Source: Escherichia coli (lineage in GTDB: Bacteria; Pseudomonadota; Gammaproteobacteria; Enterobacterales; Enterobacteriaceae). From it: a stretch of DNA of 64,000 nucleotides. Below are positions 1-64,000 of the stretch, in pieces; within the stretch, counting starts at the first letter, position 1, and the number at the start of each line of letters is the position of its first letter. The notes below the pieces were generated by a model. It searched no databases. It was not told the origin of the DNA and saw nothing but the letters and a program-made list of their open reading frames with translations. The stretch lies in NCBI RefSeq assembly GCF_044324875.1, contig NZ_CP172185.1; one strand, written 5' to 3'. Position numbers and translations under genes: made by a program.

Positions 1-10
1 GCAGATAGGC

Positions 11-48
11 TAATAAAAGAACCCGAAGCCAGAACGACTGGCTTCGGG
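11..48 (-). terminator. Rho-independent terminator downstream of dsbI
   Basis: Inverted repeat cccgaagccag/ctggcttcggg (about 22-48) followed on the minus strand by a T-rich tail (ttcttttatt), just past the dsbI stop. Confidence 0.55.
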
Positions 49-58
49 TGTTGCTGAG

Positions 59-730
59 TTAGCCTCTGACGATTTTAAGCGCCCATGCGCCACTCATAAT
101 GACCAGCAGCACCAGACACATACCAAAAGCCAGCATACAAGCCTGAGCCATATTCATAAAATGCCATGGTGGTAGCAGATACCAGCCTTCAGATTGCTGA
201 TACATTTCCACAAACCACTGTTGCGTGCTGCTCAGTGTGACGCCATCAGGAACGATTGGGGCGTCATAGCCGCAATCCCCGGTAGGCTTGAACCAATTTG
301 GTGCCCACTGTGCCAGTGGCAGGTTAAAGGGAAAAGTTGGATCGGTAGAGCAACCCTGTACGCCAAACAGTGAATCGGGATCCGGATTATGTACTGCATG
401 GTGGATATCGTTCAGTTTGAGCGAAAACTTCAGTCCCAAAATGCTGCCGTAAAATGCCATCACGCAGCCAATTAGCTTTAGGATGATGTTCTTTGGGTTG
501 ATCGCTGCAACCAATCCTCCAATAACCATCACAAACATGGCGTAGCGAATGTATACACATTGCTCACAGGGTGCCATGTAGAGATAGATCTGGAAGAAAG
601 AGTGCGCCAGGATAATTAACGCGCCCATCGCAATGGCCATTAACAACCACAAAAAACGTTGTTCTTGCCATCTTACCAGCGTATCCACCGGTGAAGTGCG
701 AAGGTCTTTCCACATTCCCTTAATACCCAT
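59..730 (-). CDS. dsbI: DsbB-like disulfide oxidoreductase DsbI (membrane protein)
   Basis: 223-aa ORF with multiple hydrophobic segments and paired cysteines (CEQC); last gene after assT and dsbL. Family assignment from recall. Confidence 0.8.
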
Positions 731-744
731 AGCCTGTTTCCCTG

Positions 745-1413
745 TTATTTGCTTGCTAACTCGCGGATAAGGTCTGCCATTGAGTCAATAGATTTAATAC
801 TCTTGGTGTAGATCAGGTATTTACCATTGACGACATACGCCGGAACGCCCTGGATTTTTGCAACTTCATAAGAGGCTTTCCATTTTTCCAGTGTTTCTTG
901 AACCGCTGGTTCTTTCAGTGCCGCTTCAAAATCCGCCTGACTCATACCTGCGGCATCCAGACCGGTTTTGATAAAAGCAGCCGGATCTTTACCATCAGAC
1001 CAGCGTTCTTTTTTGTCATGATAAGCCGCGTAATAAGCAAACTTGGCTTTCTTAAACTGAGAGTTAGCATCAAATAAGGAAATGCCTGCTGCTTTATCTT
1101 TATTGATCAAGACCGCAAAGACTTCGCTTGCTTGTTTGCCGTATTCACCTTTTGTTTCCAGATGGAATGGAGTAAAAGCAACGATATCTTTCACTTTTTC
1201 CGATACCGGACCGGTAACCGCTTTGTCGTACTTGTAACAGAACGGGCAGGCGTAGCTAAATACCTTAATCAGCGTTTTGTCGGCATTCGGAATAGGTTTT
1301 TCCAGAACCATGTAATCCGTGCCTTCGGTAAATGCAGAAGCGGTAAATGAAACAGCCAAAGCTGCGGTAAGCAGTATGGTTTTAAATAGTGATGAGATCC
1401 CTAATTTCGACAT
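745..1413 (-). CDS. dsbL: Periplasmic thiol:disulfide oxidoreductase DsbL (DsbA-like)
   Basis: 222-aa ORF with N-terminal signal peptide and CPFC thioredoxin-type active site ([10 protein letters not shown]); sits between assT and dsbI. Confidence 0.8.
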
Positions 1414-1430
1414 TTTTATTCCCTTCTTAA

Positions 1431-3227
1431 TTATTTGAACATCTGTTGTGGACGGACTAACAGTGCACGATAGTGAGTCTGATTGGGTTTATCTGACAGC
1501 ACGTCGATTTCCACTTTCACTTCTTTGGTTTTGTAATCGATTTCGTTCAACTTACCGACGGTTGGCTGCCCGACATCGAACAAATGAATAGAACCACCGA
1601 AGCCAAACATGGTGTTACGGTCGGCTTGATATTCAATGATGGAGGTAATCGGGCTATAGAAATCGTAGCCACGTTCTTTACCGTATTCCCACACTTGCTG
1701 AACGGTGCCTTTCTTCTCATCAATCTTATATTCCACAAAGCGGGAGTATTTCATGGTTGGTAAGGCAGGTTGTTCCAGATGACGCCCATCGCCATTATCA
1801 AAAATGGTGAGCGTTCCTTTGCTGGAAATCCAGGCGGTATGCTGGGTGTAGGTAAAGTCGAAGTCTGAGTTTTCGCACAGGCCATTTTCGTTACAGGTAA
1901 TTGGCTTCCCGTTAGCATCAACCGGTTTCAGCAGCTTGCTGGCCAGCGGTTTTTCCCAACCTTTAGAGGGCGCAAGGATCCATTTCACTTGCTTATCACG
2001 ACCAATTTTCACAACACCCTGGTGGCGAGAGGAGAGGATGATTGAGTCATCTTTTGCGTCATAGGCGATTGAGTTAACGTGCGCCCAGTTACGACCTGGC
2101 CCTACACCCAGCGCGTCGCCGAACGGTGTATCTGGTTCCAGTTTTGCCTGTTGTCCTGCATGGGCAAGGTCAACGTTAACGCAAACTGCACCTGCATCCA
2201 GCGCGCCGAGCAGTGCATCGCGTTTCGGATCGAGGATCTTGGTCAGATCCCATACATCGACAACGCGACCAGATTTATCGACTTCGAGGATATGGTCACG
2301 AATGGTGGTGACGTGTACGCCGTCATCGCGACGGTAATTGCTCTTACCTACGCGCAACAATACTGTGCCATTAGGCGTCTCAATGGACTCATGAGTGGCG
2401 TCAGCAAATCCGCGCGGTAGTTTGTGATCTTCGAGCACCTGCCCCATCATGTCGAACTCGTACCAGTGCTGACCTTGTACAGCGGTAAAGGTGCCGCGTG
2501 GTGTTTCGCGGATACCCATCAGATAACCACGCTTGTTGATATCGCGGTCACGACCATCGTAGAAGGTGTTTTGATCCAACCACCAGCGGTATTCGCCTTC
2601 GGTATCGACGATAAAGGTGAATGGCGCGATATCAAAAGGGAGTGCGCCAGTTGCCGGACCCGCATCAAGGATACCGGCATTTTTATCTTTCTCACCATGC
2701 CAGTGGAGATCGGAACCTTGGGCGGTAAAGGTGTGGGTATTAACCAGATAGAGGCGATCTTCAAAACCCGGTGCGACTTTAATAACTTTGGTCTGTTGTA
2801 AATCGGAGATAGAGCGGTTATCCATGTAATTATTGACGATGGCCGAAGTGTGCACCACATAATCATCTTTCATGACCTTGCCGTTTTCTTTCCACTCAAC
2901 GGTCACTTTGTTAGCAAATTTCTGATAAAGACCAAAAATCGGTACACCATCATAAGTTTTTAGTGATTCCTGACCCACGGGATAGCTGATTTCTACGCCT
3001 TTTTCGCCCTTCCCATGGACGGTAACTTTGACATCAGAAATGACATGGCTATCTAAGTCAACCAAAGCGGTCAGTGGTGCATTGCCGTAGGGATCGACAA
3101 TGACCGCACCCAGTTGCCCGGCAGGTGGTGCGGGTTTAAAACCTGCTGCCATCACCCCCGGTGCTGACAAACCCAGAGTTATCGCCACAGCTCCGGCTAC
3201 CAGAGTTTTTCTATATTTATCAAACAT
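1431..3227 (-). CDS. assT: Periplasmic arylsulfate sulfotransferase AssT
   Basis: 598-aa ORF with signal peptide (MFDKYRKTLVAGAVAITLGLSAPGVMAAG); size and sequence fit the AssT family; first gene of an assT-dsbL-dsbI arrangement. Confidence 0.8.
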   Translation of the reverse strand: MFDKYRKTLVAGAVAITLGLSAPGVMAAGFKPAPPAGQLGAVIVDPYGNAPLTALVDLDSHVISDVKVTVHGKGEKGVEISYPVGQESLKTYDGVPIFGLYQKFANKVTVEWKENGKVMKDDYVVHTSAIVNNYMDNRSISDLQQTKVIKVAPGFEDRLYLVNTHTFTAQGSDLHWHGEKDKNAGILDAGPATGALPFDIAPFTFIVDTEGEYRWWLDQNTFYDGRDRDINKRGYLMGIRETPRGTFTAVQGQHWYEFDMMGQVLEDHKLPRGFADATHESIETPNGTVLLRVGKSNYRRDDGVHVTTIRDHILEVDKSGRVVDVWDLTKILDPKRDALLGALDAGAVCVNVDLAHAGQQAKLEPDTPFGDALGVGPGRNWAHVNSIAYDAKDDSIILSSRHQGVVKIGRDKQVKWILAPSKGWEKPLASKLLKPVDANGKPITCNENGLCENSDFDFTYTQHTAWISSKGTLTIFDNGDGRHLEQPALPTMKYSRFVEYKIDEKKGTVQQVWEYGKERGYDFYSPITSIIEYQADRNTMFGFGGSIHLFDVGQPTVGKLNEIDYKTKEVKVEIDVLSDKPNQTHYRALLVRPQQMFK

Positions 3228-3670
3228 GGATATATCTCCTTATATAACGCAAATATATAATAATGATGAATATCGACTGTTGAGGTGGTGCTAATAAATT
3301 TGTTTTGTGAATTAAAATGTATTAATAATAATCGTTATGAATATTTTTACTGGTTTTAGATTTTTTGTATTTCTCTGTAACAAATATTTTCTTTTGGTCG
3401 ATACTAGGTGGGCAATATATCAATAACAATATTCAATATTGTGTAGTGTGATCCCAGCGACATTGTTTTTTAATTATTAAATCTATTTTTGATGCGGTGT
3501 TTGATATAAATAAACTTATAAAACAATAGGTTACAAAGTGATTTTATTGATTAATTTAATTACAGTATCGCTTACATATGACGATTTAATATTAAATTAG
3601 GAATTAATGTTAAATAAAAGTGATGGATGTGATTGATTATATATAGATGGGGGTGATGATTTGCGAAGTA
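3228..3670. promoter_or_regulatory. AT-rich noncoding region upstream of assT (promoter region)
   Basis: About 440 bp with no convincing ORF, visibly far more AT-rich than flanking genes; directly upstream of the assT start. Confidence 0.4.
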
Positions 3671-3700
3671 TAATAAATTGCCCCGGTAAACGGGGCAATA
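3671..3700 (-). terminator. Terminator hairpin downstream of ygiC
   Basis: ttgccccg-gtaaa-cggggcaa stem-loop (about 3678-3698) followed by tttattata on the minus strand, just past the ygiC stop. Confidence 0.5.
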
Positions 3701-3710
3701 TTGAACAGTA

Positions 3711-4871
3711 TTACTCAACAAAAATATGCGGATAAAACCGAGACATATCCTGGGTGATCAACGCACGGTCTTCACGAATGCCAATTCCGGCAGGTTGATC
3801 GTTCACCAGCCAGCTACCAATCAGCATATAGCTGTCGCCGAATTTCGGTAACGGGTGGAATTGCTGAACAATCATCCCTTCTTCGCCATACGGACCTTCC
3901 GCTGCTTCAATGGTTTTGCCGTTCTCAATGATCGACACGTTTGCGCCTTCACGGGAGAAGAGCGGTTTAACCACATATTTTTCCATTTGCGGATGATCAT
4001 CTTCCGCAAAATAAGCGGGCAGCAGGTTCGGGTGATTCGGGAACATCTCCCACAACAGCGGTAGAAGCGCTTTGTTGGAGATAATGCTCTTCCACGCCGG
4101 TTCCAGCCAGCGTACGCCTGCATCCTCCAGCTTGGTGGAGAACATCTCACGCAGCATAAATTCCCACGGATACAGCTTGAACAGGTTAGAAATCACCTGA
4201 TCTTGTAAATCCGTGAACTGACCTTTTTCGCCTAAACCGATATCGTCGATGTAGAGGAATTCAGTAGCGATTTCAGCTTCTGTCGCGCAGTCCTGCAAAT
4301 ACTGGATGGTTCCGCGATCTTCCACCGTGTCGCGACAGCAGGTGAGATGCAGCAACTGGAAGCCATACTGTTCACGCAACTCGACAAAGCGATCGATTAG
4401 CTTTTCTTGCAGACTGTTAAACTGGTCGCTGCCTTCCGGCAGGTTACCGGCGTTAAGCTGATCTTCCAGCCAGATCCACTGAAAGAATGCGGCTTCATAC
4501 AGTGACGTTGGCGTATCGGCGTTATTTTCCAGAAGTTTAGGTTCGCCAGTACCATCCCACGCCAGATCAAGACGCGAATAAAGCGATGGCTGGTGAGTCA
4601 GCCATGACTGGCGCACAAAACTCCAGGTGTGTTTTGGAATGCGGAATTTGGTCATCAGCTCATCGCTGGCGATCACTTTTTCAACCACTTTCAGGCACAT
4701 CTGGTGCAGTTCGGCGGTGACTTCTTCCAGCTTTTCAACCTGGGCGAGGGTCAACTTGTAGTAAGCATCTTCACACCAGTACGGTTCGCCGTACATGGTG
4801 TGAAAATTGAAACCGTATTCGTGGGCTTTTTCGCGCCAGTCCGGGCGCTCGGTAATACTGACTCTTTCCAT
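3711..4871 (-). CDS. ygiC: Glutathionylspermidine synthase-like ATP-grasp protein YgiC
   Basis: 386-aa ORF matching E. coli YgiC in length and sequence as recalled; follows ygiB. Confidence 0.85.
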
Positions 4872-4876
4872 CGGTA

Positions 4877-5548
4877 TCAGCCACCCATTGAACGAGAAGA
4901 GGTGCCGGTTGCGCTACGCTGCATAGTGCTTTGTTTGGCAACAGATTCACCAAAACCGCCACGAGTAACGGTGGTGGTGGTTGCCGGTTTTGGTGCCATT
5001 GCCGTCTTCGGTACGGTCATGGTGCGGCCTGGCTGGGCTGCGCCATAGTTTTTACCGGTCGCGTCGGTATATTTACCGTAAGCCGGGCTGGCCGGGTTTT
5101 TCGAGGAGAACAGCGGCTGCTGTGCAAATCCCGCGCCGCCGCCCATCAGACGACCCATCATGTAACCGGCCATCAGCGGCATCCAGAAACTCCCGCTGGA
5201 TTGCTGGGCCTGCGCCTGGTTTTCTGGTGCCATGCCAGCCTGGGCTGGTGCCTGCTGGCACTGACCTTCACCAAATTCAGCAACACAGTCTTCACGGGTG
5301 GCGTATTTCGGCGCAGTACGTTCGGCTTCTTTCAGCGCATTGTTGTACGCGGTGGTACATTCGGCGCTTTTGCCTGGGTTTGCAGCTGAACAGTCGTCAG
5401 CATTTTGATAGAGAGACACTGTTTCATCACTCTTTTCACAGCCAGCCAGCATAAAAACAGTGGCAACCGCGAGAGCGACTGGTGTCAGATGGCGTGCGCT
5501 CCAGTTTTTGCGGAACGATGCGTGGCGTATGGATTTTGTCCGTTTCAT
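4877..5548 (-). CDS. ygiB: DUF1190 lipoprotein YgiB
   Basis: ORF 4877..5581 trimmed to the internal start [12 protein letters not shown] (223 aa); lipobox LAGC; Gly/Met-rich middle region. Confidence 0.8.
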
Positions 5549-5667
5549 TTTTGTCTTCCGGGACCAGTGGTAAATACCCATCAGAATAGAGGATGGCTGG
5601 TCGAAATTGAAGCGAGAAGGGGGAAGAATGCGGCAGATAACCCGTATCTTTACGTTGCCTTACGTTT

Positions 5668-5690
5668 AGACGGGGCCGAAGCCCCGTCGT
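5668..5690 (-). terminator. Stem-loop downstream of tolC
   Basis: gacggggc-cgaa-gccccgtc hairpin just past the tolC stop, followed on the minus strand by an A/T-rich stretch. Confidence 0.45.
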
Positions 5691-5695
5691 AGTCA

Positions 5696-7177
5696 TCAGT
5701 TACGGAAAGGGTTATGACCGTTACTGGTGGTAGTGCGTGCGGATGTTTGCTGAACGACGGGTGCCGGGCTATCAGGCGCATAACCATCAGCAATAGCATT
5801 CTGTTCCGGCGTTTGCGGGGCAACGTTTTCCGGATTAGTGGAAACCGGTTTGCTCAGCGCATTGTTCAGTGCCAGCAGATCCTGCTCGTTCAACGTACCC
5901 AGGGCTGACTTAATATTCAGCTGATTAATCAGGTAGTTATAACGCGCATTCGCCAGCTCTTGCTTGGCGTTGTACAGCGTGGTGGTCGCATCCAACACAT
6001 CAACAATGGTACGCGTACCGACCGAGTAGCCCGCTTCCATCGCATCTAATGAGCTTTGAGCGGAAACTACGGCTTGTTTGTAGGCGTTAATGCTACTGAT
6101 AGAAGCATTAATGTTGTTGAAGGAGGAACGTACGGTTTGCACGACGCTACGATGGGCGCTTTCCAGTTGCTCACTGGCACCAACAAAGTTGTACTGGGCC
6201 TGTTTCACCTGCGAGTTAACCATTCCGCCCTGATAAATCGGCAGCGAGAAGCTCAGGCCAACTTTGTTCTGGCCCATATTGCTATCGTCATACTGGGTAC
6301 CAGCGGCACCTCGGGTTTTCGAACCGCTATATGAGGTGTCAGAAATCCCGGTAGAAGCCGTTAAATCCAGAGTCGGTAAGTGACCATCCTGCGCCTGGCG
6401 AATTTGCTCGCGCGCCAGGTCCTGGCTCAAGCGCGCCTGTAACAACGACAGGTTGCGTTTTTCGGCTTCTTTCAGCAGCGCGTTAACCGGCTGTGGTTTG
6501 TCGGTTTTAAAGTTTTCGACATTCAGCGCCGCCAGTTCCGGATAGTAGTTACCGGTGATCTGGCGCAGCTGCTCTACCGCGTTATCAAGGTTATTACGTG
6601 CGGTCACTTCGTTCGCCAGCACGGTATCGTACTGTGCGCGGGCGTTCTGCACGTCAGTGATCGCTACCAGGCCCACGTTAAAACGTTGGGTGGTTTGATC
6701 TAATTGACGGTAGATCGCTTCTTTTTGCGCCTGTGTATAGGAAAGAACGTCAATAGCATTCAACACGTTGAAATAAGCGGTCGCGGTGTTGAGGATCAAG
6801 GTTTGTTGATCGGTCTGATACGTGACGTCCTGAATCCCAGCTGCTTTTTCCTGCAGCGTTAACGCACGCCATTTCGACATATCAAAAATGGATTGAGTTA
6901 ACTGCAGGGACGCACTGGTCGCGTTAGAGTTGATGCCGTTCGCGTCGCGGTAGCCGTTGCTATAGGTGTAATCTGCACCTAAACCTAGCTGTGGCAGTAA
7001 TGGACTGCGCGCTTCATTAATTTTTTCAAAGGCAGCATCACGATCGGCGGCAGACTTACGCAATTCCGGGTTACTAAGGCGTGCTTGCTGATAAACTTGC
7101 ATCAGGTTCTCGGCCTGGCTCAACGAACTGAACCCAGAGAGGCTCAGGCCGATAAGAATGGGGAGCAATTTCTTCAT
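5696..7177 (-). CDS. tolC: Outer membrane efflux channel TolC
   Basis: ORF 5696..7216 trimmed to MKKLLPILIGLSLSGFSSLSQAENLMQVYQQA (493 aa); sequence is TolC along its whole length. Confidence 0.95.
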   Translation of the reverse strand: MKKLLPILIGLSLSGFSSLSQAENLMQVYQQARLSNPELRKSAADRDAAFEKINEARSPLLPQLGLGADYTYSNGYRDANGINSNATSASLQLTQSIFDMSKWRALTLQEKAAGIQDVTYQTDQQTLILNTATAYFNVLNAIDVLSYTQAQKEAIYRQLDQTTQRFNVGLVAITDVQNARAQYDTVLANEVTARNNLDNAVEQLRQITGNYYPELAALNVENFKTDKPQPVNALLKEAEKRNLSLLQARLSQDLAREQIRQAQDGHLPTLDLTASTGISDTSYSGSKTRGAAGTQYDDSNMGQNKVGLSFSLPIYQGGMVNSQVKQAQYNFVGASEQLESAHRSVVQTVRSSFNNINASISSINAYKQAVVSAQSSLDAMEAGYSVGTRTIVDVLDATTTLYNAKQELANARYNYLINQLNIKSALGTLNEQDLLALNNALSKPVSTNPENVAPQTPEQNAIADGYAPDSPAPVVQQTSARTTTSNGHNPFRN

Positions 7178-7381
7178 TTGCATTCCTTGTGGTGAAGCAG
7201 TATTTAGCGCGATCAAACTGTAAAATTATTGCGGATTCTAGCAGAAGCCGCTACCGCAAAAGGTTGGCGTTACGTGCCATAGGGCGTTAATGTGCCTCAA
7301 TTTAACACATGACTGCTCAAACGGCAGTCAAACGTCGCTGAAATTCACATTTAATTCACTATTAGTGCCAGGACATTAACA

Positions 7382-8011
7382 ATGCTTAAGCCAGACAACC
7401 TGCCCGTTACATTTGGCAAAAACGATGTAGAAATTATTGCACGAGAAACACTTTATCGCGGCTTTTTTTCATTAGATCTTTATAGATTTCGTCATCGTCT
7501 ATTCAACGGGCAAATGAGTCATGAGGTACGGCGGGAAATTTTTGAGCGCGGTCACGCCGCAGTCTTGCTACCCTTTGACCCAGTGCGTGATGAAGTTGTG
7601 CTGATTGAGCAGATTCGGATTGCCGCGTACGACACCAGCGAAACCCCCTGGCTACTGGAGATGGTTGCCGGGATGATTGAAGAGGGTGAAAGTGTGGAAG
7701 ATGTTGCCCGTCGCGAAGCGATTGAAGAGGCGGGACTGATAGTCAAACGGACCAAACCGGTGTTAAGTTTCCTGGCAAGCCCGGGGGGCACCAGTGAGCG
7801 TTCGTCAATTATGGTGGGCGAAGTGGACGCCACGACCGCAAGCGGTATTCACGGTCTGGCTGATGAAAACGAAGATATTCGCGTTCATGTGGTAAGCCGG
7901 GAACAGGCATACCAGTGGGTAGAAGAGGGGAAAATCGACAACGCAGCGTCGGTCATCGCTTTGCAATGGCTGCAGCTGCATCATCAAGCGTTAAAAAATG
8001 AGTGGGCATAA
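7382..8011 (+). CDS. nudF: ADP-ribose pyrophosphatase (Nudix hydrolase)
   Basis: 209-aa ORF with Nudix motif ([22 protein letters not shown]); divergent from tolC as in E. coli. Confidence 0.9.
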
Positions 8012-8434
8012 ATGAAGCGTTACACACCTGACTTTCCTGAAATGATGCGCCTGTGCGAGATGAACTTTTCGCAATTGCGCCGTTTGTTGCCGCGCAATGA
8101 CGCACCCGGCGAAACTGTAAGCTATCAGGTGGCAAACGCACAATATCGGCTAACGATTGTGGAATCGACCCGATACACTACCCTGGTGACAATAGAACAG
8201 ACTGCGCCCGCGATCAGTTACTGGAGCCTTCCGTCAATGACGGTGCGTCTGTATCATGACGCGATGGTGGCTGAAGTGTGTTCAAGCCAGCAGATTTTTC
8301 GCTTCAAAGCGCGGTATGATTATCCTAATAAAAAGTTGCATCAACGCGACGAAAAGCATCAAATTAATCAGTTTCTAGCGGACTGGTTGCGATACTGTTT
8401 AGCACATGGAGCGATGGCGATTCCGGTTTACTAG
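8012..8434 (+). CDS. yqiB: DUF1249 protein YqiB
   Basis: 140-aa ORF starting immediately at the nudF stop; conserved position between nudF and cpdA. Confidence 0.8.
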
Positions 8435-8458
8435 CGTCGTGAAACCTAAGGACACCAT

Positions 8459-9286
8459 TTGGAAAGCCTGTTAACCCTTCCTCTGGCTGGTGAGGCCAGA
8501 GTCAGGATTTTACAAATTACCGACACTCACCTGTTTGCGCAAAAGCACGAAGCCCTGTTAGGGGTAAACACCTGGGAAAGCTACCAGGCGGTGCTGGAGG
8601 CGATTCGGCCACACCAGCACGAATTCGACCTGATTGTCGCGACAGGTGATTTAGCGCAGGATCAATCCTCTGCGGCCTATCAGCATTTCGCTGAAGGCAT
8701 CGCAAGTTTTCGTGCGCCCTGCGTCTGGCTGCCGGGCAACCACGATTTCCAGCCCGCGATGTACAGCGCGTTACAGGATGCGGGTATCTCCCCGGCGAAG
8801 CGGGTGTTTATTGGTGAGCAATGGCAAATCCTGTTGCTGGATAGCCAGGTGTTTGGCGTGCCGCACGGTGAGCTGAGCGAGTTTCAGCTTGAGTGGCTGG
8901 AACGTAAACTGGCCGATGCGCCAGAACGCCATACGTTGCTGCTGCTGCATCATCATCCGCTACCTGCGGGTTGTAGTTGGCTTGATCAACACAGCCTGCG
9001 TAACGCGGGCGAACTGGATACCGTGCTGGCGAAGTTTCCGCACGTCAAATACTTGCTGTGCGGTCATATTCATCAGGAGCTGGATCTCGACTGGAACGGT
9101 CGCCGCCTGCTGGCAACGCCGTCGACCTGTGTGCAGTTTAAGCCGCACTGTTCCAACTTTACGCTGGACACCATCGCGCCCGGCTGGCGTACTCTCGAGT
9201 TACATGCTGATGGCACGCTGACCACCGAGGTGCATCGCCTGGCGGACACACGTTTCCAACCTGATACCGCTTCAGAAGGCTACTGA
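8459..9286 (+). CDS. cpdA: 3',5'-cyclic AMP phosphodiesterase CpdA
   Basis: 275-aa ORF with metallophosphoesterase motifs (GDLAQD, GNHD, CGHIH). Confidence 0.9.
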
Positions 9287-9867
9287 TGTCTACGCTTCTT
9301 TATTTACACGGTTTCAACAGCTCGCCGCGCTCTGCAAAAGCGAGCTTGTTAAAAAACTGGTTGGCGGAACATCACCCTGACGTAGAGATGATCATTCCGC
9401 AGTTGCCGCCGTATCCTTCCGATGCGGCAGAACTGCTGGAATCCATTGTCCTGGAACATGGCGGCGATTCGCTGGGTATTGTCGGTTCGTCACTGGGGGG
9501 ATATTACGCCACCTGGTTGTCGCAATGTTTTATGCTGCCCGCAGTGGTGGTCAACCCGGCGGTGCGCCCGTTTGAACTGCTGACGGACTATCTCGGTCAG
9601 AACGAGAACCCCTACACCGGGCAGCAATATGTGCTAGAGTCACGCCATATTTACGATCTCAAAGTCATGCAGATTGACCCGCTGGAAGCGCCGGATTTGA
9701 TCTGGCTGCTGCAACAGACGGGAGATGAAGTGCTGGATTACCGCCAGGCGGTGGCGTACTACGCTTCCTGCCGCCAGACTGTCATAGAAGGCGGCAACCA
9801 CGCATTCACGGGCTTCGAAGATTATTTCAACCCGATCGTCGATTTTCTTGGTCTGCACCATCTCTGA
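9286..9867 (+). CDS. yqiA: Esterase YqiA (alpha/beta hydrolase)
   Basis: 193-aa ORF overlapping the cpdA stop by 1 nt; GSSLGG nucleophile-elbow motif. Confidence 0.85.
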
Positions 9868-9892
9868 CGATCAACTCGAATTGCTAACTTAA

Positions 9893-11788
<1,896 letters not shown>

Positions 11789-11816
11789 TAATCCTCCCGC
11801 CAGAAGAATAAAACAT

Positions 11817-11851
11817 AGCCCGGTATACAAGTGTATACCGGGCTTTTTTGA
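11817..11851. terminator. Bidirectional terminator between parE and the receptor gene
   Basis: agcccggtatac-aagt-gtataccgggct perfect hairpin followed by tttttt; the receptor stop codon (11852-11854) abuts it. Confidence 0.6.
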
Positions 11852-13993
11852 TCAAAATTCCATTTTCACCGTGAATTGCACTTCACGCGGATCGCCAATC
11901 TGATTCCCCAGATTATTTGTGGCGATGGAAGAGGTGTAATACGTTTTATCAAACAGTTTTTTGACGTTTAATTGCAGTGTGACCGGATACTGCAATTTCA
12001 TTTTGTATGCGGCGAAGGCATCGGCAACGAAATAGCCTGGCAGATAATAGTCAGCCCCATTGGTTGCCGAACGACGGCTTACGCCATGTCCACCACCGCC
12101 AAACGTCAGTGTGTTATTGCCTGGCATGTTATGAATGTCATAGGTCAGGAATAGCGAACCGGTATGACGAGGAACATTCGGCAATGGTTTCCCTGCATAA
12201 TCAGGATCTTCCAGAACCTTAGCATCGGTATAGCCGTAGCTGGCAATGATATTAATGTTTTCAGTTAATGCTCCCGCAAGGTCGACTTCTACCCCTCTTG
12301 AACGAACGCGGCCTGCCGTTTTGGCGATGGTTTCATCACCAATACTTTCGGTATACAACACGTTACGTTTATGGATATCAAACAGCGCAATATCTGCGGT
12401 TATACCATCGAACAGCTCGAATTTTGCCCCGACTTCGTAAGCATTAGATGATTCCGGTGGAAGATCTCCGATGTAGCTGGCAATTGACGATTGCGGCATA
12501 AATGTTTGCGAATAATTAGCAAATAAGGATACCGATGGCGTCAGTTTGTAGACTAACCCCAGTTTGGGCGTCCATTGTTCATCGCGGCTGTCAGTATTGA
12601 CATTAAAAGGACGGCCTTTACCCGCATACTGCGTGTAATACTGATAGCGGATCCCGGCGACGGCAATCCAGTTATCGGTCAGATAGAGCGCGTCCTGTGC
12701 ATACGCTGAGTAGCTCTCCTGTTTGATCGTCTGATCGCTGTCCGACGCCGAGACAGTTGTGCATTTGCTGGTATTGCCGTAAACAGGGTTGTAGATATTG
12801 AAATCTTTAGCGTTTTTACAGCGAATCATATCTGTGCGCAGAAGATCATAATATTCATATGACACCCCACCCAGAATCTCATTATAGAACCCAGCAATAT
12901 CAACATTCCCTTGCAGATCCGCACGAGTAGCATGCATACGCTGGGTAGATCCCTGAGTTGCATCAACACGCCGTGTCAGCGTTCCTGTCGTTGCATCATA
13001 CGCGGTAACACGAGCCTGATTATCGCCGTATTTATCCTGGCTGTAGCTGTAATCAAAGCGCGCTGTCCACTGGCTATTGAGATGATATTCTGCGTTGAGT
13101 TGCGCCAGATCGGACTGACCATCTGTAATATTAAACGGTTCGTCAAAACGTATTTTTCGATCAACGTTTACGGGCTGTTTCGTCGTAAGGTCGAAAATCG
13201 TTCCACGATCGAACGGAGTTTTATAATCCCGATGGGAATAGAGCATGGTTACTGTTGCATTATCACCAAACCAGGTGAGTGATGGGGCAATAAATGTACT
13301 GCGCTCTTTACCAAAGTTTCGCCAGTAATCTTCATCCTGCACTTCCCCGGTAAGGCGATACGCCAGTTGAGTGCCTTCAATGGGGCCAGTGATATCAAGT
13401 TGCCCGGTGCCACCACCGAAACTGGAGGACGTGGCTGAGACAGAACCATGGAATGTTTTTTCCGGGCGTTTGGTCACGACGTTAATCAATCCACCAGGAT
13501 CGAGAATGCCATACAGCGTGGAGGCCGGGCCTTTTAGCACTTCCACACGTTCTGTGGCGGCGTTGAAACTGCGAGGAAGTACAGTTCGCAGGCCGTTGGT
13601 CATGATGGAGCCATCCCGGTTAGCACCAAACCCACGACGTACAAAGGCGTCCTGAGTTCCGCCTAATGTATTGGTCTGTACCACGTTACTGACGTTATAA
13701 AGCGCTTCATCCAGCGTCGTTGCATTCTGATTTTCCAGAACCTGATCGCTAACCGTATTGACCACCTGCGGGATATCCAGCATCGGCATATCGGTTAATG
13801 TCGCCGTGGAGGTGCTCAGAGGTTGATAACCATCGGTTGCTTCAGTTGCGGTATTTGCATCTGCTGTAACAGTGATTGTTTCGCCATCTTTGGTCGTTAC
13901 AGAGTCTGTTGCATGAATCATCGGTGCCGCAAAAAGCAGTGAAAAGAGCGCCCGACCTTTGAGTCCTGAGAATGAAGGTGTGAACATAGCCAT
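11852..13993 (-). CDS. TonB-dependent outer membrane siderophore-type receptor
   Basis: 713-aa ORF with signal peptide, TonB-box-like ETITVTA near the N-terminus, plug-domain motifs and a C-terminal aromatic residue (..TVKMEF). Resembles the fit system receptor (tentative). Confidence 0.85.
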   Translation of the reverse strand: MAMFTPSFSGLKGRALFSLLFAAPMIHATDSVTTKDGETITVTADANTATEATDGYQPLSTSTATLTDMPMLDIPQVVNTVSDQVLENQNATTLDEALYNVSNVVQTNTLGGTQDAFVRRGFGANRDGSIMTNGLRTVLPRSFNAATERVEVLKGPASTLYGILDPGGLINVVTKRPEKTFHGSVSATSSSFGGGTGQLDITGPIEGTQLAYRLTGEVQDEDYWRNFGKERSTFIAPSLTWFGDNATVTMLYSHRDYKTPFDRGTIFDLTTKQPVNVDRKIRFDEPFNITDGQSDLAQLNAEYHLNSQWTARFDYSYSQDKYGDNQARVTAYDATTGTLTRRVDATQGSTQRMHATRADLQGNVDIAGFYNEILGGVSYEYYDLLRTDMIRCKNAKDFNIYNPVYGNTSKCTTVSASDSDQTIKQESYSAYAQDALYLTDNWIAVAGIRYQYYTQYAGKGRPFNVNTDSRDEQWTPKLGLVYKLTPSVSLFANYSQTFMPQSSIASYIGDLPPESSNAYEVGAKFELFDGITADIALFDIHKRNVLYTESIGDETIAKTAGRVRSRGVEVDLAGALTENINIIASYGYTDAKVLEDPDYAGKPLPNVPRHTGSLFLTYDIHNMPGNNTLTFGGGGHGVSRRSATNGADYYLPGYFVADAFAAYKMKLQYPVTLQLNVKKLFDKTYYTSSIATNNLGNQIGDPREVQFTVKMEF

Positions 13994-14093
13994 TTAGTCT
14001 GTTATCCCAAAAACTCGCGGATTGTCGCGAGTGAAAATTGTTTCTTATTGCTCACTAAGCACTATCCGTTTGTTATTTCGCCATCGGATATGT

Positions 14094-14114
14094 AATTGAG
14101 AATCATTCAATCAT
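14094..14114. promoter_or_regulatory. Candidate Fur box in the divergent receptor/ABC promoter region
   Basis: aattgagaatcattcaatcat partially matches the Fur consensus GATAATGATAATCATTATC; lies in the AT-rich 13994-14366 intergenic region. Match judged by eye only. Confidence 0.3.
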
Positions 14115-14366
14115 GCGGTAATGTAGTAGTAAATGAGAAATAACAAAAAATTGCTACATGTGTTTTTATGAGAGGTTAATGCAATTCAATTGATGGTAAT
14201 TTATTAATATTTAATGATTTTATTTTTATCTTTAAAAAAATTTCACCTGTTATTTACCTTGTTTTTGTATGGCTTTTAACTTCTTGACTACTACATTTTG
14301 TGGCGTCAAACTCTCAAAGGAGAATGAGTTTTATTTTTGTTTGTCTTTGATTAAGTTGGCGTACAC

Positions 14367-15176
14367 GTGGCACATAACGCAAAAGGGCAGGGGCTGATCC
14401 TCGACAATGTTTCTGCCGGGTATCACAAGAAAATCATTGTTGATGGTGTTTCTTTCTCCGTTCCCACAGAAAAAATGACCGTTCTGGTTGGGGCAAACGG
14501 CTGTGGAAAGTCGACGTTGCTCAGCACCATTGCACGTATCTTGCAACCTATGGGCGGCTCGATATTGCTGGATGGTAAAGCGATTCACGAGCAACCAACG
14601 AAAGCGTTATCCCGTAGACTTGGGATCTTGCCGCAGTCGCCATTATTGCCGGAGGGCTTAACCGTTTATGAACTGGTGTCGCGTGGGCGTTTTCCCTGGC
14701 AGAATTTCATTCGTCAATGGAGCGACGCCGACGAGCAGGCGGTAGAAGAGGCCCTGAAATTAACCGGTACGCAGGAGTTTGCACATTTACCTGTTGAAAA
14801 ACTTTCTGGTGGGCAGCGCCAGCGTTGCTGGATTGCGATGGTGTTGGCGCAAAAGACGCCTTATATCCTACTGGATGAACCCACAACCTGGCTTGATTTA
14901 CGTTATCAGGTTGAAATTCTTGAGTTATTACATGATTTAACGCGTCATCACGGGCGTACAGTCGTCGTGGTGTTGCATGATCTGAATTTTGCCGTCAATT
15001 ATGGTGATACGTTGATATTTTTACGCCAGGGGAAAGTGGTGCGTGTGTTGAATGAGGGGGAGCATTGCACGCCTGAGCTGGTAAAAGCTGTCTTTGACGT
15101 TGATGTTCACGCATCAATAAATCCTCTGACGGGAAAGCCGTTCTTCATGCCGTTTCGTGGTGTAGAAAAAGTATGA
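14367..15176 (+). CDS. Iron-siderophore-type ABC transporter ATP-binding protein
   Basis: 269-aa ORF (GTG start) with Walker A GANGCGKST, signature LSGGQRQR and Walker B ILLDEPTTWLD. Confidence 0.9.
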   Translation: MAHNAKGQGLILDNVSAGYHKKIIVDGVSFSVPTEKMTVLVGANGCGKSTLLSTIARILQPMGGSILLDGKAIHEQPTKALSRRLGILPQSPLLPEGLTVYELVSRGRFPWQNFIRQWSDADEQAVEEALKLTGTQEFAHLPVEKLSGGQRQRCWIAMVLAQKTPYILLDEPTTWLDLRYQVEILELLHDLTRHHGRTVVVVLHDLNFAVNYGDTLIFLRQGKVVRVLNEGEHCTPELVKAVFDVDVHASINPLTGKPFFMPFRGVEKV

Positions 15177-16156
15177 TGCGCACAGGGCTGGTTACTGTAA
15201 TTTTCCTCGCCTTACTGCTGGTGGGATGCGTGGTATATCCAGGGATTGGTGCCCGATTTATTGCACCACAAACGGTGTTGCAGGCATTTCTTCATTTTGA
15301 TCCGCAAAACTTCGATCACAACGTAATTGTAAGACTCCGTTTGCCGCGTTTAGCGGCAGCATTGCTTACCGGTGCTTCTCTTGGAGTTGCTGGTGCTTTG
15401 TTGCAGGCTGTCATTCGTAACCCATTGGGGGAGCCACATATTTTAGGCTTAAATGCCGGAGCCGCTCTTGCTGTCGTTGCTGCCAGTGCGCTTGGGCTGG
15501 CCTTTCCGGTTGGACGCCCACTGCTGGCATCTACGGGCGGCGCGTTATTGTTCCTGTTGATATTGCTGCTTTCCTCCGCAGGGCGTTCAGGGTTAACGCC
15601 AATGAAAGTTACTTTATGCGGCGTGGCGCTATCGGCGTTCGTGTCCTCAATAACGGCTGCAATCCTGATTCTTGACGAACAAACACTGCTGGCGATGCGG
15701 ACATGGCTAGCAGGTGATTTAGCGGGGCAGGATTGGGCGACGCTGGGTACGTCCGCCTGGTTTTCTCTGGGGGGATTTGTGTTAGCCCTTTACCTTGCAC
15801 CCTCCCTTAACATGTTGGCACTGGGCGATCGCATGGCGCAGGGGCTGGGCGTCTCTGTACTCCGCACGCGAACATTCACCCTGCTTGCGATCGCGTTGCT
15901 CTGTGGCGCAGCCGTATCGATTGCTGGCCCCATTGGTTTTGTCGGCCTGCTAGTACCGCAGATTGTCCGGCGTCTGGTATCAGCGGATCTGCGCGTTCTG
16001 CTCCCTCTTTCAGCTTGTGTCGGCGCGCTTTTGTTATTACTGGCAGATATTATTGCCCGGACGCTTTTCACGCCCCATGAGTTAGCGACCGGTGTCATGA
16101 CGGCGTTAGTTGGTGCGCCTGTTTTTGTCATTATGGCGACGAGGATGTTCAAATGA
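15173..16156 (+). CDS. ABC transporter permease (FecCD family)
   Basis: 327-aa polytopic membrane ORF; start overlaps the ATPase stop by 4 nt. Confidence 0.85.
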   Translation: MMRTGLVTVIFLALLLVGCVVYPGIGARFIAPQTVLQAFLHFDPQNFDHNVIVRLRLPRLAAALLTGASLGVAGALLQAVIRNPLGEPHILGLNAGAALAVVAASALGLAFPVGRPLLASTGGALLFLLILLLSSAGRSGLTPMKVTLCGVALSAFVSSITAAILILDEQTLLAMRTWLAGDLAGQDWATLGTSAWFSLGGFVLALYLAPSLNMLALGDRMAQGLGVSVLRTRTFTLLAIALLCGAAVSIAGPIGFVGLLVPQIVRRLVSADLRVLLPLSACVGALLLLLADIIARTLFTPHELATGVMTALVGAPVFVIMATRMFK

Positions 16157-17202
16157 GTCGGATAATGAACGTCGGGCTACGCCCACTACGTGTTGGTAAG
16201 TTTTCGACACTGGTACGCCCTAAAAATCTGGTGTTGCTTGGTGGGTTGTTTCTGTTTGCGGTTGGAATACTGATATTCGGTCTGATGCAGGGTTCTTTCT
16301 CCGTCCCGGCATCGGAAGTAGGACGAGCATTGTTCTCTCCAGAAAACGTAAGCACAGACGCACGTTATATTGTGCAGGATATTCGCTTGCCGAGAGTCAT
16401 CATGGCATTGCTATGCGGGGCCATGTTAGGTATGGCGGGGGCCGCGATGCAATCCATTGCGCGTAACGGCCTTGCCGATCCTGGTTTAATCGGCGTCAAA
16501 GAAGGATGTAGCGTGGCGGTGCTGTGGCTGATTTTCCAGTTTCCAATGCTGGGAATGTTCTGGCGTCCAGTGGCTGGTCTTGCTGGTGGCTTGTTGGTGG
16601 CTTTAATCGTGATTTTTTGTGCGCGCGATATTTCCCGCCCGCGATTTGTTCTGATTGGTATTGGTGTTTCCTGGTTTTTCGCCGCCGGTATCGGTGTATT
16701 TATGACCACTGCAGATGTTCGAGATGTACAAACTGCATTGATGTGGTTATCGGGAAGCCTGCATGCAGCTAACTGGATGTTAGTCGGTATTTCAGCCTGT
16801 TGGATGTTGCCAGCCGCTCTTTTATTGCTGTTCACCGCCAGGGCGGCGGATATCGCTCTGCTTGGTCATCAGGTTGCAACCGGGTTAGGGGTGAATAGTT
16901 CTCGTCTGGCGTTGTTACGTGTCGCCGCACCCATAATCCTGACAGCCGTCTGCGTTTCGTGTGTTGGTAACATCGGTTTTGTCGGATTGATAGCACCCCA
17001 TATATCACGTTTTATTCTACGTGGCGGGCAGACGACATTACTGCTGGGGAGCGCCGTATCGGGGGCGTTGTTAGTCATCCTGGCGGATAGCATTGGTCGT
17101 TTGGCTTTTTTGCCTTTGCAACTGCCTGCCGGAATCATTATTTCATTGATTGGTGGACCATTCTTTTTGCTACTGCTCTGGCAGCGCAGGAACAGTTTTT
17201 AA
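16153..17202 (+). CDS. ABC transporter permease (FecCD family), second subunit
   Basis: 349-aa polytopic membrane ORF overlapping the previous permease stop by 4 nt; paralogous to it. Confidence 0.85.
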   Translation: MSRIMNVGLRPLRVGKFSTLVRPKNLVLLGGLFLFAVGILIFGLMQGSFSVPASEVGRALFSPENVSTDARYIVQDIRLPRVIMALLCGAMLGMAGAAMQSIARNGLADPGLIGVKEGCSVAVLWLIFQFPMLGMFWRPVAGLAGGLLVALIVIFCARDISRPRFVLIGIGVSWFFAAGIGVFMTTADVRDVQTALMWLSGSLHAANWMLVGISACWMLPAALLLLFTARAADIALLGHQVATGLGVNSSRLALLRVAAPIILTAVCVSCVGNIGFVGLIAPHISRFILRGGQTTLLLGSAVSGALLVILADSIGRLAFLPLQLPAGIIISLIGGPFFLLLLWQRRNSF

Positions 17203-17212
17203 TGGGAGTTAT

Positions 17213-18160
17213 ATGCGTTTATTTTTTTCTCTGCTGATACTGTTGTCATTCTTTGCCCGCGCGACAGAACCTGTTCAGGTCTTTACTGATGATTTAGGGC
17301 GCAAAGTCACTGTTCCTGCTCATCCAAAGAGAATTGTCTCTTTACACGATCTTGATATCACTATTCCTCTGATTGAGCTCGGTGTACCTCCTGTCGCCAG
17401 CCACGGGCGAACCCGGCCTGACGGTAGCCATTTCATTCGATCAGGCGCGTTATTGACAGGTGTCGACTTTGATAATTCATCGATCGCTTTTATTGGCACC
17501 GCTGATATTGATATTGAAGCGATTGTGGCGGCAAAACCTGACCTGATCATCACAGAACCGACCCGTAATACGCCCATTGAACAACTGGAAAAAATTGCGC
17601 CCACGGTGAGCATTGATCATCTCAAAGGAGGCGCGCCAGAAATCTACCGCAAGCTGGCAGAACTTACAGGAACGCAGTCGCAGCTGGCGATACTTGAACG
17701 CCGCTATCAGGCACAAATCAATGCGCTGAAGGCGACGCTGGACAGCCAAAAAATAACGGTATCGGTGATTCAGGCAAATCAGGGAAAAATTAATGTGATG
17801 CATAGCTATCATTCGCTGGGGCGGGTATTACGCGATGCTGGTTTTCGCTTTCCGCCGCTGATTGAGAGCATTCCTGAAGGTGGGCGAATGGATGTGAGCG
17901 CAGAGCGTTTACCTGAACTGGATGCCGATTTTGTTTTTGCAACCTGGCGCGGTGACACCGGTGGTAAACCTCAGGATGAGCTGGCAGCAATGGAAAAAGT
18001 CATGCCGGGATGGTGTCAGTTTCTGACGGCCTGTCGTTCCGGGCGCTATGTGCTGATTTCTCGTGAAGAGGCGATTTCTAACTCCTTTGCATCTCTGGGG
18101 CTGATGGCTGCGCAGATACAATCACAAATTGCGGGACGACCTCTACCGGAGGCTAAATGA
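17213..18160 (+). CDS. Periplasmic substrate-binding protein (siderophore/cobalamin-type)
   Basis: ORF 17150..18160 trimmed to MRLFFSLLILLSFFARA, which has a signal peptide and an upstream gggag RBS; class III binding-protein-like sequence. Confidence 0.8.
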   Translation: MRLFFSLLILLSFFARATEPVQVFTDDLGRKVTVPAHPKRIVSLHDLDITIPLIELGVPPVASHGRTRPDGSHFIRSGALLTGVDFDNSSIAFIGTADIDIEAIVAAKPDLIITEPTRNTPIEQLEKIAPTVSIDHLKGGAPEIYRKLAELTGTQSQLAILERRYQAQINALKATLDSQKITVSVIQANQGKINVMHSYHSLGRVLRDAGFRFPPLIESIPEGGRMDVSAERLPELDADFVFATWRGDTGGKPQDELAAMEKVMPGWCQFLTACRSGRYVLISREEAISNSFASLGLMAAQIQSQIAGRPLPEAK

Positions 18161-19044
18161 TCCAGAAAGACAAAACGCGGGTTGATATTTATGGTGAGCG
18201 TTTTCGCACTCGCGCGAGTCAGTTAACGCCTGGGTTAAGAACTGTCGCAAGCTACATTAATGAGCATCGTGAAGTGGTACTCGAGCAAACGGCGATGGAA
18301 ATTGCGGCCACGTTGAACACTTCCGATGCCACAGTTATCAGGGCTATACAGGCTCTGGGGTTTGCCGGGCTGCGTGATCTGAAACGCACTCTGGAACAGT
18401 GGCTTGGTCCAGCCCTTAGTTCCAGCGAAAAGATGTCTACGACGGTGAGTAACTTGACGAGCGATGTTAACACCGCAATCGACTTTGTTCTTGAAGGGCA
18501 TTTGTATACTTGTAATGTCCTGTCAGAGCCTGAAAACCGCCACGCGCTTGCGCAAGCTGTAGCGTTGTTGGTGCAGGCACGGCAAGTCGCTATTTTTGGC
18601 ATTGGCGCTTCGGGTATCCTGGCGGACTATACCGCACGACTATTCAACCGCATAGGTTTGCCTGCCACGGCACTAAACCGTACGGGTATTGGCCTTGCCG
18701 AGCAACTGATCGCGCTTCAACGTGGCGATGTTCTGATCATGATGGCGCAAAAATCTGCGCACCGGGAAGGGCTGACAACGCTTCGTGAGGCGAGGCGGCT
18801 GGGGATCCCTGTTATTTTGCTGACAAACGCGCTGGATTCACGTTTTAGCAAAGACGCCAGTATCGTGATTCATGTTCCGCGCGGGGATGAAAAGGGGAAA
18901 ACGCCACTACATGGTACGGTATTGTTGTGCCTGGAAATGATTGTTTGGTCGGTGGCTTCCGCGATGCCGCAGCGTGCGGTTAAAACCATTAAGCGAATTA
19001 ACGATTTCCATCGGGGTTTGAAAACGGGAAGAAAGAATGGCTAA
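18157..19044 (+). CDS. RpiR/MurR-family transcriptional regulator (HTH plus SIS domain)
   Basis: 295-aa ORF overlapping the binding-protein stop by 4 nt; N-terminal helix-turn-helix region and C-terminal SIS-like Rossmann segment (VAIFGIGASGILADY). Confidence 0.75.
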   Translation: MIQKDKTRVDIYGERFRTRASQLTPGLRTVASYINEHREVVLEQTAMEIAATLNTSDATVIRAIQALGFAGLRDLKRTLEQWLGPALSSSEKMSTTVSNLTSDVNTAIDFVLEGHLYTCNVLSEPENRHALAQAVALLVQARQVAIFGIGASGILADYTARLFNRIGLPATALNRTGIGLAEQLIALQRGDVLIMMAQKSAHREGLTTLREARRLGIPVILLTNALDSRFSKDASIVIHVPRGDEKGKTPLHGTVLLCLEMIVWSVASAMPQRAVKTIKRINDFHRGLKTGRKNG

Positions 19045-19052
19045 TCTGACCT

Positions 19053-19084
19053 GAGGCCGGTAGCAACACCGGCCTCTTTTCAGG
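19053..19084 (+). terminator. Rho-independent terminator after the ABC/regulator operon
   Basis: gaggccgg-tagcaaca-ccggcctc hairpin followed by tttt; lies between the regulator stop and the ygiN stop. Confidence 0.55.
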
Positions 19085-19088
19085 AATG

Positions 19089-19403
19089 TTAAATCCCCGG
19101 TTGCAGAATACGGATATTCATCTCCAGCACGTCGCCTTTTACGGCTTCGCTGTACGCCTTCATGTGCGGGGTTTGCAGATGCGCTTCAAGATGCGCGATG
19201 CTTTCCCACTGCTCAATCATCACGATAGAATCCGGTGCCATAGACTGGAAACTCACGCCAGCAGCGCAATCCACCATTGGCGCATAGCCGTGGCAACCTT
19301 CTTCTTTCAGTACGGTTGGAACGATTTTAGCAAACTGATCCAATACCGCCTGACGGTGATGTTGACCAGGACGAGTACGGATTTCTGCGATTACGGTAAG
19401 CAT
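19089..19403 (-). CDS. ygiN: Quinol monooxygenase YgiN
   Basis: 104-aa ORF; antibiotic-biosynthesis-monooxygenase-like sequence; conserved partner downstream of mdaB. Confidence 0.9.
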   Translation of the reverse strand: MLTVIAEIRTRPGQHHRQAVLDQFAKIVPTVLKEEGCHGYAPMVDCAAGVSFQSMAPDSIVMIEQWESIAHLEAHLQTPHMKAYSEAVKGDVLEMNIRILQPGI

Positions 19404-19433
19404 GGTTAACTCCTTCTAAAGCCTAAGCTCTAG

Positions 19434-20015
19434 TTAACCAAAAATTTCCACAAGATGCTTGCGATATTCTTCAGTATAGCGGGGAACATCAGGCATTTTT
19501 ATCACGTCATTAGCGATAAATGTCGGCAGCGGTTCCATGCCAAGGAATTGGTTTGCTTTATGGAACGGCAGATACACACCGTCAACGCCAACGCCGTGGA
19601 AGAACTGATCTTTTTCGGTGAAGGCTTCCATTGGTGCGTTCCAGGTCAGAGAAAGCATATATTTTTTGCCCTGTACCAGGCCGCCGGAACCGTATTTTTT
19701 CGACGGATCTTTGCGGGTACGACCATCGCTGGCATACAGCGTCCCGTGACCTTCGGTGAATACATCATCAATGTATTTTTTCACTGTCCACGGCGCGCCC
19801 ATCCACCAGCCTGGCATCTGCCAAATCACCACATCAGCCCAGAGAAAGTTTTGTACTTCCGCTTTGACATCGTAGTCGCTGTCGGCGCGAACGATGCGGA
19901 CATCATGCCCGAGGTCGCGCAGTGTGCCATCCGCGACTTCGGTCAGGGTGTCGTTCAGTTGACCATTGGAGTGGGCGAATTTTTTCGCGCCGTTGATAAT
20001 TAGGATGTTGCTCAT
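19434..20015 (-). CDS. mdaB: NADPH:quinone oxidoreductase MdaB
   Basis: 193-aa ORF beginning MSNILIINGAKKFAHSNGQLN; flavodoxin-like fold protein. Confidence 0.9.
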   Translation of the reverse strand: MSNILIINGAKKFAHSNGQLNDTLTEVADGTLRDLGHDVRIVRADSDYDVKAEVQNFLWADVVIWQMPGWWMGAPWTVKKYIDDVFTEGHGTLYASDGRTRKDPSKKYGSGGLVQGKKYMLSLTWNAPMEAFTEKDQFFHGVGVDGVYLPFHKANQFLGMEPLPTFIANDVIKMPDVPRYTEEYRKHLVEIFG

Positions 20016-20075
20016 TTTTTAACCTCAAGGTGAGACGTTTGTCGACTATAGTACGTCACAGAGCGGTACGGTGAA

Positions 20076-20118
20076 ATTAGCAAAATGTGCAAAGTCTTTT
20101 GCTAATTTAGCAAAAGTC
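20076..20118. promoter_or_regulatory. Inverted/direct repeat element in the mdaB upstream / qseC downstream spacer
   Basis: attagcaaaa ... ttttgctaat inverted repeat with an additional ttagcaaaagtc copy; may be an mdaB operator and/or qseC terminator. Confidence 0.3.
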
Positions 20119-20124
20119 TTACCC

Positions 20125-21474
20125 TTACCAGCTCACCTTCGCCTCAAATCCACGTTGTTCCGCATTCCCAAACTCAACATTCATGCCATGCAATTTGGCG
20201 ATTCGCTGGACAATCGATAGCCCAAGTCCACTGCCGGTAGCGGTTTGTCCGGGTGGGCGATAGAAGCGTTCGCCAATTCTCGCCAGTGCCTCTGGCGTCA
20301 CACCGGGGCCGTTATCCCTCACGATGAAACTATCGGCATTCAGCGTGACGTCCACCACGCTGCCCTGTGGACTGTAGCGCACGGCGTTATCCAGAAGGTT
20401 TCGTACCAACAAACTTAGCAACAGCGGTTGTCCGGTGCGTTTGATGCCGTGGGCATTGAGTGTCAGTCGCACGTCAATTTTCGCCTGCTGCGCCGTGTGG
20501 TAAATATCCATCACCGATGATTGCAGGAGATCTTCAAGCGGGATCTCCGCGACGTCCTGAAGGTTATCCAGTGAGTCCAGCCGCGATAGCGTGAGCAGTT
20601 GATCAACCAGACGAGTAGCACGATCGATTCCGGAATGTAATTGAAGCAGCGCTTTTTTCCGCGCCTGCGGATCATCGTCAGAGAGCTGCGCAACTTCGGT
20701 TTGCACTTTCAGCGCCGTTAACGGGCTACGAAGTTCGTGAGCTGCGTCGGAGGTAAAGCGTCGTTCTCGAACCATCATCGCATGTGTGCGGGCGAACAGT
20801 TGATTCAACGACTCAACCAGTGGACGCACTTCGCTGGGTACGCCCGTCGCGTTTAGTGGTTTTTCCGAGTCAGGGTCACGCATACGTAGTGCCAGCGCCA
20901 GTTTGTTCAGCGGCGCGAGTTCACGACCCAGTAGTACCATCATGATGATTAACATAATCGGCAGTGCGACAAGCCACGGGATCAATTGCCCTGCAACAAT
21001 CGCCAGCGCCATGTCTTCGCGGTATTCCCATTCCTGACCAACAACGATGCGATATTTGCCATCAGGTGAGGTCATCCAGACAAAACGCCAGGGATCGTCT
21101 TCACCGACCAGTTGCCCGTCAGCAAAACCTTCCCGTTGATAGCTATAGGGAATATCTTCTCCGTTATCGCCATCGTTAAGGACCATTCTGCCGTCGTGGG
21201 TAAAGATGGCAAAGGTTAGCGCATCGTCATCAACATGACCGTGTTTTAATTTATTTGGCGTCTGTGCCATGCGATCTGCCGCGTTGATTTCGTTGAGATC
21301 GAGCGTACTTAACCGCTTGGCAAACAGCATCAGTTGGGTGTCGAACAACTCATCGACGTTATCCGTTGTTTGTTTCCAGGCGACAAAGCTGGAAAGCAGC
21401 CAGGTCACTGAGGCCAGAATTAAAAAGATTAGCGTCAGCCTGACTCGCAGACTAAGACGTTGGGTAAATTTCAT
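20125..21474 (-). CDS. qseC: Sensor histidine kinase QseC
   Basis: 449-aa ORF with two transmembrane segments, H-box ([12 protein letters not shown]) and ATPase motifs; overlaps the qseB stop. Confidence 0.95.
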
Positions 21475-22130
21475 TTCTCACCTAATGTGTAGCCAATACC
21501 ATGAACGGTACGAATAAAATCACTGCCGAGTTTGCGTCGCAGATGATGCACATGCACTTCAACGGCATTACTGGTGACCTCTTCGTCCCAGGTATACAGT
21601 TTCTCTTCAATCAGTTTGCGCGGCAGTACCCGACCAGCGTTACGCATCAGTAATTCCAGCAGGGCAAATTCTTTTGGTTTCAGAGTTAAGGGTTCGCCAG
21701 CCAGCGTGGCGATACGTTTGCCGGGGTCGAGCATGACGTTACCGTGGCGCAGTTCGTTGCTGGCCTGGCCGTTGGTTCGGCGCATCAGAGCTTCCAGCCT
21801 GGCGGCGACTTCTATCAACGCAAAAGGTTTACACAGATAATCGTCAGCTCCCAGACGCAGCCCCTCTACACGTTCCGCTAACGCATCGCGCGCGGTCAGG
21901 ATCAGTACCGGCTCACGCTGACCTTTTTCTCGCCATTCGCGCAAAATATCGCGACCATCCATGCCTGGTAAGGTTAAATCCAGGATCACCGCATCATAAG
22001 GCGCACTATATAGCGCCTCTTTTCCCTGACGACCTTGTGTAAACCAGTCGACGCTAAAACCCATTTTACTAAGGCCCGTTTTGATGCCGTCGCCAATCAG
22101 CATGTCATCTTCTATCAGTAAAATTCGCAT
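21471..22130 (-). CDS. qseB: Response regulator QseB (OmpR family)
   Basis: 219-aa ORF with receiver domain (MRILLIEDD...) and winged-helix C-terminus. Confidence 0.95.
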
Positions 22131-22281
22131 TTTTTCATCCCTGCGATAACCGTATTTGCTGCCAGTAAACCGTGTTGTAACGAGCTCTGTACAGCATTAA
22201 ATTTTATTTTTTTCCCTTAAGAAGTTGTTAAGGACTATCTTGTTAAATGCTCGGAAACAGACATTAAAGGGAGTAATAAAC

Positions 22282-22674
22282 ATGAAAAAATTCGCAGCAG
22301 TAATCGCAGTAATGGCCCTGTGCAGCGCACCGGTGATGGCAGCAGAGCAGGGCGGTTTTTCTGGCCCATCGGCAACGCAAAGTCAGGCCGGAGGATTCCA
22401 GGGGCCGAACGGCAGCGTAACGACCGTAGAAAGCGCAAAATCCCTGCGTGACGACACCTGGGTAACCCTGCGCGGCAATATCGTTGAACGCATCTCTGAC
22501 GATCTCTACGTGTTCAAAGATGCCAGCGGTACTATCAATGTTGATATCGACCACAAACGCTGGAACGGCGTGACGGTGACGCCGAAAGATACGGTTGAGA
22601 TTCAGGGTGAAGTCGATAAAGACTGGAATTCTGTTGAAATTGACGTCAAACAGATCCGCAAAGTAAATCCGTAA
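22282..22674 (+). CDS. ygiW: Periplasmic OB-fold stress protein YgiW
   Basis: ORF 22225..22674 trimmed to MKKFAAVIAVMALCSAPVMA (signal peptide, RBS aaggga); 130 aa. Confidence 0.9.
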   Translation: MKKFAAVIAVMALCSAPVMAAEQGGFSGPSATQSQAGGFQGPNGSVTTVESAKSLRDDTWVTLRGNIVERISDDLYVFKDASGTINVDIDHKRWNGVTVTPKDTVEIQGEVDKDWNSVEIDVKQIRKVNP

Positions 22675-22726
22675 TTGTTACCGCTCCCGGGACACATTCC
22701 CGGGAATAATTTCGCAGGGAGGCAAA

Positions 22727-23209
22727 ATGACAAACCTGACACTGGATGTAAATATTATCGATTTCCCATCAATCCCTGTGGCGATGTTGCCGCACCGCTG
22801 TAGCCCTGAGTTGCTCAACTACAGCGTGGCGAAATTTATCATGTGGCGTAAAGAGACGGGGCTTTCTCCTGTTAACCAAAGCCAGACTTTTGGCGTCGCC
22901 TGGGATGACCCTGCCACCACCGCACCGGAAGCGTTTCGCTTTGATATCTGCGGCAGCGTTAGCGAACCGATCCCCGATAATCGTTATGGTGTGAGTAATG
23001 GTGAACTTACCGGTGGACGTTATGCTGTGGCCCGCCATGTTGGCGAGCTGGACGATATTTCACACACGATATGGGGCATCATTCGCCACTGGCTACCTGC
23101 AAGCGGCGAGAAAATGCGTAAAGCACCGATTCTGTTTCACTACACCAATCTTGCCGAAGGGATGACAGAGCAGCGACTGGAAACAGATGTTTATGTGCCG
23201 TTGGCGTGA
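22727..23209 (+). CDS. ygiV: GyrI-like small-molecule-binding protein YgiV
   Basis: 160-aa ORF following ygiW after a short palindromic spacer. Confidence 0.8.
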   Translation: MTNLTLDVNIIDFPSIPVAMLPHRCSPELLNYSVAKFIMWRKETGLSPVNQSQTFGVAWDDPATTAPEAFRFDICGSVSEPIPDNRYGVSNGELTGGRYAVARHVGELDDISHTIWGIIRHWLPASGEKMRKAPILFHYTNLAEGMTEQRLETDVYVPLA

Positions 23210-23754
23210 TGAAGAATCTTTACCGGAGTGTGAGCCAAATCACTCGCGATAAGTTTGAGCGAATAATGCCACAGGCGTATTGTTGTTGGGCTTATAATTT
23301 CTCCGGTAAGGAATACCATGTATACGCGAAATTTATTATCCGGTGCGCCGTAAGCCGTCTCGAGGGTACCCATGAGCAGGCCGCACTTATGGCAGGAGGC
23401 GCGGGGCACAGGTGGAGACACTGCTAAGCTGGGCTGAACCGTATACTTACAGACGACTACTTTGATGCTTTAGGCTTCCCTGGACTCGCATAACCTCAAC
23501 TTCTCGAATCGCCCGGTGCGGACCCGCATGCCGAGTGGTGTGGCATGGGCGCAACCTTGTGTTGCCCCCTATGCCGATCAAGTCTACAGCAAAGAGTTGT
23601 ATATCAAGACACATTGATGTCTTTATCGCCGTCGGAGCACGTCCGGCGGCGCTATTCACGCTGATCTCCTGTGACTCGACGCGGCAGATAATGTAGTATC
23701 TCCGGCAATATTGCCCCTTTGAAGGCTGGCGAATAAGTTGAGGAATCAGAATTA

Positions 23755-26013
23755 ATGAGCGATATGGCAGAGCGCCTTGCGCTACATGAATTTACGGAAA
23801 ACGCCTACTTAAACTACTCCATGTACGTGATCATGGACCGCGCGTTGCCGTTTATTGGTGATGGTCTGAAACCTGTTCAGCGCCGCATTGTGTATGCGAT
23901 GTCTGAGCTGGGCCTGAATGCCAGCGCCAAATTTAAAAAATCGGCCCGTACCGTCGGTGACGTACTGGGTAAATACCATCCGCACGGCGATAGCGCTTGT
24001 TATGAAGCGATGGTCCTGATGGCGCAGCCGTTCTCTTACCGTTATCCGCTGGTTGATGGTCAGGGGAACTGGGGCGCGCCGGACGATCCGAAATCGTTCG
24101 CAGCAATGCGTTACACCGAATCCCGGTTGTCGAAATATTCCGAGCTGCTATTGAGCGAGCTGGGGCAGGGGACGGCTGACTGGGTGCCAAACTTCGACGG
24201 CACTTTGCAGGAGCCGAAAATGCTACCTGCCCGTCTGCCAAACATTTTGCTTAACGGCACCACCGGTATTGCCGTCGGCATGGCGACCGATATTCCACCG
24301 CATAACCTGCGTGAAGTGGCTCAGGCGGCAATCGCATTAATCGACCAGCCGAAAACCACGCTCGACCAGCTGCTGGATATCGTGCAGGGGCCGGATTATC
24401 CGACTGAAGCGGAAATTATCACTTCGCGCGCCGAGATCCGTAAAATCTACGAGAACGGACGTGGTTCAGTGCGTATGCGCGCGGTTTGGAAGAAAGAAGA
24501 TGGCGCGGTGGTTATCAGCGCATTGCCGCATCAGGTTTCAGGTGCGCGCGTACTGGAGCAAATTGCTGCGCAAATGCGCAACAAAAAGCTGCCGATGGTT
24601 GACGATCTGCGCGATGAATCTGACCACGAGAACCCGACCCGTCTGGTGATTGTGCCGCGTTCCAACCGCGTGGATATGGATCAGGTGATGAACCACCTCT
24701 TCGCAACCACCGATCTGGAAAAGAGCTATCGTATTAACCTCAATATGATCGGTCTGGATGGTCGTCCGGCGGTGAAAAACCTGCTGGAAATCCTCTCCGA
24801 ATGGCTGGTGTTCCGCCGCGATACCGTGCGCCGCCGACTGAACTATCGTCTGGAGAAAGTCCTCAAGCGCCTGCATATCCTCGAAGGTTTGCTGGTGGCG
24901 TTTCTCAATATCGACGAAGTGATTGAGATCATTCGTAATGAAGATGAACCGAAACCGGCGCTGATGTCGCGGTTTGGCCTTACGGAAACCCAGGCGGAAG
25001 CGATCCTCGAACTGAAACTGCGTCATCTTGCCAAACTGGAAGAGATGAAGATTCGCGGTGAGCAGAGTGAGCTGGAAAAAGAGCGCGACCAGTTGCAGGG
25101 CATTTTGGCTTCCGAGCGTAAAATGAATAACCTGCTGAAGAAAGAACTGCAGGCAGACGCGCAAGCCTACGGTGACGAACGTCGTTCGCCGTTGCAGGAA
25201 CGCGAAGAAGCGAAAGCGATGAGCGAGCACGACATGCTGCCGTCTGAACCTGTCACCATTGTGCTGTCGCAGATGGGCTGGGTACGCAGCGCTAAAGGCC
25301 ATGATATCGACGCGCCGGGCCTGAATTATAAAGCGGGCGATAGCTTCAAAGCGGCGGTGAAAGGTAAGAGCAACCAACCGGTAGTGTTTGTTGATTCCAC
25401 CGGTCGTAGCTATGCCATCGACCCGATTACGCTGCCGTCGGCGCGTGGTCAGGGCGAGCCGCTCACCGGCAAATTAACGTTGCCGCCTGGAGCGACCGTT
25501 GACCATATGCTGATGGAAAGCGACGATCAGAAACTGCTGATGGCTTCCGATGCGGGTTACGGTTTCGTCTGCACCTTTAACGATCTGGTAGCGCGTAACC
25601 GTGCAGGTAAGGCTTTGATCACCTTACCGGAAAATGCCCATGTTATGCCGCCGGTGGTGATTGAAGATGCTTCCGATATGCTGCTGGCAATCACTCAGGT
25701 AGGCCGTATGTTGATGTTCCCGGTAAGCGATCTGCCGCAGCTGTCGAAGGGCAAAGGCAACAAGATTATCAACATTCCATCGGCAGAAGCCGCGCGTGGA
25801 GAAGATGGTCTGGCGCAACTGTACGTTCTGCCGCCGCAAAGCACGCTGACCATTCATGTTGGGAAACGCAAAATTAAACTGCGTCCGGAAGAGCTACAGA
25901 AAGTCACTGGCGAACGTGGACGCCGCGGTACGTTGATGCGCGGTTTGCAGCGTATCGATCGTGTTGAGATCGACTCTCCTCGCCGTGCCAGCAGCGGTGA
26001 TAGCGAAGAGTAA
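23755..26013 (+). CDS. parC: DNA topoisomerase IV subunit A
   Basis: 752-aa ORF; GyrA/ParC N-terminal catalytic region (active-site AAMRYTE region) and C-terminal beta-pinwheel. Confidence 0.95.
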
Positions 26014-26054
26014 TATGCCGGGGAGGGCGCTGTTTCCTCCCGCTTGCAAGGAAC

Positions 26055-26084
26055 GCCGGATGAAACGTTAAGTCGTCATCCGGC
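26055..26084 (+). terminator. REP-like stem-loop downstream of parC
   Basis: gccggatga ... tcatccggc inverted repeat about 40 nt after the parC stop. Confidence 0.35.
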
Positions 26085-26246
26085 AGCGTATTCAACCCCC
26101 GGAAACGATAAAAATTCCCTTGAAACCGTTGTTTATTCATGCGTTGCGATTAACAATACGCTTTTCCAGAGAGCGGCTTTTAACAATGCCCTAACCTGAT
26201 TTCAGGTGACGTACAATGCCAGTCTCTCAGACCTTCAGAGGGTGTT

Positions 26247-26984
26247 ATGCTATATATCTTTCGTCTTATTATTACCGTGATTTACAGCATCTTAGTCTGT
26301 GTATTCGGCTCCATTTACTGCCTTTTCAGCCCGCGTAACCCGAAACATGTGGCCACCTTTGGGCATATGTTTGGCCGTCTTGCGCCGCTTTTCGGCCTGA
26401 AAGTGGAGTGCCGCAAACCTGCAGACGCTGAAAGCTACGGCAATGCTATCTATATCGCTAACCACCAGAACAACTATGACATGGTGACAGCATCGAACAT
26501 TGTGCAACCGCCGACGGTGACGGTGGGGAAAAAGAGCTTGCTGTGGATCCCCTTCTTCGGGCAGTTGTACTGGTTAACCGGCAACCTATTGATCGACAGA
26601 AACAATCGCACTAAAGCTCACGGCACTATTGCGGAAGTCGTGAATCACTTCAAAAAACGCCGTATTTCCATCTGGATGTTCCCGGAAGGTACCCGCAGCC
26701 GTGGTCGCGGCCTGCTACCGTTCAAGACCGGGGCATTTCACGCGGCAATTGCGGCGGGCGTCCCGATTATTCCCGTGTGCGTCTCTACAACTTCGAATAA
26801 GATTAATCTTAATCGACTGCACAACGGTCTGGTGATTGTCGAAATGTTGCCGCCAATTGACGTCAGTCAGTATGGCAAAGATCAGGTTCGCGAGTTGGCT
26901 GCCCATTGTCGTTCGATAATGGAACAAAAAATCGCTGAGCTCGATAAAGAAGTCGCAGAGCGCGAAGCCGCCGGAAAAGTTTAA
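26247..26984 (+). CDS. plsC: 1-acyl-sn-glycerol-3-phosphate acyltransferase
   Basis: 245-aa ORF with acyltransferase HX4D motif (NHQNNYD) and PEGTR motif. Confidence 0.9.
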   Translation: MLYIFRLIITVIYSILVCVFGSIYCLFSPRNPKHVATFGHMFGRLAPLFGLKVECRKPADAESYGNAIYIANHQNNYDMVTASNIVQPPTVTVGKKSLLWIPFFGQLYWLTGNLLIDRNNRTKAHGTIAEVVNHFKKRRISIWMFPEGTRSRGRGLLPFKTGAFHAAIAAGVPIIPVCVSTTSNKINLNRLHNGLVIVEMLPPIDVSQYGKDQVRELAAHCRSIMEQKIAELDKEVAEREAAGKV

Positions 26985-27058
26985 GTCGGCAATCTGTATT
27001 TTTGCGGGGAACACTTTCCTGCACGGTATTACTTTAGCCAGTTTTACATGGAGCAAAT

Positions 27059-28471
27059 ATGTCACTCAGTCGGCGTCAGTTCATTCAGGCATCGGGGATT
27101 GCACTTTGTGCAGGCGCTGTTCCCCTGAAGGCCAGCGCAGCCGGGCAACAGCAACCGCTACCCGTTCCGCCGCTGCTTGAATCTCGCCGTGGGCAACCGC
27201 TGTTTATGACTGTACAACGTGCGCACTGGTCATTTACGCCAGGGACACGCGCGTCGGTTTGGGGAATCAATGGTCGTTACCTGGGGCCGACTATCCGCGT
27301 CTGGAAGGGCGACGATGTTAAGCTTATTTACAGCAACCGCCTGACAGAAAATGTCTCAATGACGGTGGCCGGGCTACAGGTACCTGGCCCGCTGATGGGC
27401 GGTCCGGCACGGATGATGTCGCCAAACGCTGACTGGGCACCCGTACTGCCTATTCGCCAGAACGCAGCTACTCTGTGGTATCACGCCAATACTCCCAACC
27501 GCACGGCTCAGCAGGTCTATAACGGCCTTGCCGGAATGTGGCTGGTGGAAGATGAAGTCAGCAAGTCGCTGCCTATCCCCAACCATTATGGTGTGGATGA
27601 TTTTCCGGTCATTATTCAGGATAAACGGCTGGATAACTTTGGTACGCCAGAATACAACGAACCGGGAAGCGGCGGCTTTGTTGGTGATACGCTGCTGGTT
27701 AACGGTGTACAAAGCCCGTACGTTGAAGTCTCGCGTGGCTGGGTGCGCTTGCGTCTGTTGAACGCGTCGAACTCTCGTCGCTATCAACTACAGATGAGCG
27801 ATGGTCGCCCGTTACATGTGATTTCTGGCGATCAGGGATTCCTGCCCGCTCCTGTATCGGTGAAGCAACTTTCGCTGGCACCGGGCGAGCGTCGTGAGAT
27901 TCTGGTGGATATGAGCAACGGTGATGAAGTGTCGATCACCTGTGGCGAAGCGGCGAGCATTGTTGATCGTATTCGTGGCTTCTTTGAGCCATCCAGCATT
28001 CTGGTTTCTACGCTGGTGCTAACGCTGCGCCCAACCGGCCTTCTGCCGCTGGTCACAGACAGTCTTCCGATGCGCTTGCTGCCAACTGAAATCATGGCTG
28101 GTTCGCCGATTCGCAGTCGTGATATCAGTCTGGGTGATGACCCGGGTATTAATGGACAACTGTGGGACGTTAACCGTATTGATGTCACCGCGCAGCAAGG
28201 AACGTGGGAACGCTGGACGGTACGCGCGGACGAGCCGCAAGCGTTCCATATTGAAGGTGTGATGTTCCAGATCCGTAACGTGAATGGCGCGATGCCGTTC
28301 CCGGAAGACAGAGGCTGGAAAGATACCGTTTGGGTTGACGGACAAGTGGAGCTGCTTGTTTATTTCGGTCAGCCTTCCTGGGCGCACTTCCCGTTCTACT
28401 TCAACAGTCAGACGCTGGAAATGGCGGACCGTGGCTCGATAGGGCAACTGTTGGTCAATCCGGTACCGTAA
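27059..28471 (+). CDS. ftsP: Cell division multicopper-oxidase-like protein FtsP (SufI)
   Basis: 470-aa ORF with twin-arginine signal (SRRQFIQASGIALCAGA); cupredoxin-like sequence. Confidence 0.9.
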   Translation: MSLSRRQFIQASGIALCAGAVPLKASAAGQQQPLPVPPLLESRRGQPLFMTVQRAHWSFTPGTRASVWGINGRYLGPTIRVWKGDDVKLIYSNRLTENVSMTVAGLQVPGPLMGGPARMMSPNADWAPVLPIRQNAATLWYHANTPNRTAQQVYNGLAGMWLVEDEVSKSLPIPNHYGVDDFPVIIQDKRLDNFGTPEYNEPGSGGFVGDTLLVNGVQSPYVEVSRGWVRLRLLNASNSRRYQLQMSDGRPLHVISGDQGFLPAPVSVKQLSLAPGERREILVDMSNGDEVSITCGEAASIVDRIRGFFEPSSILVSTLVLTLRPTGLLPLVTDSLPMRLLPTEIMAGSPIRSRDISLGDDPGINGQLWDVNRIDVTAQQGTWERWTVRADEPQAFHIEGVMFQIRNVNGAMPFPEDRGWKDTVWVDGQVELLVYFGQPSWAHFPFYFNSQTLEMADRGSIGQLLVNPVP

Positions 28472-28581
28472 TCTTCATACTCGCCCGAGGAGGGCGAGTA
28501 TGGAATACCTTTCGATTTCTCTTTCGTTCCGGCTTATAATCCCCGGCCTTTGATTATTTTTTTATCATTTCTGGAAGCAAA

Positions 28582-30801
28582 ATGAGCTCTATCTCCCTGA
28601 TCCAACCGGATCGCGACCTGTTCTCCTGGCCGCAGTACTGGGCCGCCTGTTTTGGACCGGCACCGTTTTTGCCGATGTCTCGTGAAGAGATGGATCAACT
28701 TGGCTGGGATAGCTGCGACATCATTTTGGTTACTGGCGACGCGTATGTCGATCACCCAAGCTTCGGGATGGCGATTTGCGGTCGTATGCTGGAAGCGCAG
28801 GGCTTTCGTGTCGGGATCATTGCCCAACCGGACTGGAGCAGCAAAGACGACTTTATGCGTCTGGGTAAACCGAATCTGTTTTTCGGTGTTACTGCTGGCA
28901 ACATGGACTCGATGATCAACCGCTATACCGCCGATCGCCGTTTACGTCATGACGATGCCTACACACCGGATAACGTCGCGGGTAAGCGCCCGGATCGCGC
29001 CACGCTAGTTTATACCCAGCGTTGTAAAGAGGCGTGGAAAGATGTGCCGGTGATCCTCGGCGGTATTGAGGCTAGTCTGCGCCGTACCGCGCATTATGAT
29101 TACTGGTCCGATACCGTGCGCCGTTCCGTGCTGGTGGATTCGAAAGCCGACATGCTGATGTTCGGTAACGGTGAGCGTCCGCTGGTGGAAGTGGCGCATC
29201 GTCTGGCGATGGGCGAGCCGATTAGTGAAATCCGCGATGTGCGTAATACCGCGATTATCGTAAAAGAGGCGTTGCCAGGCTGGAGCGGTGTGGATTCCAC
29301 CCGTCTTGATACCCCAGGGAAAATCGACCCAATCCCGCATCCGTATGGCGAAGATTTGCCCTGTGCGGATAACAAACCGGTGGCCCCGAAAAAGCAGGAA
29401 GCCAAAGCCGTAACCGTGCAGCCGCCGCGCCCGAAACCGTGGGAAAAAACCTACGTATTGCTGCCTTCTTTCGAGAAAGTGAAGGGCGATAAAGTGCTGT
29501 ACGCCCATGCTTCGCGTATTCTGCACCACGAAACCAACCCTGGCTGCGCCCGCGCATTGATGCAAAAACACGGCGACCGCTATGTGTGGATCAACCCGCC
29601 TGCTATCCCGCTTTCTACCGAAGAGATGGACAGCGTTTTTGCGCTGCCGTACAAGCGCGTGCCGCATCCGGCCTATGGCAATGCTCGTATTCCGGCTTAC
29701 GAAATGATCCGTTTCTCGGTCAACATTATGCGTGGCTGCTTTGGTGGCTGTTCTTTCTGTTCTATTACCGAGCATGAAGGGCGCATTATTCAGAGCCGTT
29801 CGGAAGATTCGATCATCAATGAGATCGAAGCGATCCGCGACACCGTTCCAGGTTTTACGGGCGTAATTTCCGATCTCGGTGGGCCAACTGCCAACATGTA
29901 TATGTTGCGCTGCAAATCGCCACGCGCTGAGCAAACCTGCCGTCGTTTGTCGTGCGTTTATCCGGATATTTGTCCGCACATGGACACGAACCACGAACCA
30001 ACGATCAACCTCTATCGCCGTGCGCGTGATCTGAAAGGCATTAAAAAGATCCTGATTGCCTCTGGTGTGCGTTATGACATCGCCGTGGAAGATCCGCGCT
30101 ATATCAAAGAACTGGCGACCCATCACGTCGGCGGTTATCTGAAGATTGCCCCGGAACATACCGAAGAAGGGCCGTTATCGAAGATGATGAAGCCGGGCAT
30201 GGGCAGCTATGATCGCTTTAAAGAGCTGTTCGATACCTACTCGAAACAGGCAGGTAAAGAGCAGTATTTGATCCCGTATTTCATCTCGGCACACCCCGGT
30301 ACGCGCGATGAAGATATGGTGAATCTGGCGCTGTGGCTGAAAAAGCACCGCTTCCGCCTCGACCAGGTACAGAACTTCTACCCGTCGCCGCTGGCTAACT
30401 CGACCACTATGTATTACACCGGCAAAAACCCGCTGGCGAAGATTGGTTATAAAAGTGAAGACGTCTTTGTACCGAAGGGCGACAAGCAGCGTCGCCTGCA
30501 TAAAGCGTTGTTGCGTTACCACGATCCGGCAAACTGGCCGTTAATCCGCCAGGCGCTAGAAGCGATGGGCAAAAAGCATCTGATTGGCAGCCGTCGCGAT
30601 TGCTTAGTGCCTGCGCCAACCATTGAAGAGATGCGTGAGGCTCGTCGCCAGAACCGCAATACCCGTCCGGCGTTGACTAAACATACGCCGATGGCGACCC
30701 AGCGTCAGACGCCTGCTACGGCAAAAAAAGCGTCGTCTACGCAATCTCGTCCGGTGAATGCTGGTGTGAAGAAACGCCCTAAAGCGGCGGTTGGACGTTA
30801 A
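28582..30801 (+). CDS. ygiQ: Radical SAM protein YgiQ (UPF0313)
   Basis: 739-aa ORF with a Cys-rich radical-SAM-type motif (CFGGCSFCS) and a Lys/Arg-rich C-terminal tail. Confidence 0.9.
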
Positions 30802-30809
30802 AAAATATC

Positions 30810-30841
30810 CCCGGTAACAGAATGCTACCGGGAATTTTTTT
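30810..30841. terminator. Bidirectional terminator between ygiQ and yqhH
   Basis: cccggta-acagaatgc-taccggg hairpin followed by aattttttta. Confidence 0.55.
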
Positions 30842-30842
30842 A

Positions 30843-31100
30843 TCATTCTGCGTACATACGCAAGCAGCGCAGGCAATCAAAATAGTCCTGAGCATCAAGA
30901 CGCGTATTGGCTCTGTTAGCGTCGGATTTGGCAGCATAGATTTGTGGGCGTAATGCTTTCATATCCTGCTCAAGCCGGGCGATTTTGGCATTTAATGTTT
31001 GCACATTGCTCGCCAGCTGATTGACCTTTTGCTCATTGACGCAGCCACTGAGCAAGCAGGTTGCCAGAACAACAGCTCCCACGGTGAAAATCGTTTTCAT
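30843..31100 (-). CDS. yqhH: Lpp-like outer membrane lipoprotein YqhH
   Basis: 85-aa ORF with lipobox (LLSGC) and coiled-coil heptads resembling Braun lipoprotein. Confidence 0.75.
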
Positions 31101-31150
31101 ATAGTGTTCCCTTTTATTTATTGTTCCGGCTAATTGTTATTTAATTCAGC

Positions 31151-32077
31151 TCATTGCTTTAATCTGGCGGCGGTTTTTGCCTCAATTTGCTTAAGTAGGC
31201 TGCCGCTGTTCGGGCGGATAAAATCAGCGATTTCCCACTTACCTTCGCGCCGCTGTAAAATCAGTTCTTGCTCTTCGTTGTTGCCATTGGTCAGCGTAAA
31301 ACGAACATGAATGCGGGCGGAATCGGCGGTTTTCTCCAGGACACGGATTTCATCAACGCGTGAAAATAGCGACTCTTCGCCAAAACAGATCGGATTGTCG
31401 TAAATAAATTGCCGTTCTATTTGCATATCTTCATCGGGATTGTTGGCAGTCTTGAAGGTGGTTTTATAGAAGGCATTGACCGCCTGGCGGTAAGAGTCGG
31501 AAACCACCCACGTCCACGGCCAGCTATAATCAGCAATATGTTCAAAGAGTTCGGCAACAAAGGCTTCCGGCTGTTCTTTTTGCAACGAAGCTATAGCGGC
31601 CAGCGTTTTTTCATTCTCGCTATTAACTGCTTGTAAGACGCTGCCATGATTGCTGACAATATCGTCAATGACCCAACGACCATTTTCCGCCACCATTTTC
31701 AGTGTCTGTGTGGTCTTTTCTTTATCGTCTTTAAAGATACGAAAGCGCACAACGGCATCGGCATGATCGGCGTCAGGTTGGGTTATCGCTACGCTTTCTA
31801 ACACCAGATCGCCAAAATCCTGACAATCACAAACCGGATCATAATCCAGCCAGCCAATATTGCCCGGTAGTGTAAGATTATCGTTCAGGGTAAGCGCCTG
31901 TTGAATACGCGCTGAAGTTATCGCCCGCTCTCCGGTTTCACCGAAATAAGGCGTACTGGCATCTGATTTATAGTTCTGATAAATCTGCCGGACTGTTTGT
32001 TCTACGGTCTGTGAAGGAGGCTGCGCGTGTACGGTAAAACTTGCCAGGGCTGCTAAAAACAGAAGTATTATTTTCAT
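31151..32077 (-). CDS. yqhG: DUF3828 periplasmic protein YqhG
   Basis: 308-aa ORF with signal peptide; conserved position between dkgA and yqhH. Confidence 0.8.
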   Translation of the reverse strand: MKIILLFLAALASFTVHAQPPSQTVEQTVRQIYQNYKSDASTPYFGETGERAITSARIQQALTLNDNLTLPGNIGWLDYDPVCDCQDFGDLVLESVAITQPDADHADAVVRFRIFKDDKEKTTQTLKMVAENGRWVIDDIVSNHGSVLQAVNSENEKTLAAIASLQKEQPEAFVAELFEHIADYSWPWTWVVSDSYRQAVNAFYKTTFKTANNPDEDMQIERQFIYDNPICFGEESLFSRVDEIRVLEKTADSARIHVRFTLTNGNNEEQELILQRREGKWEIADFIRPNSGSLLKQIEAKTAARLKQ

Positions 32078-32276
32078 CTGTTTTTCACCTCTCCGTTGCG
32101 TTTATCCCGGGTGTAGATGAGTTGTTCCTTTAAGAGCTTCCGGCTCTGCATGATGATGTCCTTATATTTGGCATTCCTGAACAAGGAAGAGTAACAATGG
32201 GCAGGACGCGAGGGGAATAAATGATTTCTGAAAAGTCCGGTAGCGGAACAATACCGCCACCGGGAGAATTTGCACG

Positions 32277-33104
32277 TTAGCCGCCAAACTGGTCAGGATC
32301 GGGACCGAGACGCTTGCCCTGATCGAGTTTTGCAATTTCGCCGAGTTCGTCTTTGTCGAGACGGAAATCCCAGACATCAAAGTTTTCGACAATGCGTGAA
32401 GGTGTGACCGATTTCGGGATCACCACCAGGCCGCTATCCAGATGCCAGCGGATAACAATCTGCGCCGGGGTTTTGCCGTATTTATCTGCCAGATCGCGAA
32501 TGACTTTCTGATCGAAAACGCCTTTCCCTCCTTGCGCTAATGGGCTCCAGGATTCGGTCTGGATTTTGTGTGTCGCGTTCCAGGCATGTAGCTGGCGTTG
32601 TTGCATCAGCGGGTGAAGTTCGATCTGATTAATAACAGGCGTCACGCCAGTTTCATCAATCAGGCGTTGCAGGTGATGGATCTGGAAGTTGCACACGCCG
32701 ATGCTTTTGATTAATCCCTCTTTTTGCAATTCGATCATGCCTTTCCATGCTTCGACATAATGGTCGATAGCGGGAACGGGCCAGTGCATTAAGTAGAGGT
32801 CGATATAATCAAGCTGGAGTTTTTTCAGGCTGTCGAGCAGGGCTTCGCGGGGGCGCTTGTGGTCGTCGTTCCACAGTTTAGTGGTGATGAACAGTTCTTC
32901 TCTGTTGACTGAGGCATTTTTCAGGGCTTTGCCGACACCTTCTTCGTTCTTATAGGCCGCGGCGGTATCAATCGAGCGATAACCCACGTCTAACGCTTTT
33001 TGAATGGCGGTGATTACTTCCTCATTACTTGCTTGCCAGACGCCCAGTCCCAGCTGGGGCATGACATTGCCATCCTGTAGCTTAATAACGGTTGGATTAG
33101 CCAT
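32277..33104 (-). CDS. dkgA: 2,5-diketo-D-gluconate reductase A (aldo-keto reductase)
   Basis: 275-aa ORF; aldo-keto reductase motifs; matches DkgA from recall. Confidence 0.9.
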   Translation of the reverse strand: MANPTVIKLQDGNVMPQLGLGVWQASNEEVITAIQKALDVGYRSIDTAAAYKNEEGVGKALKNASVNREELFITTKLWNDDHKRPREALLDSLKKLQLDYIDLYLMHWPVPAIDHYVEAWKGMIELQKEGLIKSIGVCNFQIHHLQRLIDETGVTPVINQIELHPLMQQRQLHAWNATHKIQTESWSPLAQGGKGVFDQKVIRDLADKYGKTPAQIVIRWHLDSGLVVIPKSVTPSRIVENFDVWDFRLDKDELGEIAKLDQGKRLGPDPDQFGG

Positions 33105-33208
33105 ACGTTCCTCCTTTATATGAACTCACCGGAGCAGGCTCCGGTGAGGTGTTGTGAACTTAAGTCTGGACGAAATGCCCGAAAACGAAAGTTTGAGGCG
33201 TAAAAAGC

Positions 33209-34372
33209 TTAGCGGGCGGCTTCGTATATACGGCGGCTGACATCCAGCGTAATGTCATGATTTTCGCCCAGTTGGGTCATGCCGTGCTCTTCCAGTTTTT
33301 TCAGCAAAGCCGGGATGGAGCTGCCGTCCAGACCGTAGTCGGAGAGGTGGGTAGGCACGCCTAATTGCTCAAAGAAATTGCGGGTTGCGGCAATCGCGGC
33401 GTCAATACGCTCATCGTCGGAACCTTCAGTGATGTTCCAGACGCGTTCAGCATATTGCAGCAGCTTAGCGCGCTTGGTATCGCGTTTTTCATTCCACAGT
33501 GCAGGCAGGACGATAGCCAGTGTTTGCGCGTGATCCAGACCGTGCATCGCAGTCAGTTCGTGGCCCAGCATATGCGTTGCCCAGTCCTGCGGTACGCCAG
33601 CGCCAATCAAACCGTTCAGCGCCTGCGTCGCCGCCCACATAACGTTGGCGCGCACATCGTAGTTTTCTGGCTCTTTCAGGGCTTTCGGACCATCTTCGAT
33701 CAGCGTCAACAAAATGCCTTCTGCGAAACGGTCCTGAATTTTGGCATCAACCGGTTTGGTAACATACTGTTCCACGGTGTGTACAAAGGCGTCCACTACA
33801 CCGTTAGCCACCTGACGCGGCGGCAGGGTGTAGGTATAAACCGGATCGAGCACGGCAAATACGGGCTGAACATGGGCAGAATGGAACGCCTGCTTGTCGC
33901 CTGTGGTTTTACGGGAGATCACCGCACCTGCGTTGGATTCTGAACCGGTTGCTGGCAGCGTCAGCACACAGCCCATCGGGATGGCGCTTTTAATCTCTTT
34001 ACCGCCCGTTTGCAGAATGTGCCACGGATCGATATTTTCCGGATAGTTAGCCGCTGCGGCGATAAATTTGGTGCCGTCCAGTACAGAACCGCCGCCAACT
34101 GCCAGCAGGAAAGTCACTTTTTGTTCGCGAACCAGTTTCACGGCGTTCATCAGCGTTTCATAAGCCGGGTTTGGCTCAATACCGCCAAATTCCAGCACGT
34201 CCATGCCTTTCAGGGCATCCAGAACTTGATCGAGAACGCCGGTTTTTTTCACGCTGCCGCCACCGTAGGTAATCAATACGCGAGCATCGTGAGGAATTTG
34301 TTCGCGTAAACCAGCGATTGCGCCTTTACCAAACAGAATGCGGGTTGGGGTGTGCAGATTAAAGTTGTTCAT
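33209..34372 (-). CDS. yqhD: NADPH-dependent aldehyde reductase YqhD (iron-containing alcohol dehydrogenase family)
   Basis: ORF 33209..34396 trimmed to [17 protein letters not shown] (387 aa); iron-containing alcohol dehydrogenase motifs. Confidence 0.9.
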
Positions 34373-34508
34373 TACTTGCTCCCTTTGCTGGGCCAATATG
34401 AGGGCAGAGAACGATCTGCCTGATGTTTTTCATTGTGATCGCCAGCGCCCTGGCTCTCAATGCTCATTTCTGCCAATGTCTTGCCTATTTCTCCAGAGTG
34501 CTGGAGAA

Positions 34509-35465
34509 ATGCTACAAAATTGCGCACAATCAAATTGCCGCATTATTCCTAAGAAATTACGCGATATGAAACGTGAAGAGATTTGCCGCTTGCTGGCGGA
34601 TAAAGTTAATAAACTGAAAAATAAAGAAAATAGTTTGTCAGAACTGTTGCCCGATGTGCGTTTGTTGTATGGCGAGACGCCTTTCGCACGTACACCGGTG
34701 ATGTACGAGCCTGGCATCATAATTCTCTTTTCCGGACATAAAATCGGTTATATCAATGAACGCGTGTTTCGTTATGATGCCAATGAATACCTGCTGCTGA
34801 CGGTGCCGTTGCCGTTTGAGTGCGAAACCTATGCCACGTCAGAGGTGCCGCTGGCAGGGTTGCGTCTCAATGTCGATATTTTGCAGTTACAGGAACTGTT
34901 GATGGACATTGGCGAAGATGAGCATTTCCAGCCGTCGATGGCAGCCAGCGGGATTAACTCCGCCACGTTATCAGAAGAGATTTTATGCGCGGCGGAGCGG
35001 TTACTCGACGTGATGGAGCGACCACTGGATGCGCGTATTCTCGGCAAACAGATCATCCGCGAAATTCTGTACTACGTGCTGACCGGACCTTGCGGCGGCG
35101 CGTTACTGGCGCTGGTCAGTCGCCAGACTCACTTCAGCCTGATTAGCCGCGTGCTGAAACGGATTGAGAATAAATACACCGAAAACCTGAGCGTCGAGCA
35201 ACTGGCGGCAGAAGCCAACATGAGCGTATCGGCGTTCCACCATAATTTTAAGTCTGTCACCAGCACCTCGCCGTTGCAGTATTTGAAGAATTACCGTCTG
35301 CATAAGGCGCGGATGATGATCATCCACGACGGCATGAAAGCCAGTGCGGCAGCGATGCGCGTCGGTTACGAAAGCGCATCGCAATTTAGCCGTGAGTTTA
35401 AACGTTACTTTGGTGTGACGCCGGGGGAAGATGCGGCAAGAATGCGGGCGATGCAGGGGAATTAA
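34509..35465 (+). CDS. yqhC: AraC-family transcriptional activator YqhC
   Basis: ORF 34338..35465 trimmed to [13 protein letters not shown] (318 aa); C-terminal AraC-type helix-turn-helix; divergent from yqhD. Confidence 0.8.
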
Positions 35466-35504
35466 ATACGTTCCCGGTACAGCAACCGGGAACGGGGAAA
35501 ATCG

Positions 35505-36164
35505 TCAGGCGTTACAGTATTTTTTTTTAATCACCACAAACAGCGTGCCTAACAAGCCAGCGGTTAACAAGGCAATTGGCAGGATCATCAGGATCGTCAT
35601 TACCTGATCTTCATGGCGTTTAACGAACGGAATCATACTTAATGCATAGCCGAAACTGGTTACCACGCTGACCCACAGCAATCCACTTAACCAGTTGAAA
35701 AACTGGAAGCGGCGGTTTGGCAGACCGGAAATTCCCGCCATGGTTGGCAGCAACGTACGGACAAATGCAAGAAAACGTCCAGCCAGCAGCGCCAGCAGAC
35801 CGTGGCGGTCAAACATGCAGGTGGCGCGCTGGTGATATTTAGCGGGAAGCTGTGCCAGCCAGCCTTTCACCGTTTTGGTATTCCCTAACCAGCGCCCCTG
35901 AATATAACTTAACCAGCAGCCCAGACTTGCTGCGGCGGTCAGAATCGCAATCGTAGGCAGAAAATCCATAACCCCCTGGGCAATCAATGCGCCAGCCAAT
36001 ATCAACAAGCTGTCGCCTGGCAAAAATGAGGCGGGCAGCAGGCCGTTTTCTAAAAACAGCGTGGCAAACATGACAAAGTAAACAACGCTAACAATATGAG
36101 GATCCGCCAGCGCGGCAAAGTCGTGTTGCCAGAGCGCAGCGATGATATCTTGAATAACAGCCAT
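35505..36164 (-). CDS. yghB: DedA-family inner membrane protein YghB
   Basis: 219-aa polytopic membrane ORF with DedA/SNARE-associated signature. Confidence 0.85.
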
Positions 36165-36303
36165 GGACTTTCCTGTGGAACAGCGTTTAAGCCTTTATCT
36201 GCCTATTGTACTCCTGAATCGTCCGGGACGCCTTGATCCCGGACGCAACAATTTAAGACTTTTCACAATAAAATGTCTGCAAAATTGTCCAAAAGTGGCA
36301 ATG

Positions 36304-37491
36304 TTATACAATTCGCGCAAAACCGGCGTCCAGATCGGCAATCAGATCGTCGACATCTTCCAGACCAATATGCAGGCGAATCAAGGTCCCGCTAAAATCG
36401 ATCTCGCCTTGCGGGCGAATGGCGGCGATATGTTCTGGTTGATTTGCCAGGATCAACGATTCATAACCGCCCCACGAGTAGGCCATGCTGAATAAACTGA
36501 AGTTATCCAGATAGTTCGCCAGCTCTTCATCATTGAGTTTTTTCTTAAGCACAAAGGAAAATAGCCCGCTGCTACCTGTAAAGTCTCGTTTCCAGAATTC
36601 GTGGCCTTTACTGCCAGGCAGAGCAGGGTGGTTAACTCGCGCTACTTGCGGATGTTCTGCCAGCCATTCAGCCACTTTCAGACTGCTTTCATGATGTTGA
36701 CGCAGGCGAACACCCAAAGTGCGCAGGCCACGGCTGGTTATATAGGCGGTATCGGCATCGACCATCTGGCCCATCAGATAGGCATTCTCCCGCAGCTGCT
36801 CCCAGCAACGGGCATTGCACACGGCAGTGCCAATCATCGCATCTGAATGCCCCACCAGATATTTGGTAGCGGCCTGAATGGAAACATCGATGCCAAAATC
36901 CAGCGCCTTAAACAGCACACCGGCCGCCCAGGTGTTATCGATCATAATGATGGCATCTGGCACCACATTGCGCACGGCGGCAACAATCGCCGGAACGTCG
37001 TGGACTTCCATGGTGATGGAGCCTGGGGATTCCAGAAACACGATTTTAGTGTTTGGCTGCACATGTTTAACGATATCTGCGCCAATCAGCGGATCAAACC
37101 ACGATGTCGTTACGCCCAGTTTGCTGAGGATTTTGCTACAGAAATCCTGACTCGGTTCATAGGCAGTGTTGGTCATTAACACATGATCGCCCTGTTCGAC
37201 AAAAGCAAGAATAGAATTAGCAACCGCCGCTGCCCCGCAGGGGAACAGCACGCAGCCTGCGCCACCTTCCAGTTCACACATCGCTTGTTGTAAGGAAAAA
37301 TGGGTTAACGTTCCGCGCCGCCCATAGAACAACTCGCCATTGGCGCGATTGCGTGTCGCGTGCTTTTTGGCTTCCACACTGTCAAAGACCAGCGAAGAAG
37401 CGCGCTGAATCACGCTATTTACCGCGCCGAGAGTGTATTTTTTGCTGCGTCCTGCATTCACCAGTTGAGTATCAAGCTTTTTGTCCGCCAT
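36304..37491 (-). CDS. metC: Cystathionine beta-lyase
   Basis: ORF 36304..37626 trimmed to [19 protein letters not shown] (395 aa); PLP-dependent Cys/Met-metabolism family. Confidence 0.95.
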
Positions 37492-37509
37492 GTCGGGATT
37501 CCTGTTTTT

Positions 37510-37533
37510 ATACGTCTGGATGTCTAAACTAGC
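37510..37533 (-). promoter_or_regulatory. Candidate MetJ operator (tandem met boxes) upstream of metC
   Basis: Three tandem 8-bp units atacgtct-ggatgtct-aaactagc resembling the AGACGTCT met-box consensus, about 20 bp upstream of the metC start. Confidence 0.35.
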
Positions 37534-37654
37534 ATGAATATTCTCGGGCGCATCCTGAAGAATTGGCATAAAGCAGAAAATTTTCGCAAATGGCGTGCTG
37601 GTGACTTTTTTACTGCGTAAACGCAAGGAAAAGAAAGCAAAGGTACGGCAGTAT

Positions 37655-37710
37655 GCAAATAGTAATGAGAACGACTATCAATTCGACGTCGTTTTGATAT
37701 TATTATGCGC
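37655..37710 (+). promoter_or_regulatory. Fur-box-like AT-rich region upstream of exbB
   Basis: caaatagtaatgagaacgactatcaattc and ttttgatattattatgc show partial matches to the Fur consensus; exbB is iron-regulated in E. coli. Confidence 0.3.
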
Positions 37711-37742
37711 AGATTTTGTGACTTGCGTCCTGGAGATACACA

Positions 37743-38477
37743 GTGGGTAATAATTTAATGCAGACGGACCTTTCCGTCTGGGGTATGTATCAGCACGCCG
37801 ATATTGTCGTTAAGTGCGTGATGATTGGGCTTATTTTGGCCTCCGTAGTCACCTGGGCAATCTTCTTCAGTAAGAGCGTAGAGTTCTTCACTCAGAAGCG
37901 TCGCCTTAAGCGCGAGCAGCAACTGCTGGCTGAAGCGCGTTCCTTAAACCAGGCCAACGATATCGCCGCTGATTTTGGTAGCAAAAGCTTAAGCCTGCAT
38001 TTGCTCAATGAAGCGCAGAATGAGCTGGAACTGTCAGAAGGCAGCGACGATAACGAAGGTATTAAAGAACGTACCAGCTTCCGTCTGGAGCGTCGGGTCG
38101 CCGCAGTAGGTCGTCAAATGGGCCGCGGTAACGGTTATCTGGCAACCATCGGCGCGATTTCGCCGTTCGTTGGTCTGTTTGGTACGGTCTGGGGCATCAT
38201 GAACAGCTTTATTGGTATCGCGCAAACGCAGACCACTAACCTGGCAGTCGTTGCGCCGGGTATTGCAGAAGCTCTGTTAGCAACGGCAATCGGCCTCGTG
38301 GCAGCGATTCCGGCGGTCGTTATCTATAACGTATTTGCACGTCAGATTGGCGGCTTTAAAGCGATGCTGGGTGATGTCGCAGCGCAGGTATTGTTGCTGC
38401 AAAGCCGTGACCTGGATCTGGAAGCCAGCGCCGCTGCGCATCCGGTTCGTGTCGCACAAAAATTACGCGCAGGATAA
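37743..38477 (+). CDS. exbB: TonB-system proton channel ExbB
   Basis: 244-aa ORF (GTG start) matching ExbB from recall. Confidence 0.95.
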   Translation: MGNNLMQTDLSVWGMYQHADIVVKCVMIGLILASVVTWAIFFSKSVEFFTQKRRLKREQQLLAEARSLNQANDIAADFGSKSLSLHLLNEAQNELELSEGSDDNEGIKERTSFRLERRVAAVGRQMGRGNGYLATIGAISPFVGLFGTVWGIMNSFIGIAQTQTTNLAVVAPGIAEALLATAIGLVAAIPAVVIYNVFARQIGGFKAMLGDVAAQVLLLQSRDLDLEASAAAHPVRVAQKLRAG

Positions 38478-38483
38478 TGTCCG

Positions 38484-38909
38484 ATGGCAATGCATCTTAA
38501 CGAAAACCTCGACGATAACGGCGAAATGCATGATATCAACGTGACGCCGTTTATCGACGTGATGTTGGTTTTGCTGATTATCTTTATGGTGGCGGCACCG
38601 TTAGCGACGGTAGATGTGAAGGTGAATTTGCCTGCTTCTACCAGCACGCCGCAGCCGCGCCCGGAAAAACCGGTTTATCTGTCGGTGAAAGCAGACAACT
38701 CGATGTTTATTGGTAACGATCCGGTCACCGATGAAACAATGATTACGGCGTTGAATGCGTTAACCGAAGGCAAGAAAGACACCACCATCTTCTTCCGAGC
38801 GGACAAAACCGTCGATTACGAGACGTTGATGAAGGTAATGGATACGCTGCATCAGGCGGGTTACCTGAAAATAGGTCTGGTCGGCGAAGAAACTGCGAAA
38901 GCGAAATAA
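38484..38909 (+). CDS. exbD: TonB-system protein ExbD
   Basis: 141-aa ORF with a single N-terminal transmembrane segment; follows exbB by 6 nt. Confidence 0.95.
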   Translation: MAMHLNENLDDNGEMHDINVTPFIDVMLVLLIIFMVAAPLATVDVKVNLPASTSTPQPRPEKPVYLSVKADNSMFIGNDPVTDETMITALNALTEGKKDTTIFFRADKTVDYETLMKVMDTLHQAGYLKIGLVGEETAKAK

Positions 38910-38914
38910 AAATG

Positions 38915-38949
38915 ATGCCCGGTTGCTTTTCACAACCGGGCATTTTTTT
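38915..38949. terminator. Bidirectional terminator between exbD and yghA
   Basis: atgcccggttg-cttttca-caaccgggcat hairpin followed by ttttttt. Confidence 0.6.
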
Positions 38950-39832
38950 AACCTAAATGCTCGCCGCCGCAGACACCGTGCACTTCTGCGGTGACGTAGC
39001 TCGACTCCTGACTTGCCAGGTAAACATATACAGGGGCCAGTTCCGCCGGTTGCCCCGCACGCTTCATCGGCGTTTTCTGACCAAACTGCGGGATCTTATC
39101 CTGCGTCTGTCCGCCGGAAATTTGCAGTGCTGTCCAGATCGGGCCAGGTGCAACAATATTCACACGAATACCTTTCTCCGCGACCTGTTTTGCCAGGCCT
39201 CGGCTGTAGTTCAGAATCGCCGCCTTCGTAGCCGCATAGTCCAGTAAATGCGGGCTTGGCTGGTATGCCTGGATTGACGAAGTGGTGATGATACTAGCAC
39301 CTTTCGGTAGCAGGGGGAGCGCTTCCTGGGTTAGCCAGAACAGCGCGAAAACGTTAATGGTAAAGGTCTTTTGAAACTGTTCGCTGGTGAGGTCTGCAAT
39401 ATCAGGAATGGCAACCTGTTTCCCGGCGACCAGCGCCATAATATCCAGCCCGCCTAACGCCTTGTGCGCTTCGTGAACCAGCGAACGGGCGAATTTCTCA
39501 TCGCTTAAATCGCCTGGCAGCAGGACGGCTTTGCGTCCGCATTCTTCAATGATCTTTTTCACATCCTGAGCGTCTTGTTCTTCTACGGGAAGATAACTAA
39601 TCGCCACGTCAGCCCCTTCACGCGCGTAAGCAATGGCGGCAGCGCGACCGATTCCGGAATCGCCCCCTGTCACCAGTGCTTTACGATCTTTCAGGCGACC
39701 GCTACCAACATAGGTTTTCTCGCCGCAATCCGGTACCGGTGTCATCTTCGCCTGGATGCCTGGCGTCGGTTGTTTCTGTTTGGGATATTCACCAGTGTAA
39801 TACTGCGTGGTCGGGTCTTTTAAATGAGACAT
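38948..39832 (-). CDS. yghA: NADP-dependent short-chain dehydrogenase/reductase YghA
   Basis: 294-aa ORF with Rossmann motif [10 protein letters not shown] and the SDR catalytic region. Confidence 0.85.
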
Positions 39833-39953
39833 CGTTTTTCTCCCTTCAGGTTCAACGTCCTTTAAGGGTAGACGCTCTCGATGCGTTGATAAGGGAACCA
39901 GGAAGATCCCTAAACCTCGGATTTATGCGACAAAGGTTTAACGGATATGTTGA

Positions 39954-40517
<564 letters not shown>

Positions 40518-40524
40518 TCTGATT

Positions 40525-40550
40525 CGGGCGCGGTTCTCGCGCCCGTTATT
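40525..40550. terminator. Terminator hairpin between yqhA and gpr
   Basis: cgggcgcg-gttct-cgcgcccg hairpin followed by ttatt. Confidence 0.5.
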
Positions 40551-40556
40551 AACAGG

Positions 40557-41597
40557 TCATTTATCGGAAGACGCCTGCCACAGATTCAGCTCGCCATCGG
40601 CGATATGCTGATCAATCTGCGCCAGCTCCTCGGCACTGAATGCCAGGTTGTTTAACGCCTGCACGTTCTCTTCCAGTTGTTCCGGACGGCTGGCACCAAT
40701 CAACACCGAGGTGACGCGTTCATCTTTCAGCAACCAGCTTAACGCCATTTGCGCCATTGATTGTCCACGCTGCTGTGCCATTTCATTCAATAACCGCAGG
40801 CTGTTGAGGTTGGCTTCGGTGAGCATTTTCGGCGTCAGACCACGAACTTTATTCCCTTCACGATGCATCCGTGAATCTTGCGGAATACCGTTGAGATATT
40901 TTCCGGTCAGCAATCCCTGAGCCAGAGGAGTAAAGGCAATGCAGCCCACGCCGTTATGTTGCAGGGTATCCAGCAGGCCGCTTTTATCCACCCAGCGGTT
41001 CAGTAAATTGTACGAAGGTTGATGAATTAACAGCGGAATTTTCCACTCGCGCAGCAACTCGACCATTTTTTGCGTCCGCTCTGGCGAGTAAGAGGAGATC
41101 CCGACATAAAGCGCCTTACCGCTTTGTACCGCATGAGCCAGCGCAGAGGCGGTTTCTTCCATCGGCGTATTTTCATCGACGCGATGAGAGTAAAAGATAT
41201 CGACATACTCAAGCCCCATACGCTTCAGGCTTTGGTCGAGGCTGGCGAGCAGGTATTTACGTGAACCGCCAGAGCCGTAAGGGCCGGGCCACATATCGTA
41301 GCCAGCCTTGGTAGAGATAATCAGTTCATCGCGATAAGCGGCAAAATCCTCCCGCAGCAGGCGACCAAAGTTCTCTTCTGCGCTTCCTGGAGGCGGCCCG
41401 TAATTGTTGGCTAAATCAAAGTGCGTAATGCCTAAATCAAACGCTTTACGCAGGATCGCACGCTGTGATTCCAGCGCGTTAACGTGACCGAAATTGTGCC
41501 ATAAACCGAGCGATAACGCGGGCAGGCGTAAACCGCTTTTTCCGCAATAACGGTACTGCATCTGCCCGTAACGCTCGGGATTCGCTAACCAGACCAT
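40557..41597 (-). CDS. gpr: L-glyceraldehyde 3-phosphate reductase (aldo-keto reductase YghZ)
   Basis: 346-aa ORF; aldo-keto reductase family (Kv-beta-like). Confidence 0.9.
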   Translation of the reverse strand: MVWLANPERYGQMQYRYCGKSGLRLPALSLGLWHNFGHVNALESQRAILRKAFDLGITHFDLANNYGPPPGSAEENFGRLLREDFAAYRDELIISTKAGYDMWPGPYGSGGSRKYLLASLDQSLKRMGLEYVDIFYSHRVDENTPMEETASALAHAVQSGKALYVGISSYSPERTQKMVELLREWKIPLLIHQPSYNLLNRWVDKSGLLDTLQHNGVGCIAFTPLAQGLLTGKYLNGIPQDSRMHREGNKVRGLTPKMLTEANLNSLRLLNEMAQQRGQSMAQMALSWLLKDERVTSVLIGASRPEQLEENVQALNNLAFSAEELAQIDQHIADGELNLWQASSDK

Positions 41598-41753
41598 GAC
41601 CTCTCCTTTCCACCATTCAATTTCGAAACAATGTTTCTAGTTTAGCGATTCATCAGCGCGTATCCCGTAGTCTGGCTCACAGAGTGACGAAAAACTGGGC
41701 AAAAACACGCGCTTATGCTTTGCTTAAAAAAACACCAGTTGAGGAGTGCAACG

Positions 41754-42637
41754 ATGCCGCGTTTAACCGCCAAAGATTTCCCACAAGAGTTGCTGGATTA
41801 CTACGACTATTACGCTCACGGGAAAATCTCGAAACGTGAGTTCCTCAACCTTGCGGCGAAGTATGCGGTAGGCGGGATGACGGCATTAGCGTTGTTTGAT
41901 TTGCTCAAGCCAAATTATGCGCTGGCGACTCAGGTAGAGTTTACCGACCCGGAGATTGTTGCTGAGTACATCACGTATCCTTCACCAAATGGTCACGGCG
42001 AGGTACGGGGTTATCTGGTGAAGCCCGCAAAGATGAGCGGCAAAACGCCAGCCGTGGTGGTGGTGCATGAGAATCGTGGACTGAATCCGTATATCGAAGA
42101 TGTGGCACGGCGAGTGGCGAAGGCGGGGTATATCGCCCTGGCACCTGACGGCTTAAGTTCCGTTGGAGGTTATCCGGGTAATGATGATAAAGGTCGTGAG
42201 CTGCAACAGCAGGTTGATCCAACCAAACTGATGAATGATTTCTTTGCCGCAATTGAGTTTATGCAACGCTATCCGCTAGCGACAGGCAAAGTGGGTATTA
42301 CCGGATTTTGCTATGGCGGTGGCGTATCGAACGCGGCGGCTCGTATCCGGAACTGGCCTGCGCGGTGCCGTTTTATGGTCGACAGGCACCCACCGCCGAT
42401 GTGGCGAAGATTGAAGCGCCTTTACTACTCCACTACGCGGAACTGGACACCCGAATCAACGAGGGCTGGCCTGCTTACGAGGCGGCGTTGAAAGCCAATA
42501 ATAAGGTCTATGAGGCGTATATCTATCCGGGGGTTAATCACGGATTCCATAATGATTCCACGCCCCGTTATGACAAATCTGCCGCCGATCTTGCCTGGCA
42601 AAGGACGCTGAAATGGTTCGATAAATATCTCTCCTGA
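41754..42637 (+). pseudogene. yghX: Dienelactone hydrolase family gene yghX, frameshifted
   Basis: Two overlapping ORFs in different frames (41715..42491 and 42308..42637) together cover one dienelactone-hydrolase-like protein; the frame switches near 42336-42345 (..GGGVSNAAA then continuing as [12 protein letters not shown] in the other frame). Confidence 0.7.
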
Positions 42638-42755
42638 TAGGTTTATCTCTTACGGGATTACGTCTTAAACAAGCATGAAAAAATAGCGTGCGCAAAAGTC
42701 GTTCTTTGCCTAAAATATCGCTATATATGGCAATATATAGCGAATGAGGTGAACG

Positions 42756-43043
42756 ATGAATAACCATTTTGGTAAAGGCTTAATGGCGGGATTAAAAGCA
42801 ACGCATGCCGACAGTGCGGTTAATGTGACAAAATACTGTGCCGATTATAAACGCGGTTTTGTATTAGGCTACTCACACCGGATGTACGAAAAGACCGGAG
42901 ATCGCCAGCTTAGCGCCTGGGAAGCGGGTATTCTGACGCGCCGCTATGGACTGGATAAAGAGATGGTAATGGATTTCTTTCGTGAGAATAATTCCTGTTC
43001 TACGTTGCGCTTTTTTATGGCCGGTTATCGCCTCGAAAATTGA
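42756..43043 (+). CDS. yghW: DUF2623 protein YghW
   Basis: 95-aa ORF with a good RBS context, upstream of the hyb operon. Confidence 0.7.
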
Positions 43044-43231
43044 TCAAACATACGTATTATCTTGCTTTAATTAATTACACTAATGCTTCTTCCCTTCGTT
43101 TTAGCGCCCCGCCGCAGTATCATGATATCGATAACCATAATAAATGTGTGGTAAATGGCGCATCGATCGCATTATTGATTTTGCGATTGAGGCAAAATAT
43201 ATGCCAGGTCTTCGCAACGGAATAACTATAA

Positions 43232-44350
43232 ATGACTGGAGATAACACCCTCATCCATTCTCACGGCATTAACCGTCGTGATTTCATGAAGCTTTGTGCA
43301 GCATTAGCCGCCACCATGGGGTTAAGTAGCAAAGCCGCTGCAGAGATGGCCGAATCGGTTACTAACCCGCAGCGTCCGCCAGTTATCTGGATTGGCGCGC
43401 AGGAGTGCACCGGTTGTACGGAATCTCTGCTTCGTGCAACGCATCCAACGGTAGAAAACCTCGTGCTGGAGACTATCTCTCTGGAATATCACGAAGTGCT
43501 TTCCGCCGCCTTCGGTCATCAGGTCGAAGAGAACAAACATAACGCTCTCGAGAAGTACAAAGGGCAGTATGTGTTAGTGGTGGATGGTTCCATCCCATTA
43601 AAAGATAATGGTATTTATTGCATGGTTGCCGGTGAGCCGATTGTGGATCACATCCGCAAAGCGGCGGAAGGCGCAGCAGCCATTATCGCTATCGGTTCCT
43701 GCTCTGCGTGGGGCGGTGTTGCCGCGGCTGGGGTTAACCCAACTGGCGCGGTCAGTCTGCAAGAAGTTCTGCCAGGCAAAACTGTAATCAACATTCCTGG
43801 CTGCCCGCCGAACCCGCACAACTTCCTCGCGACCGTTGCGCACATCATCACTTACGGCAAACCACCGAAGCTGGATGATAAAAACCGTCCGACTTTCGCC
43901 TACGGTCGTCTGATTCACGAACACTGTGAACGTCGCCCGCACTTCGATGCTGGTCGCTTTGCGAAAGAGTTCGGCGACGAAGGCCACCGTGAAGGCTGGT
44001 GCCTGTACCACCTCGGCTGTAAAGGGCCAGAAACTTACGGCAACTGCTCAACGCTGCAATTCTGCGACGTTGGCGGCGTGTGGCCGGTGGCGATTGGTCA
44101 CCCGTGCTATGGCTGTAACGAAGAAGGTATCGGCTTCCATAAAGGCATCCATCAGCTTGCCAACGTCGAAAACCAGACTCCGCGTTCACAGAAACCGGAC
44201 GTTAACGCTAAAGAAGGCGGCAACGTCTCTGCAGGCGCTATTGGTTTGCTCGGCGGTGTGGTTGGGCTGGTTGCCGGTGTCAGCGTGATGGCGGTGCGTG
44301 AACTGGGTCGTCAGCAAAAGAAAGATAACGCTGACTCACGGGGAGAATAA
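43232..44350 (+). CDS. hybO: Hydrogenase 2 small subunit
   Basis: 372-aa ORF with Tat signal ([16 protein letters not shown]) and Fe-S cluster cysteine motifs. Confidence 0.95.
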
Positions 44351-44352
44351 CC

Positions 44353-45339
44353 GTGAACAGACGTAATTTTATCAAAGCAGCCTCCTGCGGGGCATTGCTG
44401 ACGGGCGCGTTGCCGTCTGTCAGTCATGCGGCTGCTGAAAACCGCCCGCCAATTCCGGGATCGCTGGGGATGTTGTACGACTCGACCTTGTGCGTTGGCT
44501 GCCAGGCTTGCGTCACCAAGTGTCAGGATATCAATTTCCCTGAACGTAACCCGCAAGGGGAACAGACCTGGTCGAACAACGACAAACTGTCGCCGTATAC
44601 CAATAACATCATTCAGGTGTGGACCAGCGGCACAGGGGTCAACAAAGACCAGGAAGAGAACGGCTACGCGTACATTAAGAAACAGTGTATGCACTGCGTC
44701 GATCCGAACTGTGTCTCCGTGTGTCCGGTCTCTGCGCTGAAAAAAGATCCGAAAACCGGCATTGTCCATTACGACAAAGATGTGTGCACTGGCTGCCGTT
44801 ACTGCATGGTCGCCTGCCCATACAACGTGCCGAAGTACGACTACAACAACCCATTTGGTGCGCTGCATAAGTGTGAACTGTGCAACCAGAAAGGTGTGGA
44901 ACGTCTTGATAAAGGCGGTCTGCCTGGCTGCGTAGAAGTGTGCCCGGCGGGCGCGGTGATTTTTGGTACGCGTGAAGAGCTGATGGCTGAGGCGAAAAAA
45001 CGTCTGGCGCTGAAGCCAGGCAGCGAATACCACTATCCGCGTCAGACGCTGAAATCTGGCGACACTTACCTGCATACGGTGCCGAAATATTATCCGCATC
45101 TGTACGGCGAGAAAGAGGGCGGCGGTACTCAGGTTCTGGTACTGACGGGTGTGCCTTATGAAAATCTCGACCTGCCGAAACTGGACGATCTTTCTACCGG
45201 TGCGCGTTCCGAAAATATTCAACACACCCTGTATAAAGGCATGATGCTACCACTGGCTGTGCTGGCGGGCTTAACCGTGCTGGTTCGTCGCAACACCAAA
45301 AACGACCATCACGACGGAGGAGACGATCATGAGTCATGA
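44353..45339 (+). CDS. hybA: Hydrogenase 2 ferredoxin-type 4Fe-4S subunit
   Basis: 328-aa ORF (GTG start) with several CxxCxxCxxxCP ferredoxin motifs and a twin-arginine N-terminus. Confidence 0.95.
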
Positions 45340-46507
45340 TCCACAACCGCTGGGCGGCAAAATCATCAGTAAACCGGTCATGATTTTTGGACCGTTAATC
45401 GTCATCTGTATGCTCCTGATTGTGAAGCGTCTGGTGTTCGGTCTGGGCTCTGTCTCTGACCTGAACGGCGGCTTCCCGTGGGGCGTGTGGATCGCGTTTG
45501 ACCTGCTGATTGGCACCGGCTTTGCCTGTGGCGGCTGGGCGCTGGCGTGGGCGGTATACGTCTTTAACCGTGGGCAATACCATCCGCTGGTGCGTCCGGC
45601 GCTGTTGGCGAGTCTGTTTGGTTACTCACTGGGTGGCTTGTCGATCACTATCGACGTGGGTCGCTACTGGAACCTGCCGTACTTCTACATTCCGGGTCAC
45701 TTCAACGTGAACTCGGTACTGTTCGAGACGGCGGTCTGTATGACCATCTATATCGGCGTGATGGCACTGGAGTTTGCTCCGGCACTGTTTGAACGTCTGG
45801 GCTGGAAGGTGTCGCTACAGCGTCTGAACAAGGTGATGTTCTTCATCATTGCACTTGGCGCGCTGCTGCCGACTATGCACCAGTCTTCAATGGGGTCGCT
45901 GATGATCTCGGCGGGCTACAAGGTGCATCCGTTGTGGCAGAGCTATGAAATGTTGCCGTTGTTCTCGCTGCTGACGGCGTTCATCATGGGCTTCTCGATT
46001 GTCATCTTTGAAGGTTCGCTGGTGCAGGCGGGTCTGCGTGGCAACGGTCCGGATGAAAAGAGTCTGTTCGTTAAGCTGACCAACACCATCAGTGTGTTGC
46101 TGGCGATTTTCATCGTGCTGCGCTTTGGCGAGCTTATCTATCGCGACAAGCTGTCGTTAGCGTTTGCCGGTGACTTCTATTCCGTGATGTTCTGGATTGA
46201 AGTCCTGCTGATGCTCTTCCCGCTGGTCGTTCTGCGTGTGGCGAAGCTGCGTAATGATTCCCGCATGCTGTTCCTGTCAGCACTGAGCGCGCTGTTAGGT
46301 TGTGCAACCTGGCGTCTGACCTATTCGCTGGTGGCATTCAACCCGGGCGGCGGTTACGCCTACTTCCCGACCTGGGAAGAACTGTTGATTTCTATTGGTT
46401 TTGTGGCTATTGAGATTTGCGCTTACATCGTACTCATTCGTCTACTGCCGATACTTCCTCCTTTAAAACAAAACGATCATAATCGTCATGAGGCGAGCAA
46501 AGCATGA
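45329..46507 (+). CDS. hybB: Hydrogenase 2 integral membrane subunit
   Basis: 392-aa polytopic membrane ORF overlapping hybA and hybC. Confidence 0.95.
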
Positions 46508-48207
46508 GCCAGAGAATTACTATTGATCCGGTAACCCGTATTGAGGGGCATTTACGCATCGATTGCGAAATCGAAAATGGCGTCGTTTCGAAAGCATGGG
46601 CTTCCGGTACCATGTGGCGCGGCATGGAAGAGATCGTGAAAAACCGCGATCCGCGCGATGCATGGATGATTGTGCAACGTATCTGTGGCGTATGTACTAC
46701 CACTCACGCGCTGTCTTCCGTTCGTGCGGCAGAAAGTGCGCTGAATATCGACGTTCCGGTTAACGCGCAATACATCCGTAACATCATTCTGGCTGCGCAC
46801 ACCACGCATGACCATATCGTTCATTTCTATCAACTTTCGGCGCTGGACTGGGTGGATATCACTTCTGCACTGCAAGCTGACCCAACCAAAGCCTCCGAAA
46901 TGCTGAAAGGCGTTTCGACCTGGCATCTGAACAGTCCGGAAGAGTTCACTAAAGTTCAGAACAAGATCAAAGATCTGGTTGCCAGCGGTCAGTTGGGAAT
47001 TTTCGCCAATGGCTACTGGGGTCACCCGGCGATGAAACTGCCGCCGGAAGTGAACCTGATTGCGGTAGCGCACTACCTGCAGGCGCTGGAGTGCCAGCGT
47101 GACGCTAACCGCGTCGTGGCGCTGCTGGGCGGTAAAACGCCGCACATTCAGAACCTGGCAGTAGGTGGGGTCGCTAACCCGATCAACCTCGACGGTCTGG
47201 GCGTGCTGAATCTTGAGCGTCTGATGTACATCAAGTCCTTCATCGACAAGCTGAGCGACTTTGTTGAGCAGGTTTATAAGGTTGATACCGCGGTTATCGC
47301 CGCGTTCTACCCGGAATGGCTGACGCGCGGTAAAGGTGCGGTGAACTACCTGAGCGTGCCGGAATTCCCGACCGACAGTAAAAACGGCAGCTTCCTGTTC
47401 CCGGGCGGCTACATTGAGAATGCGGATCTGTCCTCGTATCGTCCGATCACTTCTCATTCCGATGAATACCTGATCAAAGGCATTCAGGAAAGCGCGAAGC
47501 ACTCCTGGTATAAAGACGAAGCGCCGCAGGCACCGTGGGAAGGTACCACCATTCCGGCTTATGATGGTTGGTCTGACGACGGTAAATACTCCTGGGTGAA
47601 ATCACCGACTTTCTACGGCAAAACGGTAGAAGTGGGGCCGCTGGCTAACATGCTGGTGAAACTGGCGGCAGGTCGCGAATCTACCCAGAATAAACTGAAT
47701 GAAATCGTTGCGATTTATCAGAAACTGACTGGCAACACGCTGGAAGTGGCGCAGCTGCACTCCACGCTGGGCCGTATTATTGGTCGTACCGTTCACTGCT
47801 GCGAATTGCAGGATATCCTGCAAAATCAATACAGTGCACTGATCACCAATATCGGCAAAGGCGATCACACCACCTTCGTGAAACCGAACATTCCGGCAAC
47901 GGGTGAGTTCAAAGGTGTTGGCTTCCTCGAAGCGCCGCGCGGTATGCTCTCTCACTGGATGGTGATCAAAGACGGTATCATCAGCAACTACCAGGCAGTT
48001 GTTCCATCAACCTGGAACTCTGGCCCGCGTAACTTCAATGATGACGTCGGTCCTTACGAGCAGTCGTTGGTGGGTACACCGGTTGCTGATCCGAATAAAC
48101 CGCTGGAAGTGGTGCGTACCATTCACTCCTTCGATCCGTGCATGGCCTGTGCGGTACACGTAGTGGATGCCGACGGCAACGAAGTGGTTTCAGTGAAGGT
48201 TCTGTAA
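46504..48207 (+). CDS. hybC: Hydrogenase 2 [NiFe] large subunit
   Basis: 567-aa ORF with N-terminal RICGVCTTTH and C-terminal DPCMACAVH nickel-binding motifs. Confidence 0.95.
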   Translation: MSQRITIDPVTRIEGHLRIDCEIENGVVSKAWASGTMWRGMEEIVKNRDPRDAWMIVQRICGVCTTTHALSSVRAAESALNIDVPVNAQYIRNIILAAHTTHDHIVHFYQLSALDWVDITSALQADPTKASEMLKGVSTWHLNSPEEFTKVQNKIKDLVASGQLGIFANGYWGHPAMKLPPEVNLIAVAHYLQALECQRDANRVVALLGGKTPHIQNLAVGGVANPINLDGLGVLNLERLMYIKSFIDKLSDFVEQVYKVDTAVIAAFYPEWLTRGKGAVNYLSVPEFPTDSKNGSFLFPGGYIENADLSSYRPITSHSDEYLIKGIQESAKHSWYKDEAPQAPWEGTTIPAYDGWSDDGKYSWVKSPTFYGKTVEVGPLANMLVKLAAGRESTQNKLNEIVAIYQKLTGNTLEVAQLHSTLGRIIGRTVHCCELQDILQNQYSALITNIGKGDHTTFVKPNIPATGEFKGVGFLEAPRGMLSHWMVIKDGIISNYQAVVPSTWNSGPRNFNDDVGPYEQSLVGTPVADPNKPLEVVRTIHSFDPCMACAVHVVDADGNEVVSVKVL

Positions 48208-48701
48208 TGCGTATTTTAGTCTTAGGGGTTGGCAATATTTTGCTGACCGATGAAGCCATCGGTGTGCGGATTGTCGAAGCGTTAGAGCAACGATATATTC
48301 TGCCGGATTATGTTGAGATCCTCGATGGCGGCACGGCGGGAATGGAGCTGCTTGGCGACATGGCAAATCGCGATCATCTGATCATTGCGGATGCCATTGT
48401 GTCGAAGAAGAGCGCGCCGGGAACGATGATGATCCTGCGGGATGAAGAAGTTCCGGCGTTGTTTACCAACAAAATCTCTCCGCATCAGCTTGGCCTGGCC
48501 GACGTATTGTCGGCCCTGCGCTTCACCGGTGAGTTTCCGAAAAAGCTGACCCTGGTCGGCGTGATCCCGGAATCGCTGGAGCCACACATCGGCTTAACGC
48601 CGACGGTTGAAGCAATGATTGAACCTGCGCTTGAGCAGGTTCTGGCTGCGCTGCGCGAATCAGGCGTGGAAGCCATCCCACGGGAGGCGACTCATGACTG
48701 A
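48207..48701 (+). CDS. hybD: Hydrogenase 2 maturation endopeptidase
   Basis: ORF 48138..48701 trimmed to MRILVLGVGNILLTDE (164 aa); start overlaps the hybC stop (TAATG). Confidence 0.9.
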   Translation: MRILVLGVGNILLTDEAIGVRIVEALEQRYILPDYVEILDGGTAGMELLGDMANRDHLIIADAIVSKKSAPGTMMILRDEEVPALFTNKISPHQLGLADVLSALRFTGEFPKKLTLVGVIPESLEPHIGLTPTVEAMIEPALEQVLAALRESGVEAIPREATHD

Positions 48702-49182
48702 AGAGATAGCAGGTTTCCAGACCTCCCCGAAGGCGCAAGTACAGGCAGCTTTTGAAGAAATTGCCCGGCGTTCGATGCATGATCTCTCTTTTCTGCATCC
48801 TTCAATGCCGGTGTATGTTTCTGACTTTACGCTGTTCGAAGGTCAGTGGACGGGGTGTGTGATCACCCCGTGGATGCTGAGTGCAGTTATCTTCCCCGGC
48901 CCGGATCAACTCTGGCCGCTGCGCAAAGTGAGTGAAAAAATTGGTCTGCAACTGCCGTATGGCACCATGACCTTTACCGTTGGCGAACTGGACGGTGTTT
49001 CGCAATACCTCTCCTGCTCGCTGATGTCGCCGCTTTCGCACAGCATGTCGATTGAAGAGGGCCAACGCCTGACGGATGACTGCGCACGAATGATCCTTTC
49101 GCTGCCAGTCACGAATCCGGATGTACCACACGCAGGGCGTCGCGCCCTGCTGTTTGGCCGCAGGAGTGGCGAAAATGCATGA
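48694..49182 (+). CDS. hybE: Hydrogenase 2-specific chaperone
   Basis: ORF 48619..49182 trimmed to MTEEIAGFQTSPKAQ (162 aa). Confidence 0.85.
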   Translation: MTEEIAGFQTSPKAQVQAAFEEIARRSMHDLSFLHPSMPVYVSDFTLFEGQWTGCVITPWMLSAVIFPGPDQLWPLRKVSEKIGLQLPYGTMTFTVGELDGVSQYLSCSLMSPLSHSMSIEEGQRLTDDCARMILSLPVTNPDVPHAGRRALLFGRRSGENA

Positions 49183-49516
49183 GTTGTCGCTTTGCCAGAG
49201 CGCCGTTGAAATTATCCAACGGCAGGCGGAGCAGCACGATGTTAAGCGCGTCACCGCCGTGTGGCTGGAAATTGGCGCGCTCTCCTGCGTTGAGGAGAGC
49301 GCCGTCCGTTTTAGTTTTGAAATTGTCTGCCACGGAACGGTGGCGCAAGGGTGCGATTTACATATCGTCTATAAACCCGCCCAGGCCTGGTGCTGGGATT
49401 GCAGCCAGGTGGTGGAGATTCATCAGCACGATGCGCAGTGTCCGCTCTGTCATGGCGAGCGGTTGCGTGTCGATACCGGCGATTCGCTGATCGTCAAAAG
49501 TATTGAAGTTGAATAA
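49175..49516 (+). CDS. hybF: Hydrogenase nickel-incorporation protein (HypA-like)
   Basis: ORF 49121..49516 trimmed to MHELSLCQSAVEI (113 aa); zinc-finger CxxC pairs. Confidence 0.9.
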   Translation: MHELSLCQSAVEIIQRQAEQHDVKRVTAVWLEIGALSCVEESAVRFSFEIVCHGTVAQGCDLHIVYKPAQAWCWDCSQVVEIHQHDAQCPLCHGERLRVDTGDSLIVKSIEVE

Positions 49517-49528
49517 CCGGAGTTAACA

Positions 49529-49777
49529 ATGTGTATTGGCGTTCCAGGCCAGGTGCTGGCTGTCGGTGAGGATATTCACCAGCTTGCGCAGGTTGAAGTA
49601 TGTGGTATCAAGCGCGACGTGAATATCGCCCTGATTTGTGAAGGTAACCCTGCCGATCTGCTGGGCCAGTGGGTGCTGGTACACGTCGGATTTGCCATGA
49701 GCATCATCGACGAAGATGAAGCCAAAGCCACATTAGACGCGCTGCGCCAAATGGATTACGACATTACCAGCGCGTGA
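49529..49777 (+). CDS. hybG: Hydrogenase maturation chaperone (HypC-like)
   Basis: 82-aa ORF beginning MCIGVPGQV, the characteristic HypC/HybG N-terminus. Confidence 0.9.
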
Positions 49778-49785
49778 TGATTAAA

Positions 49786-49819
49786 GCCGGATGCGGCGTA
49801 AATGCTTTATCCGGCTACA
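49786..49819. repeat. REP (repetitive extragenic palindromic) element
   Basis: gccggatgcggcgtaaatgctttatccggctaca matches the canonical E. coli REP unit; lies between the hybG and yghU stops. Confidence 0.6.
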
Positions 49820-49846
49820 TAGCGATAAGCCTGCCAATGTTGCGAC

Positions 49847-50713
49847 TTACCCCTGACGCTTATCTTCCGTATTCGTCTCAAAATCACTGGCGTCATGGCG
49901 CTCATGCAACTGCTCGTTCAGCGGCCCGTTGGTGCGGTTAACAATACGCCCACGCTTCACCGCCGGACGTTCGCCCACTTCTTTCGCCCAGCGTTGTACG
50001 TGTTTATAACTTCCCGCATCCAGAAACTCTGCGGCATCATACACGCCGCCTAACACCACGTTGCCAAACCACGGCCAAATCGCCATATCCGCAATGGTGT
50101 ACTCATCGCCCGCAACAAACTTATGCTGCGCCAGTTGCTTATCCAGCACGTCGAGCAGGCGCTTGGCTTCCATGGTAAAGCGATTGATGGCGTACTCAAT
50201 TTTCACCGGCGCGTAATGGTAAAAGTGACCAAAACCACCGCCGAGAAACGGCGCAGCACCCTGTAACCAGAACAACCAGTTCATTGCTTCAGTACGCTTT
50301 GCCAGATCCTGCGGCAGGAAGTAGCCAAATTTCTCCGCCAGATAAAGCAGAATCGATCCAGACTCAAACACGCGGATCGGCGGATTATGCGTATGATCGC
50401 GCAGCGCCGGGATCTTCGAGTTTGGGTTTACTTCGACAAAACCGCTGGAGAATTGATCGCCATCGCCTATGCGTATCAGCCAGGCATCGTACTCTGCGCC
50501 AGTAACGCCCAGCTCCAGCAGCTCCTCAAGCATAATCGTTACTTTCTGACCGTTCGGCGTTCCCAGCGAATAGAGTTGCAGCGGATGTTTGCCCACCGGC
50601 AGCGTTTTTTCATGCGTCGGACCAGAAACCGGGCGATTGATATTGGCGAACGCGCCGCCAGCGGATTTATCCCACGTCCAGACTTTCGCGGGCTGATAAG
50701 TATTGTCTGTCAT
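49847..50713 (-). CDS. yghU: Glutathione S-transferase-like disulfide reductase YghU
   Basis: ORF 49847..50761 trimmed to MTDNTYQPAKVWTWD (288 aa); Nu-class GST-like. Confidence 0.9.
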   Translation of the reverse strand: MTDNTYQPAKVWTWDKSAGGAFANINRPVSGPTHEKTLPVGKHPLQLYSLGTPNGQKVTIMLEELLELGVTGAEYDAWLIRIGDGDQFSSGFVEVNPNSKIPALRDHTHNPPIRVFESGSILLYLAEKFGYFLPQDLAKRTEAMNWLFWLQGAAPFLGGGFGHFYHYAPVKIEYAINRFTMEAKRLLDVLDKQLAQHKFVAGDEYTIADMAIWPWFGNVVLGGVYDAAEFLDAGSYKHVQRWAKEVGERPAVKRGRIVNRTNGPLNEQLHERHDASDFETNTEDKRQG

Positions 50714-50917
50714 AGTGAGTTGCCTTCTCAGTGGTAGTGTTGAAGCAGTGTAGCAGGTCACTTGCTGTACAGAATGTGAATTTTTTAACCCTTTGCGCCA
50801 GCCGCTGCGATGAGGTGTATGATTAGTCTGACCTCTGTCCGGTTAATGTCGCTGAGCAGGTAATCAGAGCACAACAATTACGCCAACTGCTTAGGTTGTA
50901 TTGTTAAAGGTAAAGTG

Positions 50918-52777
50918 ATGAGCAAAGGAACGACCAGCCAGGATGCCCCGTTCGGGACATTATTGGGCTACGCCCCAGGTGGGGTAGCAATCTACTCTTC
51001 AGATTACAGTTCTCTCGATCCGCAGGAATACGAAGATGACGCCGTATTCCGTAGCTATATCGACGACGAATATATGGGCCACAAATGGCAATGCGTTGAA
51101 TTTGCTCGCCGTTTTCTCTTTCTGAATTACGGTGTGGTCTTTACTGACGTGGGTATGGCGTGGGAGATTTTCTCGCTGCGCTTCCTGCGTGAAGTGGTTA
51201 ATGACAACATCCTGCCATTGCAGGCATTTCCTAATGGCTCGCCGCGTGCACCGGTCGCGGGCGCGCTTCTTATCTGGGATAAAGGCGGTGAATTTAAAGA
51301 CACTGGCCATGTCGCCATCATTACCCAATTGCATGGCAACAAAGTCCGTATTGCGGAACAGAACGTGATTCATTCCCCGTTACCGCAAGGGCAACAGTGG
51401 ACACGCGAGCTGGAGATGGTGGTCGAAAACGGCTGCTATACCCTTAAAGACACGTTTGATGACACCACCATTCTGGGCTGGATGATCCAGACGGAAGATA
51501 CTGAATACAGCTTACCGCAGCCGGAAATTGCAGGCGAGCTGCTGAAAATCAGCGGAGCGCGCCTGGAAAACAAAGGTCAGTTTGACGGTAAATGGCTGGA
51601 TGAAAAAGATCCGCTACAAAACGCCTATGTGCAGGCCAACGGTCAGGTGATCAATCAGGATCCGTATCATTACTACACCATTACCGAGAGTGCCGAGCAG
51701 GAGCTGATTAAAGCCACCAACGAACTGCACCTGATGTATCTTCACGCCACCGACAAGGTGCTGAAAGATGACAACCTGCTGGCGCTGTTCGACATTCCGA
51801 AAATCCTTTGGCCACGTTTGCGTCTCTCCTGGCAGCGTCGCCGTCACCATATGATCACCGGTCGTATGGATTTCTGTATGGACGAACGTGGCCTGAAGGT
51901 CTACGAATACAACGCCGATTCCGCCTCCTGTCATACCGAAGCGGGCTTGATCCTCGAACGTTGGGCGGAGCAGGGCTATAAAGGCAACGGCTTCAATCCG
52001 GCGGAAGGGCTGATTAACGAACTGGCCGGTGCCTGGAAACACAGTCGTGCACGTCCGTTTGTCCATATCATGCAGGACAAAGATATCGAGGAAAACTATC
52101 ACGCGCAGTTTATGGAGCAGGCGCTGCACCAGGCGGGCTTTGAAACGCGTATCTTGCGCGGGCTGGATGAACTGGGCTGGGATGCTGCCGGGCAACTGAT
52201 TGATGGGGAAGGGCGACTGGTTAACTGCGTGTGGAAAACCTGGGCGTGGGAAACCGCGTTTGATCAGATTCGTGAAGTTAGCGACCGTGAGTTTGCTGCG
52301 GTGCCGATCCGTACCGGTCATCCGCAAAATGAAGTGCGTCTTATCGACGTATTGCTGCGCCCGGAAGTGCTGGTCTTTGAACCTCTGTGGACAGTGATCC
52401 CCGGCAACAAAGCGATTCTGCCGATCCTCTGGTCGCTGTTCCCGCACCATCGTTACCTGCTGGATACTGATTTCACTGTTAATGATGAACTGGTAAAAAC
52501 AGGTTACGCAGTGAAACCGATCGCCGGTCGCTGTGGCAGTAACATCGACCTCGTCAGCCATCATGAAGAGGTGCTGGACAAAACCAGCGGTAAATTTGCC
52601 GAGCAGAAAAACATCTATCAGCAACTGTGGTGTTTGCCGAAAGTGGACGGTAAATACATTCAGGTATGTACCTTCACCGTTGGCGGCAACTACGGTGGGA
52701 CGTGTTTGCGCGGTGATGAATCACTGGTCATTAAAAAAGAGAGTGATATTGAACCGTTAATTGTGGTGAAAGAGTAA
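50918..52777 (+). CDS. gss: Bifunctional glutathionylspermidine synthetase/amidase
   Basis: ORF 50915..52777 with start taken at MSKGTTSQDAPFG (619 aa); N-terminal CHAP amidase and C-terminal ATP-grasp synthetase. Confidence 0.95.
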   Translation: MSKGTTSQDAPFGTLLGYAPGGVAIYSSDYSSLDPQEYEDDAVFRSYIDDEYMGHKWQCVEFARRFLFLNYGVVFTDVGMAWEIFSLRFLREVVNDNILPLQAFPNGSPRAPVAGALLIWDKGGEFKDTGHVAIITQLHGNKVRIAEQNVIHSPLPQGQQWTRELEMVVENGCYTLKDTFDDTTILGWMIQTEDTEYSLPQPEIAGELLKISGARLENKGQFDGKWLDEKDPLQNAYVQANGQVINQDPYHYYTITESAEQELIKATNELHLMYLHATDKVLKDDNLLALFDIPKILWPRLRLSWQRRRHHMITGRMDFCMDERGLKVYEYNADSASCHTEAGLILERWAEQGYKGNGFNPAEGLINELAGAWKHSRARPFVHIMQDKDIEENYHAQFMEQALHQAGFETRILRGLDELGWDAAGQLIDGEGRLVNCVWKTWAWETAFDQIREVSDREFAAVPIRTGHPQNEVRLIDVLLRPEVLVFEPLWTVIPGNKAILPILWSLFPHHRYLLDTDFTVNDELVKTGYAVKPIAGRCGSNIDLVSHHEEVLDKTSGKFAEQKNIYQQLWCLPKVDGKYIQVCTFTVGGNYGGTCLRGDESLVIKKESDIEPLIVVKE

Positions 52778-52792
52778 TACATGTTGTAGCAA

Positions 52793-52826
52793 CCCTGCAC
52801 TGATTATGAAGAATAATCAGTGCAGG
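52793..52826 (+). terminator. Perfect 15-bp inverted repeat immediately downstream of gss
   Basis: ccctgcactgattat-gaag-ataatcagtgcaggg; the T-tract after it is weak (attaatcaaaat), so terminator function is uncertain. Confidence 0.45.
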
Positions 52827-53068
52827 GATTAATCAAAATATTCAATATTTATATATTCCAATATTTATTCATTTCATATGTGAATGTATTAACCAGTGGA
52901 ATACCTGTGTTTTGATTATTTCTAAAGGTTTTGAATGAATGCTTATTATCTGATACACAAGAAATAACACGCTTTTTATCGTTAAAAAATGATATTTCAC
53001 TTTGCCCACGCCGTTAAAGTCACTGATAATGCGTCCGTTCGTAAATTCAAAATGGCGTAATCTAATAT

Positions 53069-54568
53069 ATGCTAAATTTATTTGTTGGCCTTGATATATA
53101 CACGGGGCTTTTGTTATTACTTGCTCTGGCATTTGTGTTGTTCTACGAAGCAATCAATGGTTTTCATGATACGGCGAATGCGGTGGCAACCGTTATTTAT
53201 ACTCGTGCCATGCAACCACAACTTGCTGTGGTGATGGCGGCATTTTTTAACTTTTTTGGCGTATTGCTAGGCGGACTTAGCGTTGCCTATGCCATTGTCC
53301 ATATGTTGCCAACCGATTTGTTGCTGAATATGGGGTCAACTCACGGCCTGGCGATGGTCTTTTCCATGCTGCTGGCGGCGATTATCTGGAACCTGGGAAC
53401 GTGGTTCTTTGGTTTACCGGCCTCCAGTTCGCATACCTTGATTGGTGCGATTATCGGCATCGGTTTAACCAACGCGCTGTTAACCGGCTCATCGGTGATG
53501 GATGCGTTAAACCTGCGTGAAGTGACCAAAATTTTCTCCTCGCTGATTGTTTCCCCTATCGTCGGCCTGGTCATTGCGGGAGGTCTGATATTCCTGCTGC
53601 GCCGCTACTGGAGCGGGACGAAAAAGCGTGACCGTATTCACCGCATTCCGGAAGATCGCAAAAAGAAAAAAGGCAAACGTAAGCCACCATTCTGGACGCG
53701 TATTGCGCTGATTGTTTCCGCTGCGGGCGTGGCGTTTTCGCACGGCGCGAACGACGGGCAGAAAGGGATCGGCCTGGTGATGCTGGTACTGGTGGGGATT
53801 GCTCCTGCTGGTTTCGTCGTCAATATGAATGCGTCCGGCTATGAAATTACCCGTACCCGCGATGCCGTCACCAACTTTGAACACTATCTGCAACAGCATC
53901 CTGAACTGCCGCAGAAGTTAATTGCGATGGAACCTCCATTGCCTGCGGCATCGACTGATGGCACGCAAGTAACGGAGTTTCATTGTCATCCGGCAAATAC
54001 CTTTGATGCGATTGCGCGCGTTAAAACGATGTTGCCAGGTAATATGGAAAGCTACGAGCCGTTAAGCGTGAGTCAGCGCAGCCAGCTGCGCCGCATTATG
54101 CTGTGCATCTCTGATACCTCTGCGAAGCTGGCGAAACTGCCAGGCGTCAGTAAAGAAGATCAGAACCTGCTGAAAAAACTGCGCAGCGATATGTTAAGCA
54201 CCATTGAGTACGCTCCGGTGTGGATCATCATGGCGGTAGCACTGGCGCTCGGCATTGGTACCATGATTGGCTGGCGTCGTGTAGCGATGACCATCGGTGA
54301 GAAGATTGGTAAGCGCGGCATGACGTATGCGCAAGGGATGGCGGCGCAGATGACGGCGGCGGTATCTATCGGCCTTGCCAGTTATATTGGGATGCCTGTT
54401 TCCACAACACACGTCCTCTCGTCTGCGGTAGCAGGGACGATGGTGGTGGACGGCGGTGGGTTACAGCGTAAAACGGTAACCAGCATCCTGATGGCGTGGG
54501 TGTTTACTTTACCGGCGGCGATTTTTCTGTCTGGTGGGTTGTACTGGATAGCATTGCAGTTGATTTAA
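53069..54568 (+). CDS. pitB: Low-affinity inorganic phosphate transporter (PiT family)
   Basis: 499-aa polytopic membrane ORF with PiT-family motifs (GANDGQKG); preceded by an AT-rich upstream region. Confidence 0.9.
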
Positions 54569-54577
54569 CCTTCCTGA

Positions 54578-54615
54578 AAATGCCCGGTCCTGGCGATCGG
54601 GCATTTCCATTTTTG
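54578..54615. terminator. Bidirectional terminator between pitB and yghT
   Basis: atgcccg ... cgggcat hairpin followed by ttccattttt. Confidence 0.5.
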
Positions 54616-54616
54616 G

Positions 54617-55309
54617 CTAGTGATAACCACGCGCGGTCATAAAATCCGTAATCGCTTTTTCTGCATCAACCAGCACCTTTTCCAGTGGCTGATTGGCATC
54701 GATATCAACCAGTTGTGCACCACCAAAGGTTAACTGTGGCGTTATTGCAATCTTCCTCGCCAGCGATTCCCGTTTATGGTCGGGTTTACGCGCGCAGGCA
54801 ACTTCAAGGTCAACATTGAGTTTGATGACCAGATCAGGTTTATGGCTCGCCATCCAGTGAAACGCTTTACGTTCCTGGCTTGCCAGCCATGAGACAAACC
54901 GGCCGCCTTCAACGTTAGGCGGGAACACTGTACCATCGTAAGCGCCAGGAATTTGGTCCTGAGGATAACGGTCGGTTAGAACAATTAACCCGCGACGACG
55001 ACAGGCAAGCATATGACGAAAGCGCAGTAAGCGACGGGCGACAAACGCTGTAATTACCAGCGCCGGAACAGGGCCAGGCAATTTTTTTGCTGTTTTCACC
55101 TGATTTCGTTCAATTGTTTTATGTAAGGATTTTCCCATCAACGGTAATTTTGTCACTGCACGACCGACATTTCCGGCCTGTTTTCCTAAATGAACTCTTT
55201 CGGCTGCACCATATTTTTCGACAACGGTAATGAGATGTTCACACACCGTTGACTTGCCTGAACCATCGCTACCAATAACGGCAATTAATGGAGGTGTTAT
55301 TGACTGCAT
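54617..55309 (-). CDS. yghT: P-loop NTPase of unknown function YghT
   Basis: 230-aa ORF with Walker A (GSDGSGKST) and hydrophobic-Asp Walker-B-like LTDRYPQ; paralog of the next two genes. Confidence 0.8.
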
Positions 55310-55389
55310 GAATATATCCTTTAATTTAAATATCCATTAAAAATATTTATTTGGTTAATATGTTTTTATGAAAGCGTAATTCAGGTCAA

Positions 55390-55414
55390 TGTCACAATTA
55401 ACCATTGTCACAAT
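55390..55414. promoter_or_regulatory. Direct repeat TGTCACAAT x2 in the yghT/yghS divergent promoter region
   Basis: tgtcacaat at about 55390-55398 and 55406-55414 within an AT-rich divergent intergenic region; candidate operator. Confidence 0.3.
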
Positions 55415-55482
55415 AAGGTTGAACGGATATTCTGAGCACGGACCACGTAATATTCAATACATTATTTGCTGCCGGGTTTTTC

Positions 55483-56196
55483 GTGAATCAACGTAATATG
55501 TCAATAATTAATTCCACGCCAGTGCGTGTTATTGCCATTGTAGGATGTGATGGTTCAGGTAAATCGACCCTCACGGCAAGCCTGGTAAATGAACTGGCAG
55601 CAAGAATGCCAACAGAACACATTTATCTCGGGCAATCGTCCGGGCGAATTGGCGAATGGATTTCACAGCTCCCTGTTATTGGCGCACCTTTTGGGCGTTA
55701 TCTGCGAAGTAAAGCGGCACATGTGCACGAAAAGCCCTCAACACCGCCTGGCAATATTACTGCGCTGGTTATCTATCTGCTTTCCTGCTGGCGGGCGTAT
55801 AAGTTTCGCAAAATGTTGTGTAAAAGCCAGCAAGGCTATCTGCTCATCACCGACCGCTACCCGCAGGTTGAAGTGCCGGGTTTTCGCTTTGATGGCCCGC
55901 AATTGGCAAAAACCACGGGCGGTAACGGTTGGATAAAAATGTTAAGGCAGCGCGAGCTGAAGCTGTACCAATGGATGGCGTCTTATTTGCCCGTATTGTT
56001 GATTCGTCTTGGCATTGATGAACAAACGGCGTTTGCGCGTAAACCTGACCACCAACTGGCGGCGTTACAGGAAAAAATCGCCGTTACGCCGCAACTGACA
56101 TTCAATGGCGCAAAGATCCTTGAACTGGATGGTCGGCAACCAGCCGATGAAATTATGCAAGCGTCACTACGCGCAATTCACGCCGCGCTTTCCTGA
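55483..56196 (+). CDS. yghS: P-loop NTPase of unknown function YghS
   Basis: 237-aa ORF with Walker A (GCDGSGKST) and ITDRYPQ; paralog of yghT and yghR. Confidence 0.8.
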   Translation: MNQRNMSIINSTPVRVIAIVGCDGSGKSTLTASLVNELAARMPTEHIYLGQSSGRIGEWISQLPVIGAPFGRYLRSKAAHVHEKPSTPPGNITALVIYLLSCWRAYKFRKMLCKSQQGYLLITDRYPQVEVPGFRFDGPQLAKTTGGNGWIKMLRQRELKLYQWMASYLPVLLIRLGIDEQTAFARKPDHQLAALQEKIAVTPQLTFNGAKILELDGRQPADEIMQASLRAIHAALS

Positions 56197-56227
56197 TCAC
56201 CAAAATGGATAGGGGATGATTTAACGA

Positions 56228-56986
56228 ATGGATGCACTACAAACACAAACTGTTAATAGTACAACCGCGCCGCAGCCCAACTACATTCCGGGGCTGATTG
56301 CGGTGGTCGGGTGTGATGGCACCGGTAAATCCACGCTGACCACCGACCTGGTGAAATCGCTGCAACAACACTGGCAAACCGAGCGCCGCTATCTGGGGCT
56401 GCTCTCCGGCGAAGACGGCGACAAAATCAAACGATTGCCGTTGGTTGGCGTCTGGCTGGAACGGCGACTGGCGGCCAAATCCTCGAAAACCCAAAGCATG
56501 AAAACCAAATCTCCAGCGCTATGGGCGGCGGTGATTATGTACTGCTTCTCGCTGCGAAGAATGGCGAATCTACGCAAGGTTCAGCGACTGGCGCAAAGTG
56601 GCGTTCTGGTGGTCAGCGATCGCTTCCCGCAGGCTGAAATTTCGGGCTTTTATTATGACGGACCGGGGATCGGCGTCGAACGTGCGACCGGGAAAATCAG
56701 CATGTTTCTGGCGCAGCGCGAACGGCGTTTATACCAAAAAATGGCGCAATACCGTCCTGAATTAATCATTCGTTTGGGGATTGATATTGATACTGCCATC
56801 TCCCGCAAGCCTGACCATGACTATGCCGAGCTGCAGGACAAAATCGGCGTCATGTCGACGATTGGCTATAACGGCACAAAAATTCTTGAGATTGATTCCA
56901 GAGCGCCCTACAGCGAAGTGCTGGAACAGGCACAGAAGGCGGTTTCTCTGGTTGCCATCGTTTCTGACCGCCGAAGTTTAACTTAA
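56228..56986 (+). CDS. yghR: P-loop NTPase of unknown function YghR
   Basis: 252-aa ORF with Walker A (GCDGTGKST) and VSDRFPQ; third paralog. Confidence 0.8.
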   Translation: MDALQTQTVNSTTAPQPNYIPGLIAVVGCDGTGKSTLTTDLVKSLQQHWQTERRYLGLLSGEDGDKIKRLPLVGVWLERRLAAKSSKTQSMKTKSPALWAAVIMYCFSLRRMANLRKVQRLAQSGVLVVSDRFPQAEISGFYYDGPGIGVERATGKISMFLAQRERRLYQKMAQYRPELIIRLGIDIDTAISRKPDHDYAELQDKIGVMSTIGYNGTKILEIDSRAPYSEVLEQAQKAVSLVAIVSDRRSLT

Positions 56987-57031
56987 GGCTGGCGGGATAC
57001 TTTTTACTATCAACGATAAGGTCAGGCTGAA

Positions 57032-58381
57032 TTGGCGGGTTTTAACATCAAACATTGGTTTGCAGATGGCGCGTTTCGCACCATTATTCGCAATAGCGCC
57101 TGGTTAGGCTCCAGTAATGTCGTGAGCGCCTTGCTGGGTCTGTTGGCGCTCTCGTGTGCCGGTAAAGGGATGACGCCCGCCATGTTTGGCGTACTGGTGA
57201 TTGTGCAATCGTACGCCAAGTCGATCAGCGATTTTATTAAGTTTCAGACATGGCAGTTGGTGGTGCAGTACGGAACACCAGCATTAACCAACAATAATCC
57301 ACAGCAATTCCGCAATGTCGTCTCATTTTCCTTCTCGCTGGATATCGTCAGCGGCGCGGTGGCGATTGTCGGCGGCATTGCCTTACTCCCTTTTCTTTCC
57401 CATTCATTAGGTCTGGATGACCAAAGCTTTTGGCTGGCAGCGCTGTATTGCACGCTCATTCCTTCAATGGCTTCCTCCACGCCGACCGGCATTCTGCGTG
57501 CGGTAGATCGCTTCGACTTAATTGCTGTACAGCAGGCGACGAAACCTTTTCTGCGCGCAGCGGGGAGCGTCGTTGCCTGGTATTTTGACTTTGGTTTTGC
57601 GGGTTTTGTTATTGCCTGGTACGCCTCGAATCTTGTTGGCGGCACCATGTACTGGTGGTTTGCCGCACGTGAATTACGCCGCAGAAATATCCATAACGCG
57701 TTCAAATTGAATCTGTTTGAGTCTGCCCGACACATCAAAGGCGCGTGGAGTTTTGTCTGGTCAACCAACATTGCCCATTCCATCTGGTCGGCGCGTAATT
57801 CGTGCAGCACAGTGTTGGTGGGGATCGTGTTAGGACCCGCTGCCGCCGGGTTATTTAAAATCGCCATGACATTCTTCGACGCCGCCGGAACGCCAGCGGG
57901 TTTACTGGGCAAAAGTTTTTACCCAGAGGTGATGCGTTTAGATCCGCGTACCACCAGACCGTGGTTGTTAGGCGTGAAGTCAGGTTTACTGGCGGGCGGA
58001 ATCGGTATTCTGGTGGCGCTCGCGGTGTTGATCGTCGGCAAGCCGCTCATTTCGCTGGTGTTTGGCGTTAAGTATCTCGAAGCGTATGACCTGATTCAGG
58101 TGATGCTGGGCGCAATTGTGATCTCGATGCTGGGCTTCCCTCAGGAGTCATTGCTATTGATGGCGGGAAAACAGCGCGCTTTTCTCGTGGCGCAAACCAT
58201 CGCCTCAATCGGCTACATCGTATTGCTGTTCATGTTCTGTCATCTGTTTGGCGTGCTGGGGGCTGCATTTGCTTACTTCGGTGGGCAATGTCTGGATGTG
58301 GTGTTCTCGCTAATTCCGACCTTAAAGGCATTTTTTCAGCGCCATTCCTTGCTTTATAACTCAGCCGGAGAGAAATCCTGA
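57032..58381 (+). CDS. yghQ: Polytopic inner membrane protein, Wzx/MOP-flippase-like (YghQ)
   Basis: 449-aa ORF, hydrophobic throughout with many predicted transmembrane segments; the ORF-track start is a TTG, so the true start may be an internal ATG (for example about 57170). Confidence 0.7.
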   Translation: MAGFNIKHWFADGAFRTIIRNSAWLGSSNVVSALLGLLALSCAGKGMTPAMFGVLVIVQSYAKSISDFIKFQTWQLVVQYGTPALTNNNPQQFRNVVSFSFSLDIVSGAVAIVGGIALLPFLSHSLGLDDQSFWLAALYCTLIPSMASSTPTGILRAVDRFDLIAVQQATKPFLRAAGSVVAWYFDFGFAGFVIAWYASNLVGGTMYWWFAARELRRRNIHNAFKLNLFESARHIKGAWSFVWSTNIAHSIWSARNSCSTVLVGIVLGPAAAGLFKIAMTFFDAAGTPAGLLGKSFYPEVMRLDPRTTRPWLLGVKSGLLAGGIGILVALAVLIVGKPLISLVFGVKYLEAYDLIQVMLGAIVISMLGFPQESLLLMAGKQRAFLVAQTIASIGYIVLLFMFCHLFGVLGAAFAYFGGQCLDVVFSLIPTLKAFFQRHSLLYNSAGEKS

Positions 58382-59217
58382 TGATGAGAAAATATTTCCC
58401 GCTTGAGGCGAGCGAGCGTCTATTTGTTGCGATTGAAGAAGATGATGTTGTTGATGCACAGGTCAGTTTGCCGCCGACTATCGCACTAAGTTGTACCACC
58501 GAAATCATCCATGATAATTACGCGTTATGCCTGCAATTCTGGCTCAATGGCGTCAATCGCCAGGAGTTACTGCGTTTAATATGCAAACAGGCCAAAGGCG
58601 ATGAGCTGACTGCTGATGAGCGCAAACAATTTAAATACATGCGAGCGCGCTACAAGCACCTGCGTTTTGCGCAACGGCTGTATTTAAAAAAGCATCAGGC
58701 CGGATTTTTATTCGGCAAAACGACCGTTTTTTTGGGGCGTTTTCAGGACGGCTTTCGTAACGGTAAGAAAAATATTGTGTCGTATTACGGCAACCTGTTA
58801 CGGGTTTATTTAAGCTCTCCGGTCTGGTCGTTGGTGAACTATTCATTACGCCATAGCCAGTTAGAAAGCGTAAGCGGTTTTATTGCCTATCGGCAAAAGC
58901 AAATGCATACCCTGAAAGAGATAATTGCCAAACCGCGACTAACTGGCAGGGAATTTCATGATGTGCGAAAAATCATCAGCCAGCAGGTTTCTTATTACGA
59001 CACCTTAAGATCGCTTGATCCTGAAAATAAAGAGGCGTTACTGATTTCCCGTTTTCTCGCCGCCATTAATGGTCTGATGGGGGATAAGCACGACGACATG
59101 GTGGCGGATGATATGGAAAACCGCCAGTCGTATGATGCACCGGTGGCGCTGGATAGCGATATTCGCCAGCGTTTAGAACTGCTGATTTCGCGTTTCCCAC
59201 TCTATCCGGAGCAATAA
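58381..59217 (+). CDS. Hypothetical soluble protein (no recognised domain)
   Basis: 278-aa ORF whose ATG overlaps the yghQ stop (ATGA) and whose stop overlaps the next start (TAATG); no transmembrane segment or signal peptide seen. Confidence 0.6.
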   Translation: MMRKYFPLEASERLFVAIEEDDVVDAQVSLPPTIALSCTTEIIHDNYALCLQFWLNGVNRQELLRLICKQAKGDELTADERKQFKYMRARYKHLRFAQRLYLKKHQAGFLFGKTTVFLGRFQDGFRNGKKNIVSYYGNLLRVYLSSPVWSLVNYSLRHSQLESVSGFIAYRQKQMHTLKEIIAKPRLTGREFHDVRKIISQQVSYYDTLRSLDPENKEALLISRFLAAINGLMGDKHDDMVADDMENRQSYDAPVALDSDIRQRLELLISRFPLYPEQ

Positions 59218-59777
59218 TGCCATCTCGTTGGATTTTCGCTCTGATCATCGCACTCTTAGCGCCAGGCGCGGTGGCACACAATTTCGTCACTGGCAAAACG
59301 GTTACCCCTGTTTATATCCAGGAAGGCGGTGAGTTGCTTCTGAAAAGCGACGACGAAATTCACTACCAAAAGTGGAACAGCACACAGCTGGCGGGAAAAG
59401 TTCGCATTATTCAGTATATCGCCGGGCGTAAGTCGGCGAAGAAAAAGAACTCACTGTTAATTAAAGCGGTTGAAGCGGCAAACTTTCCGCAGGATCGTTT
59501 TCAGCCCACCACCATTGTGAACACCGATGATGCCATTTTTGGTACTGGCTATTTTGTCGTTGGCAAAATCGAAAAAAATAAACGCCGCTATCCGTGGGCG
59601 CAATTCGTTATTGACGGCAATGGACAGGGACGCGTTGCCTGGCGGTTGCCGGAGCAGAGTTCAACCATTCTGGTGCTGAATAAAGACGGGCAAATTCAGT
59701 GGGCAAAGGACGGCAGCCTGACGCCGGAAGAGGTAGATCATGTCATTGCGCTGGCGCAGAAACTGATCAATGAATAA
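59217..59777 (+). CDS. Secreted/periplasmic protein with signal peptide (possibly YtfJ-like)
   Basis: 186-aa ORF with N-terminal signal peptide (MPSRWIFALIIALLAPGAVA); family assignment tentative. Confidence 0.55.
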   Translation: MPSRWIFALIIALLAPGAVAHNFVTGKTVTPVYIQEGGELLLKSDDEIHYQKWNSTQLAGKVRIIQYIAGRKSAKKKNSLLIKAVEAANFPQDRFQPTTIVNTDDAIFGTGYFVVGKIEKNKRRYPWAQFVIDGNGQGRVAWRLPEQSSTILVLNKDGQIQWAKDGSLTPEEVDHVIALAQKLINE

Positions 59778-59807
59778 AAAATTCAAAGGATTGAGGGCGT
59801 TAGCGAG

Positions 59808-60878
59808 ATGAAGCTGGTTGAACACTACATCATGCGTGGTACGCGCCGTCTGGTGTTGATTATCGTCGGTTTTCTGATCTTTATTTTCGCCAGCTACTCC
59901 GCACAGCGTTATCTGACCGAAGCGGCAAATGGGACATTAGCTCTTGATGTTGTGCTGGATATCGTTTTCTACAAAGTGCTGATTGCACTGGAGATGTTGT
60001 TACCTGTTGGACTGTATGTGTCAGTTGGCGTGACGCTAGGGCAGATGTATACCGATTCGGAAATTACCGCTATCTCTGCGGCGGGGGGCAGTCCGGGACG
60101 CTTGTACAAAGCCGTTCTTTATCTGGCGATACCGCTAAGTATTTTTGTCACCCTTCTGTCGATGTATGGTCGTCCGTGGGCTTATGCGCAGATTTATCAA
60201 CTGGAGCAACAGTCACAGTCGGAGCTGGATGTTCGCCAGTTGCGGGCAAAGAAATTTAACACTAACGATAACGGACGAATGATCCTTTCCCAGACGGTTG
60301 ATCAGGATAATAATCGCCTGACTGACGCGCTGATTTATACTTCTACTGCCAATCGAACCCGCATTTTCCGCGCCCGTTCGGTTGATGTGGTTGACCCATC
60401 TCCCGAGAAACCGACCGTTATGTTGCACAACGGGACAGCCTATCTTCTCGATCATCAGGGGCGTGACGACAACGAACAGATCTACCGTCATCTGCAATTA
60501 CATCTGAATCCGCTGGATCAAAGCCCTAACGTCAAACGCAAAGCGAAATCGGTCACGGAGCTGGCGCGCTCCGTCTTTCCAGCCGATCATGCCGAACTGC
60601 AATGGCGACAAAGCCGTGGCCTGACAGCATTGTTGATGGCGCTGCTGGCCATTTCATTAAGTCGGGTAAAACCGCGGCAAGGGCGATTTTCAACATTATT
60701 GCCACTGACGTTGCTGTTTATTGCCATTTTTTATGGCGGCGACGTCTGCCGTACGCTGGTGGCTAACGGCGCGATTCCCCTCATTCCTGGTTTGTGGTTA
60801 GTACCCGGACTCATGCTAATGGGCCTGCTGATGCTGGTCGCACGCGACTTCTCTTTGCTGCAGAAATTTTCCCGATGA
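59808..60878 (+). CDS. YjgP/YjgQ-family permease, LptF paralog
   Basis: 356-aa ORF with the N-terminal helix pair, LG..Y.DSEITA motif, a large periplasmic insert and the RQGRF motif typical of LptF/LptG; location shows it is not the canonical lptF. Confidence 0.8.
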   Translation: MKLVEHYIMRGTRRLVLIIVGFLIFIFASYSAQRYLTEAANGTLALDVVLDIVFYKVLIALEMLLPVGLYVSVGVTLGQMYTDSEITAISAAGGSPGRLYKAVLYLAIPLSIFVTLLSMYGRPWAYAQIYQLEQQSQSELDVRQLRAKKFNTNDNGRMILSQTVDQDNNRLTDALIYTSTANRTRIFRARSVDVVDPSPEKPTVMLHNGTAYLLDHQGRDDNEQIYRHLQLHLNPLDQSPNVKRKAKSVTELARSVFPADHAELQWRQSRGLTALLMALLAISLSRVKPRQGRFSTLLPLTLLFIAIFYGGDVCRTLVANGAIPLIPGLWLVPGLMLMGLLMLVARDFSLLQKFSR

Positions 60879-61954
60879 ATGTTTTCAGTCGCTATTTAAT
60901 CCGTCATCTCTTTCTCGGTTTTGCCGCCGCCGCAGGGCTATTGCTGCCGCTTTTTACCACCTTCAACCTGATTAACGAACTGGATGATGTCAGCCCGGGT
61001 GGTTATCGCTGGACTCAGGCGGTGCTGGTGGTGCTGATGACCTTACCGCGCACACTGGTCGAACTTTCGCCGTTTATCGCATTATTGGGAGGGATTGTTG
61101 GCCTGGGGCAGTTATCGAAAAACAGTGAGCTTACCGCCATTCGCAGCACGGGGTTTTCTATCTTCCGTATTGCACTAGTGGCGCTGGTTGCCGGGATATT
61201 TTGGACTGTTTCGTTAGGCGCGATAGATGAGTGGGTGGCGTCGCCATTGCAGCAACAGGCGCTGCAAATCAAATCGACTGCCACCGCGTTGGGGGAGGAC
61301 GATGACATTACCGGCAATATGCTTTGGGCCAGGCGCGGTAATGAATTTGTGACGGTGAAATCGCTGAACGAGCAGGGCCAGCCTGTGGGCGTGGAGATAT
61401 TTCATTATCGCGACGATCTCTCGCTCGAATCCTACATTTTTGCACGCAGTGCCTCCATTGAAGACGACAAAACGTGGATCCTGCATGGTGTGAATCATAA
61501 AAAATGGTTGAATGGCAAAGAAACGCTGGAAACATCAGATAATCTTGCCTGGCAATCGGCCTTCACCAGTATGAATCTTGAAGAGTTATCGATGCCGGGA
61601 AATACTTTTTCTGTCCGTCAACTTAATCATTACATCCATTATTTGCAGGAAACTGGGCAACCCAGCAGCGAATACCGCCTTGCACTGTGGGAAAAACTGG
61701 GACAACCCATCCTGACCCTGGCGATGATTTTGCTGGCTGTGCCGTTTACCTTTAGTGCCCCGCGTTCGCCTGGGATGGGTAGCCGTCTCGCTGTAGGCGT
61801 CATCGTGGGCTTACTTACCTGGATCAGCTATCAAATCATGGTCAATCTGGGATTGCTATTTGCGTTGAACGCACCTGTTACCGCGCTCGGTTTACCGGTA
61901 GCGTTTGTGCTGGTGGCGTTGAGCCTGGTGTATTGGTATGACAGACAACATTAA
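60875..61954 (+). CDS. YjgP/YjgQ-family permease, LptG paralog
   Basis: ORF 60794..61954 trimmed to MNVFSRYLIRHLFLGF (359 aa), whose ATG overlaps the upstream stop (ATGA); LptG-like motifs (SEL.A..S.G, PRSPGMGSR). Confidence 0.8.
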   Translation: MNVFSRYLIRHLFLGFAAAAGLLLPLFTTFNLINELDDVSPGGYRWTQAVLVVLMTLPRTLVELSPFIALLGGIVGLGQLSKNSELTAIRSTGFSIFRIALVALVAGIFWTVSLGAIDEWVASPLQQQALQIKSTATALGEDDDITGNMLWARRGNEFVTVKSLNEQGQPVGVEIFHYRDDLSLESYIFARSASIEDDKTWILHGVNHKKWLNGKETLETSDNLAWQSAFTSMNLEELSMPGNTFSVRQLNHYIHYLQETGQPSSEYRLALWEKLGQPILTLAMILLAVPFTFSAPRSPGMGSRLAVGVIVGLLTWISYQIMVNLGLLFALNAPVTALGLPVAFVLVALSLVYWYDRQH

Positions 61955-61988
61955 ACCCGCCGTGGCGCAACACCACAGCGGGCTCACA

Positions 61989-63161
61989 TTACTGCTTCAG
62001 AGTAGCGAACGCTTGAATGATGGCATCAATTTGCTCACGACTGTGGGCAGCGTTTACGCTACAGCGCAGCAGCGTGATGCCTGCAGGCGCGGCAGGTGGC
62101 AGGATAAGATTCACATAAACGCCCAGCGAAATAAGCTCGCGCCAGATGCGTAAACCTTCCTCTTTCGAACCGATTATTACTGGCACTACCGGGCTAATAT
62201 GTGAACTTAACTCATAACCCAGTTTTTGCAGACCGTCATACAGATGGTTGGCATTATCCATCAGCTTTTGCCGCAACTCTGGTTGTGTAGCAATGGTTCT
62301 TAACGACGAGCGCACGGTCGCAATGCAGGACGGAGAAGGAGAGGCGGTAAAAATATACGGGCGGCTGCCGTAGCGCAGCACTTCCATCGCTTCCGAACCG
62401 ACAGCAAAACCGCCAATCGAGGCCAGACTTTTACTGAAAGTACCAACGATAATATCCACATCATCTTCAACGCCAACGGCTTCAGCCAGTCCGCGCCCCG
62501 TTGCGCCTAACACGCCAAACGAATGCGCTTCATCGACAATCAAATAACCACCGAGACGACGTTTGATATCAACAATTTCCGCCAGCGGCGCAACGTCACC
62601 GAGCATACTGTAGATGCCTTCAACGATGATAATCGCCTCTTTTGCCCGTTCACCGAGGCGAACCATGCGCCGTTCCAGATCTTTAGCATCGTTATGGCGG
62701 AAACGAATAATTTCCGCGCCACCGAGAGAACAGGCGTCATAAATACTGGCGTGGCTGTCGGCATCCAGTAACACCACGGCGTTATGGTCGGCAAGTGCGC
62801 TGATGACGCCTAAATTAGCGGTATAACCGGTTGAAAAAACGATAGCGGTAGGGCGATTAAAAAACTCGGCGATCTCTTTCTCTAACGCCAGATGCGGCGC
62901 ATAACTGCCGTTTGCCATACGAGAACCGGTGGTGCCGGTGCCTTGGGCCGCTAACGCTGCCTGACCTTCGGCGATGGCATCATGATTGAAGGTTAATCCG
63001 AGATAATTATTGGTCCCGGCCAGAATCACTTTTTTATTGCCGATCCGGCCTTCGGTGGCGGAATACACTTCATCAATACAGGTACCAAACGGCGTTAACC
63101 CGTTGTCACTAAATTGCAGTCGCTCGCCAGCAAGACGCGCATATTTATCGTATAGCCCCAT
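61989..63161 (-). CDS. Serine palmitoyltransferase-like PLP-dependent alpha-oxoamine synthase
   Basis: 390-aa ORF with the PLP-lysine motif GTFSKS (Spt-type; BioF has TFGKG, KBL has GTLGKA) and further blocks recalled from Sphingomonas Spt (AIVFSTGY.ANLG, LDADSHASIYD, VDEAHS, RPYIFTAS, PPA.PAG, LLRCS). Confidence 0.8.
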   Translation of the reverse strand: MGLYDKYARLAGERLQFSDNGLTPFGTCIDEVYSATEGRIGNKKVILAGTNNYLGLTFNHDAIAEGQAALAAQGTGTTGSRMANGSYAPHLALEKEIAEFFNRPTAIVFSTGYTANLGVISALADHNAVVLLDADSHASIYDACSLGGAEIIRFRHNDAKDLERRMVRLGERAKEAIIIVEGIYSMLGDVAPLAEIVDIKRRLGGYLIVDEAHSFGVLGATGRGLAEAVGVEDDVDIIVGTFSKSLASIGGFAVGSEAMEVLRYGSRPYIFTASPSPSCIATVRSSLRTIATQPELRQKLMDNANHLYDGLQKLGYELSSHISPVVPVIIGSKEEGLRIWRELISLGVYVNLILPPAAPAGITLLRCSVNAAHSREQIDAIIQAFATLKQ

Positions 63162-63409
63162 TATTTATTCTCCAGCCATGGAAGTAGTGTTTCCATTAAT
63201 TGCGCAGGGGTTTTGACATCCAGCAGAATATTAATAGGAATGGAAATATCGAATCTGTCTTCCAGCATCATTAAGAGATCCATCACTTTGATCGACTCCA
63301 GGCCAAGATCGTTGACGAGATCGCTGTCGGGCTTAATTTCCACACCGTTTTCGACCAAATCCTGTAAACAGGAAAGGATGTAATCCATTACTATTTCACG
63401 ATTTACCAT
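63161..63409 (-). CDS. Acyl carrier protein (dedicated ACP)
   Basis: 82-aa acidic ORF with the phosphopantetheine-attachment context DLGLESIKVMDL; stop overlaps the Spt-like start (TAATG). True start may be the internal Met at about 63388. Confidence 0.7.
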   Translation of the reverse strand: MVNREIVMDYILSCLQDLVENGVEIKPDSDLVNDLGLESIKVMDLLMMLEDRFDISIPINILLDVKTPAQLMETLLPWLENK

Positions 63410-63440
63410 AGAAACGTTAACACACCTTTAAACAAGACAA

Positions 63441-64000
63441 TCAAAATAGCCCGTTGCGTAATGCGTGTTCCAGGCTAATCCCGGGAAACCAATTAATATC
63501 TTCAGAAATACGGTTATTACTTGCTGACCAGTCGGCGTGGGTTAATTCACGGATTTTCGAGCGGGTCAGCATAGGTTCTTTACCTGCCAGGCGACTCAAC
63601 GTGGTACTGATATCCGCAAGGCAGGTGAGTACCGACAGAGGAATACCAACCATTCGAACGGAACCACAACGGGCGTCGGCGGCAAGCTGTCTTACGCGTT
63701 GCCAGTCATAGCCGCCGGCGACGCCATCGCATAATTCATAGGTTTGCGTCTGTACAGTTTCGGCGCTTAACCACTGCCCCACGGCTTGCGCGAAATCGGT
63801 GACGTGCAGGAAAGAGAGCTGTGTATCTGGCGCACCAAGTCGTGGCAGTAGGCCGCGCAGCATCCAGTCAAACAGCGGTTTTAACTCTTTATCGCCGGGA
63901 CCATACACGGCTGTCGGGCGAAAAATGCCCAGCGTAATTTCGTCAGCCATTGCGGTCAGTCGTTGTTCGGCGACGTGTTTGGAATTTGCGTACCAGGAGA
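63441..64000 (-). CDS. NAD(P)-dependent epimerase/dehydratase-family reductase, 3' portion (gene runs off the window)
   Basis: Frame is open to the window edge; only the C-terminal part is present, resembling extended-SDR epimerase/reductase proteins. N-terminal Rossmann region lies beyond 64000. Confidence 0.55.
   Translation of the reverse strand, partial: SWYANSKHVAEQRLTAMADEITLGIFRPTAVYGPGDKELKPLFDWMLRGLLPRLGAPDTQLSFLHVTDFAQAVGQWLSAETVQTQTYELCDGVAGGYDWQRVRQLAADARCGSVRMVGIPLSVLTCLADISTTLSRLAGKEPMLTRSKIRELTHADWSASNNRISEDINWFPGISLEHALRNGLF

What the first reader, a model, noticed from the sequence alone, without database searches (positions are those of the whole stretch)
57032..61954. Accessory operon with LptF/LptG paralogs and a Wzx-like flippase, convergent on the sphingolipid-like genes and with no ATPase gene nearby
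yghQ, a 278-aa unknown protein, a secreted 186-aa protein and two YjgP/YjgQ-family permeases are linked by overlapping stop/start codons, which suggests one operon. LptF/LptG normally exist as a single essential pair that moves LPS with the LptB ATPase; a second pair implies a dedicated envelope lipid or glycolipid exporter. No ABC ATPase gene is present in the locus. Its position tail-to-tail with the Spt/ACP genes suggests, by inference only, export of the product of that pathway.
Basis: partly seen in the sequence, partly recalled or inferred. Interest (0 to 1): 0.8.

Follow-up and report, generated by a model that had tools for sequence, protein, structure and literature searches.

The report
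Sphingolipid export genes of E. coli
Most E. coli strains (not K-12) carry a second, divergent copy of the LPS-extracting membrane proteins LptF/LptG, always next to ceramide-synthesis genes; it is most likely a sphingolipid exporter that borrows the LPS motor LptB, a model published for Caulobacter in 2026.

Summary
Five co-directional genes lie at 57032-61954: yghQ (a Wzx/MOP-type flippase), a 278-aa protein, a 186-aa YtfJ paralogue, and lptF- and lptG-like genes. Three of the four junctions overlap. They end tail-to-tail with spt/ACP.

The two permeases are a true second pair. Canonical lptFG is in 5424 of 5426 complete E. coli genomes and this pair in 4091. They are only 26-30% identical to LptF/LptG.

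The pair travels with the ceramide genes: 18 of 18 enterobacterial loci (about 10 genera, two gene orders) and four Pseudomonadaceae-type loci. No ABC ATPase gene belongs to the conserved gene set. The glutamates that dock LptB are conserved, but the LptG lysines that bind lipid A phosphates (K34/K40/K41) are replaced by N/T/D, D/E and D/E.

PLoS Pathog 2024 proposed it. A 2026 bioRxiv preprint showed LptF2/LptG2-LptB complexes in Caulobacter and draws the E. coli UTI89 locus.

New here:
- The 278-aa protein has a CHAD-like fold.
- The YtfJ paralogue has a cysteine-free thioredoxin fold, unlike LptC.
- The operon probably starts at yghS.

No E. coli sphingolipid product was found described in the papers read.

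The parts
54617..55309 (-). yghT: P-loop kinase-like protein (230 aa), divergent from the operon; one of three paralogues
   Evidence: ORF. Weak dTMP-kinase matches only. Walker A GSDGSGKS and a DRY motif, no ABC signature. Present in every enterobacterial locus that reaches that far. dN/dS 0.06.
55405..55433 (+). Promoter-like site in the AT-rich yghT-yghS divergent intergenic region; possible operon promoter (low confidence)
   Evidence: 9/12 match to the sigma-70 consensus. The number of such sites in the region is no higher than in shuffles, so this is a lead only.
55483..56196 (+). yghS: P-loop kinase-like paralogue (237 aa), probable first gene of the operon
   Evidence: 31-nt gap to yghR.
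56228..56986 (+). yghR: P-loop kinase-like paralogue (252 aa)
   Evidence: 45-nt gap to yghQ.
57032..58381 (+). yghQ: MOP/Wzx-type (Polysacc_synt) inner-membrane flippase, 449 aa; truncated in K-12
   Evidence: PF01943 2.7e-08 and PF13440 1.3e-07 over residues 19-283, with a second weak stretch at 316-438. NF007773 MOP flippase 2.4e-08, far below its cut-off. K-12-type strains keep only the first 1069 nt (H28-H29). Same Pfam family as the proposed Caulobacter flippase CC_1166 (IPR002797; PMC11324152 supplement).
58381..59217 (+). 278-aa cytoplasmic all-helical protein with a CHAD-like fold; no sequence family
59217..59777 (+). ytfJ paralogue: secreted 186-aa protein with a thioredoxin-like fold and no cysteine
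59808..60878 (+). lptF2: second LptF-type permease, 356 aa
   Evidence: TIGR04407 318 bits. 26-30% identical to K-12 LptF. Best PDB hits are LptF chains at 1e-20 to 1e-32. The equivalents of E84 and R33 are conserved.
60875..61954 (+). lptG2: second LptG-type permease, 359 aa, translationally coupled to lptF2 (ATGA)
   Evidence: TIGR04408 304.5 bits. About 28% identical to K-12 LptG. The E88 equivalent is conserved; K34/K40/K41 are replaced by N/D/D and R133 by L.
61952..61986 (.). 16-bp GC-rich hairpin that fills the 34-nt gap between the convergent lptG2 and spt stop codons; probable two-way terminator or RNA-end stabiliser
   Evidence: There is no T tract, so the terminator function is inferred.
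61989..63161 (-). spt: serine palmitoyltransferase, 390 aa
   Evidence: NF047599 600 bits, above its cut-off of 500. The E. coli BL21 orthologue was shown to make 3-oxo-sphinganine from acyl-AcpR (PMC9386255).
63161..63409 (-). acpR: specialised acyl carrier protein, 82 aa
   Evidence: ACP profiles match below their cut-offs. The BL21 orthologue ECD_02853 was characterised (PMC9386255).
63441..64000 (-). 3' part of the epimerase/dehydrogenase (cerR/epi) gene, which runs off the window. aasR and yghO (bCerS) follow in complete genomes.
   Evidence: ORF 63441-63950 onwards. Annotation of strain C4.

Best explanation
The region is the transport and head-group half of the enterobacterial sphingolipid locus. 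The other half lies on the opposite strand: spt, acpR, cerR/epi and aasR, with yghO (bCerS) beyond. It makes (dihydro)ceramide at the cytoplasmic face of the inner membrane.

Proposed route, with each step marked as shown or inferred:
(i) The lipid, probably after head-group modification by the three P-loop kinase-like proteins YghT/S/R and perhaps the CHAD-like protein, is flipped across the inner membrane by the MOP-type flippase YghQ. This step is inferred.
(ii) LptF2 and LptG2 form a heterodimeric permease that docks onto the cell's single LptB2 ATPase through conserved coupling helices. It extracts the sphingolipid from the outer leaflet of the inner membrane. This is inferred for E. coli; the complex has been shown biochemically in Caulobacter.
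(iii) The lipid is passed, probably along the shared LptC/A/DE bridge, to the outer membrane. This is inferred and unproven in any organism.

The periplasmic YtfJ paralogue is an accessory factor of unknown role and does not look like LptC. The operon most likely runs yghS-yghR-yghQ-278aa-ytfJ2-lptF2-lptG2.
For: - Second pair: canonical lptFG is in 5424/5426 genomes and this pair in 4091. Identity to the canonical proteins is 26-30%, yet both score above the LptF and LptG equivalog cut-offs.
- Linkage to ceramide genes in E. coli: the 13-kb locus is held at 80% or more in 4051 genomes.
- Linkage across genera: all 13 genes are present in 15 of 18 enterobacterial loci; the other three are cut short by the end of the DNA held. 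The loci come from Escherichia, Shimwellia, Pluralibacter, Pseudocitrobacter, Erwinia, Citrobacter, Pantoea, Serratia and Hafnia. In Serratia and Pantoea the spt block has moved and inverted.
- Linkage outside Enterobacterales: the closest LptG2 relatives (34-51% identical) sit beside spt/ACP/epimerase/AMP-ligase/bCerS-like genes in L006, L007, L026 and L027. The truncated L008 shows the bCerS-like gene.
- Flippase plus LptF2G2 recurs with different flippases: YghQ here, the same Pfam family CC_1166 in Caulobacter, and an MsbA-like ABC exporter in the Pseudomonadaceae-type loci, directly beside spt in L026 and L027 and about 4 kb beyond lptG2 in L007.
- LptB docking: the equivalents of LptF E84 and LptG E88 are invariant. 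The coupling-helix window is the best-conserved stretch between LptG and the LptG2 clade (52% against about 27% overall).
- Different substrate: LptG K34, K40 and K41 (contacts to the lipid A phosphates and core) and R133 are N/T/D, D/E, D/E and L throughout the LptG2 clade. Their roles are given in PMC6744409, where K34E is lethal.
- No ABC ATPase in the module.
- All genes are intact and under purifying selection, dN/dS 0.02-0.16.
- Published experiments: E. coli BL21 Spt/AcpR/AasR are active (PMC9386255). In Caulobacter, lptF2/lptG2 can be deleted only when spt or cpgB is absent, and the proteins co-purify with each other and with LptB (bioRxiv 10.64898/2026.04.12.717747).
Against: - No E. 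coli experiment exists. None of the papers read reports a sphingolipid in E. coli, although BL21 and many studied strains carry the locus. It may be silent in the laboratory.
- Orthology to the Caulobacter pair was not tested because I could not obtain those sequences. Alphaproteobacterial LptF2/G2 are only about 28-33% identical to one another, so the clades may be independent duplications.
- Head-group genes differ completely from Caulobacter and Pseudomonas types. There is no DAGK-type ceramide kinase here, so the substrate may differ in kind.
- A MOP flippase normally handles undecaprenyl-PP-linked glycans. No sphingolipid MOP flippase has been demonstrated.
- The acidic residues in the LptG2 cavity are not what one would naively expect for an anionic lipid.
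Confidence: 0.75

Rival explanations
1. The second LptFG pair exports a variant LPS or another glycolipid, for example a modified lipid A or a Und-PP-derived product flipped by YghQ. Under this view the adjacency to spt is coincidental.
For: Both proteins score above the NCBIfam LptF and LptG equivalog cut-offs, and RefSeq names them lptF and lptG. YghQ belongs to the polysaccharide-flippase family.
Against: The 13-gene module contains no glycosyltransferase, polymerase, ligase or lipid A-modifying gene. Linkage to spt survives rearrangement and extends to distant lineages. The lipid A phosphate-binding lysines of LptG are replaced by acidic or neutral residues.
Confidence: 0.07
2. The locus is a cryptic, functionless remnant in E. 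coli. It is on its way to being lost, as has already happened in K-12, and has no current export role.
For: About 25% of complete genomes lack an intact copy. K-12-type strains carry a deletion next to an IS5 (H70-H72), and other strains carry IS3, IS4 or IS1 insertions (H40, H48, H74). None of the papers read reports an E. coli sphingolipid.
Against: All ten genes tested are intact, with dN/dS of 0.02-0.16 between Escherichia lineages. The same 13 genes persist across about 10 genera. BL21 Spt, AcpR and AasR are enzymatically active (PMC9386255).
Confidence: 0.08
3. LptF2G2 is powered not by LptB but by one or more of the adjacent P-loop proteins YghT/S/R, making a self-contained transporter.
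For: Three ATP-binding proteins are always co-inherited with the permeases. Their Walker A regions weakly match ABC ATPase profiles.
Against: Those matches cover only about 20-35 residues around Walker A. There is no LSGGQ-type signature. A DRY/F motif and the best full-length matches point to dTMP/nucleoside-kinase-like enzymes. Pseudomonadaceae-type loci have LptF2G2 without YghT/S/R. The coupling-helix glutamates typical of LptB docking are conserved. Caulobacter LptF2/G2 bind LptB.
Confidence: 0.04
4. YghQ, the 278-aa protein and the YtfJ paralogue form a separate envelope function. They merely share a transcript with lptF2G2 and have no part in sphingolipid handling.
For: These three genes, and yghT/S/R, are absent from Pseudomonadaceae-type sphingolipid loci. 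YtfJ also exists as a stand-alone gene in K-12.
Against: They are never separated from lptF2G2 and spt in 18 enterobacterial loci, despite the rearrangement. They are translationally coupled here. The 278-aa family has only 342 detectable members, and each of the 18 enterobacterial loci examined carries one inside this gene set.
Confidence: 0.06

Closest known systems
LptF2/LptG2 (CCNA_01214/CCNA_01213; CC_1156/CC_1155) of the Caulobacter crescentus sphingolipid locus (PMC11324152; bioRxiv 10.64898/2026.04.12.717747)
   Same: Both are a second LptF/LptG pair encoded in the spt locus, alongside a canonical pair. Neither locus holds an lptB. Both loci also hold a Polysacc_synt-family flippase candidate (CC_1166 / YghQ). 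The preprint's Figure 2B draws the E. coli UTI89 locus with these homologues.
   Different: The E. coli locus has no LptC2. Its head-group genes are unrelated: three dTMP-kinase-like P-loop proteins and a CHAD-like protein, against CpgA/B/C with a DAGK-type ceramide kinase. It also has a YtfJ paralogue. The product is unknown and no genetics or biochemistry exists. Sequence orthology to the Caulobacter pair was not tested here.
Canonical LptB2FGC lipopolysaccharide extractor (E. coli LptF/LptG; PDB 6mhu, 6mi7, 6s8h)
   Same: Same family profiles, the same length, and about six hydrophobic segments with a roughly 170-residue non-hydrophobic insert where the periplasmic beta-jellyroll lies. Coupling-helix Glu conserved. 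LptF R33 conserved; LptF K317 and LptG K62 and R136 kept basic.
   Different: Only 26-30% identical and non-essential (absent from K-12). LptG K34/K40/K41/R133 are replaced by N/D/D/L. Encoded beside spt rather than pepA.
Pseudomonadaceae-type sphingolipid loci (Pseudomonas, Azotobacter, Azomonas, Stutzerimonas; loci L026, L027, L006, L007)
   Same: Closest LptG2 relatives outside Enterobacterales (34-51% identical). Same seven-gene core: spt, acpR, epi, aasR, bCerS-like, lptF2, lptG2. Same conserved ELDD/ELDE motif in LptG2.
   Different: They use an MsbA-like ABC exporter in place of YghQ. Their head-group genes are DAGK_cat, CDP-OH_P_transf, NTP_transferase and Metallophos. They lack yghT/S/R, the CHAD-like protein and YtfJ.
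CHAD domain proteins (PF05235; Ricinus CHAD 6qv5, Chlorobium 3e0s, Streptomyces PptA 6rn5, E. coli YgiF 5a61)
   Different: No sequence-level match to CHAD in Pfam or in a PDB profile search. No CYTH partner. Polyphosphate binding is untested.

Membership tests
LptF/LptG (YjgP/YjgQ) permease family | Match to the family profiles above curated cut-offs (TIGR04407 LptF, TIGR04408 LptG; PF03739) | tested here: met
   318 bits against a cut-off of 230, and 304.5 bits against 240. PDB hits are all LptF or LptG chains.
LptF/LptG (YjgP/YjgQ) permease family | Six transmembrane helices with a large periplasmic domain between TM3 and TM4 | tested here: inconclusive
   A simple hydropathy scan finds 5 (LptF2) and 6 (LptG2) hydrophobic segments, arranged 3 + gap of about 170 residues + 2-3. 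The fold of the insert was not modelled.
LptF/LptG (YjgP/YjgQ) permease family | Coupling helix with the conserved glutamate (LptF E84 / LptG E88) that docks into LptB | tested here: met
   Glu is invariant in all 13 LptF2/LptG2-clade sequences aligned. The coupling helix is the best-conserved segment for LptG2. The role of E84/E88 is from my own knowledge of the LptB2FG literature, not from a paper read here.
Canonical LPS exporter (functional LptFG equivalog) | Basic residues that bind the lipid A phosphates and inner core (LptG K34, K40, K41, K62, R133, R136; LptF R33, K317) | tested here: not met
   K34 is N/T/D, K40 is D/E, K41 is D/E and R133 is L/I throughout the clade. K62, R136, LptF R33 and K317 remain basic. 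Residue roles are from PMC6744409. The RefSeq name 'LPS export permease' is therefore probably an over-annotation.
Canonical LPS exporter (functional LptFG equivalog) | Single essential pair present in every genome | tested here: not met
   This pair is absent or truncated in about 25% of complete E. coli genomes, including K-12. The pepA-linked pair is in 5424/5426.
Sphingolipid-locus LptF2/LptG2 (Caulobacter type) | Second pair encoded within or next to the spt/acpR/cerR/aasR/bCerS locus | tested here: met
Sphingolipid-locus LptF2/LptG2 (Caulobacter type) | No dedicated LptB-type ATPase in the locus | tested here: met
   There is no ABC_tran gene in the 13-gene module. YghT/S/R lack an ABC signature. 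The rest of the genome was not scanned for a second lptB.
Sphingolipid-locus LptF2/LptG2 (Caulobacter type) | Physical complex LptF2-LptG2-LptB | not testable with these tools
   Needs pull-downs or multimer modelling. Only single-chain prediction was available.
Sphingolipid-locus LptF2/LptG2 (Caulobacter type) | Deletion tolerated only when sphingolipid (anionic head group) synthesis is abolished | not testable with these tools
   Genetic experiment.
Sphingolipid-locus LptF2/LptG2 (Caulobacter type) | Sequence orthology (shared clade) with CCNA_01213/CCNA_01214 | not tested
   The Caulobacter sequences could not be fetched.
MOP (Wzx/MurJ-type) flippase | Polysacc_synt/MOP profile match across the protein | tested here: inconclusive
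   PF01943 2.7e-08 (residues 19-280, plus a weak second stretch) and PF13440 1.3e-07. NF007773 gives 33 bits against a cut-off of 273. This is superfamily membership only; no subfamily or substrate can be assigned.
CHAD domain (PF05235) | Sequence match to the CHAD profile | tested here: not met
   No CHAD hit in Pfam even at E<=10. A profile search of the PDB finds no CHAD chain.
CHAD domain (PF05235) | Two-bundle all-helical CHAD fold | tested here: met
LptC/LptA beta-jellyroll bridge proteins (as candidate identity of the 186-aa secreted protein) | OstA/LptC-type beta-jellyroll fold | tested here: not met
Anti-phage defence systems | Match to PADLOC models | tested here: not met
   Only P-loop-level matches with E>=1.9e-4 for YghT/S/R, and none for the other proteins.

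The most novel reading that the evidence does not exclude
Enterobacterales, including most E. coli, make a sphingolipid whose head group is chemically unlike those of Caulobacter, Sphingomonas or Bacteroides. It would be built by three paralogous dTMP-kinase-like P-loop enzymes together with a CHAD-like (polyphosphate-binding-fold) protein, for example a multiply phosphorylated or nucleotide-derived ceramide. A MOP flippase would flip it, and an LptB2F2G2 complex whose cavity carries acidic rather than basic residues would export it. The cysteine-free thioredoxin-fold YtfJ paralogue would be a new periplasmic hand-off or processing factor. On this reading E. coli has an unrecognised, conditionally expressed outer-membrane lipid.
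Probability: 0.25. Interest if true: 0.7.

Novelty: already known. Interest (0 to 1): 0.35.

Why it matters
E. coli is the textbook organism for LPS transport and is usually said to lack sphingolipids. Yet about three quarters of complete E. coli genomes carry an intact, selectively maintained locus for ceramide synthesis plus a second LptFG pair. B strains have it (PMC9386255), as does UTI89 (preprint Fig. 2B).

If the pair shares LptB, and perhaps the LptC/A/DE bridge, with LPS export, then two lipids compete for one machine. That matters for outer-membrane homeostasis and for antibiotics aimed at Lpt components. It also means RefSeq's 'lptF/lptG' names for these genes are probably misleading.

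The concept itself was published for Caulobacter (2024 hypothesis, 2026 preprint). The value here is confirmation across Enterobacterales and a sharper list of untested, enterobacteria-specific parts.

Tried and rejected
- Defence-system reading: PADLOC gave only P-loop noise. Rejected.
- The 186-aa secreted protein as a substitute for LptC or LptA: the predicted fold is thioredoxin-like, not a beta-jellyroll, and it has no cysteine, so it is not a redox enzyme either. Rejected.
- YghT/S/R as the missing ABC ATPase: no ABC signature, and kinase-type DRY/F motifs. Rejected.
- YghT/S/R as homologues of the Caulobacter ceramide kinase CpgB: CpgB is an LCB5/DAG-kinase-family enzyme with a GGDG motif (PMC10331486), an unrelated family. 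Rejected as homology; a convergent lipid-kinase role remains possible.
- Sequence-level family for the 278-aa protein: Pfam, NCBIfam and a PDB profile search were all empty. Only the fold search was informative.
- Fetching the Caulobacter locus: an exact search of metagenome contigs with a published cpgB primer gave 0 hits. The profile search with non-enterobacterial LptG2 returned Pseudomonadaceae and Enterobacterales but no named Caulobacter protein. A joint phylogeny was therefore not made.
- Promoter and terminator scans were no richer than shuffles. Only the hairpin at 61952-61986 is worth noting.
- A simple hydropathy scan under-counts helices in YghQ (6 found), so it was not used as evidence for or against MOP topology.

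Full report
**1. What is in the sequence**

The window is an Escherichia chromosome segment with the gene order yghU-gss-pitB-yghT-yghS-yghR-yghQ.
- yghQ, 57032-58381, 449 aa
- a 278-aa ORF, 58381-59217
- a 186-aa ORF, 59217-59777
- a 356-aa ORF, 59808-60878
- a 359-aa ORF, 60875-61954

The junctions are TGATG, TAATG, a 30-nt spacer with a ribosome-binding-like site, and ATGA. Translational coupling is therefore real. One qualification applies: the 278/186 overlap exists only because this strain has lost the usual stop codon. Other Escherichia encode 274 aa and stop 12 nt earlier.

yghS and yghR lie directly upstream on the same strand, with gaps of 31 and 45 nt. yghT is divergent across an AT-rich 173-nt region. 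The transcription unit therefore most likely begins at yghS.

A 16-bp GC-rich hairpin fills the 34-nt space between the convergent stop codons of the last gene and spt.

**2. Family assignments**

- The 356-aa protein scores above the curated cut-off for LptF (318 bits against 230). The 359-aa protein does the same for LptG (304.5 bits against 240). Against solved structures, both proteins hit mainly LptF and LptG chains respectively, with only weak cross-hits to the other subunit.
- yghQ matches Polysacc_synt (PF01943, PF13440) and, weakly, a MOP-flippase model.
- The 186-aa protein is a YtfJ-family member (TIGR01626, 213 bits; PF09695). It is 55% identical to K-12 YtfJ, which is a separate gene elsewhere on the chromosome.
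- The 278-aa protein matches nothing in Pfam, NCBIfam or PADLOC.
- The convergent genes are a serine palmitoyltransferase (NF047599, 600 bits against a cut-off of 500) and an ACP.
- In complete genomes these are followed by an epimerase/dehydrogenase, a fatty acyl-AMP ligase and yghO. They correspond to cerR/epi, aasR and the bCerS-type N-acyltransferase. The BL21 versions of Spt, AcpR and AasR have been characterised biochemically (PMC9386255).

**3. Is it a second pair?**

Yes. The canonical lptF-lptG sit beside pepA in K-12, and that DNA is found in 5424 of 5426 complete E. coli genomes. The pair in the window is found in 4091 genomes.

It is only 26-30% identical to LptF and about 28% identical to LptG. 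K-12-type strains retain just the first 1069 nt of yghQ, next to an IS5.

**4. Does it travel with Spt?**

Yes.
- Within E. coli, the whole 13-kb yghT..yghO locus is held at 80% or more in 4051 genomes. That is almost the same number as for the operon alone.
- Across Enterobacterales I examined 18 loci: Escherichia spp., Shimwellia, Pluralibacter, Pseudocitrobacter, Erwinia, Citrobacter, Pantoea, Serratia and Hafnia. All 13 genes were present in 15 of them; the other three are cut short by the end of the DNA held.
- In Serratia and Pantoea the aasR-epi-acpR-spt block has moved to the other side and inverted. The yghT/yghS...lptG2 block remains a unit.
- A search of 1.84 billion representative proteins showed a small LptG2 clade well separated from the bulk of LptG (286-394 bits for clade members, then a drop to about 200 bits and below).
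- The nearest non-enterobacterial members are 34-51% identical. A profile search assigns them largely to Pseudomonas, Azotobacter, Azomonas and Stutzerimonas. They sit in spt/ACP/epimerase/AMP-ligase/bCerS-like loci in every contig long enough to tell (L006, L007, L026, L027; L008 is truncated).
- Those loci carry other head-group genes (DAGK_cat, CDP-OH_P_transf, NTP_transferase, Metallophos). In place of yghQ they carry an MsbA-like ABC exporter: next to spt in L026 and L027, and about 4 kb beyond lptG2 in L007.

The conserved core is thus the five ceramide genes plus lptF2-lptG2. A flippase of varying type accompanies it. yghT/S/R, yghQ, the 278-aa protein and the YtfJ paralogue form an enterobacterial accessory set.

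**5. Mechanistic clues from the proteins**

*Docking to LptB.* The glutamates of the coupling helices (equivalents of LptF E84 and LptG E88) are invariant in all 13 LptF2/LptG2-clade sequences. Their role in docking LptB is from my own knowledge of the LptB2FG literature. For LptG the coupling-helix window is the most conserved stretch between the canonical protein and the LptG2 clade: 52% against about 27% overall. This fits a shared LptB.

*Substrate cavity.* The cryo-EM study of LptB2FG lists LptG K34, K62, R133, R136 and LptF R33 as contacts to the 1-phosphate. LptG K40 and LptF K317 contact the 4'-phosphate, and K41 contacts the core. K34E is lethal (PMC6744409). In the LptG2 clade these positions are:

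| Canonical residue | LptG2/LptF2 clade |
|---|---|
| LptG K34 | N/T/D |
| LptG K40 | D/E |
| LptG K41 | D/E (a conserved ELDD/ELDE motif) |
| LptG R133 | L/I |
| LptG K62 | stays basic |
| LptG R136 | stays basic |
| LptF R33 | stays basic |
| LptF K317 | stays basic |

 The cavity is therefore not tuned to lipid A, and the RefSeq product names are probably over-annotations.

*No ATPase in the module.* YghT/S/R have a Walker A and a DRY/F motif but no ABC signature. Their only extended matches are weak ones to dTMP kinases.

*Selection.* All eleven genes tested are intact, with dN/dS of 0.02-0.16 between Escherichia lineages.

**6. Most likely mechanism**

Ceramide is made at the cytoplasmic face of the inner membrane. 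In Caulobacter, Spt and bCerS are cytoplasmic (PMC11087976).

In Enterobacterales the head group is probably built by YghT/S/R, possibly with the CHAD-like protein. YghQ then flips the lipid. LptF2-LptG2, docked on the housekeeping LptB2, extract it from the inner membrane for delivery to the outer membrane, probably over the shared Lpt bridge.

*Shown here:* the existence of a second pair, its linkage to spt, conservation of the LptB-docking elements, loss of the lipid A-binding lysines, and purifying selection.

*Shown elsewhere:* activity of E. coli Spt/AcpR/AasR (PMC9386255). In Caulobacter, lptF2/lptG2 can be deleted only without spt or cpgB, and the proteins co-purify with each other and with LptB (bioRxiv 10.64898/2026.04.12.717747).

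*Inferred:* every transport step in E. coli, the roles of YghQ, YghT/S/R, the CHAD-like protein and YtfJ2, and use of the LptA/DE bridge.

**7. Comparison with what is known, and novelty**

The 2024 PLoS Pathogens paper proposed that CC_1168, CC_1156 and CC_1155 (LptC2/F2/G2) and the Polysacc_synt-family CC_1166 transport phosphosphingolipids.

The April 2026 preprint from the Klein laboratory supplied genetics and pull-downs. It states that lptF2 and lptG2 occur in many alpha- and gammaproteobacterial sphingolipid loci. Its Figure 2B draws the E. coli UTI89 operons.

What appears unreported in the papers I could read:
- the charge change in the LptG2 cavity across the clade;
- the CHAD-like fold of the 278-aa protein;
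- the thioredoxin-like, cysteine-free nature of the YtfJ paralogue;
- the fixed 13-gene enterobacterial module with three P-loop kinase-like paralogues;
- the swap between MOP-type and MsbA-type flippases between lineages.

Membership in the LptF/LptG family is met. Membership as functional LPS exporters is not: the lipid A contacts are lost and the pair is dispensable. Orthology with the Caulobacter pair could not be tested.

**8. Verdict**

- Novelty: already known as a concept and for this locus.
- Interest is modest (0.35). It rests on the untested enterobacteria-specific parts and on the fact that none of the papers read describes an E. coli sphingolipid.

Noticed in passing
window 57032-58100 (equivalent of K-12 yghQ); hits H70-H72: K-12-type laboratory strains (DH5alpha, CIT, HE_100) keep only yghT/S/R, the first 1069 nt of yghQ, and yghO, with an IS5 between them. 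The K-12 'yghQ' and 'yghO' genes are thus remnants of an IS5-associated deletion of the sphingolipid locus. Other strains carry IS3, IS4/ISVsa5 or IS1 insertions in the locus (H40, H48, H74).
   Followed up: partly
L026:1-1398, L027:577-2304, L007:15010-16722: In Pseudomonadaceae-type sphingolipid loci an MsbA-like half-transporter (ABC_membrane + ABC_tran, about 570 aa) lies directly downstream of spt (L026, L027) or about 4 kb beyond lptG2 (L007). Enterobacteria have the MOP-type YghQ instead. This suggests lineage-specific replacement of the flippase.
   Followed up: partly
window 58381-61954 against 61989-63409: Synonymous divergence between this window and other Escherichia lineages is uneven along the locus. 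dS is 0.7-0.8 for the 278-aa gene, ytfJ2 and lptG2, but 0.1-0.37 for spt and acpR. Only 1 of 4633 genomes matches the operon at 99% or more. This may reflect recombination or distinct alleles of the transport half.
   Followed up: no
window 59203-59217: The 278-aa protein is 274 aa in strain C4 and in other Escherichia. In this strain it reads four codons further (…FPLYPEQ) to a stop that overlaps the ytfJ2 start.
   Followed up: yes
proteins P0032 and P0340: Some E. coli assemblies encode chimeric proteins. One is an 82%-identical relative of the 278-aa protein carrying a GspM domain (PF04612). Another is an LptG2 fragment fused to a GspC domain (PF11356). Both suggest deletions that join this locus to a type II secretion (gsp) gene cluster.
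   Followed up: no
L004:19785-20513: In Hafnia paralvei a 4'-phosphopantetheinyl transferase gene (PF01648 ACPS) lies just beyond yghO. It is a plausible dedicated activator of the specialised ACP. There is no counterpart at that position in the E. coli locus (glcC follows).
   Followed up: no
L003:13856-16919: In Serratia marcescens the lptG2 gene is followed by a phospholipase-like protein (PF26363/DUF8093) and two ankyrin-repeat proteins on the same strand. Their relation to the sphingolipid module is unknown.
   Followed up: no
window 55310-55482: The divergent yghT-yghS intergenic region (173 nt) is very AT-rich and holds the only promoter-like site upstream of the operon (55405-55433). 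It could be a regulatory, possibly silenced, region that explains why no sphingolipid is seen in laboratory cultures.
   Followed up: no
window 59808-60878 (LptF2 position aligned to LptF R212): The residue aligned with E. coli LptF R212 is A/G/S/V in the LptF2 clade. From memory, R212 substitutions in LptF let cells live without LptC. The alignment in this region is weak (about 20% identity), so this is only a lead that LptF2G2 might work without an LptC.
   Followed up: no

Follow-up and report, generated by a model that had tools for sequence, protein, structure and literature searches.

CHAD domains (conserved histidine α-helical domains; PF05235), as far as they have been characterized, bind inorganic polyphosphate and have no catalytic activity of their own (10.1101/567040). 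Stand-alone "long" CHADs include Ricinus RcCHAD (6qv5), Chlorobium CtCHAD (3e0s/6qv7) and Streptomyces PptA (6rn5). They carry the pattern [H/K]-x-x-R-x-x-x-[R/K] followed by G-x-x-x-D in both halves, and polyphosphate binding by the corresponding H-x-x-R-x-x-x-R residues was shown in SsCHAD and CtCHAD (10.1101/567040). Stand-alone CHAD proteins decorate polyphosphate granules in other bacteria (10.1101/567040; PMC10892726). E. coli YgiF (5a60/5a61) differs, i.e., it is a CYTH/TTM triphosphatase fused to a "short" CHAD, with another locus and another function.

We analyzed a protein from the sphingolipid locus of E. coli, encoded on a stretch of 64,000 nucleotides of contig NZ_CP172185.1 (the window), and refer to it here as the CHAD-like protein. 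Like the long CHADs it is basic, has no catalytic motif and shows the signature pattern in both halves. In contrast to them, sequence identity is just 8–17% and the E. coli protein stays under the Pfam threshold. Moreover, it has a lysine in place of the first-half histidine and fewer basic residues in the second signature helix, and its genomic context is a MOP flippase, dTMP-kinase-like kinases and sphingolipid genes instead of ppk, ppx or TTM.

Several dTMP-kinase-superfamily paralogues beside a CHAD-type protein are also found in the PPK3 operon of Sulfolobus acidocaldarius (saci_2017–2021), which encodes SixA, PPX, two dTMP-kinase paralogues forming a polyphosphate kinase, and a CHAD protein (PMC12995831). 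In contrast, PPX and SixA are absent from the annotated E. coli locus, all three of its paralogues seem to be catalytically intact instead of forming a catalytic and regulatory pair, and a flippase and a tie to lipid genes are part of the picture.

Caulobacter crescentus makes an anionic phosphosphingolipid, and its locus CC_1152–CC_1168 comprises spt, acpR, aasR, cerR, bcerS, cpgABC/D, the flippase gene CC_1166 and lptF2/G2/C2 (PMC11324152; 10.64898/2026.04.12.717747). With E. coli it shares the genes for ceramide synthesis, a flippase of the MOP type and the LptF/G paralogues. However, the Caulobacter locus as published has neither a CHAD-like gene nor YghR/S/T-type kinases, and none of the cpg genes occurs in the annotated E. 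coli locus; the head-group chemistry of the two organisms therefore probably differs. We also considered CC_1167 and CC_1157 as counterparts of the CHAD-like protein and rejected both; CC_1167 is CDP-glycerol glycerophosphotransferase-like, and the ceramide kinase CC_1160 is DAG-kinase-like.

For E. coli B, biochemical work has validated spt, acpR and aasR as genes of sphingolipid synthesis, including a characterization of the spt orthologue ECD_02854 (PMC9386255). The published work that we found covers the ceramide-synthesis genes and the Caulobacter LptF2/G2 transporter, and none of it the yghS-yghR-yghQ-CHAD-like block. Our literature search returned no experiment on the CHAD-like protein (Ybl138), and no functional study of yghQ/R/S/T, of ECD_02855–02859 or of a CHAD tied to sphingolipids.

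The CHAD-like gene and its junctions

The CHAD-like gene is an ATG-started open reading frame of 278 codons for amino acids on the (+) strand at 58381–59217, exactly where the first-pass annotation had put it. RefSeq lists the product as a hypothetical protein, and in some strains UniProt names it Ybl138. The gene is carried by 4165 of 5426 complete E. coli genomes, and its dN/dS is 0.06–0.11 when compared with other Escherichia clades, Pseudocitrobacter, Hafnia and Citrobacter. Relatives of the protein form 299 clusters at 50% identity. The translation initiation region (58367–58383, +), read directly from the sequence, has a Shine-Dalgarno GGAGAG at 58367–58372, and the yghQ stop TGA (58379–58381) shares one nucleotide with the ATG (58381–58383). 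From its prevalence, its dN/dS, the Shine-Dalgarno sequence and this overlap we hence conclude that it is a genuine, strongly conserved protein gene, far beyond a chance open reading frame. An antisense frame at 58230–58508 (−) was discounted as a side effect of conservation in the sense frame, and an Rfam scan of positions 54000–64000 gave no match.

Overlaps on both sides of the gene had been read as translational coupling. Upstream, a stop/start overlap with yghQ is indeed present, but the junction is TGATG with one shared nucleotide and not ATGA with four; the true ATGA overlap of the operon is that of lptF2 and lptG2 at 60875–60878. Downstream, a TAATG overlap with the ytfJ-like gene (59215–59219, +) exists in this strain but is strain-specific, as seen when loci L001 and L005–L008 were compared. 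In the four other Escherichia loci examined, the gene stops at a TAA after ...RFPL, i.e., after 274 amino acids, and a spacer of ~10 nt follows. A length of 274 amino acids is also found in most homologue clusters, including the largest one (3098 member sequences). In the source strain, a TAA to TAT change at this usual stop, four codons upstream, has added YPEQ and thereby created the TAATG overlap.

The sphingolipid locus in the window

The genes around the CHAD-like gene are those of the E. coli sphingolipid locus, with spt, acpR, cerR, aasR, yghO, lptF2 and lptG2. Most E. coli have the module, and in K-12 it was deleted by IS5.

The P-loop kinase gene yghT (54617–55309, −) is the first of three paralogues of the dTMP-kinase superfamily, assigned by Walker and RKPDH motifs and weak dTMPK hits. 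The dTMP-kinase-like paralogues yghS (55483–56196, +) and yghR (56228–56986, +) were identified by motif and family searches. yghS is probably the first gene of the operon; a promoter-like site near it at 55405–55433 is a consensus match only, and promoter and terminator scans of the locus were not above chance overall. yghQ (57032–58381, +) encodes a MOP-superfamily (Wzx-like) flippase of 449 amino acids according to RefSeq and to an NCBIfam MOP match with E 2.4e-8, which is well under the curated cut-off (33 vs 273 bits).

Downstream of the CHAD-like gene follow a YtfJ-family gene whose product has an N-terminal signal-like segment (59217–59777, +; TIGR01626, E 2.5e-63), the LptF paralogue lptF2 (59808–60878, +; TIGR04407, E 5.6e-95) and the LptG paralogue lptG2 (60875–61954, +; TIGR04408, E 8.7e-91; RefSeq start). 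Between lptG2 and spt, which are convergent, a pattern scan alone points to a hairpin with a stem of 16 bp (61952–61986, without strand) that is likely a bidirectional terminator. RefSeq annotates spt (61989–63161, −) as serine palmitoyltransferase, the enzyme of the committed step in sphingolipid synthesis. It is followed by acpR (63161–63409, −), the specialized acyl carrier protein for SPT, and by cerR/epi (63441–64000, −), an NAD-dependent epimerase/dehydratase-family reductase of which only the 3′ part lies in the window (both RefSeq; PMC9386255).

The CHAD-like protein as a diverged CHAD

A soluble, cytoplasmic protein without transmembrane segment or signal peptide had been predicted, and this was borne out. 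The protein has no hydrophobic segment (Kyte-Doolittle maximum 0.82 in a 19-residue window), its N-terminus MMRKYFPLEASERLFVAIEEDD has no signal-peptide h-region, and its pI is 9.1. The first-pass annotation had further described it as an orphan without recognizable motif. For single-sequence searches this holds: scans of the E. coli protein gave no hit in Pfam (best i-E 0.12), NCBIfam or PADLOC, and we found no Walker motif or P-loop and no NCBIfam or Pfam ABC hit. In contrast, profile and structure searches place it in the polyphosphate-binding CHAD family (10.1101/567040), and it is hence no orphan. A profile search had been proposed as the check on the earlier reading, with placement in a characterized family as the outcome that speaks against it, and this is what the search returned.

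The AF2 model of the CHAD-like protein (pLDDT 91.2, pTM 0.88) is all-helical with 11 helices and shows the CHAD fold, i.e., two four-helix bundles related by pseudo-twofold symmetry. When PDB sequences were searched with a family HMM (the broader profile A2), 6qv5 was found at E = 8.4e-4 with both signature helices and LGxxxD aligned; the close-homologue profile A1 gave only a chance match, to 2-methylcitrate synthase at E 1.4. Pfam CHAD was the sole family that recurred among 85 relatives scanned individually, in three of them at E ≤ 1e-3 and in 21 at E ≤ 0.1 (best 2.5e-5), and it also appeared in seven of eight fusion and long relatives. AFDB orthologues with TM ~0.9 from Sphingomonas, Acetobacter, Komagataeibacter and Zymomonas are already named "CHAD domain-containing protein", and UniProt gives many orthologues a CHAD name. 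Foldseek against the PDB yielded no E-value < 0.1, with 6qv5 as the best entry in probability (0.95) and TM-score (0.50). Alignment of the A2 family to the single YgiF sequence with hhalign gave no match. A SEED/RAST annotation as "TPR repeat protein clustered with yghQ" was rejected, as no TPR family hit was obtained and the fold is CHAD-like.

The HMM alignment to 6qv5 locates the first CHAD signature helix at codons K85–R95 (KYMRARYKHLR; 58633–58665, +), where K85, R88, K92 and R95 occupy the places of H, R, R and R in Ricinus CHAD. R88 is invariant and K92 and R95 are nearly invariant in the 85 relatives, and K85 is nearly invariant in the 32 closest ones. The second signature helix, codons H193–K197 (HDVRK; 58957–58971, +), aligns with AHRTR of 6qv5; across the 85 relatives H193 and R196 never vary and K197 hardly does. 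This helix is less basic than its RcCHAD counterpart, in which K and R stand at the positions of S200 and V203; at position 201, Enterobacterales have Q. Codons G234–D238 (GDKHD; 59080–59094, +) align with "LGRHND" of 6qv5 and form the counterpart of LGxxxD, with G119–D123 (GRFQD) as their first-half twin. Here, D123 is invariant and G234, H237 and D238 are nearly invariant, again in the 85 relatives. Basic signature residues and the LGxxxD motif were accordingly found in both halves, and we regard the protein as very probably a diverged member of the CHAD superfamily.

A conserved module with YghQ and YghR/S/T

We compared 79 species loci, the best of 159 relatives confirmed in all. Within 10-kb flanks, these contained yghQ in 68, yghT in 66, yghR in 63 and yghS in 50 cases, as against spt in 44 and lptF2/lptG2 in 40–43. 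A YtfJ-family gene was found at 44 of the 79 best loci, all from Enterobacterales. The most constant neighbor was yghQ, which lies directly upstream of the CHAD-like gene on the same strand in 59/70 loci, and at least one of yghR, yghS and yghT lies within 5 kb in 46/70. In contrast to the usual, although not defining, CHAD context, none of the 79 best loci examined had ppk, ppx or TTM beside the CHAD-like gene. [quoted passage not shown]

The module occurs in Proteobacteria that make sphingolipids and was found in Enterobacterales, Xanthomonadales, Sphingomonadales and Acetobacteraceae. Ceramide-synthesis genes (spt, acpR, cerR, aasR) are physically joined to it in Enterobacterales and Xanthomonadales; in the latter, spt, yghQ and the CHAD-like gene are contiguous in a gene order unlike that of E. 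coli. yghO is also joined to the module in Enterobacterales and lies ~10 kb off on the opposite strand in Xanthomonadales. Sphingomonadales have no spt within 10 kb of the module, and what links it to sphingolipids there is its phyletic distribution.

The three paralogues YghR/S/T have TMPK-like motifs (Walker A, DRYPQ and the lid RKPDH), from which they appear catalytically intact. In the PDB their best relatives are ordinary thymidylate kinases, and they are no closer to PPK3 than to these. A Rosetta-stone link to kinases comes from fusion proteins in which an APH/choline-kinase-like domain is joined to two CHAD-like domains. For YghQ, we modeled a YghQ-(GGGGS)6-CHAD-like fusion with AF2 on a shallow paired alignment of 17 sequences. 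Both halves were well folded (pLDDT ~75–94), but the pTM of 0.56 gives no confident docking and is a weak negative for a stable complex with YghQ.

In contrast, lptF2/lptG2 lie within 5 kb of the CHAD-like gene in 33/70 loci, all Enterobacterales, in some of which they are transcribed divergently, and co-occurrence with LptF2/LptG2 does not extend across genomes. As the Lpt-like permease genes are nearby solely in Enterobacterales, a role of the protein as Lpt partner is not supported; the conserved candidates for its partners are YghQ and the kinase-like YghR, YghS and YghT.

Proposed role

On balance, we think that the CHAD-like protein probably binds a phosphate-rich anion without catalysis and in this way serves the module of kinases and flippase. 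Ligand, partners and role are inferred as follows. K85, R88, K92 and R95 of the first helix and H193, R196 and K197 of the second would bind the anion, for which poly- or oligophosphate and a lipid head group with phosphate or pyrophosphate are candidates. On the cytoplasmic side of the inner membrane, the protein would serve YghR/S/T and the flippase YghQ as an adaptor, and in later steps LptF2/G2 with LptB would carry the lipid on to the outer membrane. This specific adaptor mechanism is put forward tentatively. From an earlier suggestion of an "enzymatic or adaptor" role, the non-enzymatic adaptor, tied to the lipid pathway, is the best-supported part.

NMP-kinase-type enzymes phosphorylate a phosphate, and the MOP family flips lipid-pyrophosphate-linked substrates. 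YghR/S/T, the CHAD-like putative binder and YghQ might make and export a pyro- or oligophosphorylated ceramide, or polyphosphate might donate the phosphoryl group for the head group of a ceramide; we consider this extension unlikely. If true, either reading would mean a bacterial sphingolipid head-group chemistry of a class not yet described.

The protein could also be a regulatory sensor, in which binding of polyphosphate or of another signal of phosphate status tunes YghR/S/T or YghQ and so couples lipid output to the phosphate or energy state. In YgiF, the enzyme is made more active by the CHAD fused to it (10.1101/567040), a regulatory dTMPK paralogue is paired with the CHAD protein in the PPK3 operon (PMC12995831), and the kinase fusions described above would fit as well. 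The CHAD-like protein has, however, no DNA-binding or signaling domain. We hold a sensor to be unlikely, with the reservation that present observations do not tell a regulator and a passive adaptor apart.

Its CHAD fold and the conserved positions predicted to bind polyphosphate would also suit a general granule protein unrelated to the lipid pathway, a phosin like PptA or PhoP, and stand-alone CHAD proteins do coat such granules elsewhere (10.1101/567040; PMC10892726). Several observations make this quite improbable: adjacency to yghQ and yghRST is kept across all four lineages despite rearrangements, the gene is translationally coupled to yghQ, ppk, ppx and TTM are absent from every locus examined, and the distribution, in the best 79 species loci of 159 relatives, tracks sphingolipid-producing lineages.

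With phosphotransfer enzymes as neighbors and strikingly invariant H and D residues, one may also think of an enzyme in which H105, D123, H193 and H237/D238 form a metal-dependent or phosphohistidine site that transfers or hydrolyzes a phosphate-containing head group; this is very unlikely.

It is highly improbable that the CHAD-like protein assists LptF2/LptG2 as their cytoplasmic partner or adaptor and replaces a missing LptB-like component, as had been suggested, for although its gene lies two genes upstream of lptF2/lptG2 in the same E. coli operon and the locus encodes no ATPase for them, its all-helical bundle has no nucleotide-binding domain, Walker A/B or ABC signature of the LptB type, the permease genes accompany it in Enterobacterales only, Caulobacter LptF2/LptG2 were shown to bind and use the housekeeping LptB (bioRxiv 10.64898/2026.04.12.717747), and the published Caulobacter locus lists no CHAD-like gene (PMC11324152).

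Implications for bacterial sphingolipids

Most E. coli strains, although not K-12, have a complete sphingolipid locus. A putative CHAD-type binder of phosphate polymers with flippase and dTMP-kinase-like companions, in a module found in multiple lineages, leads to a concrete hypothesis, open to testing, on how the head group is made and the lipid exported. It also offers a better name for a "hypothetical protein" in thousands of genomes. The result would take CHAD domains beyond polyphosphate storage and into the biology of membrane lipids.

Gene and locus

The window belongs to an E. coli chromosome, and its locus is the E. coli B-type sphingolipid locus. Genes are ordered gss, pitB, yghT (minus strand), yghS, yghR, yghQ, the CHAD-like gene, a ytfJ-like gene, lptF2 and lptG2, and then, on the minus strand, spt, an ACP, an epimerase/reductase and a fatty acyl-AMP ligase gene, followed by yghO. 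Of the ceramide-synthesis genes, spt (ECD_02854), acpR (ECD_02853) and aasR (ECD_02851) have been characterized biochemically, with ECD_02852 as proposed reductase and yghO (ECD_02850) as proposed N-acyltransferase (PMC9386255). A hairpin with a 16-bp stem and nine G-C pairs (61952–61986) occupies precisely the gap between the convergent lptG2 and spt and is likely a bidirectional terminator closing both operons. The phosphate transporter gene pitB (53069–54568) adjoins yghT in E. coli; its placement beside a module with predicted phosphate-related functions is suggestive and may be coincidence.

ORF listing and sequence reading place the CHAD-like gene at 58381–59217 (plus strand), with an ATG start, 278 codons and a Shine-Dalgarno sequence GGAGAG at 58367–58372. 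The first-pass annotation had reported an ATGA overlap upstream and a TAATG overlap downstream. The upstream junction is in fact TGATG, because the yghQ stop codon TGA (58379–58381) and the ATG (58381–58383) share one base; the genuine ATGA overlap of the operon is that of lptF2 and lptG2 (60875–60878). Toward the ytfJ-like gene, a TAATG overlap does exist (59215–59219) but is strain-specific. In four other Escherichia loci, TAA follows ...SRFPL, giving 274 aa, the length in most homologue clusters including the largest, and the next ATG stands about 10 nt further on. In the window strain this TAA is TAT (59203–59219), which adds four codons (YPEQ); the protein hence has 278 instead of 274 residues, and TAATG is a by-product. 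The protein has a pI of 9.1 and, as initially described, neither a transmembrane segment (maximum KD19 0.82) nor a signal-peptide-like N-terminus. A 92-aa antisense ORF (58230–58508, minus strand) spans the junction with yghQ; nothing supports it as a gene, and conservation of the sense frames most likely produced it as a by-product. Directly 3′ of the CHAD-like gene lies a YtfJ-family gene (59217–59777; TIGR01626, E = 2.5e-63) whose product has a signal-like N-terminus and may act in the periplasm as part of the export route, LptC2 being absent from these loci.

The CHAD-like ORF is a true gene. Its DNA was found in 4165 of 5426 complete E. coli genomes, almost always as a single chromosomal copy, and pairwise dN/dS against other Escherichia clades, Pseudocitrobacter, Hafnia and Citrobacter was 0.06–0.11. 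A profile search of 1.84 billion cluster representatives returned 299 clusters at E ≤ 1e-3, 87 of them at E ≤ 1e-30. About 77% of complete E. coli genomes thus carry the gene and, by extension, presumably the sphingolipid locus. In K-12 MG1655, yghQ is truncated (355 aa; NC_000913.3, 3130146–3132408, compared with window 57032–64000), and an IS5 element that separates it from yghO replaces the stretch from the CHAD-like gene to aasR. K-12 therefore lacks the whole sphingolipid core, i.e., the CHAD-like gene, the ytfJ-like gene, lptF2, lptG2, spt, acpR, cerR and aasR. This absence is probably why the CHAD-like gene has received neither a y-name nor a study: every E. coli genome listed annotates it as "hypothetical protein", and we found no study of it in the searchable literature.

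Probable membership of the CHAD superfamily

The E. coli sequence alone matched nothing in Pfam (best i-E 0.12), NCBIfam or PADLOC, so that the earlier impression of a protein with no recognizable motif was correct for the single sequence. It does not extend to the family, as the homologue alignment contains the invariant basic/His/Asp motifs KYxRARYKHLRFA, FHDVRK, GRFQD and GDxHD. An HMM of 85 diverse relatives searched against PDB sequences had as its top match the Ricinus RcCHAD structure 6qv5 (E = 8.4e-4), aligning FKxxRAxxKxLRF with LHQMRVGVRRLRS, FHxxRK with AHRTRI and GLMGxxHD with ELGRHND. When the 85 relatives were scanned individually, CHAD (PF05235) was the only recurring Pfam family, with three matches at E ≤ 1e-3 and 21 at E ≤ 0.1 (best 2.5e-5).

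One weak spot of the assignment is that Foldseek against the PDB gave no E-value below 0.1, although 6qv5 had the highest probability (0.95) and TM-score (0.50). AFDB50 orthologues with TM around 0.9 from Sphingomonas, Acetobacter, Komagataeibacter, Zymomonas and Pseudomonas veronii are automatically named "CHAD domain-containing protein", and the E. coli entries "Uncharacterized" or "Ybl138". A second weak spot is the negative hhalign comparison with the single sequence of YgiF, an E. coli triphosphatase fused to a short CHAD domain. We conclude that the protein is very probably a divergent CHAD-superfamily member; the profile searches and orthologue names are incompatible with its former label as an orphan. 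The fold family itself was already known, and many orthologues carry the machine-given CHAD label.

CHAD domains consist of two four-helix bundles and hold long-chain inorganic polyphosphate through conserved basic residues; the SsCHAD binders H29, R32 and R36 form an H-x-x-R-x-x-x-R pattern (10.1101/567040). Equivalent positions in the E. coli protein are K85/R88/K92 (plus R95) in the first half and H193/R196 (plus K197) in the second. R88, H193 and R196 do not vary across the 85 relatives, and K92, R95 and K197 hardly do; K85 is almost constant within the 32 closest relatives. The second signature helix is less basic than that of RcCHAD.

Conservation of the gene neighborhood

In a scan that took a single genome for each GTDB species, 159 relatives were confirmed. 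The best 79 loci entered a tblastn search with thirteen E. coli locus proteins; these loci represent Enterobacterales, Xanthomonadales (Luteibacter, Rhodanobacter, Dyella), Sphingomonadales, Acetobacteraceae and a small number of beta- and gammaproteobacterial MAGs, essentially lineages of sphingolipid producers. The flippase gene yghQ was found in 68 of the 79, yghT in 66, yghR in 63 and yghS in 50; spt, acpR and cerR were found in 44, the ytfJ-like gene also in 44 (Enterobacterales only) and lptF2/lptG2 in 40–43. In 70 loci the upstream sequence extended over 5 kb or more, and in 59 of these yghQ was directly adjacent to the CHAD-like gene on the same strand. Within 5 kb lay a yghR/S/T-type kinase gene in 46, spt in 40 and lptF2/G2 in 33, the last in Enterobacterales only.

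Sphingomonadales have a compact block of yghR/S, yghT, yghQ and the CHAD-like gene with no spt close by, Xanthomonadales the single-strand order aasR-cerR-acpR-spt-yghQ-CHAD-like, and Acetobacter yghT directly upstream of the CHAD-like gene; in the gammaproteobacterial MAG locus L082, two CHAD-like genes are interspersed with three kinase paralogues. From these counts and arrangements we conclude that flippase, dTMP-kinase-like paralogues and CHAD-like protein form the conserved functional unit; the Lpt paralogues and YtfJ are lineage-specific additions.

Luteibacter carries two tandem CHAD-like genes 3′ of yghQ (L044, 10001–11757; L050, 9152–10816), and some metagenomic relatives fuse two copies in one polypeptide (P0122, P0222); dosage or dimerization of the domain may matter. 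In the relatives P0234 and P0236 (about 980 aa), a signal peptide is joined to an APH/choline-kinase-like domain (PF01636, E = 1.6e-7) and to two CHAD-like domains, a further link to kinases. An N-terminal signal peptide or lipobox-like segment occurs in these two and in the distant relatives P0187, P0219, P0224 and P0266; secretion is unexpected for a cytoplasmic polyphosphate binder.

Glycosyltransferase genes flank the CHAD-like and kinase-like genes in Carnimonas and Acetobacter (L055, 6973–9566; L076, 10863–13188). In Carnimonas, the CHAD-like and yghR-like genes lie beside genes for an ArnT-like homologue of lipid IV(A) aminoarabinosyltransferase (E = 3.8e-25) and an ArnC-like GT2 (E = 1.4e-23). 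On the flanks of the Acetobacter CHAD-like and yghT/yghR-like genes are a GT2 gene, with a weaker ArnC-type match (E = 7.4e-13) and glycosyltransferase PgfS as best match (E = 1.3e-19), and a gene for a 502-aa membrane protein that matched no NCBIfam model. ArnC/ArnT-type enzymes of the lipid A system add sugar to lipid phosphate at the periplasmic face. These neighbors hint at periplasmic glycosylation of a lipid phosphate, which fits a phosphorylated lipid substrate and proves nothing.

Kinase paralogues

YghS and YghR each share 34–35% identity with YghT, and all three (54617–56986) keep Walker A (GxDGxGKST), DR[YF]PQ and a lid-like RKPDH. Their best PDB relatives are ordinary thymidylate kinases (E ~1e-3). 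Two are named "dTMP kinase" in RefSeq, probably an over-annotation, since scores against NCBIfam dTMP kinase models are weak (25–31 bits) and far below the cut-off of 83. The Sulfolobus PPK3 operon encodes two dTMP-kinase paralogues beside a CHAD gene, and the two paralogues together make up a polyphosphate kinase (PMC12995831). The E. coli locus likewise pairs dTMP-kinase paralogues with a CHAD-type gene, but it lacks the PPX and SixA of that operon, and YghR/S/T have no particular affinity to PPK3. We treat the resemblance as a lead only.

Proposed role

Enzymes of the NMP-kinase type transfer phosphate onto phosphate, MOP flippases of the Wzx/MurJ type carry lipid-pyrophosphate-linked cargo, and CHAD domains clamp phosphate polymers. 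Kinases, CHAD-like protein and YghQ, the three conserved components, would thus share a theme, phosphate chemistry on the cytoplasmic side of the inner membrane. In the role we propose, the CHAD-like protein would bind a phosphate-rich ligand without catalyzing a reaction; this ligand may be polyphosphate, serving as donor or as signal, or else a lipid head group in oligophosphorylated form. The protein would serve the YghR/S/T kinases and the YghQ flippase, and onward export to the outer membrane would proceed via LptF2/G2 with LptB. An AF2 model of a YghQ/CHAD-like linker fusion (17 paired sequences) folded both halves (pLDDT ~75–94) with a pTM of 0.56, which is a weak negative for a stable complex and is uninformative on transient binding.

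The first-pass annotation had left an enzymatic or an adaptor role open. A pathway-specific adaptor is now the best hypothesis; a cryptic His/Asp enzyme is a possible rival, as is a regulatory polyphosphate sensor. Two observations disfavor a general phosin of polyphosphate granules: coupling of the gene to yghQ and yghRST is conserved, and neither ppk nor ppx occurs among its neighbors. Fold, synteny statistics and the Caulobacter LptB result all speak against the proposed substitute for a missing cytoplasmic partner of the Lpt-like permeases: in Caulobacter, LptF2/LptG2 of the sphingolipid locus are required for sphingolipid export and bind housekeeping LptB (bioRxiv 10.64898/2026.04.12.717747).

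In the searchable literature, a link between a CHAD-type protein and a flippase, dTMP-kinase-like enzymes and sphingolipid genes appears to be undescribed. By published gene descriptions, YghR/S/T-type kinases and a CHAD-like gene are both missing from the Caulobacter locus, which encodes a DAG-kinase-like ceramide kinase and the glycerophosphotransferase-like CC_1167; the annotated E. coli locus has none of the Caulobacter cpg genes. Because the kinase, CHAD-like and cpg gene sets differ, E. coli and Caulobacter probably decorate ceramide differently.

Follow-up and report, generated by a model that had tools for sequence, protein, structure and literature searches.

The window, that is, the whole stretch of 64,000 nucleotides of Escherichia coli DNA analysed here (contig NZ_CP172185.1 of assembly GCF_044324875.1), is the pitB-glc region with a sphingolipid locus (Table 1). 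Several complete E. coli genomes match it at 98.6% identity. The genes follow one another in the order hyb, yghU, gss, pitB, yghT, yghS, yghR, yghQ, an orphan gene, the gene under study, lptF2 and lptG2. The minus strand carries spt, the gene of an acyl carrier protein (acpR), a reductase gene of the NAD-dependent epimerase family (cerR-like) and a fatty acyl-AMP ligase gene (aasR), after which come yghO and glcC. The original prediction had overlooked the identity of this block as the enterobacterial sphingolipid locus (spt, acpR, aasR, the cerR-like gene and yghO). The spt product scores 600 bits against NF047599 (cut-off 500). The AcpR, AasR and Spt proteins of E. coli BL21 have been characterised biochemically, and the locus reductase and YghO are homologues of the Caulobacter ceramide reductase and N-acyltransferase (PMC9386255). 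In the literature on the locus, we found no report of its lipid product in E. coli; the product may be phosphorylated, in view of the three P-loop kinases and the CHAD-like protein.

Table 1. Features of the yghS-spt segment, with positions in the window.
Feature	Position	Strand	Basis
Promoter-like site upstream of yghS	55405-55433		
yghS and yghR, P-loop kinase-like, start of the same-strand run	55483..56986	+	
yghQ, MOP/Wzx-type flippase-like membrane protein	57032..58381	+	PF01943, PF13440
Orphan gene, 278 aa, cytoplasmic, all-alpha, divergent CHAD-like fold	58381..59217	+	
Shine-Dalgarno GGAG of ytfJ2, 5 nt before the ATG	59208..59211	+	Read from the sequence
ytfJ2 coding sequence, 186 aa, YtfJ family, stop included	59217..59777	+	ORF list, PF09695, TIGR01626, RefSeq annotation
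Predicted signal peptide of YtfJ2, residues 1-20, MPSRWIFALIIALLAPGAVA, predicted cut after AVA	59217..59276	+	Hydropathy, AxA motif
Mature YtfJ2 domain, 166 aa, predicted TlpA/ResA-like thioredoxin fold, cysteine-free	59277..59774	+	
Basic loop Q46-x-IAGRxSAKKKNS59 (mature numbering)	59412..59453	+	Conservation table; pLDDT
Conserved loop Q76-PTTIVNTDDAIxGxG91, N82 conserved family-wide	59502..59549	+	
A7 homopolymer in ytfJ2; loss of one A gives recurrent 153-aa frameshift alleles	59572..59578	+	
Conserved Y105-P-W-A-Q-F-x-x-D113-x-x-G116, at the place of the cis-proline loop	59589..59624	+	
lptF2, LptF paralogue	59808..60878	+	PF03739 E=1e-53; TIGR04407 318 bits
lptG2, LptG paralogue, ATGA overlap with lptF2	60875..61954	+	PF03739 E=2e-68; TIGR04408 304 bits
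Hairpin with a 16-bp stem between convergent lptG2 and spt, likely end of the yghS-lptG2 operon	61952..61986	.	
spt (serine palmitoyltransferase) and acpR (dedicated acyl carrier protein)	61989..63409	-	NF047599, PF00550

The gene under study, to which we give the label ytfJ2 (protein YtfJ2) in this analysis, runs from ATG to TAA on the plus strand, and the original prediction had placed both its exact ends (59217-59777) and its Lpt-like neighbours correctly. The stop codon of the orphan (59215-59217) overlaps its start codon in the arrangement TAATG. RefSeq annotates the gene in E. coli genomes as 'YtfJ family protein', and at a coverage of at least 80% it is found in 4120 of 5426 complete E. 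coli genomes (about three quarters), the housekeeping ytfJ being present in nearly all of them. Its dN/dS against other Escherichia lineages is 0.09-0.16, i.e. it is under purifying selection. The annotation, this distribution and the selection together make it clear that ytfJ2 is not a chance reading frame.

The products of the two genes downstream are LptF-like and LptG-like over their full length (PF03739, TIGR04407 and TIGR04408), which bears out the earlier observation of an LptF/LptG-like pair directly downstream. The junctions measure -1 nt for yghQ/orphan (the yghQ stop overlaps the orphan start), -1 nt for orphan/ytfJ2, +30 nt for ytfJ2/lptF2 and -4 nt for lptF2/lptG2. Since these junctions are tight, a promoter-like site precedes yghS, no strong internal terminator was found in the yghS-lptG2 run and a 16-bp hairpin follows lptG2, ytfJ2 is probably co-transcribed with yghQ, the orphan and lptF2/lptG2.

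The N-terminus of YtfJ2 reads MPSR-WIFALIIALLAPG-AVA/HNF (the slash marking the predicted cut). A single basic residue is followed by a hydrophobic stretch some 12 residues long (Kyte-Doolittle 2.3-2.9) and then by an AxA motif for cleavage, a layout which recurs in the consensus of 72 homologues. On inspection, the protein's own sequence contains neither a cysteine (hence no lipobox) nor a twin arginine, and these features together point to a signal peptide of the Sec/SPase I type, in agreement with the earlier claim that the protein is secreted, as read here by eye and by hydropathy. The mature protein is predicted to have 166 aa, 18.7 kDa and a pI of 9.2. YtfJ2 thus has both the predicted signal peptide and the mature size of about 165 aa that are expected of the YtfJ family and, judging its location from sequence alone, it would be a soluble periplasmic protein.

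The family assignment is strong. PF09695 (YtfJ_HI0045) matches YtfJ2 with E=1e-59 and 201 bits (cut-off 24) over positions 3-159 of the profile (157 of 160), and TIGR01626 matches it with 213 bits (cut-off 151.1) over positions 1-183 of 184. The YtfJ-like identity that had been tentatively proposed for the protein is therefore right, and only its description as weak has to be abandoned. YtfJ2 is 55% identical to the housekeeping YtfJ of E. coli (b4216), and resembles the YtfJ/HI0045 family in length, signal peptide layout and conserved loops; it differs from b4216 in belonging to a separate, monophyletic and more basic clade, and in lying in a sphingolipid locus and not in paeA-ytfK-ytfJ-cysQ. 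With 408 cluster representatives at E<=1e-3 out of 1.84 billion, this is a small family. Neither sequence nor profile searches of the PDB with YtfJ2 gave anything meaningful, and no solved YtfJ structure was found. Housekeeping ytfJ is an envelope-stress gene under sigma-E control (PMC4447067), in whose regulon the family has so far figured as a 'conserved protein of unknown function'; the papers found that mention ytfJ offer regulation data only (sigma-E, ppGpp) or variant lists that cannot be interpreted.

An AlphaFold2 model of mature YtfJ2, built from a 72-sequence alignment, has a mean pLDDT of 88.8 and a pTM of 0.85, with pLDDT below 75 in residues 50-57 (the lowest, block 51-60 being at 62) and 81-90. 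It has the N-terminal hairpin and the central insertion of the TlpA/ResA/CcmG thioredoxin folds. Foldseek finds 581 matches to it in the PDB at E<=1e-3, and all of the 50 listed are thioredoxin-like (TlpA, ResA, CcmG, Etrx and peroxiredoxin types), the best being DsbE/CcmG, ResA, TlpA, peroxiredoxins and Sco. The model thus makes YtfJ2 a cysteine-free thioredoxin-fold protein of the TlpA/ResA type.

This fold bears directly on the partner that the original prediction had expected at this position, namely an LptA/LptC-like beta-jellyroll bridge taking lipid from LptF2G2. Two points speak for such a bridge, the place of the gene directly upstream of lptF2-lptG2 and the fact that no LptC2 was found outside Caulobacter. 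The predicted fold is nevertheless the wrong one: only thioredoxin-like structures occur among the matches listed, and Pfam at E<=10 returns no OstA or LptC match (nor any to Redoxin or AhpC-TSA), so that the OstA jellyroll is refuted as to fold and the bridge becomes extremely improbable. YtfJ2 shares with the LptA/LptC (OstA) bridge of LPS transport only its predicted periplasmic location and the proximity to LptF/G-like permease genes, and differs from it in fold and sequence family. The original prediction had also named, as the finding that would speak against it, a confident structural match to a family unrelated to lipid binding together with no predicted interaction with the permeases; the first half was found, since the fold that is confidently matched has no known part in lipid transport.

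Given these structural neighbours, it could be supposed that YtfJ2 is a thiol-disulfide oxidoreductase, a peroxiredoxin or a Sco-like copper chaperone, the more so as the first residue of the mature protein, His1, is invariant in the enterobacterial clades. The fold is indeed common to YtfJ2, the TlpA/ResA/CcmG(DsbE)/Etrx oxidoreductases and the AhpC/TSA peroxiredoxins, at sequence identities of 7-16%. However, mature YtfJ2 is cysteine-free and therefore incapable of thiol-redox chemistry. Where TlpA, ResA and CcmG have their CXXC, it has [KT]-S-A-K (AGR-K-S-A-K in the loop of YtfJ2 itself); it also lacks the peroxidatic cysteine (PxxxT/SxxC) of AhpC/TSA proteins and the CxxxC of Sco/SenC, which binds copper together with a distal histidine. 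When the wider family is sampled by 103 representatives (27-48% identity), 78 have no cysteine beyond the signal peptide, which argues that the YtfJ family is non-redox as a rule. A redox or copper function is accordingly very improbable. The idea of a histidine brace for copper, suggested by the invariant His1, was dropped, given that this residue is not conserved family-wide and that no second conserved histidine exists, whether in the enterobacterial clades or among the 103 representatives.

Three loops of YtfJ2 would correspond to those which form the catalytic face in thioredoxin-like enzymes. The first, after strand 42-49, reads A49-G-R-K-S-A-K-K-K-N58, is almost invariant among the enterobacterial sequences and, judging from the order of the secondary-structure elements, would occupy the CXXC place of TlpA-like proteins. 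The second is the NTDD loop. In the third, P106 stands at the expected cis-proline place in 85% of the enterobacterial and 81% of the family sequences, and D113 is found in 99%. Across the 103 representatives, only G18, W33, A49, N82, G89, K102, P106, D113, G116, W122, L124, G138 and G146 are conserved in at least 80%, and the cationic loop is, like the invariant His1, confined to the enterobacterial clades. This pattern bears on another possibility, that YtfJ2 is a periplasmic enzyme in which a new site on the scaffold (e.g. D84/D85, K55, R51 or His1) modifies the headgroup of the flipped sphingolipid, as a phosphatase, transferase or hydrolase. Most of the proposed site residues are not conserved among the 103 representatives, no catalytic motif is recognisable and no enzyme family is matched (PDB sequence and profile searches, Pfam at E<=10), which leaves an enzymatic role improbable.

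In a scan with one genome per species, 80 loci were sorted by tblastn with the neighbouring proteins: 43 show housekeeping synteny (in E. coli, paeA-ytfK-ytfJ-ytfI-cysQ) and 37 are sphingolipid loci. All 37 locus-type copies are co-located with sphingolipid genes, in at least 13 genera (Escherichia, Pseudocitrobacter, Citrobacter, Serratia, Hafnia, Mangrovibacter, Klebsiella (K. indica), Pantoea, Erwinia, Sodalis, Rahnella, Pluralibacter and Shimwellia), so the tie between the protein and its neighbours that had been proposed from a single window extends to every species locus of this type that was found. The same block was seen in separate look-ups of Citrobacter farmeri, Serratia liquefaciens, Pseudocitrobacter, Erwinia billingiae and Shimwellia (L004-L010), and a homologue only 44% identical (P0131) lies in a locus of the same gene order (L095). 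Upstream sequence is available for 36 of the sphingolipid loci, and in 35 of these YtfJ2 comes immediately after the orphan, itself preceded by the flippase. LptF2-LptG2 follows directly 3' in 30 of 37 loci, is rearranged within the locus in three and is absent from the 6-kb flanks in four (Rahnella woolbedingensis, Pantoea coffeiphila, Erwinia sp. JUb26 and an uncultured Erwinia). These four genomes retain flippase-orphan-YtfJ2 next to spt, the kinases also not being adjacent; the locus of P. coffeiphila is reduced to flippase-orphan-YtfJ2 with spt, acpR, the reductase, aasR and yghO, without kinases. The tightest linkage of YtfJ2 is therefore with the flippase and the orphan, rather than with LptF2/LptG2.

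Both copies, the locus one and the housekeeping one, are carried by four species. In a neighbour-joining tree with 60 distant representatives as outgroups, the locus copies, down to 44% identity, form one clade beside the Enterobacteriaceae housekeeping clade; in an earlier midpoint-rooted tree without outgroups, the housekeeping clade had seemed to be nested inside the locus copies (both trees being neighbour-joining and without bootstrap). The two clades share 62 conserved positions and have only six fixed differences. The median net charge is +5 for the locus copies and +2 for the housekeeping ones (Mann-Whitney p=5e-8, ignoring phylogeny), and K97 and K100 are fixed in the former.

Within the locus, the dN/dS of the neighbouring genes spans 0.02-0.21, most values for the flippase, lptF2 and spt lying at 0.02-0.07 and those for yghS and yghR reaching 0.1-0.2. 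When the comparison is with Escherichia lineages further away, the highest dN in the locus is that of YtfJ2 and the orphan. Within E. coli, ytfJ2 seems hypervariable, but this mostly reflects the divergence of lineages, since its dS is like that of its neighbours and only its dN is higher. Frameshifted alleles (one of which, P0114, reads ...GKIEKINAAIRG) circulate in E. coli, and the gene must consequently be dispensable in at least some strains.

These data have to be weighed against the possibility that YtfJ2 is a hitch-hiking paralogue, which shares the general envelope job of housekeeping YtfJ and lies in the locus by inherited gene order. The close similarity of the two clades is what would be expected in that case, as are the frameshifted alleles and the unrelated contexts in which remote family members sit (e.g. 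a carotenoid cluster or housekeeping synteny). On the other hand, the linkage has outlasted rearrangements of the locus (in Serratia, Erwinia, Sodalis and metagenome bins) and the divergence to 44% identity, four species keep both copies, the junctions are tight enough to be consistent with co-translation, and ytfJ2 remains under purifying selection. On balance, we regard mere hitch-hiking as unlikely, if still worth keeping in mind.

We favour, tentatively and at a probability of about 0.45, the reading in which YtfJ2 serves the lipid of the locus as a dedicated periplasmic protein for binding or as an adaptor, non-redox and non-catalytic, and acts after the YghQ flip and before or during Lpt-type extraction through its conserved and unusually cationic former active-site face. 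A YtfJ paralogue would have been recruited into the enterobacterial sphingolipid locus, and its product would be exported by Sec, the signal peptide being cut after Ala20. YghQ would flip a ceramide-derived, probably anionic lipid, after which YtfJ2 would work at the periplasmic face of the inner membrane, binding through three conserved loops: AGRxSAKKKN, which is cationic, NTDD and YPW/cis-Pro. It may hold the lipid, or help to pass it to an Lpt-type extractor, which would be LptF2G2 or, where LptF2G2 is missing, the housekeeping Lpt machine. The ligand, the partner and the direction of transfer are all inferred. Five considerations lead us to this reading: the very stable linkage with the locus, the coexistence of a separate housekeeping copy in four species, the purifying selection on the gene, the extra positive charge of the locus copies, and the recognised gap at the periplasmic step in what is known of sphingolipid transport.

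Some observations go against an adaptor role. The cationic loop and His1 are not conserved in the wider YtfJ family, four genomes have ytfJ2 without LptF2G2 nearby, frameshifted alleles occur in E. coli and we know of no precedent for thioredoxin folds as lipid carriers. E. coli K-12 retains housekeeping YtfJ and, to our knowledge, has no intact sphingolipid locus; because of this, and of the 62 shared positions, the face common to YtfJ and YtfJ2 may bind a ligand other than a sphingolipid.

A further comparison is with Caulobacter crescentus, in which the outer-membrane sphingolipid is anionic and the locus-encoded paralogues LptF2 and LptG2 form a complex together, bind LptB and can be deleted only in the absence of the sphingolipid or of its anionic headgroup (bioRxiv 10.64898/2026.04.12.717747). 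YtfJ2 would fill a niche analogous to that of Caulobacter LptC2, as a small envelope protein beside LptF2/LptG2 in a sphingolipid locus; LptC2, in contrast, is an inner-membrane-anchored beta-jellyroll protein, and YtfJ2 a predicted soluble thioredoxin-fold protein confined to Enterobacterales-type loci. LptC2 appears to occur in Caulobacter alone, and the steps that sphingolipid transport takes in the periplasm and at the outer membrane are stated to be unknown (bioRxiv 10.64898/2026.04.12.717747). None of the 17 Caulobacter locus genes is YtfJ-like by its description (supplementary text, PMC11324152).

A more far-reaching reading would make the whole YtfJ family an unrecognised class of cysteine-free thioredoxin-fold factors that handle lipids in the periplasm. 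YtfJ2 would be the missing partner there, collecting the anionic sphingolipid once YghQ has flipped it and delivering it to an extractor of the Lpt type, with housekeeping YtfJ doing likewise for LPS or another envelope lipid under sigma-E; this is a long shot. The gene, its membership of the YtfJ family and its annotation were already known, and what appears to be new is the link with the sphingolipid locus: in the papers searched on YtfJ, the sphingolipid locus and LptF2/G2, no YtfJ-sphingolipid link was found, the sole co-mention of the two being unrelated. Should this link be only historical, the finding shrinks to the correct annotation of an ordinary paralogue. Otherwise, it gives the YtfJ family its first functional context and makes YtfJ2 a candidate for the periplasmic step of bacterial sphingolipid export, and the Enterobacterales locus offers, in a model organism, two genetically tractable candidates, YtfJ2 and the CHAD-like protein.

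The junction of ytfJ2, the gene of the secreted YtfJ paralogue, with the upstream CHAD-like orphan gene varies within Escherichia. The orphan reading frame in the window (ending ...RFPLYPEQ) runs into the start codon of ytfJ2. Its counterpart in four further Escherichia lineages (loci L012-L015) terminates at ...RFPL, 12 nt earlier, and the TAATG overlap is therefore allele-specific. Apparent variation is also found within ytfJ2, which carries an A7 tract (see the table). Seven clusters of proteins encoded in E. coli assemblies (P0114, P0061, P0073, P0081, P0096, P0098 and P0099) have members of 153-154 aa that align with YtfJ2 only up to about residue 120, or 65% of the query length. The sequence of P0114, the cluster for which the divergence point was taken, departs from YtfJ2 after residue 120, which is the pattern expected if one A of the tract is lost. 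The shared match and this divergence suggest either that a frameshift or pseudogene allele has arisen repeatedly or that the tract is a hot spot for sequencing errors. A further allele, P0121, joins PitB residues 1 to ~208 directly to YtfJ2, and would be the product of a deletion spanning yghT to the orphan.

Coordinates of the features discussed (in the window, or in locus L011 where SCU-115 is named)
Feature	Position	Remark
P0121 fusion partners	53069.. and 59217..	pitB and ytfJ2
yghS and yghT	54617-56196	'dTMP kinase'
yghQ	57032-58381	'lipopolysaccharide biosynthesis protein'
Orphan/ytfJ2 junction	59204-59217	overlap
A7 homopolymer	59572-59578	inside ytfJ2
lptF2/lptG2	59808-61954	'LPS export ABC transporter permease LptF/LptG'
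Hairpin	61952-61986	16-bp stem, 9 G-C pairs; exactly between convergent lptG2 and spt stop codons
SCU-115 orphan	19165-20001	internal stop
SCU-115 aasR	25136-26808	frameshifted

The RefSeq/PGAP names quoted in the table (annotation of locus L001) are, given the sphingolipid context, probably over-specific for LptF2/LptG2, YghS, YghT and YghQ; the two permease paralogues are so named because their scores exceed the thresholds of TIGR04407 and TIGR04408. The hairpin downstream of lptG2 is likely to be a bidirectional terminator, shared with spt.

A reduced form of the locus, with neither the three P-loop kinases nor LptF2/LptG2 in the flanks, is carried by Rahnella woolbedingensis, Pantoea coffeiphila, Erwinia sp. 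JUb26 and an uncultured Erwinia (L035, L038, L041 and L042), all four united by a single tree branch. The genes kept are those of the flippase, the orphan and YtfJ2, together with spt, acpR, the reductase, aasR and yghO. Enterobacterial-type ytfJ loci, with 57-64% identity and typical synteny, were also seen in records titled Martelella alba (L033) and Chryseobacterium sp. (L078), names of non-enterobacterial organisms; these assemblies are probably contaminated or mislabelled.

In E. coli SCU-115 (L011), whose ytfJ2 is 100% identical to that of the window, the annotation gives the orphan an internal stop and marks aasR as frameshifted. These lesions beside an intact ytfJ2 indicate that the sphingolipid locus is decaying in some E. 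coli lineages, with ytfJ2 still intact.

Follow-up and report, generated by a model that had tools for sequence, protein, structure and literature searches.

A serine palmitoyltransferase operon for early sphingolipid synthesis in Escherichia coli and its conserved genomic neighborhood

The end of the window (the whole stretch of E. coli DNA analyzed here, 64,000 nucleotides) carries genuine genes whose products act early in sphingolipid (ceramide) synthesis. These genes very probably constitute the 3' half of a known E. coli operon, aasR-epi(cerR)-acpR-spt, which together with the divergently transcribed yghO would encode the proteobacterial dihydroceramide route. The locus has already been published (in 2022, for BL21(DE3); PMC9386255) and is correctly named in RefSeq, and the gene assignment is thus not new. 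A preceding sequence-only reading had recognized three minus-strand ORFs in this region, namely a PLP enzyme gene, an acyl carrier protein (ACP) gene and a reductase gene continuing past position 64000, all of which lie where it had placed them (Table 1).

Table 1. Features of the sphingolipid block within the window
Feature	Position	Strand	Product	Basis or remark
yghT	54617-55309	-	P-loop protein	mapped from L002
yghS	55483-56196	+	P-loop protein	mapped from L002
yghR	56228-56986	+	P-loop protein	mapped from L002
yghQ	57032-58381	+	full-length flippase of the MOP/Polysacc_synt family, 449 aa	matches an NCBIfam MOP flippase model weakly
CHAD-like gene	58381-59217	+	CHAD-like all-alpha protein, rare family without a name; ORF of 278 aa, annotated by NCBI as 274 aa	
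YtfJ-family gene	59217-59777	+	YtfJ-family protein paralogue, 186 aa	TIGR01626, 213 bits (cut-off 151)
lptF2	59808-60878	+	LptF-family permease paralogue, 356 aa	TIGR04407, 318 bits (cut-off 230)
lptG2	60875-61954	+	LptG-family permease paralogue, 359 aa	TIGR04408, 305 bits (cut-off 240); convergent with spt
Hairpin	61952-61986	-	terminator-like hairpin	directly 3' of the spt stop, between the convergent spt and lptG2; consensus match only
spt	61989-63161	-	serine palmitoyltransferase, PLP-dependent alpha-oxoamine synthase (SPT_Ec), 390 aa	NF047599 equivalog, PDB relatives and BL21(DE3) identity
acpR	63161-63409	-	dedicated acyl carrier protein, 82 aa	DLGLES site and BL21(DE3) identity
epi/cerR homologue	63441-64000	-	SDR/epimerase-family NAD(P)-dependent reductase, 3' part of gene	C-terminal 185 of 304 aa; runs off the window

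Identification of the serine palmitoyltransferase

The comparison of the 390-aa protein with Spt, BioF, KBL and ALAS that the sequence-only reading had proposed comes out in favor of Spt. The protein scores 600.1 bits (E = 1e-180) with the NCBIfam Spt equivalog NF047599, whose cut-off is 500, and falls below the cut-off of every sister-family model: 334 bits for BioF (TIGR00858; cut-off 426), 298 for KBL (NF005394; 460) and 220 for ALAS (TIGR01821; 339). The closest structures are likewise bacterial Spts. The best relatives in the PDB are those of Sphingomonas paucimobilis and S. wittichii (2JG2 and 2X8U; 2JG2 with E = 8e-112 over residues 3-385), all ten of the best-scoring distinct PDB sequences belong to Spts (E = 8e-112 to 1.5e-77), and a cysteate acyltransferase leads the non-Spt entries (7e-60), with KBL at 5e-59 and BioF at ~1e-50 to 2e-52. 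The CAI-1 synthase CqsA is also found among the PDB relatives.

In older database entries, proteins that match this one exactly or almost so go by the name '8-amino-7-oxononanoate synthase' or '7-keto-8-aminopelargonate synthetase-like enzyme', and BioF, KBL and ALAS do belong to the PLP fold-type I superfamily together with the window protein and have the lysine motif region in common with it, from which one might read the gene as encoding a second BioF or a KBL. However, BioF and KBL chains in the PDB reach only ~175-204 bits as opposed to 377 bits for Spt, and the gene is accompanied by those for an ACP, a ligase and a reductase, with no bio or tdh genes in its context. The BioF/KBL identity is refuted by the model and PDB scores, leaving it a negligible probability; the label given by the NCBI/RefSeq pipeline is 'spt: serine palmitoyltransferase'.

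At the residue level, the PLP-lysine motif IVGTFSKSLASIGG (GTFSKS) contains Lys244, and the catalytic residues H137, D210, H213 and K244 align with H159, D231, H234 and K265 of 2JG2; the equivalent of R390 is also conserved. The Arg378 of Sphingomonas Spt (in RPPATP), which we take to contact the serine carboxylate, is replaced by a leucine (LPPAAP) in all enterobacterial Spt orthologues seen. Alpha-oxoamine synthases accept alternative substrates. The leucine might be read as pointing to a different native product, made from another amino acid or acyl donor (e.g. a sulfonolipid-type or 1-deoxy compound, or a signalling alpha-amino ketone), with the serine reaction observed in vitro being a side activity. 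The presence of a cysteate-C-fatty acyltransferase as the next PDB relative after the Spts, the occurrence of CqsA in the same list and the published section on the relaxed substrate specificity of these Spts (PMC9386255) are in line with such a product. Nevertheless, the protein passes the Spt equivalog cut-off and spt is grouped with counterparts of each of the four remaining ceramide genes of Caulobacter, making this alternative very unlikely in comparison with a genuine serine palmitoyltransferase.

The accompanying genes and operon organization

The acpR product contains the phosphopantetheine site DLGLES with Ser39, and its gene lies directly upstream of spt. It shows many weak matches to ACP models, all below cut-off (best E = 6e-9), and its orthologues from Hafnia and Citrobacter carry the PP-binding domain PF00550. 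The protein is identical in 82 of 82 positions to AcpR_Ec (ECD_02853) of BL21(DE3), and the earlier designation of a dedicated ACP was right. The reductase belongs, as had also been proposed, to the NAD-dependent epimerase/reductase family. Its YANSK catalytic motif (YxxxK) is inside the window and the N-terminal Rossmann motif TGATGFIG, seen in the full-length orthologue, falls past 64000. It is related to extended SDRs such as HpnA and OleD and reaches no curated or equivalog cut-off; with Caulobacter CC_1164 it shares 34% identity (E = 7e-38; PMC9386255, Table S2).

Genes for an acyl-ACP synthetase and an N-acyltransferase had been predicted to lie beyond position 64000. In line with this, the reductase gene of closely related genomes is directly preceded by a gene for an AasR-type fatty acyl-AMP ligase (562-574 aa; 871 bits on NF006624, cut-off 600), and this in turn by the divergent yghO, the candidate N-acyltransferase gene. 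Complete genomes show the arrangement yghO <> ligase-reductase-acp-spt. YghO matched no Pfam or NCBIfam model and no PDB sequence in a profile search, the Pfam search having been run both on the protein alone and with 15 orthologues. The first 120 homologues listed are all ~80% identical or more and yield no deeper alignment, and an AlphaFold2 model built from 15 close orthologues had a pLDDT of 55.5, too low for a fold search. The link to the N-acyltransferase instead comes from Caulobacter CC_1154, with which YghO shares 44% identity at 98% coverage (E = 1e-107; PMC9386255, Table S2). Some sources name YghO orthologues 'GNAT family N-acetyltransferase'.

The three genes had been described as translationally coupled, which is right in part only, because one junction has a 31-nt gap: acp and spt overlap by one nucleotide (TAATG), the sole overlapping junction inside the window, and the gap separates reductase and acp. 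Outside the window, in the related genomes, ligase and reductase genes overlap by ATGA. The terminator scan gave the hairpin following spt a 16-pair stem with 9 G-C pairs (positions 20986-20952 of L002, corresponding to 61986-61952 of the window). Upstream of the operon lie 371 bp of AT-rich DNA (33% GC); a sigma-70 promoter scan of the operon and this upstream region gave nothing above chance as judged from shuffled controls, and an Rfam search of the region recovered no RNA family.

Published activities and the predicted pathway

The sequence-only reading had considered the locus experimentally uncharacterized in Escherichia, which does not hold, as the BL21(DE3) genes were cloned, expressed and assayed in 2022. 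Padilla-Gómez et al. (Front Microbiol 13:961041; PMC9386255) assayed ECD_02851 (AasR), ECD_02853 (AcpR) and ECD_02854 (Spt), and named ECD_02852 as the reductase candidate and yghO/ECD_02850 as the N-acyltransferase candidate. ECD_02850-ECD_02854 represent the same locus as in the window, with the same gene order and flanks and only strain-level substitutions: Spt is identical in 388 of 390 positions and the visible part of the reductase in 176 of 185.

In the proposed pathway, AasR would adenylate a free fatty acid and load it onto the phosphopantetheine arm of AcpR. Spt, with PLP at Lys244, would then condense L-serine with the acyl-AcpR, releasing CO2 and yielding 3-oxo-sphinganine. Finally, YghO, as the homologue of Caulobacter bCerS/Aca, would add the N-acyl chain and the SDR-type reductase would reduce the 3-keto group; the literature disagrees on which of the two reactions comes first. 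The first two steps have been shown experimentally for identical or 99.5% identical proteins (PMC9386255). In that study AcpR_Ec took up beta-alanine, a marker of the 4'-phosphopantetheine group, and its function in vivo depended on the cognate AasR_Ec; extracts with SPT_Ec turned L-[14C]serine and palmitoyl-AcpR into 3-oxo-sphinganine as judged from TLC of the radiolabelled products, with acyl-AcpR preferred over acyl-CoA; and BL21(DE3) Spt and AcpR with the cognate ligase gave 3-oxo-sphinganine. The E. coli products were identified by co-migration in TLC, whereas mass spectrometry was applied to those of the Caulobacter genes only. For the third step, homology, gene clustering and the ceramide-like TLC spots in BL21 suggest the assignments given above: overproduction of 3-oxo-sphinganine in BL21 gave rise to spots running like sphinganine and ceramide, 'possibly by intrinsic enzymes' (PMC9386255).

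The combination of Spt, ACP and reductase had been likened to the core of the Caulobacter ceramide cluster, and the match extends further, as homologues of all five Caulobacter genes have been reported. In C. crescentus, CC_1165-CC_1162 and CC_1154 (aasR, cerR/epi, acpR, spt and bcerS/aca) form the same five-gene set, with aasR-epi-acpR-spt in the same order, and the Spts of the two organisms are 53% identical (PMC9386255, Table S2). In Sphingomonadaceae, the ACP gene also precedes spt (S. wittichii), but aasR is far from acpR-spt, unlike in E. coli where it is part of the same operon.

Phyletic distribution, selection and loss from K-12

The published study ascribes the locus to E. coli B (BL21, ETEC B7A; PMC9386255), whereas in our survey 4049 of the 5426 complete E. 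coli genomes (~75%) carry it in full, CFT073 among them. It is also present in other Enterobacterales, and in Hafnia and Citrobacter amalonaticus the whole block is kept in the same gene order with ~65-85% amino-acid identity. The remaining quarter or so of complete E. coli genomes without the full locus includes the IS5 deletion of K-12, other truncations and an IS3 insertion; in strain ECA64, lptF2 is truncated by a prophage. K-12 had been suspected to lack the locus, and it does so because IS5 stands in place of 8,387 bp. Homology between the window and K-12 ends at position 58100, within yghQ, the K-12 version of which is truncated by IS5. The suspicion that K-12 yghO is a remnant of the cluster also proved correct: its N-terminus is IS5-derived and the rest of the protein is 99% identical.

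The genes of the block are under strong purifying selection. Between E. coli strains dN/dS is 0.03 for spt, 0 for acp and 0-0.19 across all 12 genes compared, and between genera the block genes show values of 0.03-0.2. The spt genes of two E. coli strains show 32 nucleotide differences and only 2 amino-acid changes. At 50-55% throughout the block, the GC content agrees with the E. coli average and the rest of the genome; therefore, the locus is not a recent import, and recent horizontal transfer is not indicated.

These observations bear on whether the chromosomal locus is a cryptic relic, with enzymes that work if overexpressed, yet silent in its native setting, making no physiologically relevant lipid and heading for loss as in K-12. 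Such a relic would account for the lack of any new lipid on TLC in BL21 with empty vectors or single genes, despite the chromosomal locus (PMC9386255), for the AT-rich upstream region with its chance-level promoter matches, for the lack of the full locus in about one quarter of complete genomes along with the prophage-truncated lptF2 of ECA64, and for the fact that the literature searched contains no report of a sphingolipid from wild-type E. coli. However, purifying selection on each of the 12 genes, the intact block in 4049 genomes, the gene order shared with Hafnia and Citrobacter and a GC content without signs of recent import all argue against the relic, which we consider unlikely.

Conserved neighbors and the native lipid

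The coordinates of yghT, yghS and yghR were mapped onto the window from L002 by a gapless alignment of 14,000 nt. Their products are 34-43% identical to each other, have in common a Walker A motif of the form GxDGxGKST and show weak similarity to dTMP kinases; when YghR and YghT were searched against PDB sequences, the only matches were to P-loop proteins at chance level. All three are co-conserved with the sphingolipid block. Orthologues of YghQ carry PF01943 and PF13440. The position of the YtfJ-family gene is conserved in Hafnia and Citrobacter, where lptG2 also adjoins spt.

This neighborhood resembles the larger Caulobacter cluster (CC_1168-CC_1152), which like the E. coli block contains a second LptF/LptG pair as well as a putative flippase. 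The two differ in that the E. coli block has no annotated homologues of the Caulobacter head-group genes and no annotated LptC2. Where Caulobacter has the ceramide kinase CpgB, a DAG-kinase-like protein with a GGDG motif, E. coli instead has YghR/YghS/YghT, the CHAD-like protein and the YtfJ-family protein. Furthermore, the native sphingolipid product is known in Caulobacter but not in E. coli, for which the literature searched does not describe the native product, the inducing conditions or the function of the pathway. LptF2/LptG2, the flippase, the CHAD-like protein and the three P-loop proteins may bear on which lipid is made natively and on how it is regulated and exported, and by analogy with the Caulobacter cluster YghQ and LptF2/LptG2 are putative sphingolipid exporters.

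Taking these genes together, we tentatively raise the possibility that most natural E. coli, along with Hafnia, Citrobacter amalonaticus, Serratia and Pantoea, make a never-detected, conditionally produced sphingolipid with a head group unlike that of the Caulobacter ceramide phosphoglycerate. This lipid might be modified and exported to the outer membrane by YghQ, the CHAD-like and YtfJ-like proteins and LptF2/LptG2, and perhaps YghR/YghS/YghT. Bacterial membrane biology has E. coli as its reference organism. If the above proposal is true, an E. coli sphingolipid would have escaped the textbooks owing to the IS5-linked loss of 8.4 kb of the locus in K-12, the K-12 reference strain being in effect a deletion mutant for a pathway that is intact and under purifying selection in ~75% of sequenced E. 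coli strains. BL21(DE3) is a standard expression host, and as it carries the locus this matters for its use as a 'sphingolipid-free' background. The LptF/LptG paralogues next to the operon could also help explain how sphingolipids are transported to the outer membrane, a route stated to be open for Caulobacter (PMC11324152).

We also considered whether lptF2 and lptG2 might encode the LPS-transport permeases of the cell. The canonical K-12 LptF and LptG are encoded elsewhere on the chromosome, K-12 lacks the copies described here, and LptF2 and LptG2 share no more than 30% and 28% identity, respectively, with the canonical proteins; therefore, they are paralogues, and the names lptF and lptG given to them in RefSeq are probably an over-call.

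Identification of a serine palmitoyltransferase operon

The three minus-strand genes that the sequence-only reading had placed at the end of the window are recovered both in the ORF listing and by direct reading of the strand (Table). With 600 bits, the 390-aa product clears the cut-off of 500 set for the Spt equivalog NF047599 among the NCBI curated models, and we rejected the alternative identities as other α-oxoamine synthases, namely BioF (334 bits, cut-off 426), KBL (298 bits, cut-off 460) and ALAS (220 bits, cut-off 339). Against all PDB sequences, its ten top distinct matches are bacterial Spts, headed by that of Sphingomonas paucimobilis (2JG2; E = 8e-112), whereas the matches to KBL (5e-59), BioF (about 1e-50 to 2e-52) and ALAS are far weaker. 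As only the Spt cut-off is passed and the best structural matches are Spts, the proposed distinction from BioF, KBL and ALAS is borne out. His159, Asp231, His234 and Lys265 of 2JG2 align with H137, D210, H213 and K244, and Arg390 with a conserved Arg. Arg378 of 2JG2 (RPPATP) is a Leu in the window Spt (LPPAAP; window 62080-62110, residues about 350-360). This Leu is common to all fetched enterobacterial orthologues, including those of E. coli, Hafnia and Citrobacter, and the LPPAAP-type Leu is found in 115 of the 116 fetched motif-bearing sequences, the remaining one having a Val at the preceding position and the Leu unchanged. In the Sphingomonas enzyme Arg378 contacts the serine carboxylate. 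The E. coli enzyme is active on serine despite the Leu at this position (PMC9386255).

The acp stop and spt start codons overlap by one base (TAATG), but the reductase and acp genes are separated by a 31-nt gap; hence the suggested translational coupling of all three genes holds only in part. A 16-pair terminator-like hairpin follows the spt stop codon. Gene order across the locus is identical in E. coli ECA64, C4 and BL21(DE3), in which the acyl-ACP synthetase and N-acyltransferase genes predicted to lie past 64000 are indeed present as a ligase gene (871 bits on the fatty acyl-AMP ligase model NF006624) and yghO. The ligase and reductase genes overlap (ATGA), and the full-length reductase carries a TGATGFIG Rossmann motif.

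Table. Features of the locus and its surroundings
Feature	Position	Strand	Remarks
spt ORF, 390 aa	61989-63161	minus	ORF listing and direct strand reading; carries IVGTFSKSLASIGG
acp ORF, 82 aa	63161-63409	minus	DLGLES phosphopantetheine-attachment motif
reductase ORF, 3' part	63441 to beyond 64000	minus	YANSK (YxxxK) motif; continues past window edge
second LptF/LptG pair	59808-61954	plus	convergent with spt; RefSeq names lptF, lptG
CHAD-like hypothetical protein	58381-59217	plus	
yghT, yghS, yghR	54617-56986		P-loop paralogues, 34-43% mutual identity, Walker A GxDGxGKST
sRNA ES173 (RF02753)	33143-33206	minus	99 bits
glcC, then yghO (380 aa)	first in the gene order		ECA64, C4, BL21(DE3)
fatty acyl-AMP ligase (562-574 aa), 304-aa SDR/epimerase-family reductase, acp, spt	divergent from yghO		ECA64, C4, BL21(DE3)
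lptG-like, lptF-like, YtfJ-family, hypothetical gene, yghQ, yghR, yghS	convergent with spt operon		ECA64, C4, BL21(DE3)
yghT, pitB	after yghS		ECA64, C4, BL21(DE3)
ligase/yghO intergenic region, 371 bp	L002 (closely related genome) 25077-25447		about 1.1-1.4 kb past window end
4'-phosphopantetheinyl transferase, 218 aa	L006 (Hafnia contig) 4570-5226		PF17837 + PF01648

Biochemical evidence and the proposed pathway

The sequence-only reading held the locus to be experimentally uncharacterised in Escherichia; this is contradicted by Padilla-Gómez et al. 2022 (PMC9386255), who studied this very set of genes, taken from E. coli BL21(DE3), as ECD_02851 (AasR_Ec), ECD_02852 (Epi), ECD_02853 (AcpR_Ec), ECD_02854 (SPT_Ec) and yghO/ECD_02850 (Aca). 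The window Spt is identical to ECD_02854 at 388 of 390 positions, the ACP to ECD_02853 at all 82, and the in-window part of the reductase to ECD_02852 at 176 of 185. AcpR_Ec incorporates β-alanine and thus carries 4'-phosphopantetheine; extracts with SPT_Ec convert L-[14C]serine, with palmitoyl-AcpR preferred over palmitoyl-CoA; and AasR_Ec is active with its own AcpR but not with that of Caulobacter (PMC9386255). In Table S2 of that paper, the Caulobacter counterparts share 53% identity with Spt, 44% with YghO (CC_1154, E = 1e-107) and 34% with the reductase. Overproduction of 3-oxo-sphinganine in BL21 yielded spots migrating like sphinganine and ceramide, tentatively credited by the authors to chromosomal ECD_02852 and ECD_02850 (PMC9386255). 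BL21 with empty vectors showed no sphingolipid on TLC (PMC9386255). These assays on identical or near-identical proteins support the functional reading as sphingolipid synthesis genes: the locus is real and the reading correct in substance, but the finding was already known.

In the proposed pathway, AasR loads a fatty acid onto AcpR and Spt condenses the acyl-AcpR with L-serine to 3-oxo-sphinganine, two steps demonstrated for identical or near-identical proteins. N-acylation by YghO and 3-keto reduction by the SDR-type reductase would then give dihydroceramide; the order of these two reactions is disputed (Olea-Ozuna 2021 versus Stankeviciute 2022). The lipid might be flipped by YghQ and exported by the LptF2/LptG2 pair.

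The lptF- and lptG-like products encoded beside spt score above the TIGR equivalog cut-offs and share only 30% and 28% identity, respectively, with the canonical K-12 proteins, indicating that they are paralogues; K-12 lacks these copies. The Caulobacter sphingolipid cluster likewise has a second LptF/LptG (LptF2, LptG2), together with a putative flippase and LptC2, and these proteins have been proposed to transport sphingolipid to the outer membrane. Within the E. coli block, the annotation shows no paralogue of LptB or LptC. In ECA64, the nearest strain over the last 3 kb of the window (99.9% identity), the lptF paralogue is truncated by phage tail/baseplate genes and a recombinase gene (L001 1-12858), unlike the intact copy in the window.

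No report of sphingolipid in wild-type E. coli was found in the literature searched. Native production by natural E. coli, the identity of such a lipid and its export would be a worthwhile question, separate from what the finding established. The block has a GC content of 50-55%, the same as the host genome, except for the divergent ligase/yghO intergenic region (33%), in which no sigma-70 promoter match above chance was found. Silencing by a nucleoid protein at this region would fit the missing product in laboratory cultures.

Phyletic distribution and loss in K-12

Although PMC9386255 treats it as an E. coli B trait, the locus is widespread: of the 5,426 complete E. coli genomes searched by megablast, 4,149 match the last 3 kb of the window, where the gene already bears the annotation "spt: serine palmitoyltransferase", and 4,049, CFT073 among them, have at least 80% coverage of the 11.3-kb yghQ-glcC stretch. 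Other genomes carry an IS5 deletion of the K-12 type, are truncated in different ways or have an IS3 insertion. In MG1655, IS5 (insH9) lies between yghO and yghQ in place of 8,387 bp, which by alignment run from window 58101 to ~2.5 kb beyond the window end. The loss comprises the yghQ 3' end, the hypothetical and YtfJ-like genes, both lpt paralogues, spt, acp, the reductase and ligase genes and the first 40 bp of yghO. K-12 YghO retains 99% identity over residues 10-380 and takes its N-terminus from IS5, confirming the suspicion that K-12 yghO is a remnant of the cluster.

Spt orthologues (84-96% identity) occur in E. albertii, Pseudocitrobacter, Citrobacter amalonaticus and Hafnia, and YghO orthologues (~80%) in Serratia, Pluralibacter, Pantoea, Erwinia, Kosakonia and Mangrovibacter. 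The yghO-to-yghT block with the adjoining pitB keeps its order in Hafnia and C. amalonaticus, which differ in the yghO-side flank. In Hafnia a 4'-phosphopantetheinyl transferase gene lies convergent to yghO, ~240 bp from its 3' end, and might be a dedicated AcpR activator; E. coli and C. amalonaticus have different genes there. Between two E. coli strains, spt shows 32 nucleotide differences, with 2 codons amino-acid-changing (dN/dS 0.03), and all 12 block genes have dN/dS of 0-0.19. In comparisons of genera, dS is at or near saturation, and the dN/dS values that can be calculated are all 0.03-0.20. These low values within E. coli and between genera argue against a decaying relic.

Neighboring CHAD-like and P-loop proteins

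The family of the CHAD-like protein is rare, with 204 clusters in a set of 1.84 billion representatives, and has invariant Arg, Asp and His residues; the protein itself is predicted to be all-helical in a confident model (pLDDT 96.8). On two distant metagenome contigs (L009 and L010) its homologues are grouped with YghR/S/T-like genes, and on L009 also with a YghQ-like flippase gene. Nearly 10 kb of flanking sequence on L010, the longer of the two, revealed neither spt nor yghO nor any lptF/lptG-like gene. Hence the CHAD-like/YghQ/YghR/S/T group may be a separate module that merely lies next to the sphingolipid genes in Enterobacterales. L010 additionally encodes a weakly matching Polysacc_synt-family protein, a PEMT methyltransferase, a nucleotidyltransferase and a PlsC-type acyltransferase, and the genes of these contigs may constitute an independent module with a lipid-related role. 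YghR, YghS and YghT have no relationship to CpgB, the DAG-kinase-like ceramide kinase of Caulobacter; the RefSeq label "dTMP kinase" on two of them rests on weak similarity. Across the whole window Rfam matches a single element, the sRNA ES173, which is unrelated to the spt locus.
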